This document shows, piece after piece, positions 1-62,737 of a DNA stretch of 62,737 nucleotides. The notes below the pieces were generated by a model. It saw only the letters and a program-made list of their open reading frames with translations. It made no database searches and was not told the origin of the DNA. Position 1 is the first letter of the stretch. Every line of letters begins with the position of its first letter. Made by a program: the position numbers and the translations under genes. The stretch is from Deltaproteobacteria bacterium (GTDB lineage Bacteria; Desulfobacterota; Syntrophia; Syntrophales; UBA2210), in NCBI GenBank assembly GCA_016933215.1, contig JAFGBH010000056.1, positions 1-62,737 on the forward strand. The letters are read 5' to 3'.

Positions 1-1062
1 CCTTTCTTTCTTTATATTCTCCGGGACATGATCGGAGAGTGAAAAGGCGGCGGTTCCGGGACGCTTTGAATAGGGGAAAACATGGAGATATTGAATGGGT
101 AATCGCTCTATGAAGGCCCTGGTATTTTCGAATTTCTCCTCGCTTTCACCAGGGAACCCGGCTATTATATCGATACCAATGCCTATGTCAGGTATTTCCT
201 GTACTATCGTTTCGATTCGTTCCTCGAACTGGCGCGAATCATAATTTCTGTTCATTGCCTTCAGGATTTTGTCATTGCCACTCTGAAGAGGGATATGAAG
301 ATGCCTGCATAGTATACTCGATTCCCTTATGAGTTCGATTATCCCGTCGGTAATTTCCATCGGCTCTGTCGAACTGATGCGGAGCCTTTCTATGTCCGTT
401 TCTTTTTCTATCCTCGAAAGGAGGTCTGAAAGCGAGGTCCGTGGCGAGAGTTCATGCCCGTACATTCCCAGATGTATTCCCGTAAGAATAATCTCCCTGT
501 AGCCAGCCTGGTAAAGTGATCGAATTTCCTCGATGATGCGGTTTTCGGGGAGACTTCTCGTGCGACCGCGGGCATAGGGGATGATGCAGTAGCTGCAAAA
601 GGCATTGCATCCGTCCTGAATTTTCAGATATGCCCGTGTCTGACCATGAAAGTCTGTCACCGAAAGACAGGAGAGGAAACGCTCATCATTGATATTTTTG
701 ACGTTGATTATCGTTTCTTTCCCCGCCTCACTGGACAACAGGTCGGGAATTGCTGCCTTTTGCCTCGTTCCCACCACCATTGTCACACCCGGTAAGGCTG
801 CCAGTATTTCAGGGGCGATCTGGGCATAACAGCCGGTGACAAAAATAGATGCCTCAGGGTTGGTCCTGTTTGCCCTCCGTATGAGCTGTCTTGACTGGTA
901 GTCAGTTTTTCCCGTGACGGTACAGGTATTGACGATGTAGATATCGGCCTCAGAACGAAAGGGAACAATGGAAAACCCCCGTGATCTGATTTCCTCCTCA
1001 ATGCCCGCCGATTCGTAATGATTTACCTTGCAGCCGAGTGTTGCTATGGCGACTCTAACCAC
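1..1062 (-). CDS. mtaB: tRNA t6A37 methylthiotransferase MtaB (3' end runs off the window; missed by ORF track)
   Basis: Manual translation from GTG at 1062: VRVAIATLGCKVNHYES...NTCTVT (UPF0004 domain), LKIQDGCNAFCSYCIIPYARG (CxxxCxxC radical SAM), HLHIPLQSG, DIIAGFPGE, HVFPYSKRPGT; overlaps the mnmA stop by 8 nt. Confidence 0.9.
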   Translation of the reverse strand, partial: MVRVAIATLGCKVNHYESAGIEEEIRSRGFSIVPFRSEADIYIVNTCTVTGKTDYQSRQLIRRANRTNPEASIFVTGCYAQIAPEILAALPGVTMVVGTRQKAAIPDLLSSEAGKETIINVKNINDERFLSCLSVTDFHGQTRAYLKIQDGCNAFCSYCIIPYARGRTRSLPENRIIEEIRSLYQAGYREIILTGIHLGMYGHELSPRTSLSDLLSRIEKETDIERLRISSTEPMEITDGIIELIRESSILCRHLHIPLQSGNDKILKAMNRNYDSRQFEERIETIVQEIPDIGIGIDIIAGFPGESEEKFENTRAFIERLPIQYLHVFPYSKRPGTAAFSLSDHVPENIKKER

Positions 1063-2122
1063 GGTGAACCCCCTTCGAGATCCACCCGCCACCGATGACC
1101 GCATCGTCCTGATAGAAAACGGCCGCCTGGCCAGGTGCCACGGCCTTCTGAGGGGTGTCAAAGTGTACAAAGACACTATCTCTTTCTTGAGGCATGAAGG
1201 TAATCTTCGAAGTTACTCCTCGGTGTCGGTAGCGTATATGAGTTCTGGCATCGAGGGAATCCGCATCTGGATGCATCGGTGAAACCCATAGAATCCGTTC
1301 CGCAATGAGACCCGCAAAAAACTGGTCCTCATCACGTCCCACAACGACTCGATTCTTTTTGCTGTCAATCTCTGTCACGTAATAGGGCCTCTCCGATGCA
1401 ATGTTGAGCCCCTTTCTCTGGCCGATTGTGACCGAGTGTATTCCACGGTGACGACCGACAATAGCACCATTTTTATCAACGATATTTCCGGGCTTGAAAG
1501 GGGAGGGGACGAGAAAGTCTTCGATGAATCGCCGGTAATTGTTGTCCGGAATAAAGCAGACTTCCTGACTCTCCCTTTCGGAAAAAGATCCGAGATGGAG
1601 GCCCCGGGCCATCTCACGTATCTCGTCTTTTGTTTTTTCACCATTGGGAAATATGGTTTTTGCGAGTTCTTTCTGTCCCAGTTCGAACAAAAAGTAGGAC
1701 TGGTCTTTGGTGGCGTCGATTCCCCGTAAAAGGCGGAAACCTTTTTCTATGCCCCTGTTTTCTATGCGGGCATAATGCCCCGTAGCGAGGTAATCGATTC
1801 CCCGTTTCTCGATCTCTTTGAGGAGATATCGAAACTTGATCTTTTTGTTACAGACAATGCAAGGGTTGGGCGTTCTGCCGGCAGCATATTCGGAGGCGAA
1901 ATATTCAACAATATCGTTGTTGAATTGACGCGTGAGGTCAATCTTATGGAGGGGTATGTCAAACTCGTTGGCAACACGCTCCGCTTCGACTTCGGCCCTC
2001 GTCGGAAAGCCGTTTCTGATATAAAGTCCCTCGGTACGAAAACCCTGTTCGATAAGGATTGCAGCGGCGACGGCGCTGTCGACACCACCGCTTATCCCAA
2101 TGAGGACGCTCTTTCTCGCCAT
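1055..2122 (-). CDS. mnmA: tRNA 2-thiouridine synthase MnmA
   Basis: SGGVDS PP-loop, TPNPCIVCN, ATGHYA, KDQSYFL, ESQEVCF, TIGQRKGL, PGQAAVFY motifs. Confidence 0.95.
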   Translation of the reverse strand: MARKSVLIGISGGVDSAVAAAILIEQGFRTEGLYIRNGFPTRAEVEAERVANEFDIPLHKIDLTRQFNNDIVEYFASEYAAGRTPNPCIVCNKKIKFRYLLKEIEKRGIDYLATGHYARIENRGIEKGFRLLRGIDATKDQSYFLFELGQKELAKTIFPNGEKTKDEIREMARGLHLGSFSERESQEVCFIPDNNYRRFIEDFLVPSPFKPGNIVDKNGAIVGRHRGIHSVTIGQRKGLNIASERPYYVTEIDSKKNRVVVGRDEDQFFAGLIAERILWVSPMHPDADSLDARTHIRYRHRGVTSKITFMPQERDSVFVHFDTPQKAVAPGQAAVFYQDDAVIGGGWISKGVHRG

Positions 2123-2401
2123 TAATTCTTATCCTGTAGCAGTTATTCCCATGCAGGTCGCTGCTTCTAAACATTTATTGTCTCAATGTCAATAATAAAG
2201 GAATATACATATTTTGACAACAATTCAGGGGGAATCAAAACGAAAGCAGCCTTGTTACCCATGGAAGGTAAGAAATTATGATACGTTAGCACGATAAATC
2301 AGACGGATTAATCAAAAAATAGTTGCCTTTTGACAGATATGTCATTACTGTAGCATCGGTATTTCCATGTAATGTATTCCATAGTGAAGGAGGAGTGAGA
2401 T

Positions 2402-2698
2402 ATGATCATTGTGTCTGCCGTTTTGGAGGCTCAGGCGGGGAAGGAAAATGATATGGAGCGTGCCTTGAAGGATTTTATGCCCAAGGTCCAGTCCGAAGAA
2501 GGAACCATCGCCTATATTCTCCATCGTTCGAAAGGGAATCCCGCTAAATTCATGGTCTATGAAAAATACGTCGATGAGGCTGCTCTTGCATATCATGGTT
2601 CAACAGACTATTTTAAGGAGCTTTTCGATAAGGTCGGGCCTATGCTTGCGGGGGCACCGAGTATCGAGATCTATGACGAGTTGGCGGCAAAGAAGTAG
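2402..2698 (+). CDS. Antibiotic biosynthesis monooxygenase (ABM)/putative quinol monooxygenase family protein
   Basis: 98 aa, EEGTIAYILHR...FMVYEKY.DEAALAYH pattern; AGGAG RBS. Confidence 0.8.
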   Translation: MIIVSAVLEAQAGKENDMERALKDFMPKVQSEEGTIAYILHRSKGNPAKFMVYEKYVDEAALAYHGSTDYFKELFDKVGPMLAGAPSIEIYDELAAKK

Positions 2699-2798
2699 AA
2701 AGAATTGACAAACAATAGCATTATGCTAATTATATTAAAAATATTCACGTAGGGGAATTGATAGGATGCATAGTTTTATGTCTAATCGATATGGAATA

Positions 2799-3260
2799 AT
2801 GAGAAAACTTATCGTACTTTTTGTGCTTATATTGTTGTGTGGTTGCTCATCAGACAAAGAATCTAAACTAGAGACAATTAACCCGGGACTTTATGAACTA
2901 AAGTTTACATTGAATTACGAAGGTCAGTCATACATAGTTTTACAAAAGACAAGATATAGTTCCGATGGTTCATATACGGCGATAACTTACAATAACGATA
3001 TTGCTGTCGAGGAACTCGAGGGTAAATATAAAGTTGAAAATGATCGACTTGTATACTTTGATAAAAGAAGACGGGCGATCCGCAAAGATGGGACATGGGC
3101 ACAGTGGGAAGAAATTAAATCATCAAGTGTGCTTATTCGGAATATAGATGAAGGCAGTTATCAGTATTATCTTGATGCGCCTGATGAAAGGGCAAAGGCT
3201 CAATATGAAGCCCTTGGCATTAGCGTGGGCTGGAAAACATTACTTCGCATTAGTGGATAG
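2799..3260 (+). CDS. Hypothetical lipoprotein
   Basis: MRKLIVLFVLILLCGC signal peptide with lipobox from ATG 2799 (ORF track starts at 2766); no family recognised. Confidence 0.65.
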   Translation: MRKLIVLFVLILLCGCSSDKESKLETINPGLYELKFTLNYEGQSYIVLQKTRYSSDGSYTAITYNNDIAVEELEGKYKVENDRLVYFDKRRRAIRKDGTWAQWEEIKSSSVLIRNIDEGSYQYYLDAPDERAKAQYEALGISVGWKTLLRISG

Positions 3261-3328
3261 TAAATATACATAGAACACTTCGAAAATAAAAGTCTTTTAA
3301 ACAAGCGTTTCCTCTGTATTCTCAAATT

Positions 3329-4282
3329 ATGCATATCAGAATCCTTGGGACAGAATCTCTCGGCGTCAGAGGCCTTTGCTGTTTTGTGGAAACGGAAAGC
3401 CGGAAGATATTAATCGATCCGGGTGCAGCGCTGGGCTACAAGAGGTACTCCCTTCTTCCCCACCCCCTTCAGATCGCACTTGATGAAGAAATACAGAGGC
3501 AGATCGTTGCGGCATGGTCGCAGGCCACCGATATCGTCATAAGCCATTTTCATGGTGATCACATTCCCCTCGTTGATGCAAATCCCTATCAGCTGAATAT
3601 GGAAAGGGTACGGGGGGTAAATCCAGATGTCAGGGTGTGGGCAAAGACGTCAGTTCTCTCGCAGACTGAAGAAAGACGGGCGCACGCTTTTTCACGTGTA
3701 TTGAATAAGAAACTCAATCCAGCGGAAGGGAGTGAGGGTCCATGTACCTTTTCAGACCCTGTTCCTCACGGGAGAGCCACTGATAATTGTGAGAAGGTTG
3801 TCATGACGAGAGTAGAGGAAGATTTTGTTTTTGTGCATGCCTCCGATATACAACTCCTGAATAATGAGGCGATTGCTGTTATACTTTCCTGGAGGCCGGA
3901 TGTGGTTTTCTTAAGCGGCCCTCCGATCTACTTATCGAGAGTTTCAAATGAGCAACTGGAGATGGCACGGAGGAATGCCCTTCTCCTCTCAAGGAAGATA
4001 GATACCCTGATTATTGATCACCACCTCTTAAGGGATCGGAAGGGCGCATTGTGGTTAGAAGAACTCTCATCGGAATCAATGAACCCTATTGTATGCGGTG
4101 CAGATTTTATGAAACGACCGAGGCTGCTCCTTGAAGCTGACCGCCAGATCCTCTATCAGAAAATGCCGGTGCGCGAAGGCTGGCATGAGGCATATGCGGA
4201 AGGGAGGGTAGGGACGGTGCCCTATAGAAAGCTGGTAAAAAGGTTTCATGAGTACGCTCACTTGGACAATTATTTGTCCTGA
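3329..4282 (+). CDS. Metallo-beta-lactamase-fold hydrolase, UPF0282/COG2248-like
   Basis: ESLGVRG..FVET..ILIDPG, SHFHGDHIP, HASDIQ, IIDHHLLRD motifs. Confidence 0.75.
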   Translation: MHIRILGTESLGVRGLCCFVETESRKILIDPGAALGYKRYSLLPHPLQIALDEEIQRQIVAAWSQATDIVISHFHGDHIPLVDANPYQLNMERVRGVNPDVRVWAKTSVLSQTEERRAHAFSRVLNKKLNPAEGSEGPCTFSDPVPHGRATDNCEKVVMTRVEEDFVFVHASDIQLLNNEAIAVILSWRPDVVFLSGPPIYLSRVSNEQLEMARRNALLLSRKIDTLIIDHHLLRDRKGALWLEELSSESMNPIVCGADFMKRPRLLLEADRQILYQKMPVREGWHEAYAEGRVGTVPYRKLVKRFHEYAHLDNYLS

Positions 4283-4299
4283 ATGAAGGATAAGAGAAA

Positions 4300-5163
4300 A
4301 TGACAAAACGGAAAGTTCACTTCAGCTCTGCGGGAAATACTATCAGGGGAATCCTTTTTATGCCCGATGTGTCAGGGGAGAAAGTTCCTGCTGTCATGAT
4401 TTCTCATGGTGCATTCGAATATAAAGAACGTTACGTTGAACTATGTGAAAATCTTGCGATGAATAAGATTGCATCATTAGTTGTGGATATGAACGGTCAT
4501 GGCGAGAGTGAAGGTGATCGCTATCATATTGACATGAGACGATGGATATCAGATATCAGGGCGGGAATCGATTTCCTGACGATGCAAACCGGAGTCAACC
4601 CTGACGCTGTTGCCGCCTTCGGCCTTTCTACGGGCGGTACGGCCGTTATTGAAGCAGCATTGGTTGATGCCCGGATAAAGGCCCTGATGCTTTTTGCACC
4701 GACGGTGCGAAACATTATGAAGGCAGGAGAGATTGTGTTATATTCCCTCCTGGCACCGCTTGGTTTCATAAAAAAGTTGGTAACGGGAGAACCCTTGAAG
4801 ATTTATATGCCCCAGGCTATCGGTAAAAAAGCCCTTGCCTGGGATAAAAAAATTAATACGACAATTATACAAGATAAACGCTTTCAAGAGAGCTACGTTC
4901 CGATACCCGGTTCCTGGCAGTCTTCGATGGTGGATACGATTAAACGAGCAGAGAGAATTACCATACCCACACTCATAATGCAGGGTGAGAATGATGAGAT
5001 CGATTCTCCCGACTCCTCGAAAATGTTATATAAAATCCTTCGATGCGAGAAAAATATCATCCTCATGCCCGAGACGGGGCATCTTGGTCATTTGGACGGG
5101 AAGAGAGAAAAAATGTTTGAGTATACCGCCGAGTGGGTTTACGAACATCTGGAAAAGGGTTAG
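4300..5163 (+). CDS. Alpha/beta hydrolase
   Basis: SHG oxyanion motif, GLSTGG nucleophile elbow, LIMQGENDEID, C-terminal GHLGH. Confidence 0.8.
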   Translation: MTKRKVHFSSAGNTIRGILFMPDVSGEKVPAVMISHGAFEYKERYVELCENLAMNKIASLVVDMNGHGESEGDRYHIDMRRWISDIRAGIDFLTMQTGVNPDAVAAFGLSTGGTAVIEAALVDARIKALMLFAPTVRNIMKAGEIVLYSLLAPLGFIKKLVTGEPLKIYMPQAIGKKALAWDKKINTTIIQDKRFQESYVPIPGSWQSSMVDTIKRAERITIPTLIMQGENDEIDSPDSSKMLYKILRCEKNIILMPETGHLGHLDGKREKMFEYTAEWVYEHLEKG

Positions 5164-5252
5164 AAGCGGCACAACGAAAAGAGGAGGATAAGGTTTTTCG
5201 AGGATAATGACCAATGTATGGAAATTGAAGGGTGTAGAAAGGGGGTTCCGTA

Positions 5253-5582
5253 TTGAATAATTTTATAGAATATCTATCAAGCCAGCCGATAGCACTTATT
5301 GTTTTTTCAACGACAGCGCTTATAGTTGTCTACTTTATAGTAAAAAAGCTGCTGAAGCTGGCATTGCTGTTTGGGCTTATCCTGATCGCGCTCTTTGGAT
5401 ACTATTATTATAAAGCACCGGGGGAATTTCCCGGCAATGTGAAGAGTACGATTTCCGATGTGAGGGAGCAGACGGGCGACATGGTAGAGAAGGGGAAGGC
5501 GGTCTATCAGAAAGGGAAGGAAATGGCCGAAGAAGTACTTAATGTGGCAGAAAAAAGAACGGAAGAGGTGCCCTCAGAGTAA
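5253..5582 (+). CDS. Hypothetical small membrane protein
   Basis: TTG start after GGGGG; two hydrophobic segments and a charged tail. Confidence 0.55.
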   Translation: MNNFIEYLSSQPIALIVFSTTALIVVYFIVKKLLKLALLFGLILIALFGYYYYKAPGEFPGNVKSTISDVREQTGDMVEKGKAVYQKGKEMAEEVLNVAEKRTEEVPSE

Positions 5583-5993
5583 GTCGATTTCCATTGCTCG
5601 TGCAGGACAGGCCGTAACGCAGAATTCGCAGCCGTTGCACTTTTCGGGGTCGAATAGAACCTTCATCGTTGTGTCGTCGAAATATAAGGCGTTGGTAGAA
5701 CAAAAGGCGAGGCATGCCCCACAGTGTACGCATTTCTCAACGTTTTGAGTAACGCTCTTTGAGAGAGGTTCAACCTTCAGCCCCGATTCCTTGAGATAAT
5801 TAATTCCCCTGTCGAAATTCTTTTTTGTTCCCGTCAGTTCAAGAACGAGCAACCCTTCTCTTCTTTGTGATACCCGCGCCCTCAGTATATTGAATGTAAG
5901 ATCATAAACCTGGACAAGACGACAGACGATTGGCTGATCGACGATTTCGGGGGTGTATCGAATGACAATTTTCTTTGAGTAGGTTTTATCCAT
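5574..5993 (-). CDS. NIL-domain / 2x[4Fe-4S] ferredoxin protein
   Basis: N-terminal QPIVCRLVQVYDLTFNILRARV (NIL); C-terminal CVHCGAC..C and CNGCEFCVTAC; likely ATG at 5993. Confidence 0.85.
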   Translation of the reverse strand: MDKTYSKKIVIRYTPEIVDQPIVCRLVQVYDLTFNILRARVSQRREGLLVLELTGTKKNFDRGINYLKESGLKVEPLSKSVTQNVEKCVHCGACLAFCSTNALYFDDTTMKVLFDPEKCNGCEFCVTACPARAMEIDLL

Positions 5994-6023
5994 AAAGATT
6001 CCATAACCCTTTAAAATCATCGT

Positions 6024-6052
6024 ATACTAATGTAACATCTATATCATGTCAA
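6024..6052 (-). promoter_or_regulatory. Candidate sigma70 promoter for the NIL-ferredoxin gene
   Basis: Minus strand TTGACA-N17-TAGTAT, about 30 nt upstream of the ATG. Confidence 0.5.
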
Positions 6053-6099
6053 GGAGTTAGTTCTGCAGAGTTTCACCAGGTGTATTCGCTAAATAGAGA

Positions 6100-6151
6100 T
6101 TGACTCAATAAGAGGAAATGAGTACCATTCATTTAATGAAATACATTCACT
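6100..6151 (+). promoter_or_regulatory. Candidate sigma70 promoter overlapped by two palindromic operator-like sites
   Basis: TTGACT-N17-TACCAT; AAATGA-N7-TCATTT (6116-6134) and AATGA-N7-TCACT (6135-6151). Confidence 0.5.
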
Positions 6152-6207
6152 TCAGTAAATAATTCTCTACCGTGCTTTAATTATCCACAAAAAAGGGAGG
6201 TTATCCC

Positions 6208-7044
6208 ATGTACAGCGACCTTGAAGGGAAGGCAGTGCTCGTTACCGGTTCTGGAAAGAGGACCGGGATCGGTTACGCTATGGCGGAAAAGCTTGCCTCC
6301 TGCGGTGCCAATGTCGTCATTGCCGATCTCGGAAAAACGGATAGTCATGACGGGTCAGTCACTACGGGCACATGGGAGGAAATGGAGGATATTGCTCGGG
6401 ATCTGGAGAGACGATTTGGCATAGAGGCGCTCCCCGTTAATCTCGATGTTACCGATAAGGGATCGATAGAAGCCATGATCGATAAGGTTAAGGATACGTT
6501 AGGTTCTGTCCATGTTCTCTGCAATAATGCGGGGGCCTCCTTCGGAGTTCCGAATGCCGTTAATACCTACGATGAAGCTGCATGGATGAAAACGATCGAT
6601 GTCAACCTTCACGGTGTATTCAGGGTTTCACGGGCGGTCATTCCCCTGATGCTTGGAACGGGAGGAAGCATTATAAATACGGCTTCAAGGGCCGGCAAAA
6701 AACCCCCGCTTTTCAATGGTGCCTATGCGGTGGCAAAGGCGGGTGTCATTATGCTTACCAAGGTGATGGCAACGGAACTTGCGGGGGCGGGCATCCGTGT
6801 CAACGCAGTCTGCCCCGGTCAGATAATGACTGATCTGGAACGATGGCGCTTCGGTCTCGAAGCGGAGGTTTACGGAACAAGCGTTGAAGAGAGGGAAAAA
6901 GAGATGTGCGCTACCATACCGTTGGGACGCATTGGCGAACCTATGGAGGTGGCAAATCTGGTGGCATGGCTTGCATCGAGAGAATCTTCTTATGTTACGG
7001 GGCAGGCCATTAATATAACGGGTGGTCAATTGATGGAATTGTAG
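6208..7044 (+). CDS. Short-chain dehydrogenase/reductase (classical SDR)
   Basis: TGSGKRTGIG, NNAG, YAVAK (YxxxK), VNAVCPG. Confidence 0.92.
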   Translation: MYSDLEGKAVLVTGSGKRTGIGYAMAEKLASCGANVVIADLGKTDSHDGSVTTGTWEEMEDIARDLERRFGIEALPVNLDVTDKGSIEAMIDKVKDTLGSVHVLCNNAGASFGVPNAVNTYDEAAWMKTIDVNLHGVFRVSRAVIPLMLGTGGSIINTASRAGKKPPLFNGAYAVAKAGVIMLTKVMATELAGAGIRVNAVCPGQIMTDLERWRFGLEAEVYGTSVEEREKEMCATIPLGRIGEPMEVANLVAWLASRESSYVTGQAINITGGQLMEL

Positions 7045-7060
7045 GAGTGGGGGAGTAACG

Positions 7061-8755
7061 ATGAAAGCTATAACTGGTGGTCAGCTGGCGGCAGAGGCCT
7101 TAATAGAAAAGGGAGTCGAATATGTTTTTACCATAAGCGGTGGCCATATCACGCCGATCTATCAATATCTTGAGGGCACGTCTGTAACCTTATTCGATAC
7201 ACGACATGAACAGGCCGCAGTGTTTATGGCGGAAGCATGGGGCAGAATGACAAGAAAACCGGGAATTGCGATGGTAACTGCCGGACCCGGTTTTACGAAT
7301 GCACTTTCAGGTGTCGCCAATGCCCGCCTTGCAAATTCCCCCCTGGTGCTTATAGCCGGGTGCATCGGACTCGAATCGAGGGAAAAACTCGATCTTCAGG
7401 ATATGAGTCAGATGCCCGTCATAAGTCCCATGGTAAAGAAGGCCTTCGCCTGTTACAACGCTGAACGTATTCCGGAGTTTGTGGACCTTGCCTATCGCAC
7501 TTCGATCAGCGGAAGGCCCGGTCCTGTCTATCTTGAATTGCCCGTTGATATTCTAAATGCAGCGGCAAATGAGGAGAAGATAAAACGGATTCATACCGAC
7601 GTCGATTCACGCCCCGTAGATCTCGATAAGGCAGGGAAAATCATTGAGATGATTCAAGAGGCACGATCACCGATCGTGATCGCCGGGAGCGGTGTGTGGT
7701 ATGCAGACGCTCCGTCCGAGCTTGTTCGATTTATCGAAAATACCGGTATCCCAGTCTTTACGTCTTCGCTGGGGCGGGGAACGATTTCCGATACCCACCC
7801 CCTGTGTTTTGAGTCGTCACTGGCAATAAGGCCGGGAGCGGCGCTCGTGGCGAACATGACGGCCGATCTTGTTATATTCCTTGGGTCCAGGATGGGCCTC
7901 TTCTATATATTCGGCGATATTTTCAGTAAGGATGTACGGATAATTCAGGTCGATATCGAGCAAGAGGAAATTGGAAGAAATCGCTCGGTAGAACTGGCGG
8001 TGATGAGTGATATCAAGCCGCTTCTCAAGGAATGTAACAGGATCATAGAGAGCAAGAACTTGGGTGACGGATTGAGGCAGAGTTTCAAAACCTGGGTCTC
8101 GACACTCAAAGAGGCGGAAATAGATGGAAAAAAGGAGGCCGAGGTCAATTGGACCAGCAACAATGTCCCTATCCATCCGATGCGGCTCGCCAGCGAAGTT
8201 AACCAGTTTATGTCGAGGGACGATGATATTGTCGTGGCCGATGGAGGCGATACGCAGATCTGGATGGGAATGACCAGAACGATTTGCAGGCCGGGACACT
8301 ATCTGGACTCGGGTCTCTTCGGGTGTCTCGCCGTGGGTATCCCCTATGCCAATACGGCCAAACTATTGAATCCTGATAAACGTGTCTGCCTTGTAATCGG
8401 TGACGGGTCCGTAGGTTTCAATTTTATGGAGTTTGAGATTTCCATAAGAAGAAAGTTGCCCATTGTCGTGGTGATAAGTAACGATCTCGGGTGGGGGATG
8501 ATACGCCACAGTCAGGAATTGAGGCTCGGGCACGCCATAAAAGAAGGTACCCATATCGGTAAGGTGGAGTATCATAAACTGGTCGAGGCGCTGGGAGGCA
8601 AGGGGATGTATGTTGAAAAACCGGAGGATATTCGTCCGGCCCTGGAGGAGGCATTCTCCTCGGGGAAGACAACCTGCATCAATGTAATGACTGATCCCAC
8701 AACGGTAAGTCCCGGCAGTGTGGCACTCGCTAACCTTGGGGCATACAAGGCGTAG
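7061..8755 (+). CDS. ThDP-dependent enzyme, acetolactate-synthase-like; resembles the benzaldehyde lyase / 2-hydroxyacyl-CoA lyase branch
   Basis: DTRHEQAA, TAGPGFTN, GPVYLELPVD, GDGSVGFN...ND ThDP motif; no ilvN/ilvH regulatory subunit adjacent. Confidence 0.85.
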   Translation: MKAITGGQLAAEALIEKGVEYVFTISGGHITPIYQYLEGTSVTLFDTRHEQAAVFMAEAWGRMTRKPGIAMVTAGPGFTNALSGVANARLANSPLVLIAGCIGLESREKLDLQDMSQMPVISPMVKKAFACYNAERIPEFVDLAYRTSISGRPGPVYLELPVDILNAAANEEKIKRIHTDVDSRPVDLDKAGKIIEMIQEARSPIVIAGSGVWYADAPSELVRFIENTGIPVFTSSLGRGTISDTHPLCFESSLAIRPGAALVANMTADLVIFLGSRMGLFYIFGDIFSKDVRIIQVDIEQEEIGRNRSVELAVMSDIKPLLKECNRIIESKNLGDGLRQSFKTWVSTLKEAEIDGKKEAEVNWTSNNVPIHPMRLASEVNQFMSRDDDIVVADGGDTQIWMGMTRTICRPGHYLDSGLFGCLAVGIPYANTAKLLNPDKRVCLVIGDGSVGFNFMEFEISIRRKLPIVVVISNDLGWGMIRHSQELRLGHAIKEGTHIGKVEYHKLVEALGGKGMYVEKPEDIRPALEEAFSSGKTTCINVMTDPTTVSPGSVALANLGAYKA

Positions 8756-8824
8756 CCGAGGGAATTAGACTTTCCACAGGGAAACAGACGGTGGGACCAA
8801 AAGGGCTTACGGGGGGAAGATATT

Positions 8825-10120
8825 ATGGAGAACAAAGTCAATGCCGATGGGTACCTGATATCCAAGAGATATTCGTACTATGTATTTTTTCTGCTCTTTC
8901 TTCTCTATATGTTCAATTATGTGGATCGAATGGTTGTTGTTTCGATATTTCCCTTTCTTCATAATGAATGGGGAATATCGGATACGAAATGCGGCCTCCT
9001 CGTGTCTGCCGCCTACTGGGCCATTCTCATATTCTCCCTCCCATTTTCCGTTCTCATTGACCGGTGGAGCAGGAGGAAGGCAATCGGAATTATGGCCGTC
9101 CTGTGGAGTGCCGCCACGGCACTGTGCGGTGCCACGAGAAGTTTTGCTCAGCTTTTCACAGCCAGGGCCGTTATAGGAATTGGTGAGGCCGGTTTTGCCC
9201 CCGGCGGTACAGCGATGATATCGGCAATTTTCCCGGAGGAAAAGAGAGCCCAGATTATGGGGTTCTGGAATGCCTCCATTCCCCTGGGGAGTGCCCTCGG
9301 GATTGCCCTTGGTGCCATAATAGCGGAACATTTTGGGTGGCGATATGCCTTCTTGGCCGTTGCGATACCCGGTCTTATTGCCGGTTTGGTATTCTTCCGT
9401 ATAAAGGATTATAAGACCGTTGATCTTTCAAAGACCATAAGGGGAGCCGATAGTGAAGATAAGAAAAAGATGAAGATGGCTGATATCGTAAGGGAATTTA
9501 CAGGGACACCATCTCTTATCCTTACTTATCTCGCCTTCGCGGGAAACCTTTTTGTGACCACATCACTTATGAGCTGGCTCCCCACTTACTTTCATCGTTC
9601 CGGGGAAATCTCCATGAGCAAAGCGGGAATGATGACCGGGGCAGTGATGGCCCTTGCCATAGTGGGTGCGCCCCTGGGAGGAGTCATCGCCGATAGATGG
9701 CAGAGAAAAAGAGGGAATGCACGACTGCTGTTCAGTTCCCTTTCTTCAACACTGACGGCACTGATATTCTTTATTGCCTTTGCCTTTTTCACTGGCAAAC
9801 TCCAGTATATGCTTTTTTTATGTGGCGGGATAAGTGCCGTTGCCTTTGTCCCCGCTGCGGCTGCCGTCACACAGGATGTGGTGCATCCGGGATTACGGGC
9901 CATATCATACAGCCTCTGCGTCATCGTCCAGCATATACTGGGAAGCTCTATAGGACCCGTTTTTGTTGGTGCCGTTTCGGACAGACATGATATCGGTACT
10001 GCCCTTACGATTGTGCCGCTCTTTTCTCTGATCGCGGGGCTGTTTTTCTTTGCAGGGTCCTTCTTCTATATGCGCGATAAGGAAAAGGTGGAGAAGGTTG
10101 CTATCACAATTGAAGAGTAA
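8825..10120 (+). CDS. MFS transporter (spinster-like)
   Basis: NYVDR, DRWSRRK motif A, GIGEAGF, about 12 TM segments. Confidence 0.9.
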   Translation: MENKVNADGYLISKRYSYYVFFLLFLLYMFNYVDRMVVVSIFPFLHNEWGISDTKCGLLVSAAYWAILIFSLPFSVLIDRWSRRKAIGIMAVLWSAATALCGATRSFAQLFTARAVIGIGEAGFAPGGTAMISAIFPEEKRAQIMGFWNASIPLGSALGIALGAIIAEHFGWRYAFLAVAIPGLIAGLVFFRIKDYKTVDLSKTIRGADSEDKKKMKMADIVREFTGTPSLILTYLAFAGNLFVTTSLMSWLPTYFHRSGEISMSKAGMMTGAVMALAIVGAPLGGVIADRWQRKRGNARLLFSSLSSTLTALIFFIAFAFFTGKLQYMLFLCGGISAVAFVPAAAAVTQDVVHPGLRAISYSLCVIVQHILGSSIGPVFVGAVSDRHDIGTALTIVPLFSLIAGLFFFAGSFFYMRDKEKVEKVAITIEE

Positions 10121-10173
10121 GCACTAAAGCTGAAAAGATCTGTGGCAGGAACACCTTTTAAGAAAGATGCCGA

Positions 10174-11694
10174 TTGTTTATGAAGATTAAAGAGAGACCA
10201 GACATTAACAGGGAAGAAGGGGATGTGGTTAAAGGGGATCCCCGTTCTTCCCTCTATAAGTTCGGATTTTTTACCGCTGCCTTCGTCCTTCTCGGAGTTA
10301 TCGCCATCCTTCCAAGTCCTGACCCGCTCGTCAAAGGGGGAGAGATGATACCTCTTGCCTGGAATGCAAAGGCCACCCTTGCACTCCTTGCAGCAGCGAT
10401 CGTGTTATGGATCACAGAGGTGATACCCTTCAGTATTACCGCGCTTATAATCATGCTTCTCATTCCTGTTTTCGGTATTGATTCCTTCAAACATGTAATC
10501 ATACTGGGATTCGGTAATCAGATCATAGCCTTTTTTATCGGCGTCCTGATACTATCCTCGGCATTTACGCGTTCGGGAATGGGGAACCGTTTGAGCGGTC
10601 TGATACTTTCAGTAATGGGGACGAAAACCAGAATGGTTATCCTGGGATTTATAATAGTTGGCACGCTTTTGTCAATGTGGGTTACCGATATGGCAGTGGC
10701 TGCGATTCTGATGCCACTCGGTGTTGCCATCCTCAGACAATCGGGGGTAAAGCCCCTGGAGAGCAACTTCGGCAAGGGCTTGATGATTTCCTGTGCCTGG
10801 GGCCCCCTCTTTGGCGGTATTGCAACCCCCTCCGGTTGCGGCCCCAATCCCCTCACGATCGGTTTTCTGAAGGGGCTTGCACATATCGATATAGATTTTA
10901 TCACCTGGATGAGCATGGGGCTTCCCGCCTCGCTTTTGATGATACCGGCGGGATGGCTTGTCATAACGAGGATTTTTCCGCCTGAAATTGAAAGAGTTCC
11001 ATTGGGAAAAGAAGAGATCAGAAAAAGACTTGACGATCTGGGGCCCCTTGGAATCAAGGAGAAATGGACACTCTCAATATTTCTTATCACAATCTCAGCA
11101 TGGATTGCCGCTCCCTTCATCAAGGATATGACGGGAGGAATGGTTGATATGCCAATGCAGGCCGTTGCGCTCTCGGGGGCGCTCTTTCTTTTTCTGCCGG
11201 GAATTGAGGTATTATCCTGGAAAGAGGCACAGGAGGACGTGGACTGGGGAGGCATAATCCTTATCTGTGCAGGGATATCTCTTGGTATGGTGGTCTACAA
11301 TACGGGTGCGGCACGATGGTTATCCTGGCTCCTTTTGGGCCCCGTTGTCCAACTGCCGGCCACTATAAGGGTCTTTGTCATTGTTCTTGGCGTAAGCCTT
11401 CTTCATCTGGCTTTTTCCAGCAACACGGTGACAGGGACAATCATTATCCCTCTTCTGATCGCGCTGGCGACTGATCTCAATATAAATCCCTGGCTGATAT
11501 GTGCACCGGCGGCATTTACCTCGTCTCTTGCTTTTATTCTTGTTACCGAGACTCCGACAAATGTCATACCCTACTCGGCGGGATATTTTGCGATCAAGGA
11601 TATGGCCAAGGCGGGAATCGTGATGACACTCGTGGCGGCATTGTGTGTCGGTATTTCGATTCTTGTCTTCGGTAATCTGTGGGGAAACTATTGA
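10174..11694 (+). CDS. DASS/SLC13 family anion:sodium symporter
   Basis: SMWVTD, GGIATPSGCGPN, FSSNT, ETPTN hairpin motifs; many TM helices. Confidence 0.88.
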   Translation: MFMKIKERPDINREEGDVVKGDPRSSLYKFGFFTAAFVLLGVIAILPSPDPLVKGGEMIPLAWNAKATLALLAAAIVLWITEVIPFSITALIIMLLIPVFGIDSFKHVIILGFGNQIIAFFIGVLILSSAFTRSGMGNRLSGLILSVMGTKTRMVILGFIIVGTLLSMWVTDMAVAAILMPLGVAILRQSGVKPLESNFGKGLMISCAWGPLFGGIATPSGCGPNPLTIGFLKGLAHIDIDFITWMSMGLPASLLMIPAGWLVITRIFPPEIERVPLGKEEIRKRLDDLGPLGIKEKWTLSIFLITISAWIAAPFIKDMTGGMVDMPMQAVALSGALFLFLPGIEVLSWKEAQEDVDWGGIILICAGISLGMVVYNTGAARWLSWLLLGPVVQLPATIRVFVIVLGVSLLHLAFSSNTVTGTIIIPLLIALATDLNINPWLICAPAAFTSSLAFILVTETPTNVIPYSAGYFAIKDMAKAGIVMTLVAALCVGISILVFGNLWGNY

Positions 11695-11841
11695 AGATCT
11701 CCGCAATCCCGTATAAGCGGGATCTCCGCTTTTGCTCCGACAGTTGCGGAGGATCTCCGATTGTAAAGGAAAATATTTGTTTTTTTATTCTCGCTTCCCC
11801 CGCCTAAAGGTAGCGGGATATGCGCTCGCTGTTCAATTCAA
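11691..11841 (-). mobile_element. Miniature IS200/IS605-like element, family A copy 1 (coordinates include the flanking TTGAA pentamer)
   Basis: Minus strand: TTGAA|TTGAACAGCGAGCGCA-hairpin-GCGAGAATAA...ATCGGAGATCCTCCGCAAC...TTGCGGAGATCTTCAA; homologous to six other copies in the window. Confidence 0.8.
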
Positions 11842-11860
11842 TGTAGCGTGGTGGTGAACT

Positions 11861-12883
11861 ATGAAAGCGGTCGTCTATGATAGCAAAAGGAAGCTCATGG
11901 TGGCAGATGTTCCGATGCCGGAGTTGAGTGATAATGAGGCCCTGGTAAAGGTGGTGAATACCGGTTTCTGCGGATCGGATCATTCACTGATTGAGAGCGG
12001 CGGTCTCGGTAATGGCACCATAATCGGGCACGAGGTAAGCGGTACCGTGGCAGATGTGGGTCGAAATGTGGATGGACCATCGGTGGGTGAAAGAGTGATG
12101 ATTCGTCCCACCTATTGCGGAGCTTGCAGGGAATGCAGACTGGGGAAGCCATATCTCTGTCAGGTAGAGAGAAGAACGATCGGTCTCGGCGATTTCCAGG
12201 GTGGATTCGCGGAATATTGTAAAGTGGACCCGCGAATGCTGATCCCGGTTCCGGTGGGCGTCGATTCACAAAATGCCGCACTTGCTGAGGCCTTTGCGGC
12301 GTCTCTTCATGGAATAGAATGCTCCGGCAAAAAGGAGGGATCGGCGCTCGTAATCGGGGGTGGATCAATAGGGCTCGCCCTGGTGAGACTTTTAAAGATT
12401 ATGGGTTTCGGACCGATTGCCCTTTCGGAACCGGTGGAAAAAAAGAGAGTGATCGCAGGCCTCTATGGTGCAGATGCGGTCATCGATCCTTTTCATGAAA
12501 ATCTGATAGTGCGCGCAATGGATGAGACGGGAGGAAAGGGTTTCGATTCTGTCTTTGAATGTTCCGGTGCCGTTGAATCCGTTCAGGCTGCCATCAATAC
12601 TGCGGCAGTAGGTGGTACGGTCTGTATCGTCAGTATCATCATGAAAAATATCGAGATCATTCCGCTGACGCTGAACTTCAAGGAGGTCTGGCTCACCGGG
12701 TCTTATTCAAACACGCATGAGGAAAACATCCGGTGTCTCAACTGGATGAAAGAGGGAAAGATCGATGGGCGGCCGCTGATTTCCGATTATATCGGCCTTG
12801 ACGACTTGCCGCGAGTCTATGAAGAGCGCATCGATACGGGCGAAGCAGTCAAGGTAATGATAAGAATCGGGGAAGAATTTTAG
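11861..12883 (+). CDS. Zinc-dependent alcohol dehydrogenase (MDR family)
   Basis: GFCGSD, GHE, CGACRECRLGKPYLC structural Zn site, GGGSIG. Confidence 0.92.
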   Translation: MKAVVYDSKRKLMVADVPMPELSDNEALVKVVNTGFCGSDHSLIESGGLGNGTIIGHEVSGTVADVGRNVDGPSVGERVMIRPTYCGACRECRLGKPYLCQVERRTIGLGDFQGGFAEYCKVDPRMLIPVPVGVDSQNAALAEAFAASLHGIECSGKKEGSALVIGGGSIGLALVRLLKIMGFGPIALSEPVEKKRVIAGLYGADAVIDPFHENLIVRAMDETGGKGFDSVFECSGAVESVQAAINTAAVGGTVCIVSIIMKNIEIIPLTLNFKEVWLTGSYSNTHEENIRCLNWMKEGKIDGRPLISDYIGLDDLPRVYEERIDTGEAVKVMIRIGEEF

Positions 12884-12988
12884 TTGATTGCAGTGATTAC
12901 GAAAATGAGCAGAGGAATAATACCTTCGATTGTTGATCGGAGAAGGGGCTCGTGATAAGGACTCTCGTCACAGCATAAAGAGGGCGAA

Positions 12989-13630
12989 GTGGGATTAAAA
13001 GAACGAAGAAAACGGGAAAAAGAACTCAGAAGAAAACAGATCCTCGATGCGGCGCGAGCCTTGCTTCTCAAGAGAGGAATTTCGTCGACATCGATGAATC
13101 GGATTGCTCGGGATGCAGAGCTCAGCGTCGGCACACTCTATATCTATTTTAAGAACAAGGAAGACCTCTATGCCGAACTCCAGGAAGAGGGGTTGAATCT
13201 CCTCTACGATAAAGTAAAAGAGGCAAAAGAAAGGGGGAATGACCCGCAGGATACATTAAGGGACATTGCAATTGCCTACCTCGATTTCAGCGAGGAGAAC
13301 AGGAACTACTTCGATATAATAAATTATTTTCTCTCTGCACCCGAAATAATATTTCCCCCGCACCTGAAATCGAGAATAGACCTTCAGGGCAAAAGGATTC
13401 TCTCCCTCATCGAGGAGGTTCTGGGAGATATTGATCCGGTAAGGGGAATCAGTGAAGGGCTCGTAAAACGATATGCCATCATACTATGGTCAAGTCTTCA
13501 CGGGATGCTGCAGCTGAGAAAACTCAAAAATACCATACTGAAAGACCAGGATTTCAGGGAACTGTATCTCTCAAGTGCGATGTTGACCATCAGCTCCATA
13601 ACAGCGAAAAAGGAAGATGATGTCCTCTGA
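12989..13630 (+). CDS. TetR/AcrR family transcriptional regulator
   Basis: ILDAARALL...IARDAELSVGTLYIYFKNKEDL HTH; GTG start. Confidence 0.92.
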   Translation: MGLKERRKREKELRRKQILDAARALLLKRGISSTSMNRIARDAELSVGTLYIYFKNKEDLYAELQEEGLNLLYDKVKEAKERGNDPQDTLRDIAIAYLDFSEENRNYFDIINYFLSAPEIIFPPHLKSRIDLQGKRILSLIEEVLGDIDPVRGISEGLVKRYAIILWSSLHGMLQLRKLKNTILKDQDFRELYLSSAMLTISSITAKKEDDVL

Positions 13631-13645
13631 CGAGGAGGGCTATAC

Positions 13646-14131
13646 CTAATTATTTATCTCAAGAAGATCGTCCCAGTCAAAGGTTGGAAAAGTGGTGCTC
13701 AGCGGATGATCATCATTCACGGTGTTGTAGCTGATATTCGGAAAAATTGACGTTGCTATTTTTCTAACGGGCTCTAAGGGGACAACGTCATCCTGACTTC
13801 CATGATAAGCGATAACAGGGATATCCATTTTCTTTGAAAGATAGTGTTCGAATTCCTCGAGGTCCAGTGCAGGTGCCAGGAGAATAAGCTTTTTCACTTT
13901 CCCTTCATTCTCACAGGCGTAGATGGCGGCCATTAATCCTCCGTAACTTGATCCGACCAGTATCAAATCTTTCCTGCCTGCCAGGGTATCGTTCAGTGTG
14001 TTCATTCTTTCACCAAGTGTCCCGACATAGTCTCTGACGATCATATCGGGATAGCGTTTCCTGAAGTAGGTCCCCTTGGTTCCGTCACTGCTGCTTTCCA
14101 AGCCGTGAATAAAGACTCTGGTGACACTCAT
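13646..14131 (-). CDS. Small alpha/beta hydrolase (YqiA/UPF0227-like esterase)
   Basis: FIHGLESS, GSSYGG, HGSQDDVVP, C-terminal DH. Confidence 0.8.
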   Translation of the reverse strand: MSVTRVFIHGLESSSDGTKGTYFRKRYPDMIVRDYVGTLGERMNTLNDTLAGRKDLILVGSSYGGLMAAIYACENEGKVKKLILLAPALDLEEFEHYLSKKMDIPVIAYHGSQDDVVPLEPVRKIATSIFPNISYNTVNDDHPLSTTFPTFDWDDLLEINN

Positions 14132-14259
14132 CCTGGTTTCCTTTCCATGCGGTATGTGAAAAGGTCATACTATTGATGAGAGAATTTTGCAAGGTACCAA
14201 AAAGATTGATTAGAATGTGCATAGTGTGTTAGACAGACCAAATTTGGAAAGGATTATAT

Positions 14260-15501
14260 ATGGCAGCTATAATTCCCTTCAGGGCTGTAAGACCACAAAA
14301 GAGATATGCGAAAAAGGTGGCATCCTGTCCCTATGATATTCTCACCTCTGACGAAGCACGAACAATCGCCAGAAAGAACGAGAAAAGCTTTTTGCATGTT
14401 ATAAAGTCAGAGATAGATTTGCCCGAAGATATCGATCCTTATGATGATATCGTTTATGAAACAGCCAGAAAAAAGCTTTTCAACTTTCTCAAGGAAGGAA
14501 CACTCTTTCAGGAAAAAAGAGAATGTTTCTATATCTATCAGCAGAAGATGGGGAGCCATGTGCAAAATGGAATTGTCGCCTGCATCGATACCTCCGATTA
14601 TATAGCGGGTTATATAAAAAGGCACGAACTGACAAGAACCGACAAAGAGGCAGACAGAACGAAACATATTGATACTCTCAACGCCCAGACGGGACCGGTA
14701 TTCCTTACACATAGGGCTGTGGACGCGGTTGATCGTATCGTTGGTCGTATTGTTGAGGAAAAACCGGAATATAATTTTATTGCCGATGATGGAATAGCTC
14801 ATACCGTCTGGAAAGTGGATGATGACACTGTTATATCGGATTTACAGGGGACATTTATGAAAAAGGGTACTCTCTATATCGCTGACGGTCATCATCGGGC
14901 TGCATCCGCTGTGGCTGTTGCGGGGATGCGTCGGAGGGAAAATCCGGACCATCGGGGTTATGAAGAGTATAATAGAATGATGGCAGTGATCTTTCCGCAT
15001 AACCAGCTTACAATCATGGACTATAACCGACTTGTCAGGGATTTATGCGGTATGACGGTGGAGGAATTCCTGGCGAAGGTTTCCGATGCCTTTACGCTTC
15101 TTCAAGACGTTCCAGGAAAAGCCCCCCGTCGTTTGCACGAATTCGGAATGTACCTGGACAAGAAATGGTACAGGCTGTCCGCAAAAGAGGGGAGTTATGA
15201 TGAGGGTGATGTGGTAGGAGCGCTTGATGTGTCCATTCTTCAGGATAACTTGCTGACGCCGATTCTGGGGATCGGAGACGTGAGAGCCGATGAGAGAATC
15301 GCCTTCGTCGGAGGCATCCTTGGGATGGAAAAGCTGGAGGAGATGGTGGACTCCGGAGAGTTCGCTGTGGCCTTTTCCCTTTATCCTACAACAATGGATC
15401 AATTAATGGAGGTCTCCGATGCCGGGAAAATAATGCCTCCTAAATCCACCTGGTTTGAGCCGAAACTTCGGAGCGGACTCTTTATCCATCTCCTCGATTA
15501 G
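14260..15501 (+). CDS. DUF1015 family protein
   Basis: PYDI, IKRHELTR, YIADGHHR, IMPPKSTWFEPKLRSGL. Confidence 0.9.
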   Translation: MAAIIPFRAVRPQKRYAKKVASCPYDILTSDEARTIARKNEKSFLHVIKSEIDLPEDIDPYDDIVYETARKKLFNFLKEGTLFQEKRECFYIYQQKMGSHVQNGIVACIDTSDYIAGYIKRHELTRTDKEADRTKHIDTLNAQTGPVFLTHRAVDAVDRIVGRIVEEKPEYNFIADDGIAHTVWKVDDDTVISDLQGTFMKKGTLYIADGHHRAASAVAVAGMRRRENPDHRGYEEYNRMMAVIFPHNQLTIMDYNRLVRDLCGMTVEEFLAKVSDAFTLLQDVPGKAPRRLHEFGMYLDKKWYRLSAKEGSYDEGDVVGALDVSILQDNLLTPILGIGDVRADERIAFVGGILGMEKLEEMVDSGEFAVAFSLYPTTMDQLMEVSDAGKIMPPKSTWFEPKLRSGLFIHLLD

Positions 15502-16892
15502 CTATCCGAGGGGCCTTCGGCAACGGCTTTTTGCCGTTCGAGTATTTTGAATTCCCTCTGTGTCCATCTGAGGATAATGAAAAAGACCAGAACATTCGCT
15601 ATCGGCTGGGCCATCCATACACCGTTTAATCCGAAGAAGGATGGCAAAATATAGATAAGGGGGATGAGAAAGACAAGCTGGCGGGTCAAAAGAAGCGCCA
15701 TCGACGTCATTCCCTTACCGATTCCGTTGAAGAGGTTGATCCACACTATGTTGGGTCCTACGAGGAACTGTGTGAGAACGTATATACGGAATGCCGGAAT
15801 GGCAATCGCCAGAAGTTCCGGATCTTTCGTAAATATCGAAAGAAGCGGGTAGGTAAATACCTCGATAAAAAGACAGCTTATCCCACCTAAAAGTGCCGAG
15901 AATCGAGCTGCGACGCGGATGATCTCTTTCAGTCTCTCATAGTTGCGTGCCCCGTAGTTAAATCCTACCATCGGCATCACTCCATGCCCGATGCCGAAAA
16001 GCACCATCATAAGAATGCCGTTTATTCGAAACCCGAGTCCCAGTGTCGCAATCGCGAGCGAACCGTAATTTCCGAGTACCTGATTATAGATGGTAAGGAC
16101 AAGGCTCATTGCTATGTGAATGATAAAGGTAGGAATGCCGACCTTATATATGGAGTAAATGGTAGAGAAATGGGGCATCAAATGGGAAGGCTTCAGTTTG
16201 TATTTAGAATGAGAAAAAAAGAGGAAGTAGATCGAAAGGAAAATTACTACAAACTGCGATATGACGGTCGCCAGAGCTGCTCCCTTGATTCCCATCTCGG
16301 GGAAGGGGCCCCATCCGAATATGAGAAAAGGATCGAGAACGGTATTCAGGGCGGCCGAAAAGGAAATCACATACATCGGCACATTGGGATTTCCCTCGGC
16401 CCGGAAAAGATAATCCGTCATCATCATAAACAAGAGAAAGGGCGTTCCGAAAACGACGACGGTAAGATAGTGGGCAGAGAGTGGAAGGATGGTTTCGGTG
16501 GCACCAAAAAATCGCAGAATGGGCTCGTAAAAAAAGACTCCCGAGAGAATAATCATCACACCGAAAAAAAGAGAAAGGAATATGACCTGTCCCGCCGCCC
16601 TTTGGGCTTTGCCGTCATCGCCCATCCCGAACATTCGAGATACATATGACCCGGCGCCTACTCCCGTCGCAATTCCGAGTCCCCCGAATATCATCTGAAT
16701 GGGAAAACAGATGGTCAGGGCGGCAATGGCCTCGGAGCTGATCTTAGCGATCCAGAACGTATCGATCACGTTGTAAAGAGCCATGACGAGCATCGCCACG
16801 ATTGAGGGAAGACTCATCTTAATAAGAAGAGAAACGATGGGGTCCCGGCCGAGATCAAGTCCTTTTTTGATGTTAATGTTTGTCATTCGCAA
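15498..16892 (-). CDS. MATE family efflux transporter
   Basis: YNVIDTFW, LFRAEGN, LDPFLIFG...GIKGAALAT, PMVGFNYGA. Confidence 0.92.
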   Translation of the reverse strand: MRMTNINIKKGLDLGRDPIVSLLIKMSLPSIVAMLVMALYNVIDTFWIAKISSEAIAALTICFPIQMIFGGLGIATGVGAGSYVSRMFGMGDDGKAQRAAGQVIFLSLFFGVMIILSGVFFYEPILRFFGATETILPLSAHYLTVVVFGTPFLLFMMMTDYLFRAEGNPNVPMYVISFSAALNTVLDPFLIFGWGPFPEMGIKGAALATVISQFVVIFLSIYFLFFSHSKYKLKPSHLMPHFSTIYSIYKVGIPTFIIHIAMSLVLTIYNQVLGNYGSLAIATLGLGFRINGILMMVLFGIGHGVMPMVGFNYGARNYERLKEIIRVAARFSALLGGISCLFIEVFTYPLLSIFTKDPELLAIAIPAFRIYVLTQFLVGPNIVWINLFNGIGKGMTSMALLLTRQLVFLIPLIYILPSFFGLNGVWMAQPIANVLVFFIILRWTQREFKILERQKAVAEGPSDS

Positions 16893-17028
16893 GGGTGTCT
16901 GGTTTCGTTACGTGCCACTATATAATGCCAAAGCATCTTTTATACAAACAAATTAATTTACTATGAAAGCAGTATCATGCCCTTCGGGTTGATGAAGGAC
17001 AGGGAGGCATGATAAGGAATAACAAACG

Positions 17029-17970
17029 ATGAAAAACAACCGTTATAATTTGATAGTGATACTTGGACAGACAGCGACGGGTAAAACGGCGCTTGCGGCG
17101 AGGCTCGCGCGGGATCTGGGATCAGAAATTATATCTGCAGACTCACGTCAGGTATACAGGGGCATGGATCTCGGAACGGGCAAAGACCTTGATGATTTTG
17201 TCGTTGACGGTGTCGCCGTTCCCTACCATCTCATCGATATCGTCGATCCGGATCATGAGTTCAGCGTCTTTGAATATCAGAAGCGATTTTATGAATCGTT
17301 TCTTGAAATTTCGAAACGGGGAATAGTACCCGTAATGGTTGGAGGAACGGGCCTCTATATCGAAGCGATTATAGAGGGGTACCGGATGCGTCAAGTTCCG
17401 GAAGATTTCGAATTGAGAAAGAGGCTTGAAAAAAAGGACGATGAGACCTTGCGGGCTCGCCTGCGTGAGTTGAACCCCGTTATCCATAACACGACAGACG
17501 TTCTGGACAGAAACCGTCTTCTACGGGCCCTCGAGATTGCCGAATATACGGAGACTCATCGACTTGATAAGGAAGAAGCAAGCCCGGAAATCATACCTTT
17601 TATTGTCGGTATACGGTGGGAGAGAGATGTGCTTCGTCTGAGGATCAGGGAGCGCCTCCAAAAACGGTTTGCCATGGGGATGGTGGAGGAAGTGAAGTCA
17701 CTCCATGAATCGGGAATCAGTTGGGAAAAATTAGACTTTTTTGGCCTGGAGTATCGTTACGTGAGCCTCTATCTGCAGGGTGAGATGGAATATGATGTAA
17801 TGTTTGAAAAATTGGTGACAAAAATTCGACAGTTTTCGAAGCGTCAGGGTACCTGGTTTCGGCGCATGGAAAAAAGAGGAACCTTGATTCACTGGATCGA
17901 CGGGGGCGGCTACAGAGCGCTGGAGAATCTTATATCAAAACATCTGACCATACATGACACGAAAAAATAG
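17029..17970 (+). CDS. miaA: tRNA dimethylallyltransferase
   Basis: GQTATGKT, ISADSRQVYRGMDLGTGK, VGGTGLY, FSKRQGTWFR. Confidence 0.92.
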   Translation: MKNNRYNLIVILGQTATGKTALAARLARDLGSEIISADSRQVYRGMDLGTGKDLDDFVVDGVAVPYHLIDIVDPDHEFSVFEYQKRFYESFLEISKRGIVPVMVGGTGLYIEAIIEGYRMRQVPEDFELRKRLEKKDDETLRARLRELNPVIHNTTDVLDRNRLLRALEIAEYTETHRLDKEEASPEIIPFIVGIRWERDVLRLRIRERLQKRFAMGMVEEVKSLHESGISWEKLDFFGLEYRYVSLYLQGEMEYDVMFEKLVTKIRQFSKRQGTWFRRMEKRGTLIHWIDGGGYRALENLISKHLTIHDTKK

Positions 17971-19318
17971 AACCCTTACAAAATATATTGAAAGGTATTC
18001 CGTGGGTGATAGGTGGCCCCTTGTCTGCAATGTACGGAGGAATGTGGATAATATCGTAGTCATTCCCGCCCTCGCCGAATTGTCGCATCTTTTTCGTACC
18101 CTCGAGAGCCTTTCGAAGAACCCCGTTTCCGAGCTTGCGCGAACACTCGTCATCTGTGTCGTGAACAACCGGGCCGGATCATCCGAGGAAGAGATCGACG
18201 ACAATCAAAGGACGCTCACGATAGTGCGTTCTCTCATACATGGCCGGGTAGTGGACGGGATTGAAGCGGGTCCCGTCCCGATGCCGATTATTCATACGAT
18301 AGTGAAAAGCGGGATCAAGATTGGATATGTCGATGCCTCTTCACCGGGGTGTGAAATGGACGATCGAGATGGCGGCGTTGGTCTTGCGCGGAAAATCGGT
18401 TTTGATCGTGCCCTTGAGCTTTTTGACCATGGAAAAGAGGGCGTTAAGCTCCTCTTTTCTCTCGATGCCGATACGCTGGTGAATAATAATTATCTTTCAG
18501 CGGTACGGGATTATTTTGAAAAAACAGGATCGAGAGCCGCAGTTCTCTCCTTTGAACACCAGAAAGCGATGGAGAGAAAGGAACAGGAGGCTATCTGCTG
18601 TTACGAAATGTTCCTCCGTTCCTATGTTCTCGGTCTCAGATATGCCGGGTCTCGCTATGCGCACCATTCTGTCGGGTCTATTATTGTGTGTACTGCAGAG
18701 GCCTATACAGATGTAAGGGGCATGAACAAGAGAAAGGCGGGCGAAGATTTCTACTTTCTCAACAAGCTTGCGAAGGCTCACACGATCGGTCTCGTCAATA
18801 CGACGAGGGTGTATCCATCGTCCCGTTCCTCGAATCGCGTTCCTTTCGGTACGGGAAGGAGAATCGAGGGATTTAAAAACGGTTCATCGAATGAATACCT
18901 TGCCTATAATCCGAAGACCTTTCATGTGTTAAAAGAATGGTTGCGTTTTATGTCTTCGGGCGAGTCGGAAGATATGGATAGGATACTGTCGAGGGCAAAA
19001 AAGATTCACATCGCTCTGGAGGCATTCCTTCGGGAGAATCGTTTTAATGAGGCGTGGCCGCGATTGGTGAAAAACGCGAAGACCCCGGATGTTCTTTCTG
19101 CGCACTTCCATTTATGGTTTGACGGTTTTAAGCAGTTCAAGCTTATCCGTTACCTGACGCGGAACTCATTTCCAGCGGTGAATATGTTTGAGGCCATCGA
19201 AAAATTGCTGGAGATGACGGGAGAAAAGAACCCCATTGATTGCAAAGACGGAGAAATCCCCCCGCTTTGTAATCAGGAAAAGGTACTTGATTACCTCAGG
19301 CACGTGGAATACGATTAA
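17954..19318 (+). CDS. Glycosyltransferase family 2-like protein
   Basis: VVIPALAE, GVGLARKIGFD, SLDADT (DxD), AGEDFYFL. Confidence 0.7.
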   Translation: MTRKNRTLTKYIERYSVGDRWPLVCNVRRNVDNIVVIPALAELSHLFRTLESLSKNPVSELARTLVICVVNNRAGSSEEEIDDNQRTLTIVRSLIHGRVVDGIEAGPVPMPIIHTIVKSGIKIGYVDASSPGCEMDDRDGGVGLARKIGFDRALELFDHGKEGVKLLFSLDADTLVNNNYLSAVRDYFEKTGSRAAVLSFEHQKAMERKEQEAICCYEMFLRSYVLGLRYAGSRYAHHSVGSIIVCTAEAYTDVRGMNKRKAGEDFYFLNKLAKAHTIGLVNTTRVYPSSRSSNRVPFGTGRRIEGFKNGSSNEYLAYNPKTFHVLKEWLRFMSSGESEDMDRILSRAKKIHIALEAFLRENRFNEAWPRLVKNAKTPDVLSAHFHLWFDGFKQFKLIRYLTRNSFPAVNMFEAIEKLLEMTGEKNPIDCKDGEIPPLCNQEKVLDYLRHVEYD

Positions 19319-19394
19319 TTTCATAATTGATGCGCCGTGGTCTTCGTGCTATAAAACAGCGTTTTAATAAACAGAAAACGAAAAGAAGCGATAC

Positions 19395-20468
19395 GTGGAA
19401 ACAATACAGATTCCGAGAAGGAAGACAAAATCCATCCATGTTGGTTCTGTAATGATAGGGGGTGGAGCGCCCGTTGCCGTTCAGTCGATGACCTGCACCG
19501 ATACGAGAGACGTAAAAGCTACCCTTGATCAGATAAAAAGGCTGGAGGACGCTGGGTGCGAAATAGTGAGGGTGGCCGTTCCCGATGAGGAAGCGGCAGA
19601 TGCCCTGGTTGATATAAGGCGTGGCATTACCATACCCCTTATCGCCGATATCCATTTTAATCACCTGCTTGCCCTGAAGTCTATGGAAAATGGTGTTGAC
19701 GGAATACGGATTAATCCCGGCAACACTAAAAGAGAGAAGATTAAAGAGATTGTCATGGCGGCAAAGGAGCATGATGTTGCCATCCGCATCGGGATCAATG
19801 CCGGTTCTCTGGAAAAGGATATCCTGGCAAAGCACGGACGGCCAACGGTAGACGCACTCCTGGAGAGCACGCTGAGAAGTATAGAGCTTTTCGAGGATCT
19901 GAACTTTGATAATTTGAAACTTTCATTAAAGTCATCCGATGTGAATACCATGGTCGAGTCATGCAGGAGAATTTCCGAAAAGACCGATTACCCTCTTCAC
20001 CTGGGTGTAACCGAGGCGGGAAGCCTGATCAATGCGGCAATTAAGTCTTCGATCGGCCTTGGAATACTTCTTCACGAGGGTATAGGAGATACGATTCGGG
20101 TTTCCGTGACCGGAGATCCTGTGGGTGAAATAGACGTAGCATATGGAATCCTGAGGGCATTAAATATCAGAAGGGTAGGACCTGATATTATATCCTGTCC
20201 CACCTGCGGACGATGCGAGATTGATCTTTTTGGCCTCTCGGAGGAGGTAGAAACGAGGCTTTCCGGGATGAAGGACTATATGAAAATCGCCATTATGGGA
20301 TGTGTCGTAAACGGACCGGGAGAAGCGGCCGAAGCGGATATAGGAATCGCCGGCGGCCGCCATATGGGTCTCCTGTTCAAAAAAGGAAAGGCAGTGAGGA
20401 AGATAAAGGAAGAAGAGTTTGTCGATGCCTTGATAGATGAGATTACTACGATGATATCGAACAAGTGA
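19395..20468 (+). CDS. ispG: (E)-4-hydroxy-3-methylbut-2-enyl-diphosphate synthase
   Basis: VQSMT, ADIHF, RINPGN, HLGVTEAG, SCPTCGRC, MGCVVNGPGEA. Confidence 0.96.
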   Translation: METIQIPRRKTKSIHVGSVMIGGGAPVAVQSMTCTDTRDVKATLDQIKRLEDAGCEIVRVAVPDEEAADALVDIRRGITIPLIADIHFNHLLALKSMENGVDGIRINPGNTKREKIKEIVMAAKEHDVAIRIGINAGSLEKDILAKHGRPTVDALLESTLRSIELFEDLNFDNLKLSLKSSDVNTMVESCRRISEKTDYPLHLGVTEAGSLINAAIKSSIGLGILLHEGIGDTIRVSVTGDPVGEIDVAYGILRALNIRRVGPDIISCPTCGRCEIDLFGLSEEVETRLSGMKDYMKIAIMGCVVNGPGEAAEADIGIAGGRHMGLLFKKGKAVRKIKEEEFVDALIDEITTMISNK

Positions 20469-20480
20469 TGAGGAGGAATA

Positions 20481-22205
20481 ATGCGCTATTCTGAGATGTT
20501 TTTGCCGACCACGCGAGAGATTCCGTCGGATGCAGAAACGGTAAGCCATCAGCTTATGCTGAGGGCTGGAATGATACGGAAGCTGACGAGCGGTATATAT
20601 TCATATCTGCCCCTTGGTTACAGGGTGATTAAAAAGGTGGAGAGGATAGTTCGTGAGGAAATGAACAGGGCCGGTGCCGAGGAGGTTTTTCTCCCTGCGG
20701 TGCAACCCTCGGAGCTCTGGAAAGAATCGGGTCGCTGGGATTTTTACGGTAAAGAGCTTCTGCGATTGAAAGACAGGCACAACAGGGAATACTGTTTCGG
20801 GCCGACTCATGAGGAGGTTATGACCGATCTGGTAAGGAACGAAATCCAGACCTACCGGCAGCTTCCAAAGAATCTCTATCAGATTCAGACAAAGTTTCGG
20901 GATGAGATACGCCCCCGTTTCGGCATCATGAGATGCCGGGAATTCGGGATGAAAGATGCCTACAGCTATGATGTGGATGAAGAGAGTGCCATCGTGAGTT
21001 ATCAGAAGATGTTCGAGGCCTATAAAAGAATCTTCAGTCGCTGCGGTCTTCGATTCAGGCCCGTTGAGGCGGATAGTGGTAATATCGGAGGGAGCTATTC
21101 TCACGAGTTTATGGTCTATGCCGATTCGGGGGAGGATGCAATGATGTTCTGCACCTCCTGTGATTATGCGGCCAATCTTGAAAAAGCCGAGATCTCGGAA
21201 CCGGAAAAAGCGCCGGTAGACGAGAGCGTGTTTCTTCCCCTTGAAGAGGTTCATACACCCGACGTGAGGACAATAGAGGAAGTGTCAGGGTTTCTTGGGG
21301 TTACACCTCAATGTATCGTGAAGACACTCATATTTACTGCCGATGAAAGGCCTGTTGCGGTTTTGATACGGGGTGATGAAGAGATAAACGAGGCAAAACT
21401 GAGGAACTTTCTGGGGTGTGATAATCTTGAGCTGGCAATGGATGACATTATTAAAGAGGTGACAGATTCACCCAGGGGGTTTGCCGGTCCCATAGGCATA
21501 AAGTGCGAAATAATCGCCGATTATTCGCTCATCAATATGAATAATTTTGTCATTGGTGCCAACAAAGAGGATCACCACATAATAAACTGCAACATCGGAA
21601 GGGACTTCAGTGTTGCGAACTTTTCCGATCTCAGGATGATCACTGAAAAAGATAGATGTCCGAGATGCGGAAGCCCCATCAGCTTTGCCAGGGGCATTGA
21701 AGTGGGACACGTATTTAAACTGGGAACGAAATACAGCAAGGCAATGAACGCAACCTATCTGGACAGAGACGGAAAAGATAAACTCATGGTTATGGGGTGT
21801 TATGGAATAGGAATCGGAAGGACATCGGCCGCATGCATCGAGCAGAACAATGACAAGGATGGAATCGTATGGCCGATGCCTATTGCGCCCTTTCATGTTA
21901 TAATTACACCCGTTAACGTGAAGGATGAAGATATTTTGAAGACCTCCGACGAGATATATCGCTCGCTTGAGGCGGAAGGAATCGAGGTTGTCCTCGATGA
22001 CAGGGATGAGAGGGCGGGCGTCAAGTTTATCGATGCCGACCTTATCGGTATTCCCCTCAGGATTACGGTGGGAAAGAAAAACCTGGTCGATGGAAATGTG
22101 GAGGTACGGTTCAGACGTTCGGGCGAGGTTGAGATAGTGCCGGTTGAAGAAGTCAGAGATTATGTTGTTGCTAAGGTGAGGGAGGGGCTGGGCGAGACAG
22201 ACTAA
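20481..22205 (+). CDS. proS: Proline--tRNA ligase (long form with editing domain)
   Basis: GPTHEE, YQIQTKFRDE.RPRFG, IEVGHVFKLG, MGCYGIG. Confidence 0.97.
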   Translation: MRYSEMFLPTTREIPSDAETVSHQLMLRAGMIRKLTSGIYSYLPLGYRVIKKVERIVREEMNRAGAEEVFLPAVQPSELWKESGRWDFYGKELLRLKDRHNREYCFGPTHEEVMTDLVRNEIQTYRQLPKNLYQIQTKFRDEIRPRFGIMRCREFGMKDAYSYDVDEESAIVSYQKMFEAYKRIFSRCGLRFRPVEADSGNIGGSYSHEFMVYADSGEDAMMFCTSCDYAANLEKAEISEPEKAPVDESVFLPLEEVHTPDVRTIEEVSGFLGVTPQCIVKTLIFTADERPVAVLIRGDEEINEAKLRNFLGCDNLELAMDDIIKEVTDSPRGFAGPIGIKCEIIADYSLINMNNFVIGANKEDHHIINCNIGRDFSVANFSDLRMITEKDRCPRCGSPISFARGIEVGHVFKLGTKYSKAMNATYLDRDGKDKLMVMGCYGIGIGRTSAACIEQNNDKDGIVWPMPIAPFHVIITPVNVKDEDILKTSDEIYRSLEAEGIEVVLDDRDERAGVKFIDADLIGIPLRITVGKKNLVDGNVEVRFRRSGEVEIVPVEEVRDYVVAKVREGLGETD

Positions 22206-22307
22206 ATGCGTGGCCGCCGTTTCTGAGAGTATGCGGAATTCCCGCTGAGAATATGCCGCTGAGTTTTATCTTAGTTTAAGACTCCGAGTGTCTGGTGTAA
22301 AAAGAGA

Positions 22308-24485
22308 ATGATACGGATAACAGATATATTAGAAAAAGCGCAGGAGTATCTTCCCGAAGATGATCTTGAAATGATAGAGAAGGCCTATATCTTCTCTGCA
22401 TCTGTTCATCAGGGACAGATTCGCATGTCAAAGGAGCCCTACCTTATTCACCCCTTGGAGGTTGCGGGAATTCTCGTTGATATGAAGCTTGATGCCGCTA
22501 CTATTACGACGGGTCTTCTTCATGATACCATTGAGGATACCGTTGCAAGGATTGAAGAGATAGAAGAAGCATTTGGCAAGGAGATTGCCTCCCTCGTGGC
22601 CGGGCTTACAAAAATAAGCAGAATTACACTGGGAGACCTGCTGGAGCACCAGGCGGAAAACTTCAGAAAGATGATATTGGCCATGTCTGCCGATATACGG
22701 ATCATCCTGGTGAGACTCGCTGACAGAGTCCATAATATGCGAACGCTCGAGTATCAAAGCCCCGAAAGGCAAAGGTTTATTGCACGGGAGACTCTTGAAG
22801 TGTACGCTCCCCTGGCAAATCGTCTCGGTATCAACTGGATTAAACTGGAACTGGAAGATCATGCCTTCAAGTATGTATATACTGATGAGTATTTCGAACT
22901 GATAGAGCGGGTTGATAAAAAGAAAGATGAACGGGATCAGTATACTGAAAAGGTCAAGAATGTAATACAGGCTGAAATGGAGAAGTATGACCTCAAGGGA
23001 GAGGTTGAGGGGAGGGCCAAACATTTTTACAGCATATATAAGAAAATGAAGGAGCAGGGCATAGATTTTGATGAGGTCTATGATCTTACTGCCTTCAGGG
23101 TAATCCTTGATTCGAACAAGGAGAGAGAGTGTTACGAGGTGTTGAGTATTGTACATGCACTCTGGAAGCCCGTACCGGGCCGTTTTAAGGATTACATCGC
23201 GATGCCGAAGGCGAATAATTATCGCTCTCTCCATACGACGGTCATAGGCCCCTACGGCGAAAGGATGGAAGTGCAGATCAGGACGAGAGAGATGCACGAG
23301 TGGGCTGAAAAGGGGATCGCCGCTCACTGGCGATATAAGGAAGGAAAGGCCTTTTCATCCGATGAGGAAGTCCAGATTGCCAAATTGAGAGAACTTCTTG
23401 ATGTTCAGCAGGGCCAGGACGACGCCAGGGAGTTCATGAAAAACCTGAAGCTGGCCCTCTATCCCGATGAGGTCTATGTCTTCACTCCCAAGGGGGATGC
23501 AAAGGCATTTCCCAGGGGCGCGACGCCTATCGATTTTGCCTATAGTATTCATACCGACGTGGGAAATCAGTGCATCGGTGCCAGAGTTAACAGAAGCCTC
23601 GTTCCTTTGAAATATAAGCTTCAAAATGGTGACACCGTTGAAGTCATTACACAACCGAACCATTATCCAAGCAAGGATTGGCTGAAATATGCTGTGACGT
23701 CGAGGGCGATAGCTAAGATAAAACAGTGGATAAAGACGGAAGAGAGAGAAAAAAGCGTTGCTCTCGGGAAAGACATTTTTGAAAAGGAGCTGAAACGACA
23801 CCATCTCAAATACAGTACTATAGTCAAGTCGAACGAGTTCAAGGCTGTTTTGACGGACTATTCTCTCAATACCACGGACGATATGCTTGCCCTCATCGGC
23901 TACGGAAAGTTATCGGCCAAACATGTGGTAAATAAGTTTATCCATGTCGAAGAGAAAGAAAAAGAAGAAAGTATTTTCGAGAGGGTCAAAAAGAGATTCA
24001 GAAGGACATACGATGCGGGTGTATCCATAACGGGAATTGATAATGTAATGGTGCGTTTTGCAAAGTGTTGCAGTCCCCTTCCTGGAGACGATATTGTGGG
24101 CTGTATTACAAGAGGCAGAGGGGTAAGTGTTCACGTTGCAAACTGTCCCATGATACAAAATATGGAGCCCGAGAGGATCATCGACGTTAACTGGAATATC
24201 TCGATGAAACAGACATATCCAGTGAATATAAGGGCTTCCTGCAGAGACAAAAAAGGACTTCTGACGGAGCTCAGCAATGTAATCTCCTCACTGGGAATTA
24301 ACATAAGTTATGTTAACATCGAAACCATGCCAGGCAATCTGGCTATCTGCGACTTTCAGCTTGAGGTAAGTGACCTCGAGCAGTTTAATATGGTTTTAAC
24401 GGGACTTAAAAAACTGAAGAGCGTTCATTCCGTTGAAAGGATCAAGGGGCTCGTGTCTCGCGACGACAAGAGGGGGCAGTTATGA
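22308..24485 (+). CDS. spoT: Bifunctional (p)ppGpp synthetase/hydrolase (long RSH)
   Basis: Intact LLHDTIED hydrolase motif, GRAKH/YRSLHT/EVQIRT synthetase motifs, TGS, AKCC ZFD and ACT domains. Confidence 0.93.
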   Translation: MIRITDILEKAQEYLPEDDLEMIEKAYIFSASVHQGQIRMSKEPYLIHPLEVAGILVDMKLDAATITTGLLHDTIEDTVARIEEIEEAFGKEIASLVAGLTKISRITLGDLLEHQAENFRKMILAMSADIRIILVRLADRVHNMRTLEYQSPERQRFIARETLEVYAPLANRLGINWIKLELEDHAFKYVYTDEYFELIERVDKKKDERDQYTEKVKNVIQAEMEKYDLKGEVEGRAKHFYSIYKKMKEQGIDFDEVYDLTAFRVILDSNKERECYEVLSIVHALWKPVPGRFKDYIAMPKANNYRSLHTTVIGPYGERMEVQIRTREMHEWAEKGIAAHWRYKEGKAFSSDEEVQIAKLRELLDVQQGQDDAREFMKNLKLALYPDEVYVFTPKGDAKAFPRGATPIDFAYSIHTDVGNQCIGARVNRSLVPLKYKLQNGDTVEVITQPNHYPSKDWLKYAVTSRAIAKIKQWIKTEEREKSVALGKDIFEKELKRHHLKYSTIVKSNEFKAVLTDYSLNTTDDMLALIGYGKLSAKHVVNKFIHVEEKEKEESIFERVKKRFRRTYDAGVSITGIDNVMVRFAKCCSPLPGDDIVGCITRGRGVSVHVANCPMIQNMEPERIIDVNWNISMKQTYPVNIRASCRDKKGLLTELSNVISSLGINISYVNIETMPGNLAICDFQLEVSDLEQFNMVLTGLKKLKSVHSVERIKGLVSRDDKRGQL

Positions 24486-24569
24486 AAGGATTGTTTGGCT
24501 CCTGTCAGCGGAAAAAGAGTTCTAACTAATGGCGAAGGTCAGCCCTGCGCCTCTGGAGAAAAATCTGAA

Positions 24570-25283
24570 ATGAGAAGACATTGTATCACCAGGGTGTTGT
24601 ATATTATCATAACGGTATTACTTTTTTTAACCCTTACCTCTGCTTCGGCATTTGCCATTAAGGACAGATATGAAGTGGTTATCGATCCGGCTCACGGCGG
24701 GAGCGATTCTGGCGTGATTCTTACACGCAGTGTCAGCGAGAAAGAAGTGACCCTTGCAATTGCAAAGATGATAAAACAGAATCTCGACAAGACTGAGAAC
24801 ATAAGGGTGAAACTCACCAGGTCGACGGATACGGATATTTCGATACGAGACAGGAAAAAGATGGTCGACAAAGCAACAACAGATTTGTTTGTCAGTATTC
24901 ACATCAATGCAGGTTTTGGAAACAAATCAGCCGGTTATGAAATCTATTATACATCGTCCAAAAGAGGTACTTCATCAGGCGAAACTGGATCAAAGGAAAT
25001 TGTCGAAGACATGATAGAAAGCAGATATATCAATGACAGCATCCTCTTTGCCCAGCTTGCCCAGAGAAATATTGAAAAGGTTTTTCCGCGGGAAGGGCGG
25101 GGTATCAGGAGTGCGCCCGTTTTCGTTTTGGACGGCTTGTCAGTTCCTGCAATTGAGATAGAACTGGGCTTTGCGACACATATAAAAAGCAAGAAGAAAC
25201 TTGCCGATGAAGAGATTCAGAAATCGATTGCCGATGGGCTGAGCAAGAGTATAAAGGAATTTTTCACAAGCTCCGGGGAATAA
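24570..25283 (+). CDS. N-acetylmuramoyl-L-alanine amidase (Amidase_3)
   Basis: IDPAHGG, EKEVTL, FVSIHINA, IEIELGF; N-terminal hydrophobic signal from ATG 24570 (ORF track starts at 24495). Confidence 0.85.
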   Translation: MRRHCITRVLYIIITVLLFLTLTSASAFAIKDRYEVVIDPAHGGSDSGVILTRSVSEKEVTLAIAKMIKQNLDKTENIRVKLTRSTDTDISIRDRKKMVDKATTDLFVSIHINAGFGNKSAGYEIYYTSSKRGTSSGETGSKEIVEDMIESRYINDSILFAQLAQRNIEKVFPREGRGIRSAPVFVLDGLSVPAIEIELGFATHIKSKKKLADEEIQKSIADGLSKSIKEFFTSSGE

Positions 25284-25286
25284 ATT

Positions 25287-26009
25287 ATGCGCAATGATGG
25301 ACGTAAGTGGGACGAAATACGGAAATGCAGGGTAACGAGAAAGTATCTGCCAAACGCAAACGGCTCCGCCCTCATCGAAATGGGCGGTACAAAGGTGATC
25401 TGTACCGCTTCTGTCGAGGACAGGGTGCCGCCTTTTTTAAGAGATAGCGGAAGAGGATGGCTGACTGCAGAATACTCGATGCTTCCCATGGCAACACCCA
25501 CAAGGAATACAAGAGAAGCAACAAGGGGGAGACTGGGCGGAAGGACTCATGAGATTCAGCGATTGATAGGAAGATCCCTCCGTTCTGTAACGGACCTGAC
25601 CCTTTTTGGCGAAAAGACGATATACATAGACTGTGACGTTATACAGGCCGATGGGGGAACAAGAACGGCGTCGATTACGGGGAGTTTCATTGCGCTCGTC
25701 GATGCCTTTCGGTCGCTCAAGGAAGAGGGGAGAATCGATCACTTTGGAATTTCCGATTATGTCTCTGCCATAAGCGTGGGGCTTGTTGGAGGGGAAATCA
25801 TGCTCGACCTCGATTACAGTGAGGATTCGACAGCTGACGTTGATGCCAATTTTGTCATGACGAGAAGCGGAAATATCATCGAGATACAGGGTACGGCGGA
25901 GGGTGAACCCTTCAGGCGCACCCTCCTGGATAAGATGATCGATGTGGCGCAAAAGGGGGTAGCTGAACTGACGGAAATGCAAATAAATCTCCTGGGAGAG
26001 TTGATCTGA
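25287..26009 (+). CDS. rph: Ribonuclease PH
   Basis: [39 protein letters not shown]. Confidence 0.97.
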
Positions 26010-26602
26010 AAAAAATAGTATTCGCTTCCAAAAACAAGGGGAAGATAAAAGAACTTAAAGCATTGCTTGAAGGTATTTCCGTCGAAGTGGCGTCCATTGA
26101 TGATTATCCGGAGATACCCGATGTCGTCGAAGATGGAAGCAGTTTTTTCGAAAACGCCATGAAAAAGGCGAGGCTCATCTTTGACTATACGGGTCAGATG
26201 GTAATTGCCGATGATTCGGGTCTCGAGGTTGATTATTTGGGAGGAAGGCCCGGTGTACACTCGTCCCGATATGCGGGAGAAAATGCCACCGATGAGGAAA
26301 ATAATAAAAAGCTTTTGAGCGAACTGGCAAGTGTTCCTGATGAAAAGCGGGGGGCCGCCTTCAGGTGTGTCCTGATACTCTTTATGGGCAGTGAAAACTA
26401 CGAATCGTTCGAGGGAAAGCTTGAGGGAAAAATAGGAACTGAGCTGAAGGGTAACGAGGGTTTCGGCTATGATCCCGTTTTTATCGTCTCCGAATATGGA
26501 AAAACAGTTGCCGAGTTAGGTGCGTCTATCAAAAACAGAATAAGTCACAGAGCGGTTGCGTTCCAAAAACTGAAAAAAAGCTTGAAAGAAGAAGTCAAAT
26601 AA
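26006..26602 (+). CDS. rdgB: dITP/XTP pyrophosphatase (Ham1/RdgB); probable CTG start
   Basis: [16 protein letters not shown] lies upstream of the ORF-track start (26063); [29 protein letters not shown]. Confidence 0.92.
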
Positions 26603-26620
26603 AATAGAAGCTCTGACAGT

Positions 26621-26697
26621 CGGGGCGTAGCGCAGCCTGGTAGCGCGCATGCTTTGGGAGCATGATGTCGCAGGTTCAAATCCTGCCGCCCCGACCA
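26621..26697 (+). tRNA. tRNA-Pro (TGG)
   Basis: CGGGGCG/CGCCCCG acceptor stem, D-loop CCTGGTA, anticodon arm CATGC-TT TGG GA-GCATG, GGTTCAAATCC T-loop, encoded CCA. Confidence 0.97.
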
Positions 26698-26699
26698 AA
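26671..26699 (+). repeat. att site copy within the tRNA-Pro 3' end
   Basis: CAGGTTCAAATCCTGCCGCCCCGACCAAA, identical to 33319-33347. Confidence 0.9.
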
Positions 26700-26711
26700 T
26701 AATATTTGTAA

Positions 26712-27881
26712 TTACAGTTGGTTAGCATTTTCAATATGCCCCAAATTCTTTACCACTTCTTTACCAGAAGCGTCTTTATAAATCTCTCGTAAATCATCAG
26801 CTTCAATTCTGAAATATCGCTCAAATGCCTTGTTGGTATGATGACCTGATGCTTTTTTAATTTCCTCTGGTGATCTTCCCGCTTTTCTTAATGCTCGTGC
26901 TGAACTGTGACGAGTACCACCGTACAAGTCAACGCCATTAACGCCGATGTTTTTACACGCTTTTTTCCACCAATTTGACAGTACGTGCTGACCAAAAGGA
27001 GAGCCCGCTTTTCTACCTGAACCCTTTGTATGTCTGAGAAACCTGAGGTTTGGCAGACCCCGGGGGAACGATCTGAATATCTCTATATCTTCATCAATAA
27101 GAGGTACTGCTTTATATTTCTTTTCTTTCGGCTTCGGAAAGTAAAGATATCCGTTTCCAAGGTCAATATTACCTTCTTCAAGAGATATCAATTCTCCCGG
27201 CCTTATTGATATGTAGGTGGATAGCAGCTTTATTGCGAACCAGATTTTTGGATTATAATTAGCTGTAAGTTTCTTGACCTCGTTGAGTATGGCAATCTGT
27301 GTTTCCTTGTCGATAGTCTTTCTATATCCTATCTCAACGTCTGTGCTTGGGAATTCTGGAAAGTCCTGCATTGAAATGTATTTACATTTGCGGAGCCATT
27401 CCCAGAAGGTGTGTAATGCGTCAATATAGTTCTTCTGCGTCTTTGAGCTGAGTTTACTGAGAGAGTATTTAAAGTCTTCGAGTTCAGGATATCCGATATC
27501 CTTGATGTTTGTATCAGCAAAGAAAGCAGAAGCTTTTGAAGCATAATTCTTAAGATTGTTATAATTTTTGGGCTTTACCTCTTGTTTCTTACGCTCAATC
27601 CACTTCTCAATTAGTGTTGAGAATCCTAACGGCTTATTCTTTCGATAATCACGATCATCAAAGTTACCTTCATCGTACTTAAATCTTAACCCTTCAAGAA
27701 AACGTTTAGCATTATCATAATTGTTAAATCGCTGATGTACGCTTTTAAATCTTGCAGAAAATCTTGTTGCTACTATCTTGTTGTGATTTGGACATTTTAA
27801 CGACTTTTTCCCGTCGTCTTTAAACGTTGAACTACAGACAGGACACCTCTGATCTGAATAGATTCCTCCAATCATACACAT
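26712..27881 (-). CDS. Tyrosine recombinase/integrase
   Basis: IRPGEL (R), KPKEKK, RHSSAR (HxxR), SGHHT (H), FERYF (Y); likely start ATG 27881 after GGGGGTG. Confidence 0.92.
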
Positions 27882-27930
27882 TTCACCCCCTTTATTTTGG
27901 GAGCTATTATGTCCGAGAGATGAATTCAAA

Positions 27931-29262
27931 TCAAGGCTTCCTTTCGAGTGCGTCTTTTATCCTCTTGGCACCTTCACTTTCCATTAACGTTTCAGTGGGC
28001 AATCCCAATTTTATCGCTTTCTTTTCATACTCCTCTTTGAAATCTTTCTTATTGCTTAAATACATAGCTATATCGTTCATGGCGTTTCGTAATGCGCTTT
28101 CTTGGTTTTTCTTCTGCGATATAACCGCATAACCTATAAGCAAGCCTGCCATTCTCGATACATAAGGGTCTAATGTCCGATGTGCTGTTTTCCTATATTC
28201 CCTCTTGATGTTTGATATTTCTCCAAATCGATTCTTGCAATTGATTACGTCCTGCCAAAATTCAAGGTATGTTCTCCGTTCAGTTTTTTCGTTGTCGAGA
28301 TGCCGTAAAGAAAACCATTCTGTCGTTAAATATTCCCAAATGTCAGCTATTGTTTTTTCAAGGTCATCCAGTGTTTCTATCTTGTATTGTTTCAATATAG
28401 ATCGTCTTATCTGGTATTCGATGCGCCATACATCCTCAGAATTATCGGTATTCCAAATTTCCAGCCATCGTTTCTCGGTGTCCTTCTTCGTTATCTCCAG
28501 ACCCTTGTTATATATCCTCAACTTAATGTCCGCTTTACCAACGCCGAAGTATATTGACTCAAGGATATCACCATTTTTATATTCAAGGGTCTTAATGCTC
28601 CTACCTACCTTATGCTTTTTCAGATAATCAGCGTCCAATCCTCCCGTAATTCTATAGTCTGCGCAGATATCCACTCTACTAGGCTTTATAAGCGTTATTC
28701 TTCCACCTAATACTGTTATGTCTTGCCATATCGCTATTACTGCGCTGTGATACCCTATGCTCCATAGTGCCTCTGAATTTATAGACACAAATACATTCGG
28801 GCTGTTGTTCTTCGGTTCTTCTGATATTGCTATAAAGATATGATATTCAGGAAATTGTAGATGATAACGGTAATTCGGCTGTTTCCCACCTGGTAGAAAC
28901 AGATATTTCCTCGTCTCAGTTAAATTAACTAATATGCCGTCAGTACCAAACGCCAGCTCCTTTCTGGCTTGAAAGATATCCTTCTTATCTTCCCAATCAT
29001 TGTTCCAGTTAACGTATACACCTAAATCTAGTGTATCTATACCGCATGATAAAAGCTCCCATTCTGTCCGCTGTGGGTTTTGCACATGGCGTGTTACAGA
29101 CAACGCCATGTTTTCATCCATACCATTTGATTGATTGTTTTGTGTCTGTCCGACCGCCTGCCCACCGCAGCCGTCCGGACAGACCACACCCATCTCTACC
29201 GATGATTTTGGATTATCAGTGTGGTCATAGATAGTATCTCTATGTGGTGCTCTTTCCTCCAT
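27931..29262 (-). CDS. Rep_trans-family rolling-circle replication initiator/relaxase
   Basis: GIDTLDL, SRVDICAD, ESIYFG, KLRIYNKGLE (catalytic Tyr, like RepC/RepD RIYNK), VWRIEYQIRR; exact start uncertain. Confidence 0.78.
   Translation of the reverse strand: MEERAPHRDTIYDHTDNPKSSVEMGVVCPDGCGGQAVGQTQNNQSNGMDENMALSVTRHVQNPQRTEWELLSCGIDTLDLGVYVNWNNDWEDKKDIFQARKELAFGTDGILVNLTETRKYLFLPGGKQPNYRYHLQFPEYHIFIAISEEPKNNSPNVFVSINSEALWSIGYHSAVIAIWQDITVLGGRITLIKPSRVDICADYRITGGLDADYLKKHKVGRSIKTLEYKNGDILESIYFGVGKADIKLRIYNKGLEITKKDTEKRWLEIWNTDNSEDVWRIEYQIRRSILKQYKIETLDDLEKTIADIWEYLTTEWFSLRHLDNEKTERRTYLEFWQDVINCKNRFGEISNIKREYRKTAHRTLDPYVSRMAGLLIGYAVISQKKNQESALRNAMNDIAMYLSNKKDFKEEYEKKAIKLGLPTETLMESEGAKRIKDALERKP
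29085..29110 (-). other. Candidate double-strand origin / nick-site hairpin
   Basis: CATGGCGT-TGTCTGTAAC-ACGCCATG: perfect 8-bp stem, 10-nt loop ending in TAAC, within the 5' part of rep. Confidence 0.45.
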
Positions 29263-29311
29263 GCGTAAAATTATGACAGAGAAAAGGAAAGAGAACCGGA
29301 CAGGAATTTAA

Positions 29312-30304
29312 TTATTTTTTGTCCGGTTTTGGAATGGTTTGCCAGAAGGTTTTTGCTCTTTGGATTGCTTTCTCGAATGACTCATCATTTATAATGTGGT
29401 CTGGATCATATGCTTCATCACCCTTATCACGGGCAATGACATTAAATAAGTCATCTATCTCTTTTGCAGTAAGTTTCTGTCCCATTACAATTGATATAAT
29501 TGAAATCAGACCTGCAAGGTTATATTTAATCTTCTTCAGGTCTAGTTTCATTTTTGGTGTTTTACCTGTAGCCGTTTTGAAGCAATACCTCATGCTTTGT
29601 TTTTTTGATACCTTTGCCTGATGATGTATTTCCATTATCTTCGGGTCATGAATTATTGAATCATCTAATCTGTATAATTTTTCAATGGCATCTTCATCAC
29701 CATGTCTGGCCTTCCTCAGAATATTAACGGGATAATCCCCGTAGAAGAGCCAGCAGGGAAGAAATACCCTGAGAAAATATATCATCTCAGGTTTTGCTTG
29801 AATCGCCCTGACTCTTTTCTTTGTATCGTTATCAGGTTCATTCTCTTTTTTACTATCGTTTCCTATAACATTGATGGCAATGAATTCCTGAATAACACCA
29901 GTATAGGTAATCGCTGTATTTATGATTTCCTGTTGCTTTTCCTGAGTCAATTTTTGAATTTCCCGATTAATTTCTTCGGGCGTCATTCCTTTGATTTGGT
30001 TGAATCCTCCCATCATAAGTTCGTAGATGTCTAGTGCCTTTGCAGTCGTATCGTTAAGGCTTCTGAATTCATCGGTGACGCCGTAATAGACTCTCCTGTG
30101 ATTGCGATAAAGGGATAGCCATTCTTGTATAGAGGGAAGCTTAGTTTCGCCTTCAATCCGTTTTCCCACTTTAAACATCTCAAGCAATTCAAGGCAGTAC
30201 TCAACACTTCCGGCAATAACAAGAGATGCTATGGCCAGCAAGAGACTCTTGTTATTTGCCCACTCATTGAAGTGCTTCATACCTGGAATATTGATTGTTG
30301 TCAT
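29312..30304 (-). CDS. Hypothetical protein (element-borne orphan)
   Basis: 330-aa open frame with GAGGGGGAG RBS; no family recognised. Confidence 0.75.
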   Translation of the reverse strand: MTTINIPGMKHFNEWANNKSLLLAIASLVIAGSVEYCLELLEMFKVGKRIEGETKLPSIQEWLSLYRNHRRVYYGVTDEFRSLNDTTAKALDIYELMMGGFNQIKGMTPEEINREIQKLTQEKQQEIINTAITYTGVIQEFIAINVIGNDSKKENEPDNDTKKRVRAIQAKPEMIYFLRVFLPCWLFYGDYPVNILRKARHGDEDAIEKLYRLDDSIIHDPKIMEIHHQAKVSKKQSMRYCFKTATGKTPKMKLDLKKIKYNLAGLISIISIVMGQKLTAKEIDDLFNVIARDKGDEAYDPDHIINDESFEKAIQRAKTFWQTIPKPDKK

Positions 30305-30346
30305 TTCTCCCCCTCATGTCGCCGGCAGTATGTAGCACGAGCGCCA

Positions 30347-30395
30347 TTTCTGTCAAGGGTTCCCTTCGGCTCACTTCGTTCGGCCTTGACAGAAA
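30347..30395. repeat. 12-bp inverted repeat upstream of the element's core genes
   Basis: TTTCTGTCAAGG (30347-30358) ... CCTTGACAGAAA (30384-30395), 25-nt spacer. Confidence 0.75.
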
Positions 30396-30718
30396 CGTCT
30401 TTTCTCGTGCTTAAAAGGAATTAGGCGACGGTGAGAGGGTATGGCTCATAGACTCTGATAAAAGGGTTATTTTCGCCATTTCGACAAGTTGAGGCGTATG
30501 TTTTGAACGGAGCTTAACCGTTTCGCCTGCTAATCAATGAATCAATCAAAGAGAAAAAAACGTCGGTTATGAGTTGAAATCTTCAATATGAAAAATTGGT
30601 ATTGAGCTATTGTTAAGTGGCACGTGTCATTAAATTACGAACACGATGGCTGAATAATTGACTTTACAAAACATGTATTGAAGGGACTGCTGCCAAGCTC
30701 TGATACTTCAACGCTTTT

Positions 30719-32158
30719 CTACTTCCAAGATCTTAAGAGAAAGAATAAAAGCAACCCGAATATCTCAAGTCGTCCTAGAAGCATATCTCCCGTAAGAATC
30801 CACTTTCCGATCTCTGGAATATTACCGAAGTTGCTCACTGAACCAACCAGACCAAATCCCGGCCCTACATTACCCATCGTAGCTGCCGAGGCAGAGAATG
30901 CCGTCATAATATCAATTCCCATAAAACATATGAGGAGGCTCGATACAAACACGATGGCGACATAGAGTATTATATAGAGAAGACTTGCCTCAAGAACGTC
31001 ATCGTCGATTGCGATGCCCTCTATTTTCGCTTTCACGACGGCGTGGGTATGTTGGACTTTTGTGATCCTCTTTTTTATTGCATGCCAGAGCAGGACAGCC
31101 CTGTCAACTTTGATTCCGCCCGACGTGGAACCGCTGCAGGCGCACAGTAAAGTAAAAAAGACAATCAGCATCTGGGAGAATGGCGGCCAGATATTACTGT
31201 CAGTTGAGGCAAAACCGGTCGACGTTCCAATGGATATAACCTGAAAAGCGGCATGTCTTATTGTCTCTCCCCAGCCTCCGTATACTGCCCCATGGATATT
31301 GACAGCCACTAATACAACACCGGCAAAGAGCATAATCAGGTAGGTCCGAAGAACCGTTGATCTGAGCAAGACCTTTAGTTTGCCTGATAAGGAGAGAAAC
31401 AGGAGGCCGAAATTGATTCCCGAGAGAATCATGAAGATCATGATAATGGTTTCAATCTGCGGGCTTCTATAGTAAGCGACACTGAGATTTTTCGGCGAGA
31501 ATCCTCCGGTGGCGATGGTGGTAAAGGAATGGTTTATCGCATCAAATAGACTCATCCCGCAGGCCACGAGAGCGATGGTCTCCGCAACTGTCAAGCCCAC
31601 ATAGACCGTCATGATGATCCGCAAAGTCTCCCGTGTCTGATACCTGAAATTGGCAGCGGCAAGCGGCGATATTTCAGATCTATAGAGCATCATACCGATT
31701 TTTCCCATTGAGGGTAGAACCGAGAGGGCAAATATGATAATGCCTACGCCTCCGATCCATTGGGTGGCGGAACGCCAGAACAGAAGCCCGTCGGGAAGCG
31801 CCTCGATGTTCGTCAGAATGGACGACCCCGTCGTAGTAAATCCCGATACACTTTCAAACCATGCGTTCGTAAGGGTAAATTCACCACCCCACAGAACATA
31901 GGGAATCATTCCGATAAGACAGGAGAGAAGCCAGCTCGAAACGACGATGGTAAATCCTTCCTTGATCGATATTTCTTCTGTCGGCGGAATGAAGATGAAC
32001 GGGAATGCCCCGAACAATGCCGCTATAAGGCATGTATAGATAAGAGGGAAAAGGGCAGAGTCCCCTTTCAAAAATGAAATGATCGCAGATATGAAGAGGA
32101 ATGCAGCATTTATCAGCAAGATGATTCCCACATAACGGAGAACGATGTGGTATCTCAT
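30719..32158 (-). CDS. trkH: Trk-system potassium uptake membrane protein
   Basis: FESVSGFTTTGSS, SFTTIATGGFS, STGFAS, GSTSGGIK, GNVGPG, MLLGRLE P-loop motifs; likely ATG 32158. Confidence 0.92.
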   Translation of the reverse strand: MRYHIVLRYVGIILLINAAFLFISAIISFLKGDSALFPLIYTCLIAALFGAFPFIFIPPTEEISIKEGFTIVVSSWLLSCLIGMIPYVLWGGEFTLTNAWFESVSGFTTTGSSILTNIEALPDGLLFWRSATQWIGGVGIIIFALSVLPSMGKIGMMLYRSEISPLAAANFRYQTRETLRIIMTVYVGLTVAETIALVACGMSLFDAINHSFTTIATGGFSPKNLSVAYYRSPQIETIIMIFMILSGINFGLLFLSLSGKLKVLLRSTVLRTYLIMLFAGVVLVAVNIHGAVYGGWGETIRHAAFQVISIGTSTGFASTDSNIWPPFSQMLIVFFTLLCACSGSTSGGIKVDRAVLLWHAIKKRITKVQHTHAVVKAKIEGIAIDDDVLEASLLYIILYVAIVFVSSLLICFMGIDIMTAFSASAATMGNVGPGFGLVGSVSNFGNIPEIGKWILTGDMLLGRLEIFGLLLFFLLRSWK

Positions 32159-32168
32159 GAATCCTGCC

Positions 32169-32918
32169 TCACCTTTCCGACTTTGCAATCAGGCTTTCAA
32201 CCGAGGAAACCAGTTTCGAGATTTCATCCTCGGTATCGACTTTCACCTTAAGCGGAATTCCCGAATCGATGTATCTCTGAATACCGTCGGTGACTTTTAT
32301 TATAGGAGTAACGACAAAAAGGTTAATCAGGAAACTGAAGATAATTGCAAAAACAAAGGCAGATATAATAGCAATAATACCCGGCATTGTCGCCCGGTGG
32401 GCTCTGCTTTCCATATCGGATGCTGTCCGGTACATCATCTGATCATTCAGCGACATGAGATTTTGGACGGAGAGCTTTGCCATGAGAAAAGATGAGTGAA
32501 CCTCACTGAAATACCAACTAAGGTTTCCTTCCCGAGCAGTTTCAACGATTGGTTTGCTCCACAGGGCCTTATAATTGTCGTATGCCCTTGATACGGCATC
32601 GACGTACTCCTGTTCGCCCGGAATTGTCACGTTATTTCGGGCGGTTTCATAGGCTTTTCTGAATGAAGCATCAGCGGACTGTAAAATTGCCCGGCCCTCT
32701 TTCTGTTTGCCCAATAGCAAAAGCAGGATAGCGCTGTCTTCCCGTTCGAGGGCCTCGACCATCAACTTTGCAGCATTGATGCTCTTGTAGTTGTCATCGA
32801 GAATTCTCTGAACGGAGATGCCGATATTGCTCAATTCGTAAATAGACCATGCGCCAGCAACCAGCAACATGATGGCCATTATCAGGAATCCTGAAAATAT
32901 CTTTGCCCGTATTCCCAT
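32169..32918 (-). CDS. Membrane protein with extracytoplasmic four-helix sensor domain and HAMP, no output domain
   Basis: Two TM helices flanking an NYKSI..A..M.EALER four-helix region; C-terminal PI.KVT.GI...DEISKL HAMP then stop. Confidence 0.7.
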   Translation of the reverse strand: MGIRAKIFSGFLIMAIMLLVAGAWSIYELSNIGISVQRILDDNYKSINAAKLMVEALEREDSAILLLLLGKQKEGRAILQSADASFRKAYETARNNVTIPGEQEYVDAVSRAYDNYKALWSKPIVETAREGNLSWYFSEVHSSFLMAKLSVQNLMSLNDQMMYRTASDMESRAHRATMPGIIAIISAFVFAIIFSFLINLFVVTPIIKVTDGIQRYIDSGIPLKVKVDTEDEISKLVSSVESLIAKSER

Positions 32919-33318
32919 GGTCTTCTCCTTATCGGGTCTAAGAGTAAAAAAATCCAGATATGCACTTTATACTACACAAAGCCGGTTTTAAATATATTTT
33001 ATGAGCCCTGTGGGGACGGCAATGCATTTTAGAACAGCGATATAGTAACATTAATCCAAGTTTTTTTCATTCTGTTAATGATTACCAGATGAAGCGTGTA
33101 TGTTTTCTGAAGAGGTCAAGATATTGACTTCAGTCAACAATGATTACCACAAGAAAGCTGGTATCATTTGTTCAATTTCAAATCTGATTACTTCAGGAAG
33201 GAAGAAATATCTCCTTCTCATATTTTATTATTCAACAGATTTGCTACGGATTACTTTCTCATTCTTTACCAATTCTTTACCAGACCCCTCGGAAACTCAA
33301 TACTGGTAAGGATGTTGA

Positions 33319-33347
33319 CAGGTTCAAATCCTGCCGCCCCGACCAAA
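33319..33347 (+). repeat. Distal att site (duplicated tRNA-Pro 3' end)
   Basis: Identical to 26671-26699; the flanking bases differ on both sides. Confidence 0.9.
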
Positions 33348-33525
33348 AATATCAAATCATAGTAACCGCCATCGTTCGATTTACCAACGTACAATGAGAA
33401 AGAATACTCACTGGAAACGAGTGAAACCTTTCACACTATTCCACCCCCATTTTCATTGACCGGAAAAAATCTTTTCCCTATAATCTTCCATAATAAACGG
33501 AAATCTTTATAACATCTGAGAGACT

Positions 33526-36500
33526 ATGCTGGTTCGGGAAACCACAGACGAAATAAAGTATCAGGTAGAGTGGTCCACACAGGACTTTCACGGGACGGGA
33601 ACATTTACCTGGCCCGATGGCAGTTGCTATGAAGGTGATTTTCACGATGGACACCTTCATGGTTATGGGGTCTTCACCTGGGCCGACGGGAGCAATTACA
33701 CAGGTCAATGGCAAAACGATTTGCCCCACGGAAGGGGTGTGTTTACTCTGCCTGATGGAAGTCAAACTGCCGGTGAATGGAACCAGGGAAGGGCAAGCAG
33801 ACAAGATGAACTGAAAAAGGCGGAAGAATCGAGAAAACGAGCAGAGGAAGCAGCGAGAATAGTTAGCGGAGAGGAATTAAAACTTACCGCTGAAGAGGAA
33901 GCGCTGAGGAAAAAGGCAGAAGAGGCCAGGCAAAGGACTGATGAAGCTGCCGCAAGGCTGGCTGAAGAAGAGGCGAAGCTCAAGGCTGAAGAGGAAGCGC
34001 TGAGTAAAAGGGCGGAAGAGGCCAGACAAAAAACCAAGGAAGCTGCCAGGAGACTTGCTGAAGAGGAAGCCAGACTCAAAGAAGAAGAGGAAACACGAAG
34101 AAAGGCAGAAGAGGCAAGAAAAGAGGCAGAGGAAGCGGCAAAAAGATTCGCCGAGGAAGAAGCGAGGCTCAAAGCTGAAGCTGAAGTGCTGAGAAAAAAA
34201 GCAGAAGAGGCGAAACAACGGACCGAAGAGGCGGCCAGAAGACTGGCGGAAGAAGAAACCAGACTCCAGGCCGAAGAGGAGGCGAGAGTAAAGGCTGAAG
34301 AAGCAAGACAAAAAGCCGAAGAAATGGCACGGAGACTTGCCGGAGAGGAAGCCAGAATAAGATCCGAAGAAGCAGAATTGACGAAAAAGGCCGAAGAAGC
34401 AAGGCAAAAGACCGAAGAAACGGCAAGAAGACTTGCTCAAGAGGAAGCCAAACTCAGAGCTGAGGAGGAAGCGAGCAGAAGAGCTGAAGAGGAATTGAGA
34501 ATAAGGGCCGAAAAGGCCATGAGAGAGGCAGAAGAAATATCATTTCGAATGGTCGAGGAAGAGGCCAGGCTGAAAGCTGATGAGGATGAACTGAGGAGAA
34601 GGGTTGAAGAATCAAGGGCAATTGCCTTTGAGACTGCCCGACGGCTTGCCGAGGAAGAAGCGAAACTGAGAGCCGAAGAGGAAGCGAGCAAGAAAGCCGA
34701 GGAGGAACTGAAGAAACGGGAGGCAGACGCCAAACAGCGGGCAAAGGAAGCGGCCATGAGAATGGCCGAGATGGAAGCCAGAATAAGATCCGAAGAAGCA
34801 GAATTGACAAAAAAGGCCGAAGAAGCAAGACAAAAGACTGAGGAAACTACCAGGAGGCTTGCCGAGGAAGAAGCCAGGTTGAGGGCCGAAGAGGAGGAGA
34901 GCAGAAGAGCGGAAGAAGAATTGAGAATAAAGGCCGAAGAGGTCAGGAAAAGAACCAGTGAAGCAAACCAGAGACTGGCCGAAGAAGAGGCCAGGCTCAA
35001 AGCTGACGAGGAAGAGTGGAAAATAAAGGCAGATGAAGGCAAACTTGAGGCTAAAAAAGAAGAGTTGAGAGCCAAAGCCAGTGCTGCACGACAGAAGATC
35101 GAAGCAGAAGCCAGGAAACTTGCCGAAGAGGAAAACAGGTTGAGGGCTGAGGAAGAAGCACTCAAGATAAAAGCTGTTAAGGCCAAACAAAATATTGAGG
35201 AAGCGGCGAGGAGATTGGCTGAAGAAGAAGCGAATCTCCGGATTGAAGAGGAGACAAGTAAAAAGGCTGAAGAAGAATTAAGAATAAAGGCCGAGGAGGC
35301 CAGACGGCGAGCGGAGGAAACAGCGGCAAGACTGTTAGAAGAGGAAGCCCGGCTCGCGGCTGAAGAGGAAGCATTAAGGAATAAATCAGAAGAGACGAGA
35401 CAGAAGGCAGAGGAGACTGCCCGCAGAATTGCAAGAGAAGAAGCACGGCTTCGCGCTGATGAAATGGCGCTTAAAAATGCAGAAGAAGAGGTGAGGATAA
35501 AGGCTCAAGAAACACGGCTAAAGACGGAAGAAGCAACAAAGAGACTCTCCGAAGAGGAAAACAGGCTAAAGGCTGAGACGGAAGAGTTACAGAAGAAGGT
35601 AGATGAAGCGAGGAAGAAAACCTATGATGCTGCCCAAAAACTTGCCGAAAAAGAGGCAAGGTTCAGAGCCGAAGAGGAGGCAAGCAAGAAAGCGGAAGAG
35701 GAGCTGCGGGTAAAGGCCGATGAAGCCAGACAGCGGGCCGAAGAAGCGGCACAAAGACTGGCAGAGGAGATCGAAAGAGCGAAGGAAGACGAAGAAAAGA
35801 CGCAGGAGCTCCTTGAAAAGGAGCGGTTTACCAGGATATCAGAAGTTGAAGGGGCCAAACGAATTGCCGAAAGAGAGGCCATGCTGAGGGCCGAAGAGGA
35901 GGCAAGCAAGAAAGCGGAAGAGGAGCTGCGGGCAAAGGCCGAAGAAGCCAGACAGCGGGCCGAAGAGGCTGCAAGGAGAATTGCCGAAGAGGAGACAAAA
36001 CTTCGAGCTGAAGAGGAGGCAAGCAAGAAAGCGGAAGAGGACCTTCGCAGAAAGGTCGAAGAAGCCAGACGGAGGGCAGAAGATGCGGCCCGGAGACTGG
36101 ATGAGGAAGAAGCCAGACTGAAATTCGAAGAAGAGGAGTTGCGTAAAAAGGCGGAAGACGCCCGACGGAGAACTGAAGAAACGGCAGAAAAGGTGGCCGC
36201 AGAAGAAGCGAGATTAAAAGCCGAAGAGGAAAAGCTTCGAAAGAAGGCGGAAGAGTTGGCAAGAATTTCTCTTGAAGAAGATGGAGCCGCGATTACCTCG
36301 GGGCGTATATCGAAGACCTTTCCTGACGGCAGCACATATGTCGGCGAAATAGTGAGGGGAATGCCACAGGGTCAGGGAGTTATGAACTATGCCGAAGGAA
36401 GCAAGTACGTCGGAGATTGGAAAGAGGGTAAACAGGATGGACACGGTATTCTTACCCTCTCCGATGGAACGATCTACATATGCCAGTGGAAGGAGGGTAA

Positions 36501-36945
36501 AAAGAACGGGAACGGAACGGCAACCATGCCGAATGGGAAAAAGTATATTGGCGATTGGAAAAACGACCGTTATGACGGCCAGGGAACAGAAACCTTTCCG
36601 GACGGCATGAAATACAATGGTCAGTTTAGGGATGGAAAGTTTCACGGCAGAGGGATTCTGGTCCTGCCTGACGGAAGACGATATACAGGTGAGTTCAAGG
36701 ATAGTGCCTTTCATGGAAAGGGAATTCTGGTATTTTCAACGGGGGACCGGTATGAGGGCGATTTTAAGAACAACCGGTATCATGGCAAGGGAAAAATGAT
36801 TATGGCAGACGGCAGATATTACTCGGGCGAACTTGAAAATGGCCTGCCTCACGGAATGGGGACAATGGTATTTACCAGCGGAAAAGAGAATGTTGGTCAA
36901 TTCGTAGAAGGAAGGTTTGTCGGAGAGAGAGAGGTGAGCAGATGA
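33526..36945 (+). CDS. MORN-repeat protein with a very long central E/K/R/A-rich helical repeat region
   Basis: About 3 MORN repeats (YxGxWxxGxxHGxG) at the N-terminus and about 8 at the C-terminus; residues ~92-915 are AEEARQKAEEAARRLAEEEARLKAEEE-type repeats. Confidence 0.88.
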   Translation: MLVRETTDEIKYQVEWSTQDFHGTGTFTWPDGSCYEGDFHDGHLHGYGVFTWADGSNYTGQWQNDLPHGRGVFTLPDGSQTAGEWNQGRASRQDELKKAEESRKRAEEAARIVSGEELKLTAEEEALRKKAEEARQRTDEAAARLAEEEAKLKAEEEALSKRAEEARQKTKEAARRLAEEEARLKEEEETRRKAEEARKEAEEAAKRFAEEEARLKAEAEVLRKKAEEAKQRTEEAARRLAEEETRLQAEEEARVKAEEARQKAEEMARRLAGEEARIRSEEAELTKKAEEARQKTEETARRLAQEEAKLRAEEEASRRAEEELRIRAEKAMREAEEISFRMVEEEARLKADEDELRRRVEESRAIAFETARRLAEEEAKLRAEEEASKKAEEELKKREADAKQRAKEAAMRMAEMEARIRSEEAELTKKAEEARQKTEETTRRLAEEEARLRAEEEESRRAEEELRIKAEEVRKRTSEANQRLAEEEARLKADEEEWKIKADEGKLEAKKEELRAKASAARQKIEAEARKLAEEENRLRAEEEALKIKAVKAKQNIEEAARRLAEEEANLRIEEETSKKAEEELRIKAEEARRRAEETAARLLEEEARLAAEEEALRNKSEETRQKAEETARRIAREEARLRADEMALKNAEEEVRIKAQETRLKTEEATKRLSEEENRLKAETEELQKKVDEARKKTYDAAQKLAEKEARFRAEEEASKKAEEELRVKADEARQRAEEAAQRLAEEIERAKEDEEKTQELLEKERFTRISEVEGAKRIAEREAMLRAEEEASKKAEEELRAKAEEARQRAEEAARRIAEEETKLRAEEEASKKAEEDLRRKVEEARRRAEDAARRLDEEEARLKFEEEELRKKAEDARRRTEETAEKVAAEEARLKAEEEKLRKKAEELARISLEEDGAAITSGRISKTFPDGSTYVGEIVRGMPQGQGVMNYAEGSKYVGDWKEGKQDGHGILTLSDGTIYICQWKEGKKNGNGTATMPNGKKYIGDWKNDRYDGQGTETFPDGMKYNGQFRDGKFHGRGILVLPDGRRYTGEFKDSAFHGKGILVFSTGDRYEGDFKNNRYHGKGKMIMADGRYYSGELENGLPHGMGTMVFTSGKENVGQFVEGRFVGEREVSR

Positions 36946-37562
36946 TTAATAAAAAATCTCTTTCTCATATGTCGCTCCGCAAGTCCTCTGCAAAAGAAAC
37001 CATTCATTTTTATTGGGATGAAAGTTTGTTGAGCAGTAATGCTGCCTTGTCATATCCCGATGGATCGAGATATAGCGGCTATTTCCACGAGGGGGTATTC
37101 CACGGTAGCGGAATATTTATATGGTCCGATGGGAGTCGTTATGAGGGTCGATGGGAAAACGGCTATCCCCATGGACGAGGTACGATGCTTTTGTCCAACG
37201 GAAATAGATACGAAGGGGAATGGAAGAACGGGGAAGCCGAAGGGGATGGAAAAGAGACGATGTCTGACGGCAGCAGATATTCGGGTAAATGGGAAAAGGG
37301 CCAAAAAAGCGGAAAGGGTGAAATGATTTATGCCGACGGTAATAAATATAGTGGTGAATGGAGAGATGGTCTCTGTCACGGTCATGGGGTTTTGCATTTT
37401 TCATCAAATGGATCAAAATACGAAGGGGAATGGGCTGAAAATTATATGATAGGAACAGGAATACTGACATCTCAGGATGGAACAAGGTACCGGGGGGAGT
37501 GGAAAGAAAACGGATTTAACATTATCGAGGACTCCCCAAAGACGGCCTCTCGCAAAGGGTAG
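36942..37562 (+). CDS. MORN-repeat protein
   Basis: About 6 MORN repeats; ATGA overlap with the upstream gene. Confidence 0.85.
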   Translation: MINKKSLSHMSLRKSSAKETIHFYWDESLLSSNAALSYPDGSRYSGYFHEGVFHGSGIFIWSDGSRYEGRWENGYPHGRGTMLLSNGNRYEGEWKNGEAEGDGKETMSDGSRYSGKWEKGQKSGKGEMIYADGNKYSGEWRDGLCHGHGVLHFSSNGSKYEGEWAENYMIGTGILTSQDGTRYRGEWKENGFNIIEDSPKTASRKG

Positions 37563-37574
37563 TCAGGGGAAAAT

Positions 37575-37605
37575 AAAAAAGGCCTTGCTTTGTTTGACAA
37601 GGCCT
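37575..37605 (-). terminator. Rho-independent terminator of the oxidoreductase/ACT operon
   Basis: Minus strand AGGCCTTG-N10-CAAGGCCT followed by a T-run, between convergent genes. Confidence 0.65.
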
Positions 37606-37640
37606 CATGTATTGTTTTCTGATTGATAATACAATGATTA

Positions 37641-38072
37641 TTACATATGATAGAGTTCACTTCCCAGAGTTCTTATCCAGTTATCTTTCAAGACCTTCAG
37701 TGCCTTATTAACCGATTCGACGCCGAGTATAAGAACGGTGATCTCGCCCCCTCCGATATAGGGATAAATGTAATCAACATTTATTTTAGCTAACTTCAGA
37801 GGCTTCAATACTGCATTGAGTCCACCGGGGTGATGGGGTACCACACAGGCGATGACATCTTTGGTCTCTATATCATATCCGGCCGTTTTCATGACGTTCA
37901 TGGCCTTGTCAGGATCATTTGCTATAAAATGAAGTTTTCCTTCTTTTCCCTGTGCCGTAAAGTAAAAGGCGAGAATATTAACTCCATTAAAACCCAAAAG
38001 CTCGCTGACGGCTGATAACGCGCCCGGTTCGTTTTTTAGTGAGTGATTGATCTGCAAAACCGTTTTCATCAA
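37641..38072 (-). CDS. Tandem ACT-domain protein
   Basis: NEPGAL..V..LL...GVNI and HHPGGLNAVL..L....INVDYIY ACT repeats. Confidence 0.85.
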   Translation of the reverse strand: MMKTVLQINHSLKNEPGALSAVSELLGFNGVNILAFYFTAQGKEGKLHFIANDPDKAMNVMKTAGYDIETKDVIACVVPHHPGGLNAVLKPLKLAKINVDYIYPYIGGGEITVLILGVESVNKALKVLKDNWIRTLGSELYHM

Positions 38073-38617
38073 CTGGCTCCTTTCAAAACATATTCAGCAC
38101 CGATATCAAGGCTTTTTCGGTTCAGCTTCATCATTGCCGCCTTTTTCCCTTTTGAAATTTCCTCCAGTGCGCCCATAATCGATTCAAGCGATGTTACCTG
38201 TGTTTTCGTGACAAAGGCGCCGAGCATAATCATGTTGACCGAGCGTTCATTGCCGAATTCTTCTTTAGCAATTTTGTTTGCGGGTAACTTGACGGCCGTA
38301 ATATCGGTTCTCGTTATATCAGAGTCAACGAGGCTTGTGTTGAGTATGACGATTCCCTTTTCGTTTATGGCACTCTCGAATTTTGAGAGGGAGGGGTTGT
38401 TCATAATGACGCCATAATCCGGTGAAGATGCCACGGGTGAGAAAATTTCCTCATCCGACACGGCGACGGTACAGTTGGCGGTTCCCCCCCGCACCTCTGC
38501 TCCGTATGAGGGAAGATAGGTTACTTCATAGCCGTCCCTCATGGCAGCGACGGCAAATACATACCCCATCATAAGTACCCCTTGTCCTCCGAAACCTGCG
38601 AATACTGTTTTTTTCAT
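38069..38617 (-). CDS. 2-oxoacid:ferredoxin oxidoreductase gamma subunit
   Basis: AGFGGQGV, PSYGAEVRGGTANC, NMIMLGA. Confidence 0.92.
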   Translation of the reverse strand: MKKTVFAGFGGQGVLMMGYVFAVAAMRDGYEVTYLPSYGAEVRGGTANCTVAVSDEEIFSPVASSPDYGVIMNNPSLSKFESAINEKGIVILNTSLVDSDITRTDITAVKLPANKIAKEEFGNERSVNMIMLGAFVTKTQVTSLESIMGALEEISKGKKAAMMKLNRKSLDIGAEYVLKGAS

Positions 38618-38631
38618 ACACTACAATCCAT

Positions 38632-39381
38632 TCAGTCGATGTTTCCCGCTTCGTCTTTGATAACCTTCATCGGATAAGTCTTTACGATTGTTTCATCTAT
38701 CCACTTGCAGGCATCGACGGGAGACAGCTTCCAGTTGGTGGGACAGGGAGAAAGCACTTCAATAAGTGAAAAACCCAGACCCGCCATCTGAATCTTGAAA
38801 GCCTTTTTAATGGCTTTTTTTGTCTTTCTTATGTTCTTGGGTGAATTCACGGACGTACGCTCGATATAAACACTTCCTTTTGTAATGGCGAGCATCTCAC
38901 TTAAATCGATGGGTGTGCCATCTCGTAATGAATCGCGACCGCCCGGAGTTGTTGAGGAGTTCTGACCGAGAATGGTAGTGGGAGCCATCTGACCGCCCGT
39001 CATTCCGTAACAGCTGTTATTTACGAATATAATGGTTATGTTTTCGCCCCTGTTTGCGGCATGAATCGTTTCCGCTGTTCCTATGGCGGCAATATCTCCG
39101 TCTCCCTGGTATGAGAATACTATCCTGTCGGGAAGTGCTCGTTTGACACCCGTTGCAACAGCGGCACCCCTGCCGTGAGGCGCTTCGCACATGTCGAGAT
39201 CGAAATAATCATAGGCCAGAACAGCACAACCTGCCGGAGGTACGCCAATGGTCTTTTCAGCGATATCAAGCTCTTCTATTACCTCAGCCACCAGACGGTG
39301 AATAATGCTGTGACCGCACCCGGGGCAGTAGTGAAATACTGCGTCTTTAAGATATTTTGGTCTTTGGAATATCTGTTTCAT
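38632..39381 (-). CDS. 2-oxoacid:ferredoxin oxidoreductase beta subunit (ThDP-binding)
   Basis: YCPGCGH, HGRGAAVATG, YQGDGD...NN..YGMTGGQ, SPCPTNW. Confidence 0.92.
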   Translation of the reverse strand: MKQIFQRPKYLKDAVFHYCPGCGHSIIHRLVAEVIEELDIAEKTIGVPPAGCAVLAYDYFDLDMCEAPHGRGAAVATGVKRALPDRIVFSYQGDGDIAAIGTAETIHAANRGENITIIFVNNSCYGMTGGQMAPTTILGQNSSTTPGGRDSLRDGTPIDLSEMLAITKGSVYIERTSVNSPKNIRKTKKAIKKAFKIQMAGLGFSLIEVLSPCPTNWKLSPVDACKWIDETIVKTYPMKVIKDEAGNID

Positions 39382-39387
39382 CAGCCC

Positions 39388-40467
39388 CTATTCCTCTTCC
39401 AGATGCTGGCGGTAATAAATGCTGCTGATTTCCTTCGAAATTTCATCAGGTGTGGAGATGATACCGCCTGGCCGGCCATAGAAATGGATAGTGCTCCTAC
39501 CTTCAAGCGAGAGCCTGACATCCTCGATCATCTGGCCGGTGTTCATCTCAAATACGAGGAAATGCTTAACTACCCTGCTCATCTCAAGGAGTTCTTTACT
39601 TGGAAAAGGATAGAGCGTGATTGGCCTGAAAAGTCCCACCTTCAATCCCATTTCCCGGACCCTTTTAATGGCACCCTTGGCAATCCGGGCAGCCGTTCCG
39701 TATGCAATGACCACCATATTGGCATCTTCTGTGAGATATGATTCGGCAGTAGTGATTTCGCGTGCAATATTTTCGTATTTTCGTGCCAGCTTCCAGTTAT
39801 GATCTTCCATTTCCCTGGTATTGAGAATCAGGGATTTAATAATACGGCTCGGTCGCCCCTTGGCACCGTCGAGTATCCAGGGTTTTGGAGGCAAATCGAG
39901 GGCATCGATGGGATCGGGAAATATCACTGGTTCCATCATCTGCCCCATCATTCCGTCAACGAGGATCAAAACTGGTGTGCGGTATTTGTCGGCATATTCA
40001 AACGCCTTTCGCGTGAGATCAGCTTGCTCCTGACCGGAAGCGGGTGCGAGGACAATGGATCGGTAATCGCCATGACCGCCGCCACGTGTGGCCTGAAAAT
40101 AGTCACCCTGTGAGGGGGCAATATTTCCGAGTCCCGGTCCACCTCTCATGGTGTTCACGATTACGGCGGGAAGCTCGGAAGCTGCAAGAAAGGAGATTCC
40201 CTCCTGTTTAAGGCTCAGGCCGGGGCTTGAGGAACTCGTCATTGAACGAACACCTGCGGTTGAAGCACCCAATACCATATTGATAGCGGCGATTTCGCTT
40301 TCTGCCTGGATAAACGTTCCGTCAGAAAGCTCTGCCATGGCGTTTGCCATATATTCGGTCATCTCGTTTTGCGGGGTGATCGGATAGCCGGCATAAAACC
40401 TGCAGCCTGCGCGAATGGCTGCTTCAGCGATAACCTGACTTCCCCTCATTAATTGTTTTTCACTCAC
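39388..40467 (-). CDS. vorB: 2-oxoacid:ferredoxin oxidoreductase alpha subunit, Vor (2-ketoisovalerate) type
   Basis: YAGYPITPQNE, QAESEIAA, SSSPGLSLKQE, RGGPGLGNIAPSQGDY. Confidence 0.88.
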   Translation of the reverse strand: MSEKQLMRGSQVIAEAAIRAGCRFYAGYPITPQNEMTEYMANAMAELSDGTFIQAESEIAAINMVLGASTAGVRSMTSSSSPGLSLKQEGISFLAASELPAVIVNTMRGGPGLGNIAPSQGDYFQATRGGGHGDYRSIVLAPASGQEQADLTRKAFEYADKYRTPVLILVDGMMGQMMEPVIFPDPIDALDLPPKPWILDGAKGRPSRIIKSLILNTREMEDHNWKLARKYENIAREITTAESYLTEDANMVVIAYGTAARIAKGAIKRVREMGLKVGLFRPITLYPFPSKELLEMSRVVKHFLVFEMNTGQMIEDVRLSLEGRSTIHFYGRPGGIISTPDEISKEISSIYYRQHLEEE

Positions 40468-40702
40468 GGTAAACCTCTATCGCAATATCGGGACACACAA
40501 GTGCACAGAGGGCACAACCAGTGCAACCCTTATCGCTTTCGCCATCGCCGGGATTTGAAAATACTGCGGGGTAATAGCCCTTCTGATTTAATTTGTCTGA
40601 AATAGAAATAAGCTGGTTCGGGCATGCCGATATGCAGAGATGACAACCCTTGCACAATTCCCTGTCAATCGTGATTGTGCCTCTCATCTTTTTCTTGCCC
40701 AT
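40460..40702 (-). CDS. 4Fe-4S dicluster ferredoxin (delta subunit)
   Basis: CKGCHLCISAC and CTGCALCALVCPD. Confidence 0.9.
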   Translation of the reverse strand: MGKKKMRGTITIDRELCKGCHLCISACPNQLISISDKLNQKGYYPAVFSNPGDGESDKGCTGCALCALVCPDIAIEVYRE

Positions 40703-40740
40703 ATCCTTTTAGCCAATCTTCCTAAAGCATTCCAGAGTCA

Positions 40741-40916
40741 CTGAACTGAACAGCGACCGCATAAAAACTAACATTTTCCTTAATCCCGACAATCAGGATA
40801 AGTAAATTAAAGGATTAATTTTCTGCCAGAAAACACAGAAAATAAATCCTAACGGACTAAACAATCGGAGATACCCCGCAACTATCGGAGTTATAAGGGA
40901 TTGCGGGGAGCTTCAA
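40741..40916 (+). mobile_element. Miniature IS200/IS605-like element, family A copy 2 (left hairpin missing)
   Basis: CTGAA|CTGAACAGCGACCGCATAA...middle module...CCCCGCAAC...TTGCGGGGAGCTTCAA. Confidence 0.8.
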
Positions 40917-41169
40917 TTTTGCGTTGCGGAATATTGGTTTTTTCACCGTACCAATTTATATATATGGGCATGAGTAAATATGCTTCGTTTTAAAATTTGT
41001 CAAGCTTTTTAAATATCTAATTTAAAATAAATTCAAGTCAAATTACATTACCTCGACCTAAGTTGGCTATTATCTCCAACATTATAGCAGAAAATATGTA
41101 ATTATATCATATAAATAAAAGACCACCATGGGTCGCATGCGATATGGTCTGTATCGATAAAAACTCTTG

Positions 41170-41293
41170 TTGTTACTACGGCAATTAAATATATCAAATG
41201 TCATACCGGACTTGATCCGGCATCCAGGCTAATTCTAAATTCCGGCTTCCGCCGGAATGACGGGCTTGACGTCTGTTATTGCCGGAGTAATAA
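41170..41293. mobile_element. MITE-like element with terminal inverted repeats and internal REP-like hairpins (family C)
   Basis: TTGTTACTACGGCAAT ... ATTGCCGGAGTAATAA (14/16 inverted match) around GTCATACCGGACTTGATCCGGCATCC and ATTCCGGCTTCCGCCGGAATGAC. Confidence 0.6.
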
Positions 41294-41375
41294 GCTCCTC
41301 GGTTATAATTTATGATATAGATGTTGACTGACCCTATAATATTTTATAGGTTTTGGCGGAAACAAAGTGCTCTAT

Positions 41376-41426
41376 TTGACCGGGGGCGCACCCGCAAGCC
41401 GCGCCCTCTGGGCGGGGAGATTCACA
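41376..41426 (+). repeat. 51-bp dispersed repeat, family B copy 1
   Basis: 46/51 identical to 51991-52041; TTGAC...CGCCC-TCT-GGGCG...TTCAC. Confidence 0.8.
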
Positions 41427-41458
41427 ATTCATAAAAGGGGAGAGAACAAAATCGACCA

Positions 41459-42259
41459 ATGTTAGAAATAGCAGAATTTGAAGATATTACTCAGATCAGG
41501 ATGAGCAGGGTGTTGGATGGAGTGCCGATATACTGGGTGTCCGCCTATCTTGTGGACGGTCTTTTAATCGATACGGGTTGCAGTTATACGGCGGAGGAGC
41601 TGGCTTCCTATCTTAAGGATAGAAAAATTGATATGGCCGTCAACACTCATTTCCATGAGGACCACGTCGGGTGTAATTACCTTATAAACGATATGGTTGG
41701 CGGAGCCATATACGCCCATCCGGAATCTATCCCTCTGATCGGCAAAGAGGCCTTTCTGTACCCTTATCAGGAAACGGTGTGGGGATATCCGGTACCAACG
41801 GAGGTACAATCCATTCCAGAAGTGATAAAAACGAAACATTTTACTTTTGAGGTAATAGAAACGCCCGGTCATAGCGTGGGTCACGTAGCCCTCCTGGAAA
41901 AGAATAAAGGCTGGTGTTTTTCGGGCGACATATTTTCAAGAGAAACACTGAAGTTTATCAGGCCGGAAGAGGATATGGGCGTAACGATAGACTCGATGAA
42001 AAAACTCATGGACTATGATACCGAGAGACTGATACTCTTTACATCCGTGGGTAAGATAATCGAGGACGGTCGGGGCGCTTTCAAACGATGTATCAGCTAT
42101 CTTGAAGACCTTTCAGGAAAGGCAAAGAGGCTGAGAAATGATGGACAGACGATTGAGAAAATCATAGCGGAACTTTTTGGCGGTGAGCATGACTTTGTGG
42201 AGCTGACCAACGGCCAGTACACGACAGAGAATCTCGTGCGATCGGTCCTCAGTATGTAA
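41459..42259 (+). CDS. Metallo-beta-lactamase-fold hydrolase
   Basis: LLIDTG, THFHEDHVG, TPGHSVGH, FSGD. Confidence 0.88.
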   Translation: MLEIAEFEDITQIRMSRVLDGVPIYWVSAYLVDGLLIDTGCSYTAEELASYLKDRKIDMAVNTHFHEDHVGCNYLINDMVGGAIYAHPESIPLIGKEAFLYPYQETVWGYPVPTEVQSIPEVIKTKHFTFEVIETPGHSVGHVALLEKNKGWCFSGDIFSRETLKFIRPEEDMGVTIDSMKKLMDYDTERLILFTSVGKIIEDGRGAFKRCISYLEDLSGKAKRLRNDGQTIEKIIAELFGGEHDFVELTNGQYTTENLVRSVLSM

Positions 42260-42296
42260 CAATTGATCGAGAATGCTGCTTTTTTCTTGAGTTAGT

Positions 42297-42493
42297 TTGA
42301 ACTGAGAAGCGAGCGCAATCCCCGCTTTATGAGGCGGGGTTAGCGAACGAATACAAAATAAACACTTTCCTTAATCCCGACAATCGGGATAAGTGAGGTA
42401 ACAAATTTATTTTCTGCCAGAAAACACAGAAAATAAATCCTAACTTACTTAACAGTCGGAGATTCCCCGCAACTTCTTGCGGGGGAACTTCAA
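42297..42493 (+). mobile_element. Miniature IS200/IS605-like element, family A copy 3 (complete)
   Basis: TTGAA|CTGAGAAGCGAGCGCA-hairpin...ATCCCGA-CAA-TCGGGAT...ATTTATTTTCTG/CAGAAAATAAAT...CCCCGCAA-CTTC-TTGCGGGG-GAACTTCAA. Confidence 0.82.
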
Positions 42494-42522
42494 TGCTTAT
42501 AAATCCTAAGGGGGGAAATTCC

Positions 42523-43596
42523 ATGCCAAAGAAAATAAGTATTGTACTACTTCTGCTGTTACTCATACTGGTTTTGATCTTTGTTTTTAAAGAGACGCCC
42601 GTTAATTCCGTTCCCTACACGCCGCCTGCGGCACCTGATTTGGCCGGTATCCTTGCACCCAATAATCTTTTAAAAAATTCCGAGATTATTGCCGCGGGCA
42701 GGATAAACGGTCCCGAAGATGTGGCTGTCGATGAGAATGGGCGTTTATACGGGGGGACACACGACGGCGAGATTATTCGCATCTGGCCCGATGGAAAAAT
42801 TGAGACTTTTGCGGTAACCGATGGTCGTCCTCTTGGGCTCCACTTTGATGGGGAAGGAAATCTTATTGTATGTGATGCATACAAGGGGCTTCTTGCTATC
42901 GATAGAGAGGGGAATGTTACCATTCTTGCTCAATCGGCTGATGGCGTTCCCTTTAAATTTACCGATGATCTCGATATTGCGAGTGACGGTACCATCTATT
43001 TCTCCGACGCAAGCGATACCTTTGACCACGCTCATTATCTCTTCGATCTGGTGGAATCACGGCCTCATGGCAGACTGATGAGTTACGATCCTGCCGACGG
43101 TACGGTTCAAGTCCTGTTAAGCAATCTCTATTTTGCCAACGGTGTGGCCCTTTCGGAGAATGAAGATTTTGTCCTCGTGAACGAGACATACCGATACCGG
43201 ATCATCCGTTACTGGCTCAGGGGGCCGAAGGCGGGAACACGTGATATTTTCGCCGACAATCTGCCCGGGTTTCCCGACGGGATATCGGCGAACAGAAAGG
43301 GTACGTTCTGGTTGGCGCTCTTCACCGTTCGCAACCCCATTATGGACACAATTTACCCCTATCCCTTTCTCAAGACCCTTTTAGCAAAACTTCCGGCGTC
43401 GCTGTGGCCGAAACCGAAACCTTACGGTTTTGTACTGGCCTTCGATGAGGAGGGTAATATTATTAAAAATCTCCAGGAGCCAACGGGTAAATATCTTCGG
43501 GAAATTACCTCGGTTCAGGAACATGAAGGGTACCTCTATCTGGGGAGCCTCCATAACGACAGGATCGGCAGGTATAGACTGCCCAAAGCGAAATAA
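42523..43596 (+). CDS. SMP-30/gluconolactonase/strictosidine-synthase-like beta-propeller protein with N-terminal anchor
   Basis: GPEDV, GRPLGLHF, FTDDLDI..DG.IYFSDAS, FANGVALS, LPGFPDGI; likely ATG 42523. Confidence 0.88.
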   Translation: MPKKISIVLLLLLLILVLIFVFKETPVNSVPYTPPAAPDLAGILAPNNLLKNSEIIAAGRINGPEDVAVDENGRLYGGTHDGEIIRIWPDGKIETFAVTDGRPLGLHFDGEGNLIVCDAYKGLLAIDREGNVTILAQSADGVPFKFTDDLDIASDGTIYFSDASDTFDHAHYLFDLVESRPHGRLMSYDPADGTVQVLLSNLYFANGVALSENEDFVLVNETYRYRIIRYWLRGPKAGTRDIFADNLPGFPDGISANRKGTFWLALFTVRNPIMDTIYPYPFLKTLLAKLPASLWPKPKPYGFVLAFDEEGNIIKNLQEPTGKYLREITSVQEHEGYLYLGSLHNDRIGRYRLPKAK

Positions 43597-43609
43597 AGGA
43601 GGAACGTGT

Positions 43610-44503
43610 ATGTCAAGATTATTGAATATCCTCGGATGTAGCTATCCAATCATTCAGGGCCCCATTGGGGCAATGAACAGTCCTGAAATGGTGGCGGCAA
43701 TCTCTGAGGCGGGGGCATTTGGAATGCTGGCTCTGGGATTCACCCCTAATGCGGAAGAAGCTAAAAAACTGGTGGGAGCTGTGAGGAATCTGACGGATAA
43801 GCCCTTCGGTGCAAATCTTATGACAATGAATCCCGCAAACCCGGAGATTCTGAAAATTCTTGCGGAAGCAGGAGTAAAAACCGTAACGTCCTCGGCGGGT
43901 TCTGCGAAAAATCTTTACCCGGTCATTCATGAGATGGGGATGAAGGGGTTTCATGTTGTCCTCGCCCTTTCATATGCCCTAAAGGCCGAAGATGCCGGTG
44001 CCGATGGTATCGTAATATCCGGTTCGGAATCGGGAGGACTGCGCTCTGTAAAGCAGGAATCCTCGAATATGATACTTATTCCTATGGCGGTGGATAATGT
44101 AAAAGTGCCCGTGGTTGCGGCGGGAGGCATTGCCGATTCGCGCGGTTACAGGGCAGCACTCGCTTTGGGTGCCGAAGGTGTTCAGGTAGGCACCCGCTTT
44201 CTGATATCGGAGGAGAGTCCGGCACCAAAGGCATGGAAGGAAGCGATACTCAACTGCGCTGAAGGGAATACGGCGCTTTTGCCGCTGGGAAATATGATGA
44301 TGAGGGTTATTATGAACCCCAAACTCAAGGAGCAGATGAGCAATCCGGAAACGGATCTTATGAAGGAATACAATCTCATGAATGCACCCGAGGCATGGGG
44401 TACGGGAAACTTCGACCTTTTTCCCGCTGGCGGCGGGCAGGTGAGCGCCCTCATTCGCGAAATCAAACCGGTAAAGGAAATCATAGAGGAGATGGTGTCA
44501 TAG
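43610..44503 (+). CDS. Nitronate monooxygenase / FabK-like flavin oxidoreductase
   Basis: PIIQGP, ESGG, PVVAAGGIAD, LGAEGVQVGTRF; start ATG 43610 after AAGGAGG (ORF track over-extended to 43430). Confidence 0.88.
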   Translation: MSRLLNILGCSYPIIQGPIGAMNSPEMVAAISEAGAFGMLALGFTPNAEEAKKLVGAVRNLTDKPFGANLMTMNPANPEILKILAEAGVKTVTSSAGSAKNLYPVIHEMGMKGFHVVLALSYALKAEDAGADGIVISGSESGGLRSVKQESSNMILIPMAVDNVKVPVVAAGGIADSRGYRAALALGAEGVQVGTRFLISEESPAPKAWKEAILNCAEGNTALLPLGNMMMRVIMNPKLKEQMSNPETDLMKEYNLMNAPEAWGTGNFDLFPAGGGQVSALIREIKPVKEIIEEMVS

Positions 44504-44759
44504 CGATTACCATCCTGAAACAGGCGCGGGCATGCACAATGCCGCGCCACATCCGACCGCTGCATCGACAATTCTTTCAGATAAGTGGCGATAGCGAATA
44601 TTTCTGATACACCGCGTCTCATCTTCATGTCTCTTTTTGCATCCTGTCTTATATTAAACTATCAGTATATTTATAAGATATTGTATTATATTTAGTAAAA
44701 TAATGTAAGTAATTGTAAAAAATGTAATATTATATAGTGTAACCGTGATAAATAATTTA

Positions 44760-44800
44760 TTGACTTACTATAGATAGCAATATATTATACTGATGGTATA
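44760..44800 (+). promoter_or_regulatory. Candidate promoter and palindromic operator upstream of the TetR/GRE cluster
   Basis: TTGACT-N17-TATTAT, with TATAC-TGATG-GTATA (44786-44800) overlapping the -10/+1 region. Confidence 0.45.
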
Positions 44801-44855
44801 CATAATGACTGTGATTAATAGCTGGATTGTATCGTAGCTATAATGTGGGAGAGAG

Positions 44856-45512
44856 ATGACAGGGAAACAGGGTTTTAATAAGAAAATGAAACAGCTTGTG
44901 ATTACGCAGGCTGCGAAGGAATTATTTCTTGAACATGGGTACGGTACGATTACCGTCGATCGAATTGCTGAGAGGGCAGGGGTGACCAAGAGGACACTGT
45001 ATAGCCATTACCCGTCGAAACTGGCACTCTTTGTACATGTCTTCGATGATTATTTACAGCAGTTGCATACCGAGATGGTGGCGGTTCTCGATGAAGGCCA
45101 TAGACTTGACATATTACTGAGAAGACTCACTGCCACCCTCTTTGAATTTACCAAAAGGAATGAAAAATTTATGCGCCTTTTCTGGACCCTCGGTACCGAC
45201 GAGTTTGACGGTCTGATCCCCGAAGAACTGGTTAATCGTATCAAGATGTGGAACAGGGTCCTGATCGATGAGGTTGTGAAGGTGAGTGAAGAGCCTCAGA
45301 ACAGGGGACTCATGAAAGACTATGATCCTGAACTTCTCTTTCATCTGATGTCTGCCATCAATAAGGGTATATTTCTCCATACAAATAAATCTTATCGATT
45401 CAAGATCGCCTCGCTTGATCCTGAAGAACTTTACGGCCTGATGATAGATCTTGTCGAGAAGGGTCTCTTCGGAGAATCGGATCAAAAGCGGTATGTTTCT
45501 CCGCCGGGATAA
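44856..45512 (+). CDS. TetR/AcrR family transcriptional regulator
   Basis: AAKELFLEHGY..ITVDRIAERAGVTKRTLYSHYPSKLAL. Confidence 0.92.
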   Translation: MTGKQGFNKKMKQLVITQAAKELFLEHGYGTITVDRIAERAGVTKRTLYSHYPSKLALFVHVFDDYLQQLHTEMVAVLDEGHRLDILLRRLTATLFEFTKRNEKFMRLFWTLGTDEFDGLIPEELVNRIKMWNRVLIDEVVKVSEEPQNRGLMKDYDPELLFHLMSAINKGIFLHTNKSYRFKIASLDPEELYGLMIDLVEKGLFGESDQKRYVSPPG

Positions 45513-45544
45513 ACGTTGCTGGTTACAAAGGAGGGAACAGTACG

Positions 45545-46534
45545 ATGGATTTTGACGGAATAACACTGGTTACCGGTGCTGCCGGTTTCATGGGGAGCCA
45601 TCTTGTCGAATACCTGGCAAAGCTTGGGGTTCGTGTCAGGGCAACGGCGAGACCTCGAAAAGATATATCTTTCTTCAATAATCTGGGAGTGGAATATGTT
45701 GGAGCGGATCTAACGAAGCCGGAAACCATTCCACCCCTTTTTGAGGGGAATGTTGACAGGTTGTTTCACCTCGGTGCCGTCTGCAACTTTTCCACCCCCT
45801 ATGAAGAACTCTATCCGATAAATGTAAAGGGCGTGGAACTCATCACCAAACACGCCCTTGAAGCCAAAGTGAAACGCTATATCCATGTCGGTTCCACCAG
45901 CGTTTATGCACAGTATAACGGAACACCCTTTTCTGAGGATTATCGTCAGGACCCACCTAATTCCTACGGGAAAAGCAAGCGTGACGGTGAGAAGGTAATA
46001 CGGAAGCGGATTGGCGAAGGGCTTCCCACTATCATTACAAGGCCTTGTACCGTCTACGGCCCCCGGTGTACCGACGGGGCAGGCAAGGCCTTTTCGCGAC
46101 CCACATCGATAACGGCAATTCCGGGAAGCGGAAGGCAACTCCTTTCCAATGTGAGGGCAGAAGACGTTGCCGCTGCCGTGGAACACCTCTCTCATCTTGA
46201 TGAAGCCGTCGGTGAGGCCTACAATATTTCTGATAACAGCAATCCGACACTGGAAGAGGCGTTGACTCTCGCGTCAGAGGCGTTCGGAATGAAGGCGCCG
46301 AAAATTCATCTTCCGCTGGGAATCGTCAAGATCGCTGCCCGTGTCGATGGATTCGTATCGAAGATGAGGGGAAAGGTTCCCGATCTGGAATATGATGCCG
46401 TCAATTACCTCTATGACAATTATGTGGTGGACAACACAAAACTGAAAAAAACGGGGTATAATTTCATCTATCCCGATTTTCGAGAATCAATGAAGCAGAT
46501 GGGGAAATGGTACGCAAGTCAGGTATGTCAATGA
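45545..46534 (+). CDS. Extended SDR (NAD-dependent epimerase/dehydratase, 3beta-HSD-like)
   Basis: TGAAGFMG, FHLGA, STSVY, YGKSK, RPCTVYGP. Confidence 0.88.
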   Translation: MDFDGITLVTGAAGFMGSHLVEYLAKLGVRVRATARPRKDISFFNNLGVEYVGADLTKPETIPPLFEGNVDRLFHLGAVCNFSTPYEELYPINVKGVELITKHALEAKVKRYIHVGSTSVYAQYNGTPFSEDYRQDPPNSYGKSKRDGEKVIRKRIGEGLPTIITRPCTVYGPRCTDGAGKAFSRPTSITAIPGSGRQLLSNVRAEDVAAAVEHLSHLDEAVGEAYNISDNSNPTLEEALTLASEAFGMKAPKIHLPLGIVKIAARVDGFVSKMRGKVPDLEYDAVNYLYDNYVVDNTKLKKTGYNFIYPDFRESMKQMGKWYASQVCQ

Positions 46535-46600
46535 AGCTAATCTTTTCAAAGATGCACCCTTTCGTCATTGGAACGACTGGGTAAAAGGAGGGTCGATTCT

Positions 46601-47431
46601 ATGAAGAAATCAGTGGTCATTACCGGTCTGGCCCAGGGAATGGGCCGTGAGGTGGCGAAAATTGTCGCAAGTTCCGGATGGAATGTGGCGGGCTTTGACG
46701 TGGATGGCGAGGGGATTGCGTCTCTCGGGGAAGAGCTGAGATCGATAGGGGGCGACCACCTGCTTGAGATCATGGACATAACGGACCGGCCCGGAATTCT
46801 GGCCTTTCGTGATCGGGTTTTGGAAAAATTCGGCAGTGTCAATACGGTGCTCTCCAACGTGGGGATCGGATTTTTCGGACCCTTTGAGGAGGTGGACCTC
46901 GAAAAGGCTCTTAAGTGCCTCGAGATCAATGTAATAGGCGCTTCCGCCATATTTCAGGCATTTATCCCGTCGATGCGTGAGCAACGATACGGGAAACTTA
47001 TTGCCATGTCATCCCTCGTGGGGCAGGTACCCTTTCCCTTTGAATCCATTTATTCGGCAAGCAAGTTTGCTATCGAAGGGCTTGTCCTGTCGCTGCGATA
47101 CGAAGTGGAACCCTTCGGGATCAGTGTTGCCCTTGTCGAACCGGCTCAGGTTTCCACCACATTTGCCGCAAAGATTCATGTGCTTCCACCGGAGGGGTCT
47201 CCCTACAGGGAACGGGCCAGGCGCTTTATCGAGAGGGATGATGAACTGATAAAAACCGCTCCCAATCCTCTGCAGGCGTCGCAGAAGATCGCAAAGTTAA
47301 TACAGGCCGATAAAGTAAAGCTTCATAACCAGGTGGATTTCATGAGTACTTTTTTCCTCTTTCTGAACAAATTTCTTCCCCGGTCTATGAGGGATGCAAT
47401 CTTGCTGAATCATATGGATATTAAAGTTTAA
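46601..47431 (+). CDS. Short-chain dehydrogenase/reductase
   Basis: TGLAQGMG, NVGIG, YSASKFA, VEP; start ATG 46601 after AGGAGG. Confidence 0.9.
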   Translation: MKKSVVITGLAQGMGREVAKIVASSGWNVAGFDVDGEGIASLGEELRSIGGDHLLEIMDITDRPGILAFRDRVLEKFGSVNTVLSNVGIGFFGPFEEVDLEKALKCLEINVIGASAIFQAFIPSMREQRYGKLIAMSSLVGQVPFPFESIYSASKFAIEGLVLSLRYEVEPFGISVALVEPAQVSTTFAAKIHVLPPEGSPYRERARRFIERDDELIKTAPNPLQASQKIAKLIQADKVKLHNQVDFMSTFFLFLNKFLPRSMRDAILLNHMDIKV

Positions 47432-47478
47432 TGTAGTACAATACAGATTAATTATTTTTAAAACGGGGGAAAATGGTT

Positions 47479-47688
47479 TTGAACTGAGCAGCGAGCGCAT
47501 ATCCCGTTGATTGCAGCAGGGTATGCGAGCGAATAAGAAATAACATTTTCCTTAATCCCGACAATCGGGATAAGTGAGTTAACGAATTTATTTTCTGCCA
47601 GAAAACACAGAAAATAAATCCTAACTTTCTAAACAATCGGAGATTCCACGCAACTGTCGGAGTTATAAGGGATTGCGGGAAGCTTCAA
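47479..47688 (+). mobile_element. Miniature IS200/IS605-like element, family A copy 4 (complete, longest)
   Basis: TTGAA|CTGAGCAGCGAGCGCA...GCGGGAAGCTTCAA, all three modules present. Confidence 0.82.
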
Positions 47689-47699
47689 AGGAGATCGTG

Positions 47700-50084
47700 A
47701 TGTCAACACTTGAAAGACCTGTCGAAATTGTTACTGATTCTCGAGTCACGAGACTCAGGAATCGTATTATAGATGCACCGCAGGAGGTCTGCGTGGAAAG
47801 GGCCCGGTATCTGACACGGTCGATGTCAAAAAACTGGGACCTGCATCCGCTTACCCGCATAAGCATGGCCCTGGAGGATATACTCGATAATATTACCGTT
47901 ACCATAAGGGACGACGAGTTCATCGTCGGGTGCAGAACAAGCAAACTCAAAGGGGCACCCCTTTTCCCCGAAGGAAAATCGCGCTGGATCGAAGGGGATG
48001 TAGATACCTTTGATACACGGGTCTATCAGCGGGCCCTCATAACGGAGGAGGAAAAGCGGGAGCTTCTTGAGGAGATTCTTCCCTTCTGGGAGGGGCGAAC
48101 AATAGAGGAGCGTCTTTATGAGTCCATGCCCGATGATATCGAGGCGGACATGGATAAGTATGTCTTTCTCATGGCCCTTCAGATTACCTATGGAATCGGT
48201 CATTTTACGATGGATCATCCGAGACTCCTCGCATCGGGCCTGAGAGGGATCATTGAGGATGCCGAAAAACGCTCCAATTCACTTTCCCCGCAGGAGCGTG
48301 AAGGAGAGAAGAGGCTTTTCTATGACACCGTCATGCGCTCTCTCCATGCCTCGATCCGTTTTGCCCATCGCTATGCCACACTTGCAGAATCGATGGCAGA
48401 AAATGAGATTGATACCGAGCGTGCGGAAGAATTAAGGAGAATCGCTCGTATATGCACCCGTGTTCCGGAATACCCCGCCGAGACATTTGAGGAGGCCATA
48501 CAGAGCGTCTATTTCATTCACCTTATCGCTCAGATTGAATCGGGAGGGAATTCCATTTCTCTGGGCCGTATCGACCAGATCCTCCATCCCTATTATAAGG
48601 CGGATCTGAATGCGGGGAGAATCACCCCGGATCGGGCACGGGAACTGATGGCCATGCTCTTCATCAAGGTGAATGAAATATGGAATGTTCTTGAAGAGGC
48701 TTTTATCCCCGGTGGCGAGGGGACAGAGGGAAAGACAACACAGAACGTGACCGTGGGCGGTATCGGTAAAGATGGAGAAGATGCAACCAATGAACTGAGC
48801 TATATAGGTCTTGATGCCTTTGCCGATGTCAGGACTGTACAGCCCGATTTCGGTGTTCGTCTCAGCTCAAAGGCTCCCGATAATTTCTTCCTGAGGGCTG
48901 TGGAGTATACAAAAGACGGCGTGCCGATGCATTTTTTCAATGACGATAGTATTGTTGAGGCTCTGATGAACGGGGGACATTCCATTGAAGATGCGAGAAA
49001 TTATGGCGTTGTTGGTTGTCTTGAGCCCAATGCCCAGGGAAAGACCTTCGGTTCTACCTTTGCCGTGCAGATAAACGGCATTAAATGTGTTGAGTTTGCT
49101 CTCAGCAACGGTATCGACAATACCTTCGGATATCAGTCGGGGATAGAAAGCGGAGAGGTTGAATCCTTTTCTTCCTTTGAAGATGTGTGGAATGCCTATT
49201 GCGCGCAGATGTCCTATTTTATAGGGCAGGTCGTCAGGGGAATGGATGTCCTTGATGGGATTATTGCGAATCAATTGCCGTCGCCGCTCGCCTCCGCTAT
49301 GATCGAAGGACCGCTGGAAAAGGGTTTCGATCTCACAAAGGGAGGCGCCGTCTATAATTCAACGGGCGTCCAGTATATCGGATTCGGCAATGTTGTGGAC
49401 AGTCTCTATGCCATAAAAAAAGCCGTTTTTGAAGACGGTACCGTTTTGCTCCCCGATCTCGCCGCGTGGCTTTCTGACGACTGGGATGGTGTCGAGGATA
49501 AACGGTCCTATTTCCTGAATAAAATACCAAAATACGGCAACGATATCGACGACGTGGATGAGATGGCTAAAAAGGTTCTCAATCATTTCTGTGATGAGCT
49601 GAAACAATATACGAATTACCGGGGAGGCGCCTTCTGGCCGGGCGTATTTTCCGTGGGATTTCATCTCGCCTTCGGTTCCTTTACGGCAGCAACACCCGAT
49701 GGCAGGTACTCGGGAGATGTTCTCGGGAATGGTCTCACACCGACGACCGGGAATGCCCTCACGGGTCCCACTGCGGTAATGAATTCGGTGACGAAAATCC
49801 CCCTTACACGACTTTATAACGGTGCCAATCTCAATATGAGATTCTCCGGCAAGAGGATCGGTGCAGAAAAGCTTATGGCTCTTATGAAGGCCTATTTCGA
49901 TCGCGGTGGAATCCAGGTTCAGTACAACATGATAGACTCGGAGATCTTACAGGATGCGAAAGTCAATCCGGAGAGACATAGGGATCTGGTCATAAGGATA
50001 AGCGGATATTCGACGCTCTTTACCGGTTTAACGGAAACCGCGCAGGATGAGATTATCAGCCGCACAGAATACGGACGACTGTAG
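47700..50084 (+). CDS. Glycyl radical enzyme, single-Cys non-PFL type, reaction unknown
   Basis: C-terminal LVIRISGYS glycyl-radical loop; GVVGCLEP thiyl loop; SISLGRIDQ, TAATPDGR; start ATG 47700 after AAGGAG. Confidence 0.93.
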   Translation: MSTLERPVEIVTDSRVTRLRNRIIDAPQEVCVERARYLTRSMSKNWDLHPLTRISMALEDILDNITVTIRDDEFIVGCRTSKLKGAPLFPEGKSRWIEGDVDTFDTRVYQRALITEEEKRELLEEILPFWEGRTIEERLYESMPDDIEADMDKYVFLMALQITYGIGHFTMDHPRLLASGLRGIIEDAEKRSNSLSPQEREGEKRLFYDTVMRSLHASIRFAHRYATLAESMAENEIDTERAEELRRIARICTRVPEYPAETFEEAIQSVYFIHLIAQIESGGNSISLGRIDQILHPYYKADLNAGRITPDRARELMAMLFIKVNEIWNVLEEAFIPGGEGTEGKTTQNVTVGGIGKDGEDATNELSYIGLDAFADVRTVQPDFGVRLSSKAPDNFFLRAVEYTKDGVPMHFFNDDSIVEALMNGGHSIEDARNYGVVGCLEPNAQGKTFGSTFAVQINGIKCVEFALSNGIDNTFGYQSGIESGEVESFSSFEDVWNAYCAQMSYFIGQVVRGMDVLDGIIANQLPSPLASAMIEGPLEKGFDLTKGGAVYNSTGVQYIGFGNVVDSLYAIKKAVFEDGTVLLPDLAAWLSDDWDGVEDKRSYFLNKIPKYGNDIDDVDEMAKKVLNHFCDELKQYTNYRGGAFWPGVFSVGFHLAFGSFTAATPDGRYSGDVLGNGLTPTTGNALTGPTAVMNSVTKIPLTRLYNGANLNMRFSGKRIGAEKLMALMKAYFDRGGIQVQYNMIDSEILQDAKVNPERHRDLVIRISGYSTLFTGLTETAQDEIISRTEYGRL

Positions 50085-50126
50085 CTGACCTGGAAGAGGG
50101 AGTGAAGTGACTATGGGAGGTATCGG

Positions 50127-51062
50127 ATGAGCAAGGTTATGCCGATGAAAGAGGCGGTACAACGGTATGTTATTGATGGTGATTTTCTTTTTATCGGTGG
50201 CTATATATGCAGAACCCCCTTTGCCGCTGTCCACGAGATTATCCGTCAGAAAAAAAGAGATCTGACAATAACCAGGAGCAATGCCGCCGACGACTTTGAT
50301 ATGATGATCGGTGCAGGTGTTGTCAAGCGCTTTATCGGCACCTTTCTTTCCCTCGGTCTTTACGGCCTCGGCCGCTGCTATCGGCGTTCAATCGAAAAGG
50401 AAATACCTCACAAAATCGAGTTAGAGGAATATACAAACCTCTCACTCCCCATGATGCTCATGGCAGGTTCCATGGGAATGCCCTTCGTTCCGGTGAAGGA
50501 TATGGCCGGGTCAGATCTCTTAAATGTAAAATCCTTTATGGGGGAGGATAAGTACAAGGTTATCGATTCTCCTTTCGATGGAAGCCCCACCGTTTTGGTG
50601 CCCGCGCTCAATCCCGACGTGGCGATCATTCATGTTCAGCAGGCCGATGAGATGGGAAATGCCCAGATCTGGGGAATTGGGGGTGATTGCAAGGTCGGAG
50701 CCAATGCCGCAAAGAAGGTAATTGTGAGTTGCGAGCGGATAGTCTCAAGAGAGGTAATCGGGAAGGATCCGTCACGGACTATTGTTCCGGACTTTAAAGT
50801 GGCAGCGGTGGTAGAGGAGCCCTTTGGCGCCCATCCCGGATATACGCCGGGATTCTACGATGTGGACTTTTCCTTTGGTTCTCTCTATCAGCAGGCTTCC
50901 AATACGGTCGAGGGATTTGAGGAATTTCTGAATGAGTGGGTCTTTGATGTGGAAGACAGAACTGCCTATGTCGGACATTACATAGAACGCTTCGGCTATC
51001 CGACCTTTAAAAACCTTGAGGCGGCTTTTGATTTTGGATATCCCGTCAGTTACGCATATTAG
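50127..51062 (+). CDS. Family I CoA-transferase subunit A (GctA-like)
   Basis: PFAAVHEIIRQ, AGSMGMPF, PALNPDVAIIHVQQADEMGN, PFGAHP. Confidence 0.88.
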   Translation: MSKVMPMKEAVQRYVIDGDFLFIGGYICRTPFAAVHEIIRQKKRDLTITRSNAADDFDMMIGAGVVKRFIGTFLSLGLYGLGRCYRRSIEKEIPHKIELEEYTNLSLPMMLMAGSMGMPFVPVKDMAGSDLLNVKSFMGEDKYKVIDSPFDGSPTVLVPALNPDVAIIHVQQADEMGNAQIWGIGGDCKVGANAAKKVIVSCERIVSREVIGKDPSRTIVPDFKVAAVVEEPFGAHPGYTPGFYDVDFSFGSLYQQASNTVEGFEEFLNEWVFDVEDRTAYVGHYIERFGYPTFKNLEAAFDFGYPVSYAY

Positions 51063-51140
51063 ATCTACTTTGCGTTATGAAGGGTTTCATTTTCATAGCA
51101 ATTGAAACTGAAAACCACGCTGTTTGAGGGAGAGATTTGT

Positions 51141-51941
51141 ATGCACACCCATCCTGACGATTATATAAAGCCTGAGCTGATGGCCTGCTGTGGTGCCAGG
51201 GAAATAACAGACGGAAATATCGTTATCGTGGGAACGGGCTTTCCCACAATGTCCGCCAACATAGCGAAATATACTAACGCGCCCAATGCTACTCTCATGC
51301 AGGAATCGGGAGTTTACGATGCAAGACCTGTGAGACCGGCGCTTTCCGTTGGCGATCCCTGTCTTAATCCAGGCGCTGCCATGATAGGCGGGCTGGTCGA
51401 TGTGATGGGGATGTTTCTGCAGTCGGGCTGGGTTGATGTAGGTTTTCTCTCGGGAAGCCAGGTAGATAAATTCGGGAATATCAATACGACGGTCATTGGC
51501 GATTATGAGAAACCGACGAGTCGGCTTCCCGGAAGCGGGGGGGCAAATCCGATCGGTTCGCTTGCGAAAAAGATTCTCATCATTGCCCTACACGACAAAA
51601 GGCGGCTATCCGAACGTGTCGATTTCATTACAACGCCGGGATATATCGATGGCCCCGGCTCGAGAGAGAAACGTGGACTGCCCGCCGGTACGGGCCCGGG
51701 GGTGATCATTACGAATAAGGCGGTATTGAGATTCGATGACGATACAAAAGAGGCCTATCTTGCAACCTATCACCCTGACAGTTCAGTGGATGAGGTGGTG
51801 AGCCTTACACCGTGGGATCTGAAAGTATCAGATGACGTCCATGAAACGGAGCCGCCGAGAGAAGAGGAACTGAGAGTCGTGCGTGAGATTCTCGATCCCT
51901 TCGGAATGATTAAAATATACGAAGGTCGGGGCTATGTATGA
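51141..51941 (+). CDS. Family I CoA-transferase subunit B (GctB-like)
   Basis: VGTGFP, MQESG (putative catalytic Glu), QVDKFGNINTT, LPGSGGA; likely ATG 51141. Confidence 0.88.
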   Translation: MHTHPDDYIKPELMACCGAREITDGNIVIVGTGFPTMSANIAKYTNAPNATLMQESGVYDARPVRPALSVGDPCLNPGAAMIGGLVDVMGMFLQSGWVDVGFLSGSQVDKFGNINTTVIGDYEKPTSRLPGSGGANPIGSLAKKILIIALHDKRRLSERVDFITTPGYIDGPGSREKRGLPAGTGPGVIITNKAVLRFDDDTKEAYLATYHPDSSVDEVVSLTPWDLKVSDDVHETEPPREEELRVVREILDPFGMIKIYEGRGYV

Positions 51942-51990
51942 TCATCTAAGGGGTTGTGAGTTGTAGGACAGGTTTTATTTCGTCATTTCC

Positions 51991-52041
51991 TTGACCGGGA
52001 GCGCACCCGCAAGCCTCGCCCTGTGGGCGTGGAGCTTCACA
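51991..52041 (+). repeat. 51-bp dispersed repeat, family B copy 2
   Basis: 46/51 identical to 41376-41426; just upstream of the MmgE/PrpD RBS. Confidence 0.8.
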
Positions 52042-52056
52042 GAAATAAGGGGGAAT

Positions 52057-53424
52057 ATGAATCACTCAAGATTGCTCGCGGAATTTTGCTCACAGATTTC
52101 ATTTGATAACCTCCCTGAAGAGGTTGTTTATAAGACAAAACTCTGCATACTCGATTGTATCGCCAATATCTATGGATCACGGGAACTCGAAGCCGTAAAA
52201 CATGTGGCCGATTATATCCGCTCGCAGCAGGGTGCTCTCCAGGCATCGGCCCTGGGATGGAATTTCGAAACGACCGTCAATGATGCAGCCTTTATAAACG
52301 GCACTGCCGCAGAGGCGATCGAGGCACAGGACGGGCTTCGTTTCGGCGGCAATCATCCGGGGACAGCGGTAATTCCCGCTGCCTTCGCCGTAGCCGAGCA
52401 TCTCGGACTTGGTGGCAGGGAGATCGTTGAGGCAGTCGTTGCCGGCTATGAGGCGGCGAACAGGCCTGCCGCGGCTATGCATCCATGGCATACACTCTCG
52501 GGATTTCTTCCCACGGGAACATGCGGGACATTCGGTGCTGCAACGGCAGCCGCAAAATTATACCGTTTTGACAGCAATCGTATGCTGAATGCCCTGGGTA
52601 ATGCAGGGTATTTGCTACCCCTTTCAATGGCCGAACATTTAATGGGAGGGTATACGATAAAGATAGTCCAGGGTGGTCAGGCGGCAAGCGCTGGTATCAG
52701 GGCGGCTGGTCTTGCAGGATCGGGTATCACAGGAGCTCCCTATGTTCTTGAAGGTTCCGAATTAAACGGAGGTTTTACGAAGATTACAACTAATGTGGAA
52801 CCGAACATGGATAAAATAATCGAGGGATTGGGCGAGCACTTTACCATAATGGATGTTTATTTCAAGCCCTATACCTCGTGCCGCCATACACACGGAGCAA
52901 TTCAGGCCACCCTTGAGATCGTGAAAAGAGAGAAGGTTTCCCCCGCGGATATCGAGAAGGTGGAAGTCTATACATACGGAATCGCCGTCATCGCGGTAGG
53001 GAAGGGCGTAAAGGACAACGACACCTTTGTATCGGCACAGTTTTCCATACCCTACTGTGTTGCCGCGTGTCTGACCGATGGAGAATTCGGTCCACAGCAG
53101 ATGAAGGAGGCACGAATCGAAGACCCCGGTGTTATCGAACTGTCGAGAAAGGTTCAGGTATTGATGGACGATGATCTGAATAATATCTATCCCGATATGA
53201 CATCGAGCAGGGTGAAAATATTTTTGAAAGATGGAAGAAAGCTGGTTCAGCAGATTGATATTCCGAAAGGTGATCCGAGGGATCCGATGGATGAGAAGGA
53301 GATCTCCCAAAAAGTCCGATATTTTGCAGGAGACAAGAGCGGAGGCCGGGTGAATAAGGTGATCGGCATGATACTTGATATTGAAAATATGGCAAATATC
53401 AAAGAACTTGCTCGATTAATCTAA
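52057..53424 (+). CDS. MmgE/PrpD family protein
   Basis: AAFINGTAAEAIEAQDG, HPGTAVIPA, FKPYTSCRHTH, AQFSIPY, PKGDPRDPM; start ATG 52057 (the ORF-track extension runs through the repeat). Confidence 0.9.
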   Translation: MNHSRLLAEFCSQISFDNLPEEVVYKTKLCILDCIANIYGSRELEAVKHVADYIRSQQGALQASALGWNFETTVNDAAFINGTAAEAIEAQDGLRFGGNHPGTAVIPAAFAVAEHLGLGGREIVEAVVAGYEAANRPAAAMHPWHTLSGFLPTGTCGTFGAATAAAKLYRFDSNRMLNALGNAGYLLPLSMAEHLMGGYTIKIVQGGQAASAGIRAAGLAGSGITGAPYVLEGSELNGGFTKITTNVEPNMDKIIEGLGEHFTIMDVYFKPYTSCRHTHGAIQATLEIVKREKVSPADIEKVEVYTYGIAVIAVGKGVKDNDTFVSAQFSIPYCVAACLTDGEFGPQQMKEARIEDPGVIELSRKVQVLMDDDLNNIYPDMTSSRVKIFLKDGRKLVQQIDIPKGDPRDPMDEKEISQKVRYFAGDKSGGRVNKVIGMILDIENMANIKELARLI

Positions 53425-53447
53425 AGGAAAGTATGAAAGGAGCGCGA

Positions 53448-54614
53448 ATGGACTTCAGTTTCAGTAGTGAACAGCAGATGTTGATTGAGACGTTGCGGAC
53501 GATGGGAAAACGGGAAAATTTCAAGGAACTCGCGGCACAGATAGACAGTACGGGGGAATTTCCCCACCACCTGATGAAAAAGTATGCCGAGATGGGACTG
53601 CTGGGTATGACGTTATCTTCAGAATACGGAGGAGGGGGAAGGCCGGCAATAGAGGCAATAATTGCAATCGAAGAGCTGGCAAAGTTCAGTCCCATGATAG
53701 CAGCTGCGGTATTTGAATCAAATGTCGGGCCGGTAAGGGTCATTGATATCTTCGGAACGGAAGAGCAGAAGAAATCGATAATTCCGGGGGTCTGCAGGGG
53801 CGAGCTTAGTGTCTCCGTGAGCATGACTGAACCCGAGGCAGGCTCCGATCTTACGTCACTGTCGACGACTGCCATAGAGCATGGCGATACGTATATATTA
53901 AATGGCCGGAAAGCTTTTATTACCGGCGGCGGCTATGCGAGCCACTATTTGGTCTATTCGAGATTTGATAATATTCCGGGCTATAAGGGTATCGGTGGAC
54001 TGATCGTGGAGAAAGACATGCCTGGTTTTACCTTTGGGAAACAGGAGGAATATATGGGGCTCAGAGGAATGCCCTCCTGTGATCTTATATTCGAGGATGT
54101 TGTAGTTCCGAAAGAAAATGTTGTGGTAAAGCCCGGTGATTTCAGAAATCTCATGTTGACCTTTGACATAGAAAGGTGTGGAAATGCCGCCATGTGTCTC
54201 GGTGTGGCAGGGGGTGCACTGGAGGAAGCAAAGATATACGCTCAACAGCGAGAGGCCTTTGGAAGACCCATTTGCGAGTTTCAGGCCGTTCAGTTTCCCG
54301 TCGTTGATATGGCCATGAAACTGGATGCTGCTCGACTTCTCGTTTACAGGGCCGCAACAGGGGCCGGCCAGGGATTGCCCTCCATATATGAATCGGCAAT
54401 GGCGAAGTGTTTCGCAAACGAGATGGTGGTTGACGTGACAAATGCCGCAATGGAGGTTTACGGTGGCTACGGATACAGCAAAGAATTTCCCGCCGAGAGA
54501 ATGCTTCGCGACGGAAGGGCATGGAGGGTCGCCGGGGGTACCATAAACATGCTCAGGATTACCATGGCGAGTCTCATCTTCGGAAGGAGATTCGATCAGC
54601 GCAAGGGAAAATAG
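53448..54614 (+). CDS. Acyl-CoA dehydrogenase
   Basis: MTEPEAGSD, LNGRKAFIT, AQQREAFGRPICEFQAVQ, GGYGYSKEFPAERMLRD. Confidence 0.93.
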   Translation: MDFSFSSEQQMLIETLRTMGKRENFKELAAQIDSTGEFPHHLMKKYAEMGLLGMTLSSEYGGGGRPAIEAIIAIEELAKFSPMIAAAVFESNVGPVRVIDIFGTEEQKKSIIPGVCRGELSVSVSMTEPEAGSDLTSLSTTAIEHGDTYILNGRKAFITGGGYASHYLVYSRFDNIPGYKGIGGLIVEKDMPGFTFGKQEEYMGLRGMPSCDLIFEDVVVPKENVVVKPGDFRNLMLTFDIERCGNAAMCLGVAGGALEEAKIYAQQREAFGRPICEFQAVQFPVVDMAMKLDAARLLVYRAATGAGQGLPSIYESAMAKCFANEMVVDVTNAAMEVYGGYGYSKEFPAERMLRDGRAWRVAGGTINMLRITMASLIFGRRFDQRKGK

Positions 54615-54665
54615 AAACCATTATTAAAAGACTTCAAATATTTTACAAAACGAGGAGGGACAGTA

Positions 54666-55106
54666 ATGGGAACATATTACAGAGACGCCGATCACCTTTT
54701 TGAGATCTATGGATATTTTTTGGATCGAGTTCTTACCGATGAGAAGATCGGGCCCAAGATGGCGAAGTCAAATATTATTATCAAGTTCATCTATACAGAT
54801 CCTGACTGTGAGATCACTATCGACCTGAAAAACCCGCCACAGAAAGAGGGGTACTACGGAAGTTATTATCTGGGGCCCTGTGATTTGAAGGAAGATGTCT
54901 GGTCCAAGCAGGCAGCTGATTTTTCCCATAGCTTCTGGCATGGATTTGAAAATCCGATAGCCGCTGTCACAAAGAGAAAGGTAAAACAGGGCGGCAAAAT
55001 AACGGCAATGATGAAACTTCTCCCCGTGGTCAAACCGGCATTCAAAGAATTTCCCTCGGCCCTTGCGGAGATGGGATACGGTGATCTTATTATTATAAAG
55101 AAATGA
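54666..55106 (+). CDS. SCP2 sterol/lipid-binding-domain-like protein
   Basis: A.DFSHSFWHG..NPIAAVTKRKVKQGGKITAMMKLLP resembles the SCP2 C-terminal signature. Confidence 0.65.
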   Translation: MGTYYRDADHLFEIYGYFLDRVLTDEKIGPKMAKSNIIIKFIYTDPDCEITIDLKNPPQKEGYYGSYYLGPCDLKEDVWSKQAADFSHSFWHGFENPIAAVTKRKVKQGGKITAMMKLLPVVKPAFKEFPSALAEMGYGDLIIIKK

Positions 55107-55153
55107 GGATTTTTGTATCAATATCGATCGACGAATAAAAAAAGGAGGGACTA

Positions 55154-55591
55154 ATGAGCGAGAGAAAAAACGAGCACCTTATCGTGAGAGAACCGATTAA
55201 CGTCAACAAGCTTCCCGATCATAAACTGAGCGACGTGATACCCTTTCCGGTGCTGATGTGCAAGGATCTGGTGCCCGAAGCACAGGCATGGGCTCTTTAC
55301 ATGTTCATAAAAGAGATAACGCAGGAAATGGTTGATCTTATGGATGCCGTAGGAAAGGCAACTCCACACCGGCATGACTTTGATGAAATGTATCTGATGA
55401 TAGGGGAAGAAAAGGCCATCACCTTTGAGGTCATGCTTGACGACGAATTCTACGAGGTTGCAACGCCGGGAGCGGTGTATATTCCGAAAGGACTTCCTCA
55501 TGCCATACGGCCGGTGAAGGCAACGGTGGGCCTTTCGGGTGGTCTCATTCCCGTGTGTCTGAACGGGGAATATGTTACACTACCGGTGTAA
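55154..55591 (+). CDS. Cupin-fold protein
   Basis: PHRHDFDEMY (H-x-H-x3-E) and AVYIPKGLPH cupin motifs. Confidence 0.75.
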   Translation: MSERKNEHLIVREPINVNKLPDHKLSDVIPFPVLMCKDLVPEAQAWALYMFIKEITQEMVDLMDAVGKATPHRHDFDEMYLMIGEEKAITFEVMLDDEFYEVATPGAVYIPKGLPHAIRPVKATVGLSGGLIPVCLNGEYVTLPV

Positions 55592-55656
55592 TTATTTATG
55601 AGCCAAACTATGGTATATGGTTGTTGATGAAATAATCGATGAAAAATGGGGTGGGG

Positions 55657-56505
55657 ATGATGAGTCAGAATATATCGACGAAGGAAGGCATGTTTGAAGC
55701 GGCCGACGGCTTTCAGTTATTTGAGAGATGGTGGGTGCCGGAGGGCGAGACGAAAGCGGTTGTTGTCATAGTCCACGGCCTGGCAGAACATAGCGGACGG
55801 TATTCACATGTGGCAAAACGACTGAACGAAGATGGATATGCCGTGTATACCTTCGATTTACGACTGCACGGAAGATCGGGCGGGGCAAAGGCCTTTGTGA
55901 AATCATTTGATGACTACCTTGCTGACCTCGACGTATTTCTTGCGAGGGTGCGTGAAAAAGAGCCTCAAAAACCACTGTTCCTTCTGGGGCACAGTATGGG
56001 CGGAACAATCTCAGCCCTTTTTGCAATAACAAGAAAGCCCGACATACGAGGCCTTCTGCTGAGCGCAGCGGCCCTGAAAATGGGTGATGACATCTCGCCC
56101 ATTCTTATAAGTTTATCGGGGATTATAGGAAGCATTCTGCCGAAACTGCCCACCGTCAAGCTTGACAGTGGCGCCATCTCGAAAGACCCTGAAGTAATAA
56201 AGAAGTATGATACCGATCCTCTCAACTATCGGGGAGGGACTCCGGCTCGAACGGGCGCAGAAATTGTGAGAGCCACACGAATTATTCAGGAGCGAATGGA
56301 AGAAATTAATGTGCCGATCCTTATCATGCACGGGACGGCAGACCGTCTCGCGAATATCGAGGGGAGCAAAGAGCTCAATGAACGTGCCCGTTCCGCTGAT
56401 AAGACACTGAAGTTATATGAGGGCCTCTATCATGAAATCCTCAATGAGCCGGAGAAAGAGGAGGTAATGGACGATATCATCGAATGGATGAATTCGCACT
56501 GCTGA
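55657..56505 (+). CDS. Lysophospholipase / monoacylglycerol lipase-like alpha/beta hydrolase
   Basis: VHGLAEHSGRY, DLRLHGRS, GHSMGG, HGTADRL, YHEILNE; start 55657 or 55660 (ORF track 55639). Confidence 0.9.
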   Translation: MMSQNISTKEGMFEAADGFQLFERWWVPEGETKAVVVIVHGLAEHSGRYSHVAKRLNEDGYAVYTFDLRLHGRSGGAKAFVKSFDDYLADLDVFLARVREKEPQKPLFLLGHSMGGTISALFAITRKPDIRGLLLSAAALKMGDDISPILISLSGIIGSILPKLPTVKLDSGAISKDPEVIKKYDTDPLNYRGGTPARTGAEIVRATRIIQERMEEINVPILIMHGTADRLANIEGSKELNERARSADKTLKLYEGLYHEILNEPEKEEVMDDIIEWMNSHC

Positions 56506-56713
56506 AAACGCTCTCTTCTTTAAAGATATGTTTGAGTTTGTCGGATAAATTATTACGTGAGAAGCTCAAGGCGGATCTATGAAAGAGTTGACAAAAAATA
56601 TAATTATATGTCATTAAACTCTATGGTTGAAGTTAATATAAGATAACAGAGCAAAGGCCGGCAGTACTTCTGATTATGAGAAAAAGGACCGTGATTAACG
56701 GGGGGAATGACAT

Positions 56714-57832
56714 ATGGCACGGCATTTATTAAATACATTCATATTTATCATAATAGTTACCCTGTTAATCGGTTGCGGAGCGAAAAAAAGGATCCCCCGA
56801 TTCATGCCCGTTGATCTTACCAAAGAGCTCAAGGAGGGGAAGTATGTACAAAAGGTCGATAATTTGATGATTGTTCTCGATGTATCCTCGTCAATGTCCG
56901 ATTCATATATGAAAAAGACGAAATTTGACGCTGCAAAAAATGTTATCGACAACATAAACCGGTGCCTCCCCGAAATGGAATTAGAGATAGGATTAAGAAC
57001 TTTCGGATATTATATCTCTCCCTTTGAAGAAGAAACAACGCTTGTTTACGGGCTTACAGATTATAGGAGAGATGAGTTTGGAAAGATTATAAGAAAAGTG
57101 GAAGCGGGAAATGGAAGAAGTCCAATGGTCCTGGGGATCAATGCAGCCAGTGAGGACTTGAAGGAAACAGAGGATGGAATAGCGGTTATTATCGTTAGTG
57201 ATTGGAAGAAAGCCGAAGAGTACGCGATACCCGCAGTAGAAAATATGAAGAATATGTACGGTGACAGGATTTGTATATATACCATTATGGTGGGAGAAGA
57301 CGAGGACGGCAAAGAGAGAATGGAAGAGGTCGCAAAGGCTGGATACTGCGGATTTCCCAAAAACTCCGCTGAGCTGGCATCGGGAAAACAGATGGCCGAT
57401 TTCATCAGAAAAGTTTTCTTGAAAAAAGCCCCACCAAAACCAGAGGTCGTGGAGGAAGTGCTGCCAGTTGAAATACCCGCGCCCGTTTATACCGAGAAGG
57501 TGGCATTCACGGCTACGCTCAAGGCGGACGTTCTCTTTGATTTTAACTCGGCAGACTTGAAGCCGGGCGCTGGAGAAGAATTATCCAGAATCATCACAAC
57601 ACTCAGAACATATCCGGAAACGGCAATAAGAGTTGAGGGACATACCGATTCGCGGGGTCCGGAGTGGTATAACCAGGATCTTTCAGAAAGGCGTGCCGCA
57701 GCTGTTAAAGATGCCCTTGTTCAAATGGGTGCCGATCCCACAAAGATAGAGGCCGTCGGCTTTGGCGAATCACAGCTCATATCGAGAGATCATGCACTGA
57801 ACAGAAGGGTAAATATCGTCACCGCTCCATAG
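56714..57832 (+). CDS. OmpA-family lipoprotein with N-terminal vWA domain
   Basis: LLIGC lipobox; VLDVSSSM / IIVSDW vWA; VLFDFNSA, VEGHTDSRG...YNQDLSERRA..V OmpA C-domain. Confidence 0.88.
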   Translation: MARHLLNTFIFIIIVTLLIGCGAKKRIPRFMPVDLTKELKEGKYVQKVDNLMIVLDVSSSMSDSYMKKTKFDAAKNVIDNINRCLPEMELEIGLRTFGYYISPFEEETTLVYGLTDYRRDEFGKIIRKVEAGNGRSPMVLGINAASEDLKETEDGIAVIIVSDWKKAEEYAIPAVENMKNMYGDRICIYTIMVGEDEDGKERMEEVAKAGYCGFPKNSAELASGKQMADFIRKVFLKKAPPKPEVVEEVLPVEIPAPVYTEKVAFTATLKADVLFDFNSADLKPGAGEELSRIITTLRTYPETAIRVEGHTDSRGPEWYNQDLSERRAAAVKDALVQMGADPTKIEAVGFGESQLISRDHALNRRVNIVTAP

Positions 57833-58018
57833 TGCTTTGATACTTTTCAAGACTGCCGGAACGAAAGAGAAGCGTCTTCAGAGAACCTACTTTATCTCCG
57901 GCCTTTGTATTAACAAGCCAGATTACGTCTTAACCAATACTTTTAAATACGCTATGGGAAGAATAACGAGAGCCATTTCACAAGCGATGGTAATAGTGTC
58001 CGCTGCAAGAGGAGATTC

Positions 58019-59239
58019 ATGGAATATTTGCTTGTTTTTATAATCGGAATAGTCCTGGGTGCTTTGATAGCTCTGGTGATCAGCTGGATACGTGCCCGGG
58101 AAGCGAAGATGATTGCACAGGAACTCGTATCCGAGGCAGAGCATCAGAAGATGCAGGACCTGGAGTCAATAATCGGCAGAGTGAAAGAGTCCTTCGGGGC
58201 GCTCTCTATGGATGCCCTCTCAAAGAATACGGAGGAATTTTTAAAGCTTGCAAACGAGAGGCTTTCGAAACAGACGGAGTCTGGAGAAAAAGACCTCGAC
58301 GGAAAGAAAAAGCTCATTGATCAGACCCTTGAGGCGATGAAAACGGACCTGAAAGGGATTCAGGACCTTGTGGTTACCCTTGAAAAAGACAGGGAGAAAA
58401 AATTTGGAGAACTTACCAGCCAGTTAAGGTCGACCTCTGAGCAGACGATAAAACTGCAGGAGACGGCTCATCAGTTGAAAGTTGCGCTTTCAAGCACAAA
58501 GACCCGCGGTCAATGGGGCGAGAGAATGGCCGAAGACGTGCTGAGGCTGGCAGGTTTTGTCGAAGGAATAAATTACAGAAAACAGAAGGCGCTCGAAACG
58601 GCAGCGACGCGACCCGATTACACCTTTTTCCTGCCTCAGGACCTGAAGGTCAACATGGACGTTAAATTTCCTCTCGACAATTATCTTCGATATCTCGAAT
58701 CGGAAAGCGATACGGAAAGGGAAAAGAATAAAAACAGATTTCTGAAGGATGTGCGCGAGAGGATAAAAGAGGTGTTGACGAGAGATTATATTAATCCCGA
58801 AGAAAATACGGTGGATTATGTAATCGTATTCATACCGAACGAGCAGGTCTATGCCTTTATAAATGAAAATGATGCAACAATTCTCGATGCGGCCCTCAAG
58901 GATAAGGTGATACTCTGTTCACCCATTACACTCTATGCAATTCTGGCGGTGATCAGGCAGGCAGTTGACAACTTCAATCTTGAGAAAACCGCGGCTCAGA
59001 TACTTTCGCTACTCGGCACCTTTTACAAGCAATGGGATTCGTTTATACGATCCTTCGAGAAGATGGGAAAGAGGATAGACGACGTTCAGAAAGAATTCAA
59101 TCATCTTACCTCAACGAGACGAAATCAGCTTGAGAAACCCCTCAGGAGAATAGAAGACCTCCGAAAGCAGAGAGGAATAGACGACGTTGAATTGGCGGCA
59201 GGAGATGAGACATCCTTTATTGATGTTGAGGAAAAATAG
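58019..59239 (+). CDS. rmuC: DNA recombination protein RmuC
   Basis: N-terminal TM and coiled coil; RGQWGE, RPD..F.LP, DVKFPL, FIPNE. Confidence 0.92.
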   Translation: MEYLLVFIIGIVLGALIALVISWIRAREAKMIAQELVSEAEHQKMQDLESIIGRVKESFGALSMDALSKNTEEFLKLANERLSKQTESGEKDLDGKKKLIDQTLEAMKTDLKGIQDLVVTLEKDREKKFGELTSQLRSTSEQTIKLQETAHQLKVALSSTKTRGQWGERMAEDVLRLAGFVEGINYRKQKALETAATRPDYTFFLPQDLKVNMDVKFPLDNYLRYLESESDTEREKNKNRFLKDVRERIKEVLTRDYINPEENTVDYVIVFIPNEQVYAFINENDATILDAALKDKVILCSPITLYAILAVIRQAVDNFNLEKTAAQILSLLGTFYKQWDSFIRSFEKMGKRIDDVQKEFNHLTSTRRNQLEKPLRRIEDLRKQRGIDDVELAAGDETSFIDVEEK

Positions 59240-59287
59240 GCACAAAGGGACAGAGCAAAAAAAGGTAAATGGGCACAAAGGCACAAA
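59239..59287 (+). repeat. 8-mer repeat array (GGCACAAA) upstream of the four-helix-bundle gene
   Basis: GGCACAAA at 59239, 59272 and 59280, plus variant GGGACAGA. Confidence 0.75.
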
Positions 59288-59298
59288 GTACAACAACG

Positions 59299-59767
59299 AT
59301 GAAAACATACAGAGACCTTATTGTATGGCAGAAGTCTGTGCACTTTGTAACGGTAATATATCAAATAACAAAGACGTTCCCTAAAGATGAAGCCTTTGGT
59401 TTGATTTCGCAGATGAGGCGATGTTCTGTTTCTATCCCCAGCAATATTGCAGAAGGTTACGGCCGAAGATCAAAAAATGATTATGTACGCTTCCTGCAAA
59501 TAGCAATGGGGGCGGTCTTAGAGTTACAAACCCAGTTAGAGATTAGCCGGAATCTGAAATATCTTACTCCAAATCAACTTGAAGAGATTTACGAACTGAA
59601 CAGCGAGCGCAATCCTCGCTGCTGGCGGCGGGGTTAGCGAGCGAATAAAAAATGCAGTTTTCCTTAACAGTCGGAGATCCCACGCAACTTGTTGCGGGGA
59701 GCTTCAATTAAGTCGAGAAATTGAACGAATGCTTAGTAGCCTGATCAATAAAGTACGAGCAAAATAG
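59299..59767 (+). pseudogene. Four helix bundle protein (TIGR02436 / 23S rRNA IVS protein-like) interrupted by a miniature element
   Basis: MKTYRDLIVWQKS..FP.DEAFGLISQMRRCSVSIPSNIAEG..ELQTQL; native tail LSREIERMLSSLINKVRAK* (59708-59767) is out of frame after a 112-bp insertion. Confidence 0.85.
59591..59707 (+). mobile_element. Miniature IS200/IS605-like element, family A copy 5 (no middle module), intragenic
   Basis: ACGAA|CTGAACAGCGAGCGCA...TTGCGGGGAGCTTCAA. Confidence 0.85.
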
Positions 59768-59782
59768 TCTTCGTCTCTTGAC

Positions 59783-59890
59783 TTTGTGCCTATGTGCCTT
59801 TGTCCCTTTTATTATTACTATATGCCTTTTTGCTTTTGCTTTTCTTTGTGCCTATGTGCCTTTGTTACTTTGTTCCTTTGTTACTTTGCC
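59783..59890 (-). repeat. 8-mer repeat array, inverted relative to 59239-59287
   Basis: Plus strand TTTGTGCC/TATGTGCC/TTTGTCCC/TTTGTTAC/TTTGTTCC units at 59783, 59791, 59799, 59845, 59853, 59861, 59869, 59877. Confidence 0.8.
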
Positions 59891-59897
59891 TTTAGTA

Positions 59898-61604
59898 TCA
59901 CAAAATAACGTTCAGAAGACCTCCCACCGTCAAAGCCGACACAATCATAATCAACATTGACTTCAGAAAATCCCGCAGTCCCAATTCCTTCAAAAGAACC
60001 ACGAACGTGGCAATGCAGGGGAAGAACATCGTAAGGACCACACTTCCAATAACCATCTGTTTGGCCGTGAGTGCCGAAATTGCGAGCATTCCGAGGGCGG
60101 CATCTTTCCTGATAAATCCGATCACGATTGCCACGATCGACTCTTCGGGTAGTCCCCAGATGCCGGTAATCACAGGTGCGGCAAATCTCGCGACATAATC
60201 AAAGATCCCAAAAATAAAGAGTATATTTATGATAAAGACGGCTGCCAGGATTATGGGCACTGCCTCCCTGAGAAAATTATCAATTCTGTAGAAGAGTTTC
60301 TGGAAGACGATTCCCCATGGCGGGATCCGGTAGGGTGGAATTTCTATCAGGAGTTCAGGGCTCAGACCTTTTAATATCTTGTTCAGGATATAACCGAGTA
60401 TGATCCATACCAGAAAAAGCGTTCCGTAAACCATGGCCACATATTTTCCGCCGAATTTACCGACGAGTCCAAAAATCATCGCCTGGGCAGACGCGCAGGG
60501 AATAGCGATGGAAACGAGCGTCGCCGCGATGAAACGTTCCCGCCTGCTTTCGAGGACGCGCGTTGCCATTATGGCGGGCACGTTGCATCCAAGTCCCAAA
60601 AGCGTGGGAACAATAGCGAATCCGTGCAAACCAATTTTGTGCATGGTGGTATCCAAAAGAACGGCCAGTCGGGGAAGGTACCCGATATCCTCGAGGAGTC
60701 CTATGACCAGGTAAAAGGAAATAATATAGGGGAGTACCATCGCGATCGGGACATAAAGGCCACTGCTTAGAAGCCCGAATGACTCAATAAAATGGATATT
60801 CCCGGAGATAAGCTTTCCCACAATGACATCATGGAGTAAACCGCCTTCGCCCATAAGAACGCTCAGCTTTGTCAATACCGGCAGCCATATCTTATAAAAG
60901 AAAGGATCAAGGATATAAGTGATGAGATTTTCGCCGACAAAGCGGATGATATAGTAAGAAATGGCAAGGACCGCCGCGGCGATAAAAAGACCGGTTTTCG
61001 GTTTTACACTTGCGTCTTCGAGACGCTCAAACCACCGGTGATGACGATGGGCGATGGTCTGAATATTGTCTATGATTTTTCCTACGAAGGCCCAGCGTTC
61101 GTCACGGTTCATGGACGTTATATCAGAAGTGGTGGCACGTGGAATGCTTTCCGCCAGGTCTTTTATTCCCTGTCCCGTGAGACCCGAGGTTGCGATGACG
61201 GGAACGCCGAGAATAGTTTCTAACTTTTTACGGTCAATTGAAATGCCGCGGTGTTTTGTGTCGTCCCAGAGATTGAGTGCCACGACAAGGGGAATCTTTT
61301 TTTCCAGTAGCTGAAGGGTCAGATAGAGGTTTCTTTCGAGGTTGGTTGCATCGACTACATTGATGACCACATCGCCCGATTTCAGCATGTCGAGTGCTAT
61401 TTCTTCCGCCTCACTGGTGGGTTCGAGCGTATAGGTACCGGGTACATCGATGATTTCGGCCGTTTCATCGCCGGTCTTCATAAAACCGCTTGTATAACTT
61501 ACGGTGGTACCGGGGTAATTAGACGAAACAACGCGCACTCCCGTAAGACGGGAGAATATGACGCTCTTTCCGACATTTGGATTACCCATGAGCAAAATCT
61601 TCAT
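59898..61604 (-). CDS. feoB: Ferrous iron transporter B
   Basis: GNPNVGKS, NYPGTTV, DVPG, DATNLERN, GLGCNVPA, FFPCIAT. Confidence 0.93.
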   Translation of the reverse strand: MKILLMGNPNVGKSVIFSRLTGVRVVSSNYPGTTVSYTSGFMKTGDETAEIIDVPGTYTLEPTSEAEEIALDMLKSGDVVINVVDATNLERNLYLTLQLLEKKIPLVVALNLWDDTKHRGISIDRKKLETILGVPVIATSGLTGQGIKDLAESIPRATTSDITSMNRDERWAFVGKIIDNIQTIAHRHHRWFERLEDASVKPKTGLFIAAAVLAISYYIIRFVGENLITYILDPFFYKIWLPVLTKLSVLMGEGGLLHDVIVGKLISGNIHFIESFGLLSSGLYVPIAMVLPYIISFYLVIGLLEDIGYLPRLAVLLDTTMHKIGLHGFAIVPTLLGLGCNVPAIMATRVLESRRERFIAATLVSIAIPCASAQAMIFGLVGKFGGKYVAMVYGTLFLVWIILGYILNKILKGLSPELLIEIPPYRIPPWGIVFQKLFYRIDNFLREAVPIILAAVFIINILFIFGIFDYVARFAAPVITGIWGLPEESIVAIVIGFIRKDAALGMLAISALTAKQMVIGSVVLTMFFPCIATFVVLLKELGLRDFLKSMLIMIVSALTVGGLLNVIL

Positions 61605-61612
61605 TTTGCCGC

Positions 61613-61843
61613 CTATTTTGTTTCGACGATTATTTTTTGTGCCATGCCGTAACCGATGGCAATCAGAGACCTGTTTATCTGAACGGTGACGGGACCCCTC
61701 AACATCATGGAACCTTTTTTCGTTACTTTCTTTCCCGGTATAATACCAAGAGAGTTCAGGCGATTGGTAAGTCCCTGACCCCCTCGTATTTCAATTATTG
61801 TACCGGCTTCTTCGGAATGAAGATCACCGAGAGATTTAACCAC
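61613..61843 (-). CDS. feoA: Ferrous iron transport protein A
   Basis: RLNSLGIIPG..V...GPVTVQI....IAIG..MAQKI; likely GTG 61843 (the ORF-track extension runs into a repeat). Confidence 0.88.
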   Translation of the reverse strand: MVKSLGDLHSEEAGTIIEIRGGQGLTNRLNSLGIIPGKKVTKKGSMMLRGPVTVQINRSLIAIGYGMAQKIIVETK

Positions 61844-61871
61844 TGTATATTCTTTCCTTCCAACTCTTAAA

Positions 61872-61926
61872 TTGAAGCTCCCCGAAGTATAATAGCCGAG
61901 GGGAATATACTCGCTGTTCAATTCAA
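61872..61926 (-). mobile_element. Miniature IS200/IS605-like element, family A copy 6 (minimal, ends only)
   Basis: Minus strand TTGAA|TTGAACAGCGAG...TTCCCC-TCGGCTATTATACTTC-GGGGAGCTTCAA. Confidence 0.7.
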
Positions 61927-62053
61927 TATAGTTATTTATACTATAAAAAACAAGGTACGTAAAAGATATTTACGAAAAACAAAGCGAATATATTGCCTTA
62001 CGTCATAGAGAGGAAAAGGCATATTCTCTTATGGTATGGCAAACTGTCATAAT

Positions 62054-62075
62054 AAAAGAGGCCCCTTGGGGCCTC
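62054..62075 (-). terminator. Rho-independent terminator downstream of csp
   Basis: Minus strand GAGGCCCC-AA-GGGGCCTC-TTTT. Confidence 0.6.
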
Positions 62076-62271
62076 CTCTGTATTCATCTATCTCCGCACT
62101 TTCCTGCGGTACTTTTTACATAAGGTTCTATCAGGCAAACCACTCTGATATGAGAATATTTAAGCAGTTCTACTGATAACATCCGGTATTTAAATTTTCT
62201 AACGCAGCCTTGTCAAACTTTGATTTAAAGAACTCTTTTTCTGTGTGACGATTTAGCTGGTTACTTTACTG

Positions 62272-62472
62272 TTATGGCTTTGTAACGTTTTTTGCCTGAA
62301 ACCCCCTGTCTGTCTCCTCGATGTCGAAGTTTACCTCTTCGCCCTCATTAAGGGTCCTGAAGCCATCCATGTTAATGGATGAGTAATGAACGAACAAATC
62401 TTGGCCATTTTCCTGCTGAATGAAACCAAACCCCTTCTTCTCATTAAACCATTTTACCGTTCCCGTTGCCAA
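62272..62472 (-). CDS. Cold-shock protein (CspA family)
   Basis: [22 protein letters not shown]; TTG start after AAGGAGG. Confidence 0.95.
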
Positions 62473-62676
62473 CGCAAAAACCTCCTTTTTAAAAAACAGT
62501 GAAACAATAAATAATAACTCGATCGGTTATCGGTTCACCGGCCTCCAATTAAAACTTGCCTCCGGAAAACCTTACCCCGAGCCCAACACAGATTGTTTAA
62601 TGTTTATACCGAGTTCTGTTATCCGTCAAGAAAAAAATGAGCCTTTATTTAAATTAGCATAAATTGTGCGTCAGTC

Positions 62677-62737
62677 TTGAACTGAATAGCGAGCGCATTC
62701 CCCGTTGCTTGCAGCGGGGTTAGCGAGCGAATAAAAA
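62677..62737 (+). mobile_element. Miniature IS200/IS605-like element, family A copy 7 (cut by the window end)
   Basis: TTGAA|CTGAATAGCGAGCGCA-TTCCCCGTTGC..GCAGCGGGG-TTAGCGAGCGAATAAAAA. Confidence 0.8.

Follow-up and report, generated by a model that had tools for sequence, protein, structure and literature searches.

The window analysed here is a stretch of 62,737 nt from a Deltaproteobacteria bacterium. Within it, two convergent genes, rmuC on the plus strand (58019–59239; Pfam RmuC, 238.5 bits, and the ORF list) and feoB on the minus strand (59898–61604; TIGR00437, 352 bits against a cut-off of 315.65), are separated by a gap that is completely filled by a gene for a four-helix-bundle (4HB) protein and the repeat arms on either side of it. 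The TAG stop codon of rmuC lies at 59237–59239, and its G is the first base of the octamer GGCACAAA; the junction between stop codon and first repeat unit reads TAG followed by GCACAAAG. From there, the upstream arm (59239–59296, plus strand) runs through about seven octamer units of the type G-n-n-n-C-A-R-A (GGCACAAA, GGGACAGA and others), in the order GGCACAAA GGGACAGA GCAAAAAA AGGTAAAT G GGCACAAA GGCACAAA GTACAACA with a single 1-nt phase slip at 59271, and adjoins the start codon of the 4HB gene, whose ATG is at 59299. The downstream arm comprises two blocks on the minus strand. Block 1 (59779–59809) holds three to four units complementary to the upstream ones, ordered CTTTGTGC CTATGTGC CTTTGTCC CTTT, and block 2 (59844–59893) holds six, ordered CTTTGTGC CTATGTGC CTTTGTTA CTTTGTTC CTTTGTTA CTTTGCCT. 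Between the blocks, the sequence contains a 34-nt T-rich spacer to which no strand is assigned (59810–59843; TATTATTACTATATGCCTTTTTGCTTTTGCTTTT); it holds 6-nt TTTTGC units, and two related segments occur in the arm of the sister species G001. In total, nine to ten complementary units with cores CTTTG or CTATG are found between 59779 and 59893. The last one ends 5–7 nt short of the feoB stop codon (TCA on the plus strand, 59898–59900), and the FeoB C-terminus (...GGLLNVIL, then the stop) is kept in relatives. The original prediction, in which repeat units begin at the rmuC stop, precede the gene and are followed after it by at least eight complementary units up to the feoB stop, is confirmed by the sequence in this respect. 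All three blocks of units were located by inspection, TRF and a repeat finder, and the upstream arm also by an 8-mer count.

The 5′ part of the 4HB gene, codons 1–98 (MKTYRDL...EEIY; 59299–59592, plus strand), identifies its family. The gene matches TIGR02436 with 118.9 bits (cut-off 24) and PF05635 with 129 bits (cut-off 33.8), its product is 90–92% identical to the same-genus orthologue, and the family motif G-x2-R-x3-S-x3-N-x2-E is present as QMRRCSVSIPSNIAEGYG. Structure matches were obtained to PDB entries 2GSC (E=1e-23) and 2RLD (E=5.7e-9), each of which contains five chains. The proposed family assignment, together with the kinship to the proteins of 23S rRNA intervening sequences (IVSs) and to Avd, is therefore upheld by profile and structure matches. 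The gene itself is not intact, and on this point the earlier picture has to be corrected. A MITE-like element of about 112 nt (59593–59704, plus strand) splits it, and the read-through frame stops at 59635–59637. The ends of the element (GAACTGAACAGCGAGCG...GGGGAGCTT) were set by alignment of 24 copies, with the right boundary uncertain by 3 nt (59704 or 59707); more than 150 copies are present in the genome, many of them at contig ends. The orthologue in G001 lacks the element and reads ...IYQLSREIERML... at the site. Beyond it, the 3′ part of the gene (QLSREIERMLSSLINKVRAK and the stop; 59705–59767, plus strand) no longer shares the reading frame of the 5′ part, and its last 20 codons match the invariant C-terminal block E103/E105/R106 in alignment A1. 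The insertion thus cuts the last helix, which carries these invariant residues, from the frame of a bundle whose full length in the family is about 118 aa. This PF05635/TIGR02436 gene, the only copy in the genome, is probably a pseudogene, as judged from its sequence. Because the MITE has split the gene, the best reading of the cassette in this genome is that it is decaying.

The arms stand out clearly from the background composition. Within the window, the exact 8-mer GGCACAAA occurs seven times against 1.53 expected, a count that none of 100 shuffles reached, and five of the seven copies fall within the 650-nt locus, three on the plus strand upstream of the gene and two on the minus strand downstream. 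Period-8 arrays were recovered on both sides of the gene by TRF and by the repeat finder, which also reported 24 inverted pairs at the locus, the longest having 46-nt arms with 74% complementarity. Taken alone, the low complexity of the arms might suggest a chance cluster of a common 8-mer or an artefact of assembly. This explanation is refuted by the shuffles, by the recurrence of the locus in the independent assembly of the sister species and by replication of the pattern at about 100 loci, and its probability is negligible.

Comparison with relatives revealed filled and empty states of the site. In G007, a member of a related genus, rmuC and feoB share a 17-nt overlap, and a 4HB gene is absent there. 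A direct rmuC–feoB junction in a relative had been named as the check on insertion of the unit between convergent genes, and the empty site of G007 supplies it in the form of this overlap. The sister species G001 carries an intact 4HB gene at the same rmuC–feoB site, with coding DNA that is 90% identical. Its upstream and downstream arms measure 185 and 183 nt, as opposed to 62 and 130 nt here, and the arms of the two sister species differ by whole blocks. Elsewhere, a gene-less hairpin is present in G000 and G001 and has an empty site in G004. Among relatives, the 4HB gene is patchily distributed (22/41 genomes) and includes fragments and pseudogenes.

Such observations raise the possibility that the arms are the terminal inverted repeats (TIRs) of a DNA transposon, of the cut-and-paste or a hairpin-dependent kind, that is moved in trans by some enzyme, with the 4HB protein as cargo or accessory factor. 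A TIR transposon or MITE would be expected to have terminal inverted repeats, a target-site duplication and multiple near-identical copies. Here, the end arrays are inverted, and filled and empty sites exist for both the cassette and the gene-less hairpin; the patchy occurrence with its fragments and pseudogenes, and the mixing of phyla on the protein tree, would also fit. However, no transposase, integrase or reverse transcriptase (RT) is encoded nearby. The neighbouring proteins are OmpA/VWA, RmuC, FeoB, FeoA and CspA, and an RVT_1 search of the whole genome gave no match, so the earlier statement that no recombinase or RT is adjacent holds. In addition, neither the rmuC nor the feoB junction shows a target-site duplication, which is not definable there because the empty-site genome belongs to a different genus (rmuC 58–60% identical). 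The genome has a single 4HB gene copy, and the copies found together in other genomes carry different arms, unlike those of a recently active transposon family. On balance, this explanation is very unlikely.

Relatives of the protein place the locus in a far wider context. A word-index search with the 4HB protein returned 5707 matches. The original prediction had proposed that the gene and its arrays form one unit and that all TIGR02436 genes should be inspected for flanking arrays; such arrays were indeed found, at about 100 homologous loci in at least 10 phyla where a 4HB gene again lies between inverted arrays of short units. The hosts include Thermodesulfobacteriota, Planctomycetota, Bacteroidota and Verrucomicrobiota, as well as Nitrospirota, Elusimicrobia, KSB1 and SAR324. 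An array of period 5 to 10 on both sides is missing in only 6/100 homologous loci, and the commonest class is (8,8). A PF05635 gene with inverted arrays of the same 7–9-nt unit within about 150 nt of both its ends is referred to here as an armed 4HB cassette, a recurrent arrangement in this analysis and not a family from the literature; the present locus, with its octamer arms, has this build. When the 120-nt flanks of genes were compared, at least 10 shared reverse-complement 7-mers were found for 32% of 97 4HB genes versus 1.6% of 244 neighbouring ORFs that served as controls (Fisher, 4.6e-15). Relative to shuffles, the arm–arm duplex reaches z < -3 in 47/100 loci. A second duplex control with flanks displaced by 400 nt, in which the real arms were better in only 60/91 loci, is weak because the displaced flanks sometimes still held long arrays; therefore, the shuffles and the neighbouring-ORF control were relied on.

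The arms are also inherited together with the protein. Unit period follows the protein tree, with 8 nt in the clade of this locus and 7 nt in a distant clade, and periods 7 and 8 require eight changes on the tree versus 15–22 in 300 label shuffles, for a tree built on few columns, in which many forks are unresolved and the heptamer and octamer clades come from different sampling routes. In essence, this tree shows a single 7/8 transition and one further small subclade, so that any covariation of specificity residues in the protein with the core would be confounded by phylogeny. Inside a close subclade, the period switches from 8 to 7 (L047/L051/L080 versus L054/L081). At a finer scale, linkers and even cores (CAAAG, CTGAG, CTAAG) differ between the arms that accompany proteins of 55–70% identity; this counts against a strictly sequence-specific reader, which would not predict it. 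Together, the recurrent layout and the co-inheritance of unit type and period with the protein support the view that gene and arrays are one inherited unit that recurs over many phyla.

Arrays of this kind are not private to the 4HB gene. A core-chain detector located about 20 gene-less arrays of the locus octamer unit scattered through this genome, mostly in intergenic positions, and about 10 such gene-less arrays were found in the complete genome G093. The solo arrays here far outnumber the genes, of which there is one, and that one broken; some solo arrays consist of a single arm and lack a partner. The solo arrays of G008 are built from GCGACAAA, which also serves as an arm unit in that genome. 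In a family of relatives designated f22 (G143, G176, G243, G258, G295 and G109), arrays are numerous but the 4HB genes are only distant or fragmentary, and hence arrays can outlast an intact cognate gene.

These gene-less arrays are what would be expected if the repeats were simple-sequence repeats of the host, comparable to the cyanobacterial STRR and the hepta- and octamers of Xanthomonas and Geobacter, that arise by slippage or are put to use by the host, for instance by IHF/HU or termination proteins, and if the 4HB gene merely inserted into such hairpins or survived best in them. Their presence in genomes that lack a close 4HB gene points the same way, as do the published arrays of Geobacter metallireducens, Xanthomonas and Nostoc, in whose descriptions the gene does not appear (PMC2700814, PMC4692102). 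Several features, however, are at odds with a purely host origin. The 4HB gene is flanked by the same unit type in hosts of different phyla, the two 4HB genes within G008 and within G002 carry different arms, and the period follows the protein tree. Moreover, arrays are absent in 19/19 relatives that have no TIGR02436 gene (p=0.008), and arrays of CARAG octamers occur in 6/7 class-level genomes whose homologue is at least 50% identical versus 16/293 others (p=5e-7). Slippage would further predict identical units and monotonically decaying array lengths, neither of which is seen. Host repeats are thus an unlikely source of the arms.

In an alternative closer to the known IVSs, the arms would pair as RNA in read-through transcripts, RNase III would cut the stem, the 4HB mRNA would be freed and the rmuC and feoB transcripts would be insulated from each other, with pairing as the selected property. 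Arm complementarity is well above chance. Folding of the 670-nt RNA gave an MFE of -183.5 kcal/mol (z -2.35; 0/20 shuffles as stable), and in the MFE fold the arms close the structure, block 2 (59844–59893) pairing with 59237–59285, and the gene is looped out. Furthermore, a scan for consensus sigma-70 promoters and intrinsic terminators found none inside the unit, with counts at the level of shuffles, so that read-through from rmuC is plausible, and in the Coxiella IVS with a gene of this family (PMC4990558), tandem heptamers precede the ORF and RNase III cleaves a terminal stem of 28 bp. An Rfam scan of 58900–60100 at E≤1 returned no match.

The evolutionary record of the arms does not resemble that of a stem under selection. 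Between arms, 67 sense-wobble and 65 antisense-wobble mismatches were counted, i.e., there is no G·U asymmetry and no excess of sense G·U over A·C, and about two thirds of the mismatches (264) are transversions. Permuting the order of units in one arm did not lower the match in 15/15 loci. The strongly unequal arms (see above), their block-wise changes between sister species and the solo arrays without a partner arm also argue against a stem, and neither the conserved core with its free linker nor the five-unit size limit described below is needed for pairing. The arms are not collinear stems, and the comparative data bear no signature of selection for pairing. The earlier suggestion that the facing arrays could fold into a stem accordingly stands in part: the predicted fold does loop the gene out, but an evolutionary stem signature is missing. 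Selected RNA pairing is therefore rather unlikely as the reason for the arms.

The internal pattern of the arrays points instead to a periodic recognition motif. Each unit joins a conserved 5-nt core, C-W-R-A-G, to a 3-nt linker that varies; within arrays, identity at unit positions 1–8 is.96,.83,.78,.77,.93,.91,.80 and.94. The distribution of array lengths has its peak at 4.5 copies, equivalent to five cores, and collapses above 5.5, a mode taken from TRF calls in which degenerate outer units are under-counted. Five cores per array agrees with the five chains in the solved homologues 2GSC and 2RLD.

From these data, the following reading is preferred, with a probability of somewhat more than one half (about 0.55). 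The locus would be an IVS-like cassette whose arms are predicted periodic recognition sites and which is decaying in this genome. A gene for a 4HB protein ('S23p/IVP', Avd-like) would travel together with two inverted arrays of short units that belong to it, in a cassette built like the ORF-bearing 23S rRNA IVSs and set between protein genes, and would have entered the zero-length rmuC–feoB junction in an ancestor of this genus. The arms would be two oppositely oriented arrays of a putative periodic motif and not a precisely paired stem. Their reader may be a homopentameric 4HB protein that contacts single-stranded RNA or DNA with one subunit on each core. Since the upstream array covers the ribosome-binding region, autoregulation would be feasible. 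The two arrays are complementary, so that loose pairing between them, with the gene looped out, can also occur. The gene-less arrays and hairpins elsewhere in the genome would be ORF-less relatives of the cassette. The data directly show the architecture, the association across phyla, the inheritance of arm type with the protein, the filled and empty sites, the pattern of core and linker and the distribution of array sizes; binding of the protein to the arrays, any processing of RNA and the way of moving are steps that we infer.

To our knowledge, PF05635/TIGR02436 is a very large family to which no function has been assigned and which is known only from rRNA IVSs, scattered 'S23 ribosomal protein' annotations and its kinship with Avd; likewise, we know of no explanation, over decades, for tandem 7–8-nt intergenic repeats such as STRR and the Xanthomonas and Geobacter elements. 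The locus and its relatives tie the two puzzles together, and the array pattern leads to a testable hypothesis, namely that a pentamer binds five spaced cores. Culturable carriers exist in Flavobacterium, Tenacibaculum and Niastella, among them F. saccharophilum DSM 1811 and F. pectinovorum. For annotation, such units account for small genes wedged into operons and cas loci and for many assembly breaks. A broader proposal is conceivable, though doubtful: PF05635 pentamers may be dedicated readers of five cores spaced by 7–8 nt, with a period dictated by how far apart the subunits sit in the ring; gene and arrays may constitute a minimal self-propagating element; ORF-less arrays and hairpins may be the source from which the puzzling 7- and 8-nt intergenic repeats of many bacteria arose; and 23S IVSs may be just those copies that landed in rRNA.

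Among known systems, Avd, the accessory protein of diversity-generating retroelements (DGRs), is a nucleic-acid-binding partner of an RT. It shares a homologous four-helix-bundle fold that is pentameric in crystals. The Avd models nevertheless score the 4HB protein below their cut-offs (bAvd Pfam, 36.2 bits against 40; NF033474, 32.4 bits against 80), the genome has no RT, no template/variable repeat pair is present here and the flanking arrays have no DGR counterpart. A DGR reading was rejected on account of the sub-threshold Avd models and the missing RT. Integron cassettes, composed of an ORF and an attC hairpin, are similar in that a small promoter-poor ORF with hairpin-forming repeats sits between genes. 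Here, arms on both sides take the place of a single attC, tandem arrays replace the R''-L''/L'-R' core sites, and there is no integrase or attI; the integron reading was discarded because no integrase is found among the neighbours and both sides carry arms.

TRAP-type ring proteins read spaced short repeats on single-stranded RNA. The resemblance is a functional analogy only: a periodic short core alternates with free spacers, and the five cores here equal the five chains in 2GSC/2RLD. TRAP has no homology to the 4HB protein, and binding in the present case is putative.

The ORF-bearing 23S IVSs (Coxiella burnetii S23p, Leptospira; PMC4990558) likewise have an ORF enclosed by terminal inverted repeats, the stem here being imperfect (74% over 46 nt). 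In Coxiella, three short tandem units, GACAGAT, stand directly before the start codon, and the number of units varies between strains (PMC4990558). The suspicion that IVSs are selfish or mobile is an old one, and no enzyme is known (PMC4990558). They differ from the present unit, which lies between rmuC and feoB and not in helix 9, 25 or 45 of 23S rRNA, has 8-nt instead of 7-nt units, and carries long degenerate arrays in place of a near-perfect 28-bp stem. Finally, paired tandem octamers known as 'global regulator sites' (GTTGCTYN x4 on opposite strands) are described in Geobacter metallireducens (PMC2700814), and four-unit heptamers in Xanthomonas and Nostoc (PMC4692102). These are intergenic arrays of 4–5 units of 7–8 nt that frequently form inverted pairs, with a variable distance between the two, and in Flavobacteriia GTTGCTGA is among the units that make up the arms of 4HB genes. 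There, the arrays have been read as IHF/HU sites or G-quadruplexes without a link to PF05635, whereas here they bracket the gene and co-vary with it.

The unit lying between convergent rmuC and feoB is a 23S rRNA intervening sequence (IVS)-like cassette outside rRNA, built from a four-helix-bundle (4HB) gene and flanking arms of 8-nt units, and it belongs to a recurrent, essentially unpublished class. The upstream gene rmuC (58019-59239, forward strand; Pfam RmuC, 238.5 bits) ends in a TAG codon (59237-59239) whose G opens the first unit, GGCACAAA. From this stop G (59239) to 59296, an upstream arm of about seven units was read directly in the forward sequence, in the order GGCACAAA GGGACAGA GCAAAAAA AGGTAAAT, a 1-nt slip, and then GGCACAAA GGCACAAA GTACAACA. 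The 4HB gene runs on the same strand from an ATG at 59299 to a stop at 59765-59767 and scores 118.9 bits with TIGR02436 (cut-off 24) and 129 bits with PF05635 (cut-off 33.8); among solved four-helix-bundle proteins, its product matches 2GSC (E=1e-23) and 2RLD, with five chains in each deposition. The downstream arm comprises nine to ten complementary units (reverse strand) in two blocks, 59779-59809 and 59844-59893, separated by a 34-nt T-rich spacer, and its last unit stops 5-7 nt short of the stop codon of feoB (59898-61604, reverse strand; TIGR00437, 352 bits). The original prediction of a gene bracketed by inverted 8-mer arrays was borne out by this unit reading, by repeat-finding tools, which concur on the arrays, and by shuffling: the exact 8-mer occurs seven times in the window (1.53 expected), a count reached in 0 of 100 shuffles, and five of the seven lie within the cassette stretch in the orientations claimed. 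The suggested RNA folding also held, in that the predicted fold of a 670-nt RNA is closed by the arms.

The upstream host gene often ends within the first repeat unit, as at three other 4HB loci (L003, L008, and L018) and in the window (59237-59246, TAG followed by GCACAAAG). The unit variants GTAACAAA, GTAGCAAA, and GTGACAAA contain TAA, TAG, and TGA, and an array of period 8 places stops in all three frames; the arms may thereby ensure termination of any ORF behind which they insert.

Comparison with relatives favors insertion of the cassette at the rmuC-feoB junction in the window's genus, with polarity assigned by parsimony only. In a same-genus ‘uncultured Syntrophaceae’ MAG (G001), the cassette occupies the same site with an intact 4HB gene and coding DNA 90% identical to that of the window. 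Its arms measure 185 and 183 nt versus 62 and 130 nt in the window, indicating that arms change in whole blocks. In G007, from another genus of the same family, the direct junction that had been proposed as a check was found: the two genes share a 17-nt overlap that leaves no intervening sequence, and the 4HB gene is absent from the genome. A congener of G007 carries an unrelated ORF at the junction. Among relatives, 4HB genes are patchy, occurring in 22 of 41 genomes at 0-4 copies each, including fragments and genes with in-frame stops.

Several known identities were considered for this unit. A diversity-generating retroelement (DGR) was rejected, as models of its accessory protein Avd scored below cut-off and no RVT_1 was found in the whole host genome (G000; 97.8% complete). 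The earlier remark that no recombinase or reverse transcriptase is adjacent was likewise correct; the neighbors are OmpA/VWA, FeoA, and CspA. An integron cassette and a known RNA family were also ruled out.

The 4HB family is very large, with 60-70% identical proteins in different phyla. Flanks were compared at 80 loci taken from species-representative genomes, plus about 22 in relatives of the host, and a layout of purine-rich units up to the start codon and complements after the stop recurs at the loci read. Arm units vary among lineages, yet agree on both sides of any one gene: GGCACAAA in Syntrophaceae, Planctomycetota, Opitutales, and Nitrospirota; GGTTCAAA in Flavobacterium; GTTACAAA in Tenacibaculum; GTTGCTGA in other Flavobacteriaceae; GGCAACAA in Niastella; the 9-nt GGCCACAAA in one planctomycete; and the 7-nt GGCAGAA in several Bacteroidota. 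In the proposed test of other TIGR02436 genes, flanking inverted arrays recur at these loci. A short-period array is missing on both sides at only 6 of 100 loci, and at least 10 reverse-complement 7-mers are common to the 120-nt flanks of 32% of 97 4HB genes versus 1.6% of 244 neighboring ORFs (Fisher 4.6e-15). Moreover, at 47 of 100 loci the two arms form a predicted duplex that beats shuffles by more than 3 SD.

On a protein tree from a short alignment with many unresolved forks, in which heptamer and octamer clades were sampled by different routes, the 7-versus-8 period label requires 8 changes, against 15-22 when labels were shuffled 300 times. Sixteen distant proteins from the window's host order group in a well-supported clade, and nearly all of them are heptamer-armed. 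Two genomes (G008 and G002) each carry one 4HB gene of each kind with differing arms; thus, arm type is not determined by the host. Judged from these sequences, unit period is inherited together with the protein, and the 4HB gene and its arms very probably form a co-inherited, inserted unit.

Two further observations concern individual loci. At L122 (G093:C1:2314300-2315500; complete genome), the upstream arm consists of five cores. The stop is followed directly not by a simple complementary arm but by a complete small hairpin (CAAAG x4, a loop, and CTTTG units), so arm architecture goes beyond one array per side. The 4HB loci L091 (G027:C73) and L092 (G040:C58), from genomes assigned to different families, are identical including their flanks, which suggests either that transfer was very recent or that a contig is shared or mis-binned.

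In the window, the 4HB gene is disrupted. Judged against 30 aligned homologues, its protein would be expected to read ...EEIY-QLSREIERMLSSLINKVRAK, and an element of about 112 nt (59593-59704) interrupts the gene after codon 98, leaving the last 20 codons at 59705-59767 out of frame. The same-genus orthologue lacks this insertion. The inserted repeat is MITE-like and occurs more than 150 times in the host genome (2.69 Mb, 102 contigs), in many cases at contig ends. Because the only TIGR02436 match in that genome is this split gene, it probably has no functional 4HB copy. The very abundant repeat (about 112-115 nt, GAACTGAACAGCGAGCG...GCGGGGAGCTTCAA) contains two internal hairpins; further copies in the window lie at 11742-11835 (reverse strand), 42302-42494, 47484-47655, and 62682-62737, and Rfam returned nothing covering the copy at 59593-59704.

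Arrays also occur without the gene. About 20 further arrays of the window's octamer are present in the host genome, mostly intergenic and with 3-5 cores, including short-loop hairpins at C65:37765-37847, C65:11167-11234, and C21:14426-14562. The first of these is also found in G001 with different unit numbers and is missing from the orthologous 20-nt spacer of G004, providing filled and empty sites for gene-less hairpins too. Seven of 41 relatives contain the three-unit pattern ACARAGNNACARAGNNACARA, all of them with TIGR02436 genes, and it is found in 0 of 19 relatives without one (p=0.008). Across 300 genomes of the class, arrays occur in 6 of 7 with a homologue at 50% identity or more versus 16 of 293 others (p=5e-7; 5 hits for the reversed-pattern control); part of this association is trivial, as the search pattern also matches the arms. 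Arrays lie at about 10 loci each in G093 (complete, one close gene) and G008, and one family (f22) has many arrays with only distant or fragmentary 4HB genes. Arrays can thus persist after gene loss, as in the window, where the gene is dead and arms and solo arrays remain.

Other repeats accompany these arrays in the host genome. A second short tandem family (GGATTAAG/GGATAGAG/GGGTAAGG) adjoins GGCACARA arrays at C13:3340-3390, C13:10951-11010, and C80:15330-15350; in the relative G008, a distant 4HB gene (L105, G008:C30) has arms built of this unit type, and the host has no counterpart of that gene. At C78:63800-65300, two direct TTTGTGCC arrays surround a module of about 150 nt (gccgataaatcggc..., attgccgcgtcgc...cgcaatgac) in a composite with two tandem copies; octamer arrays therefore occur in direct as well as inverted pairs. 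Elsewhere in the window, at 33889-36136, long in-frame tandem repeats of 96, 117, and 189 nt, rich in Glu, Lys, and Ala and of GAAGAAGC type, point to a large gene for a repetitive, coiled-coil-like protein.

A selected stem fared less well as a reading of the arms. In a selected RNA stem, mismatches should favor G·U in the transcribed sense, but alignments of 46 loci, scored with no wobble bonus, gave 67 sense-wobble and 65 antisense-wobble mismatches, with 264 transversions. True inverted repeats should match less well when unit order is permuted in one arm, and this was seen at 0 of 15 informative loci. With unit rotation set against a template and within-array identities not optimized, constancy within arrays is 91-96% at positions 1, 5, 6, and 8 and 77-83% at positions 2-4 and 7; read end to end, the units resolve into C-W-R-A-G cores with free 3-nt linkers. 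Array length has its mode at 4.5 copies and falls sharply above 5.5, exactly five cores span 37 nt (4.6 units), and five is often the exact number of cores per arm in the solo arrays of G093. Slippage alone would instead yield identical units and a monotonic decay in length. Together with the five-chain crystal forms, the core-linker pattern and five-core mode favor recognition sites: the arms would be arrays of about five periodic sites read by a 4HB pentamer, with loose arm-arm pairing as a by-product rather than a selected feature. From sequence patterns, the arms are tentatively candidate protein recognition arrays; the combined reading, a co-inherited inserted unit with such arms, is given a probability of roughly 0.55. 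The upstream array lies against the start codon, over the position of the ribosome-binding site, making putative autoregulation of the 4HB gene the natural first candidate function.

Related elements have been described. The Coxiella IVS encodes an ORF of the same gene family, is closed by a 28-bp terminal stem that RNase III cleaves, and carries three tandem heptamers before the ORF, the number of which varies among strains; IVS mobility is an old proposal (Warrier et al., 2016; PMC4990558). Zhang et al. found 18 23S_rRNA_IVP genes wedged within cas loci (Zhang et al., 2013; PMC3936711), and the cassette at L008 (Nitrospirae MAG JAHFEP010000053) similarly lies directly upstream of a cas2-like ORF (MLVLISYDVASDD...). 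In Geobacter metallireducens, octamers (GTTGCTYN) arranged as inverted pairs of four, together with five-unit heptamers, were classed as putative IHF/HU sites (Aklujkar et al., 2009; PMC2700814), and four-unit heptamers were reported in Xanthomonas and Nostoc (Rehm et al., 2015; PMC4692102). None of these four papers ties arrays to the 4HB gene outside rRNA. To this picture, the present case contributes an octamer-armed clade with a period that tracks the protein tree, filled and empty sites for both cassette and gene-less hairpin, negative wobble and permutation tests, a five-core size limit, and an example of a dead 4HB gene with surviving arms and solo arrays.
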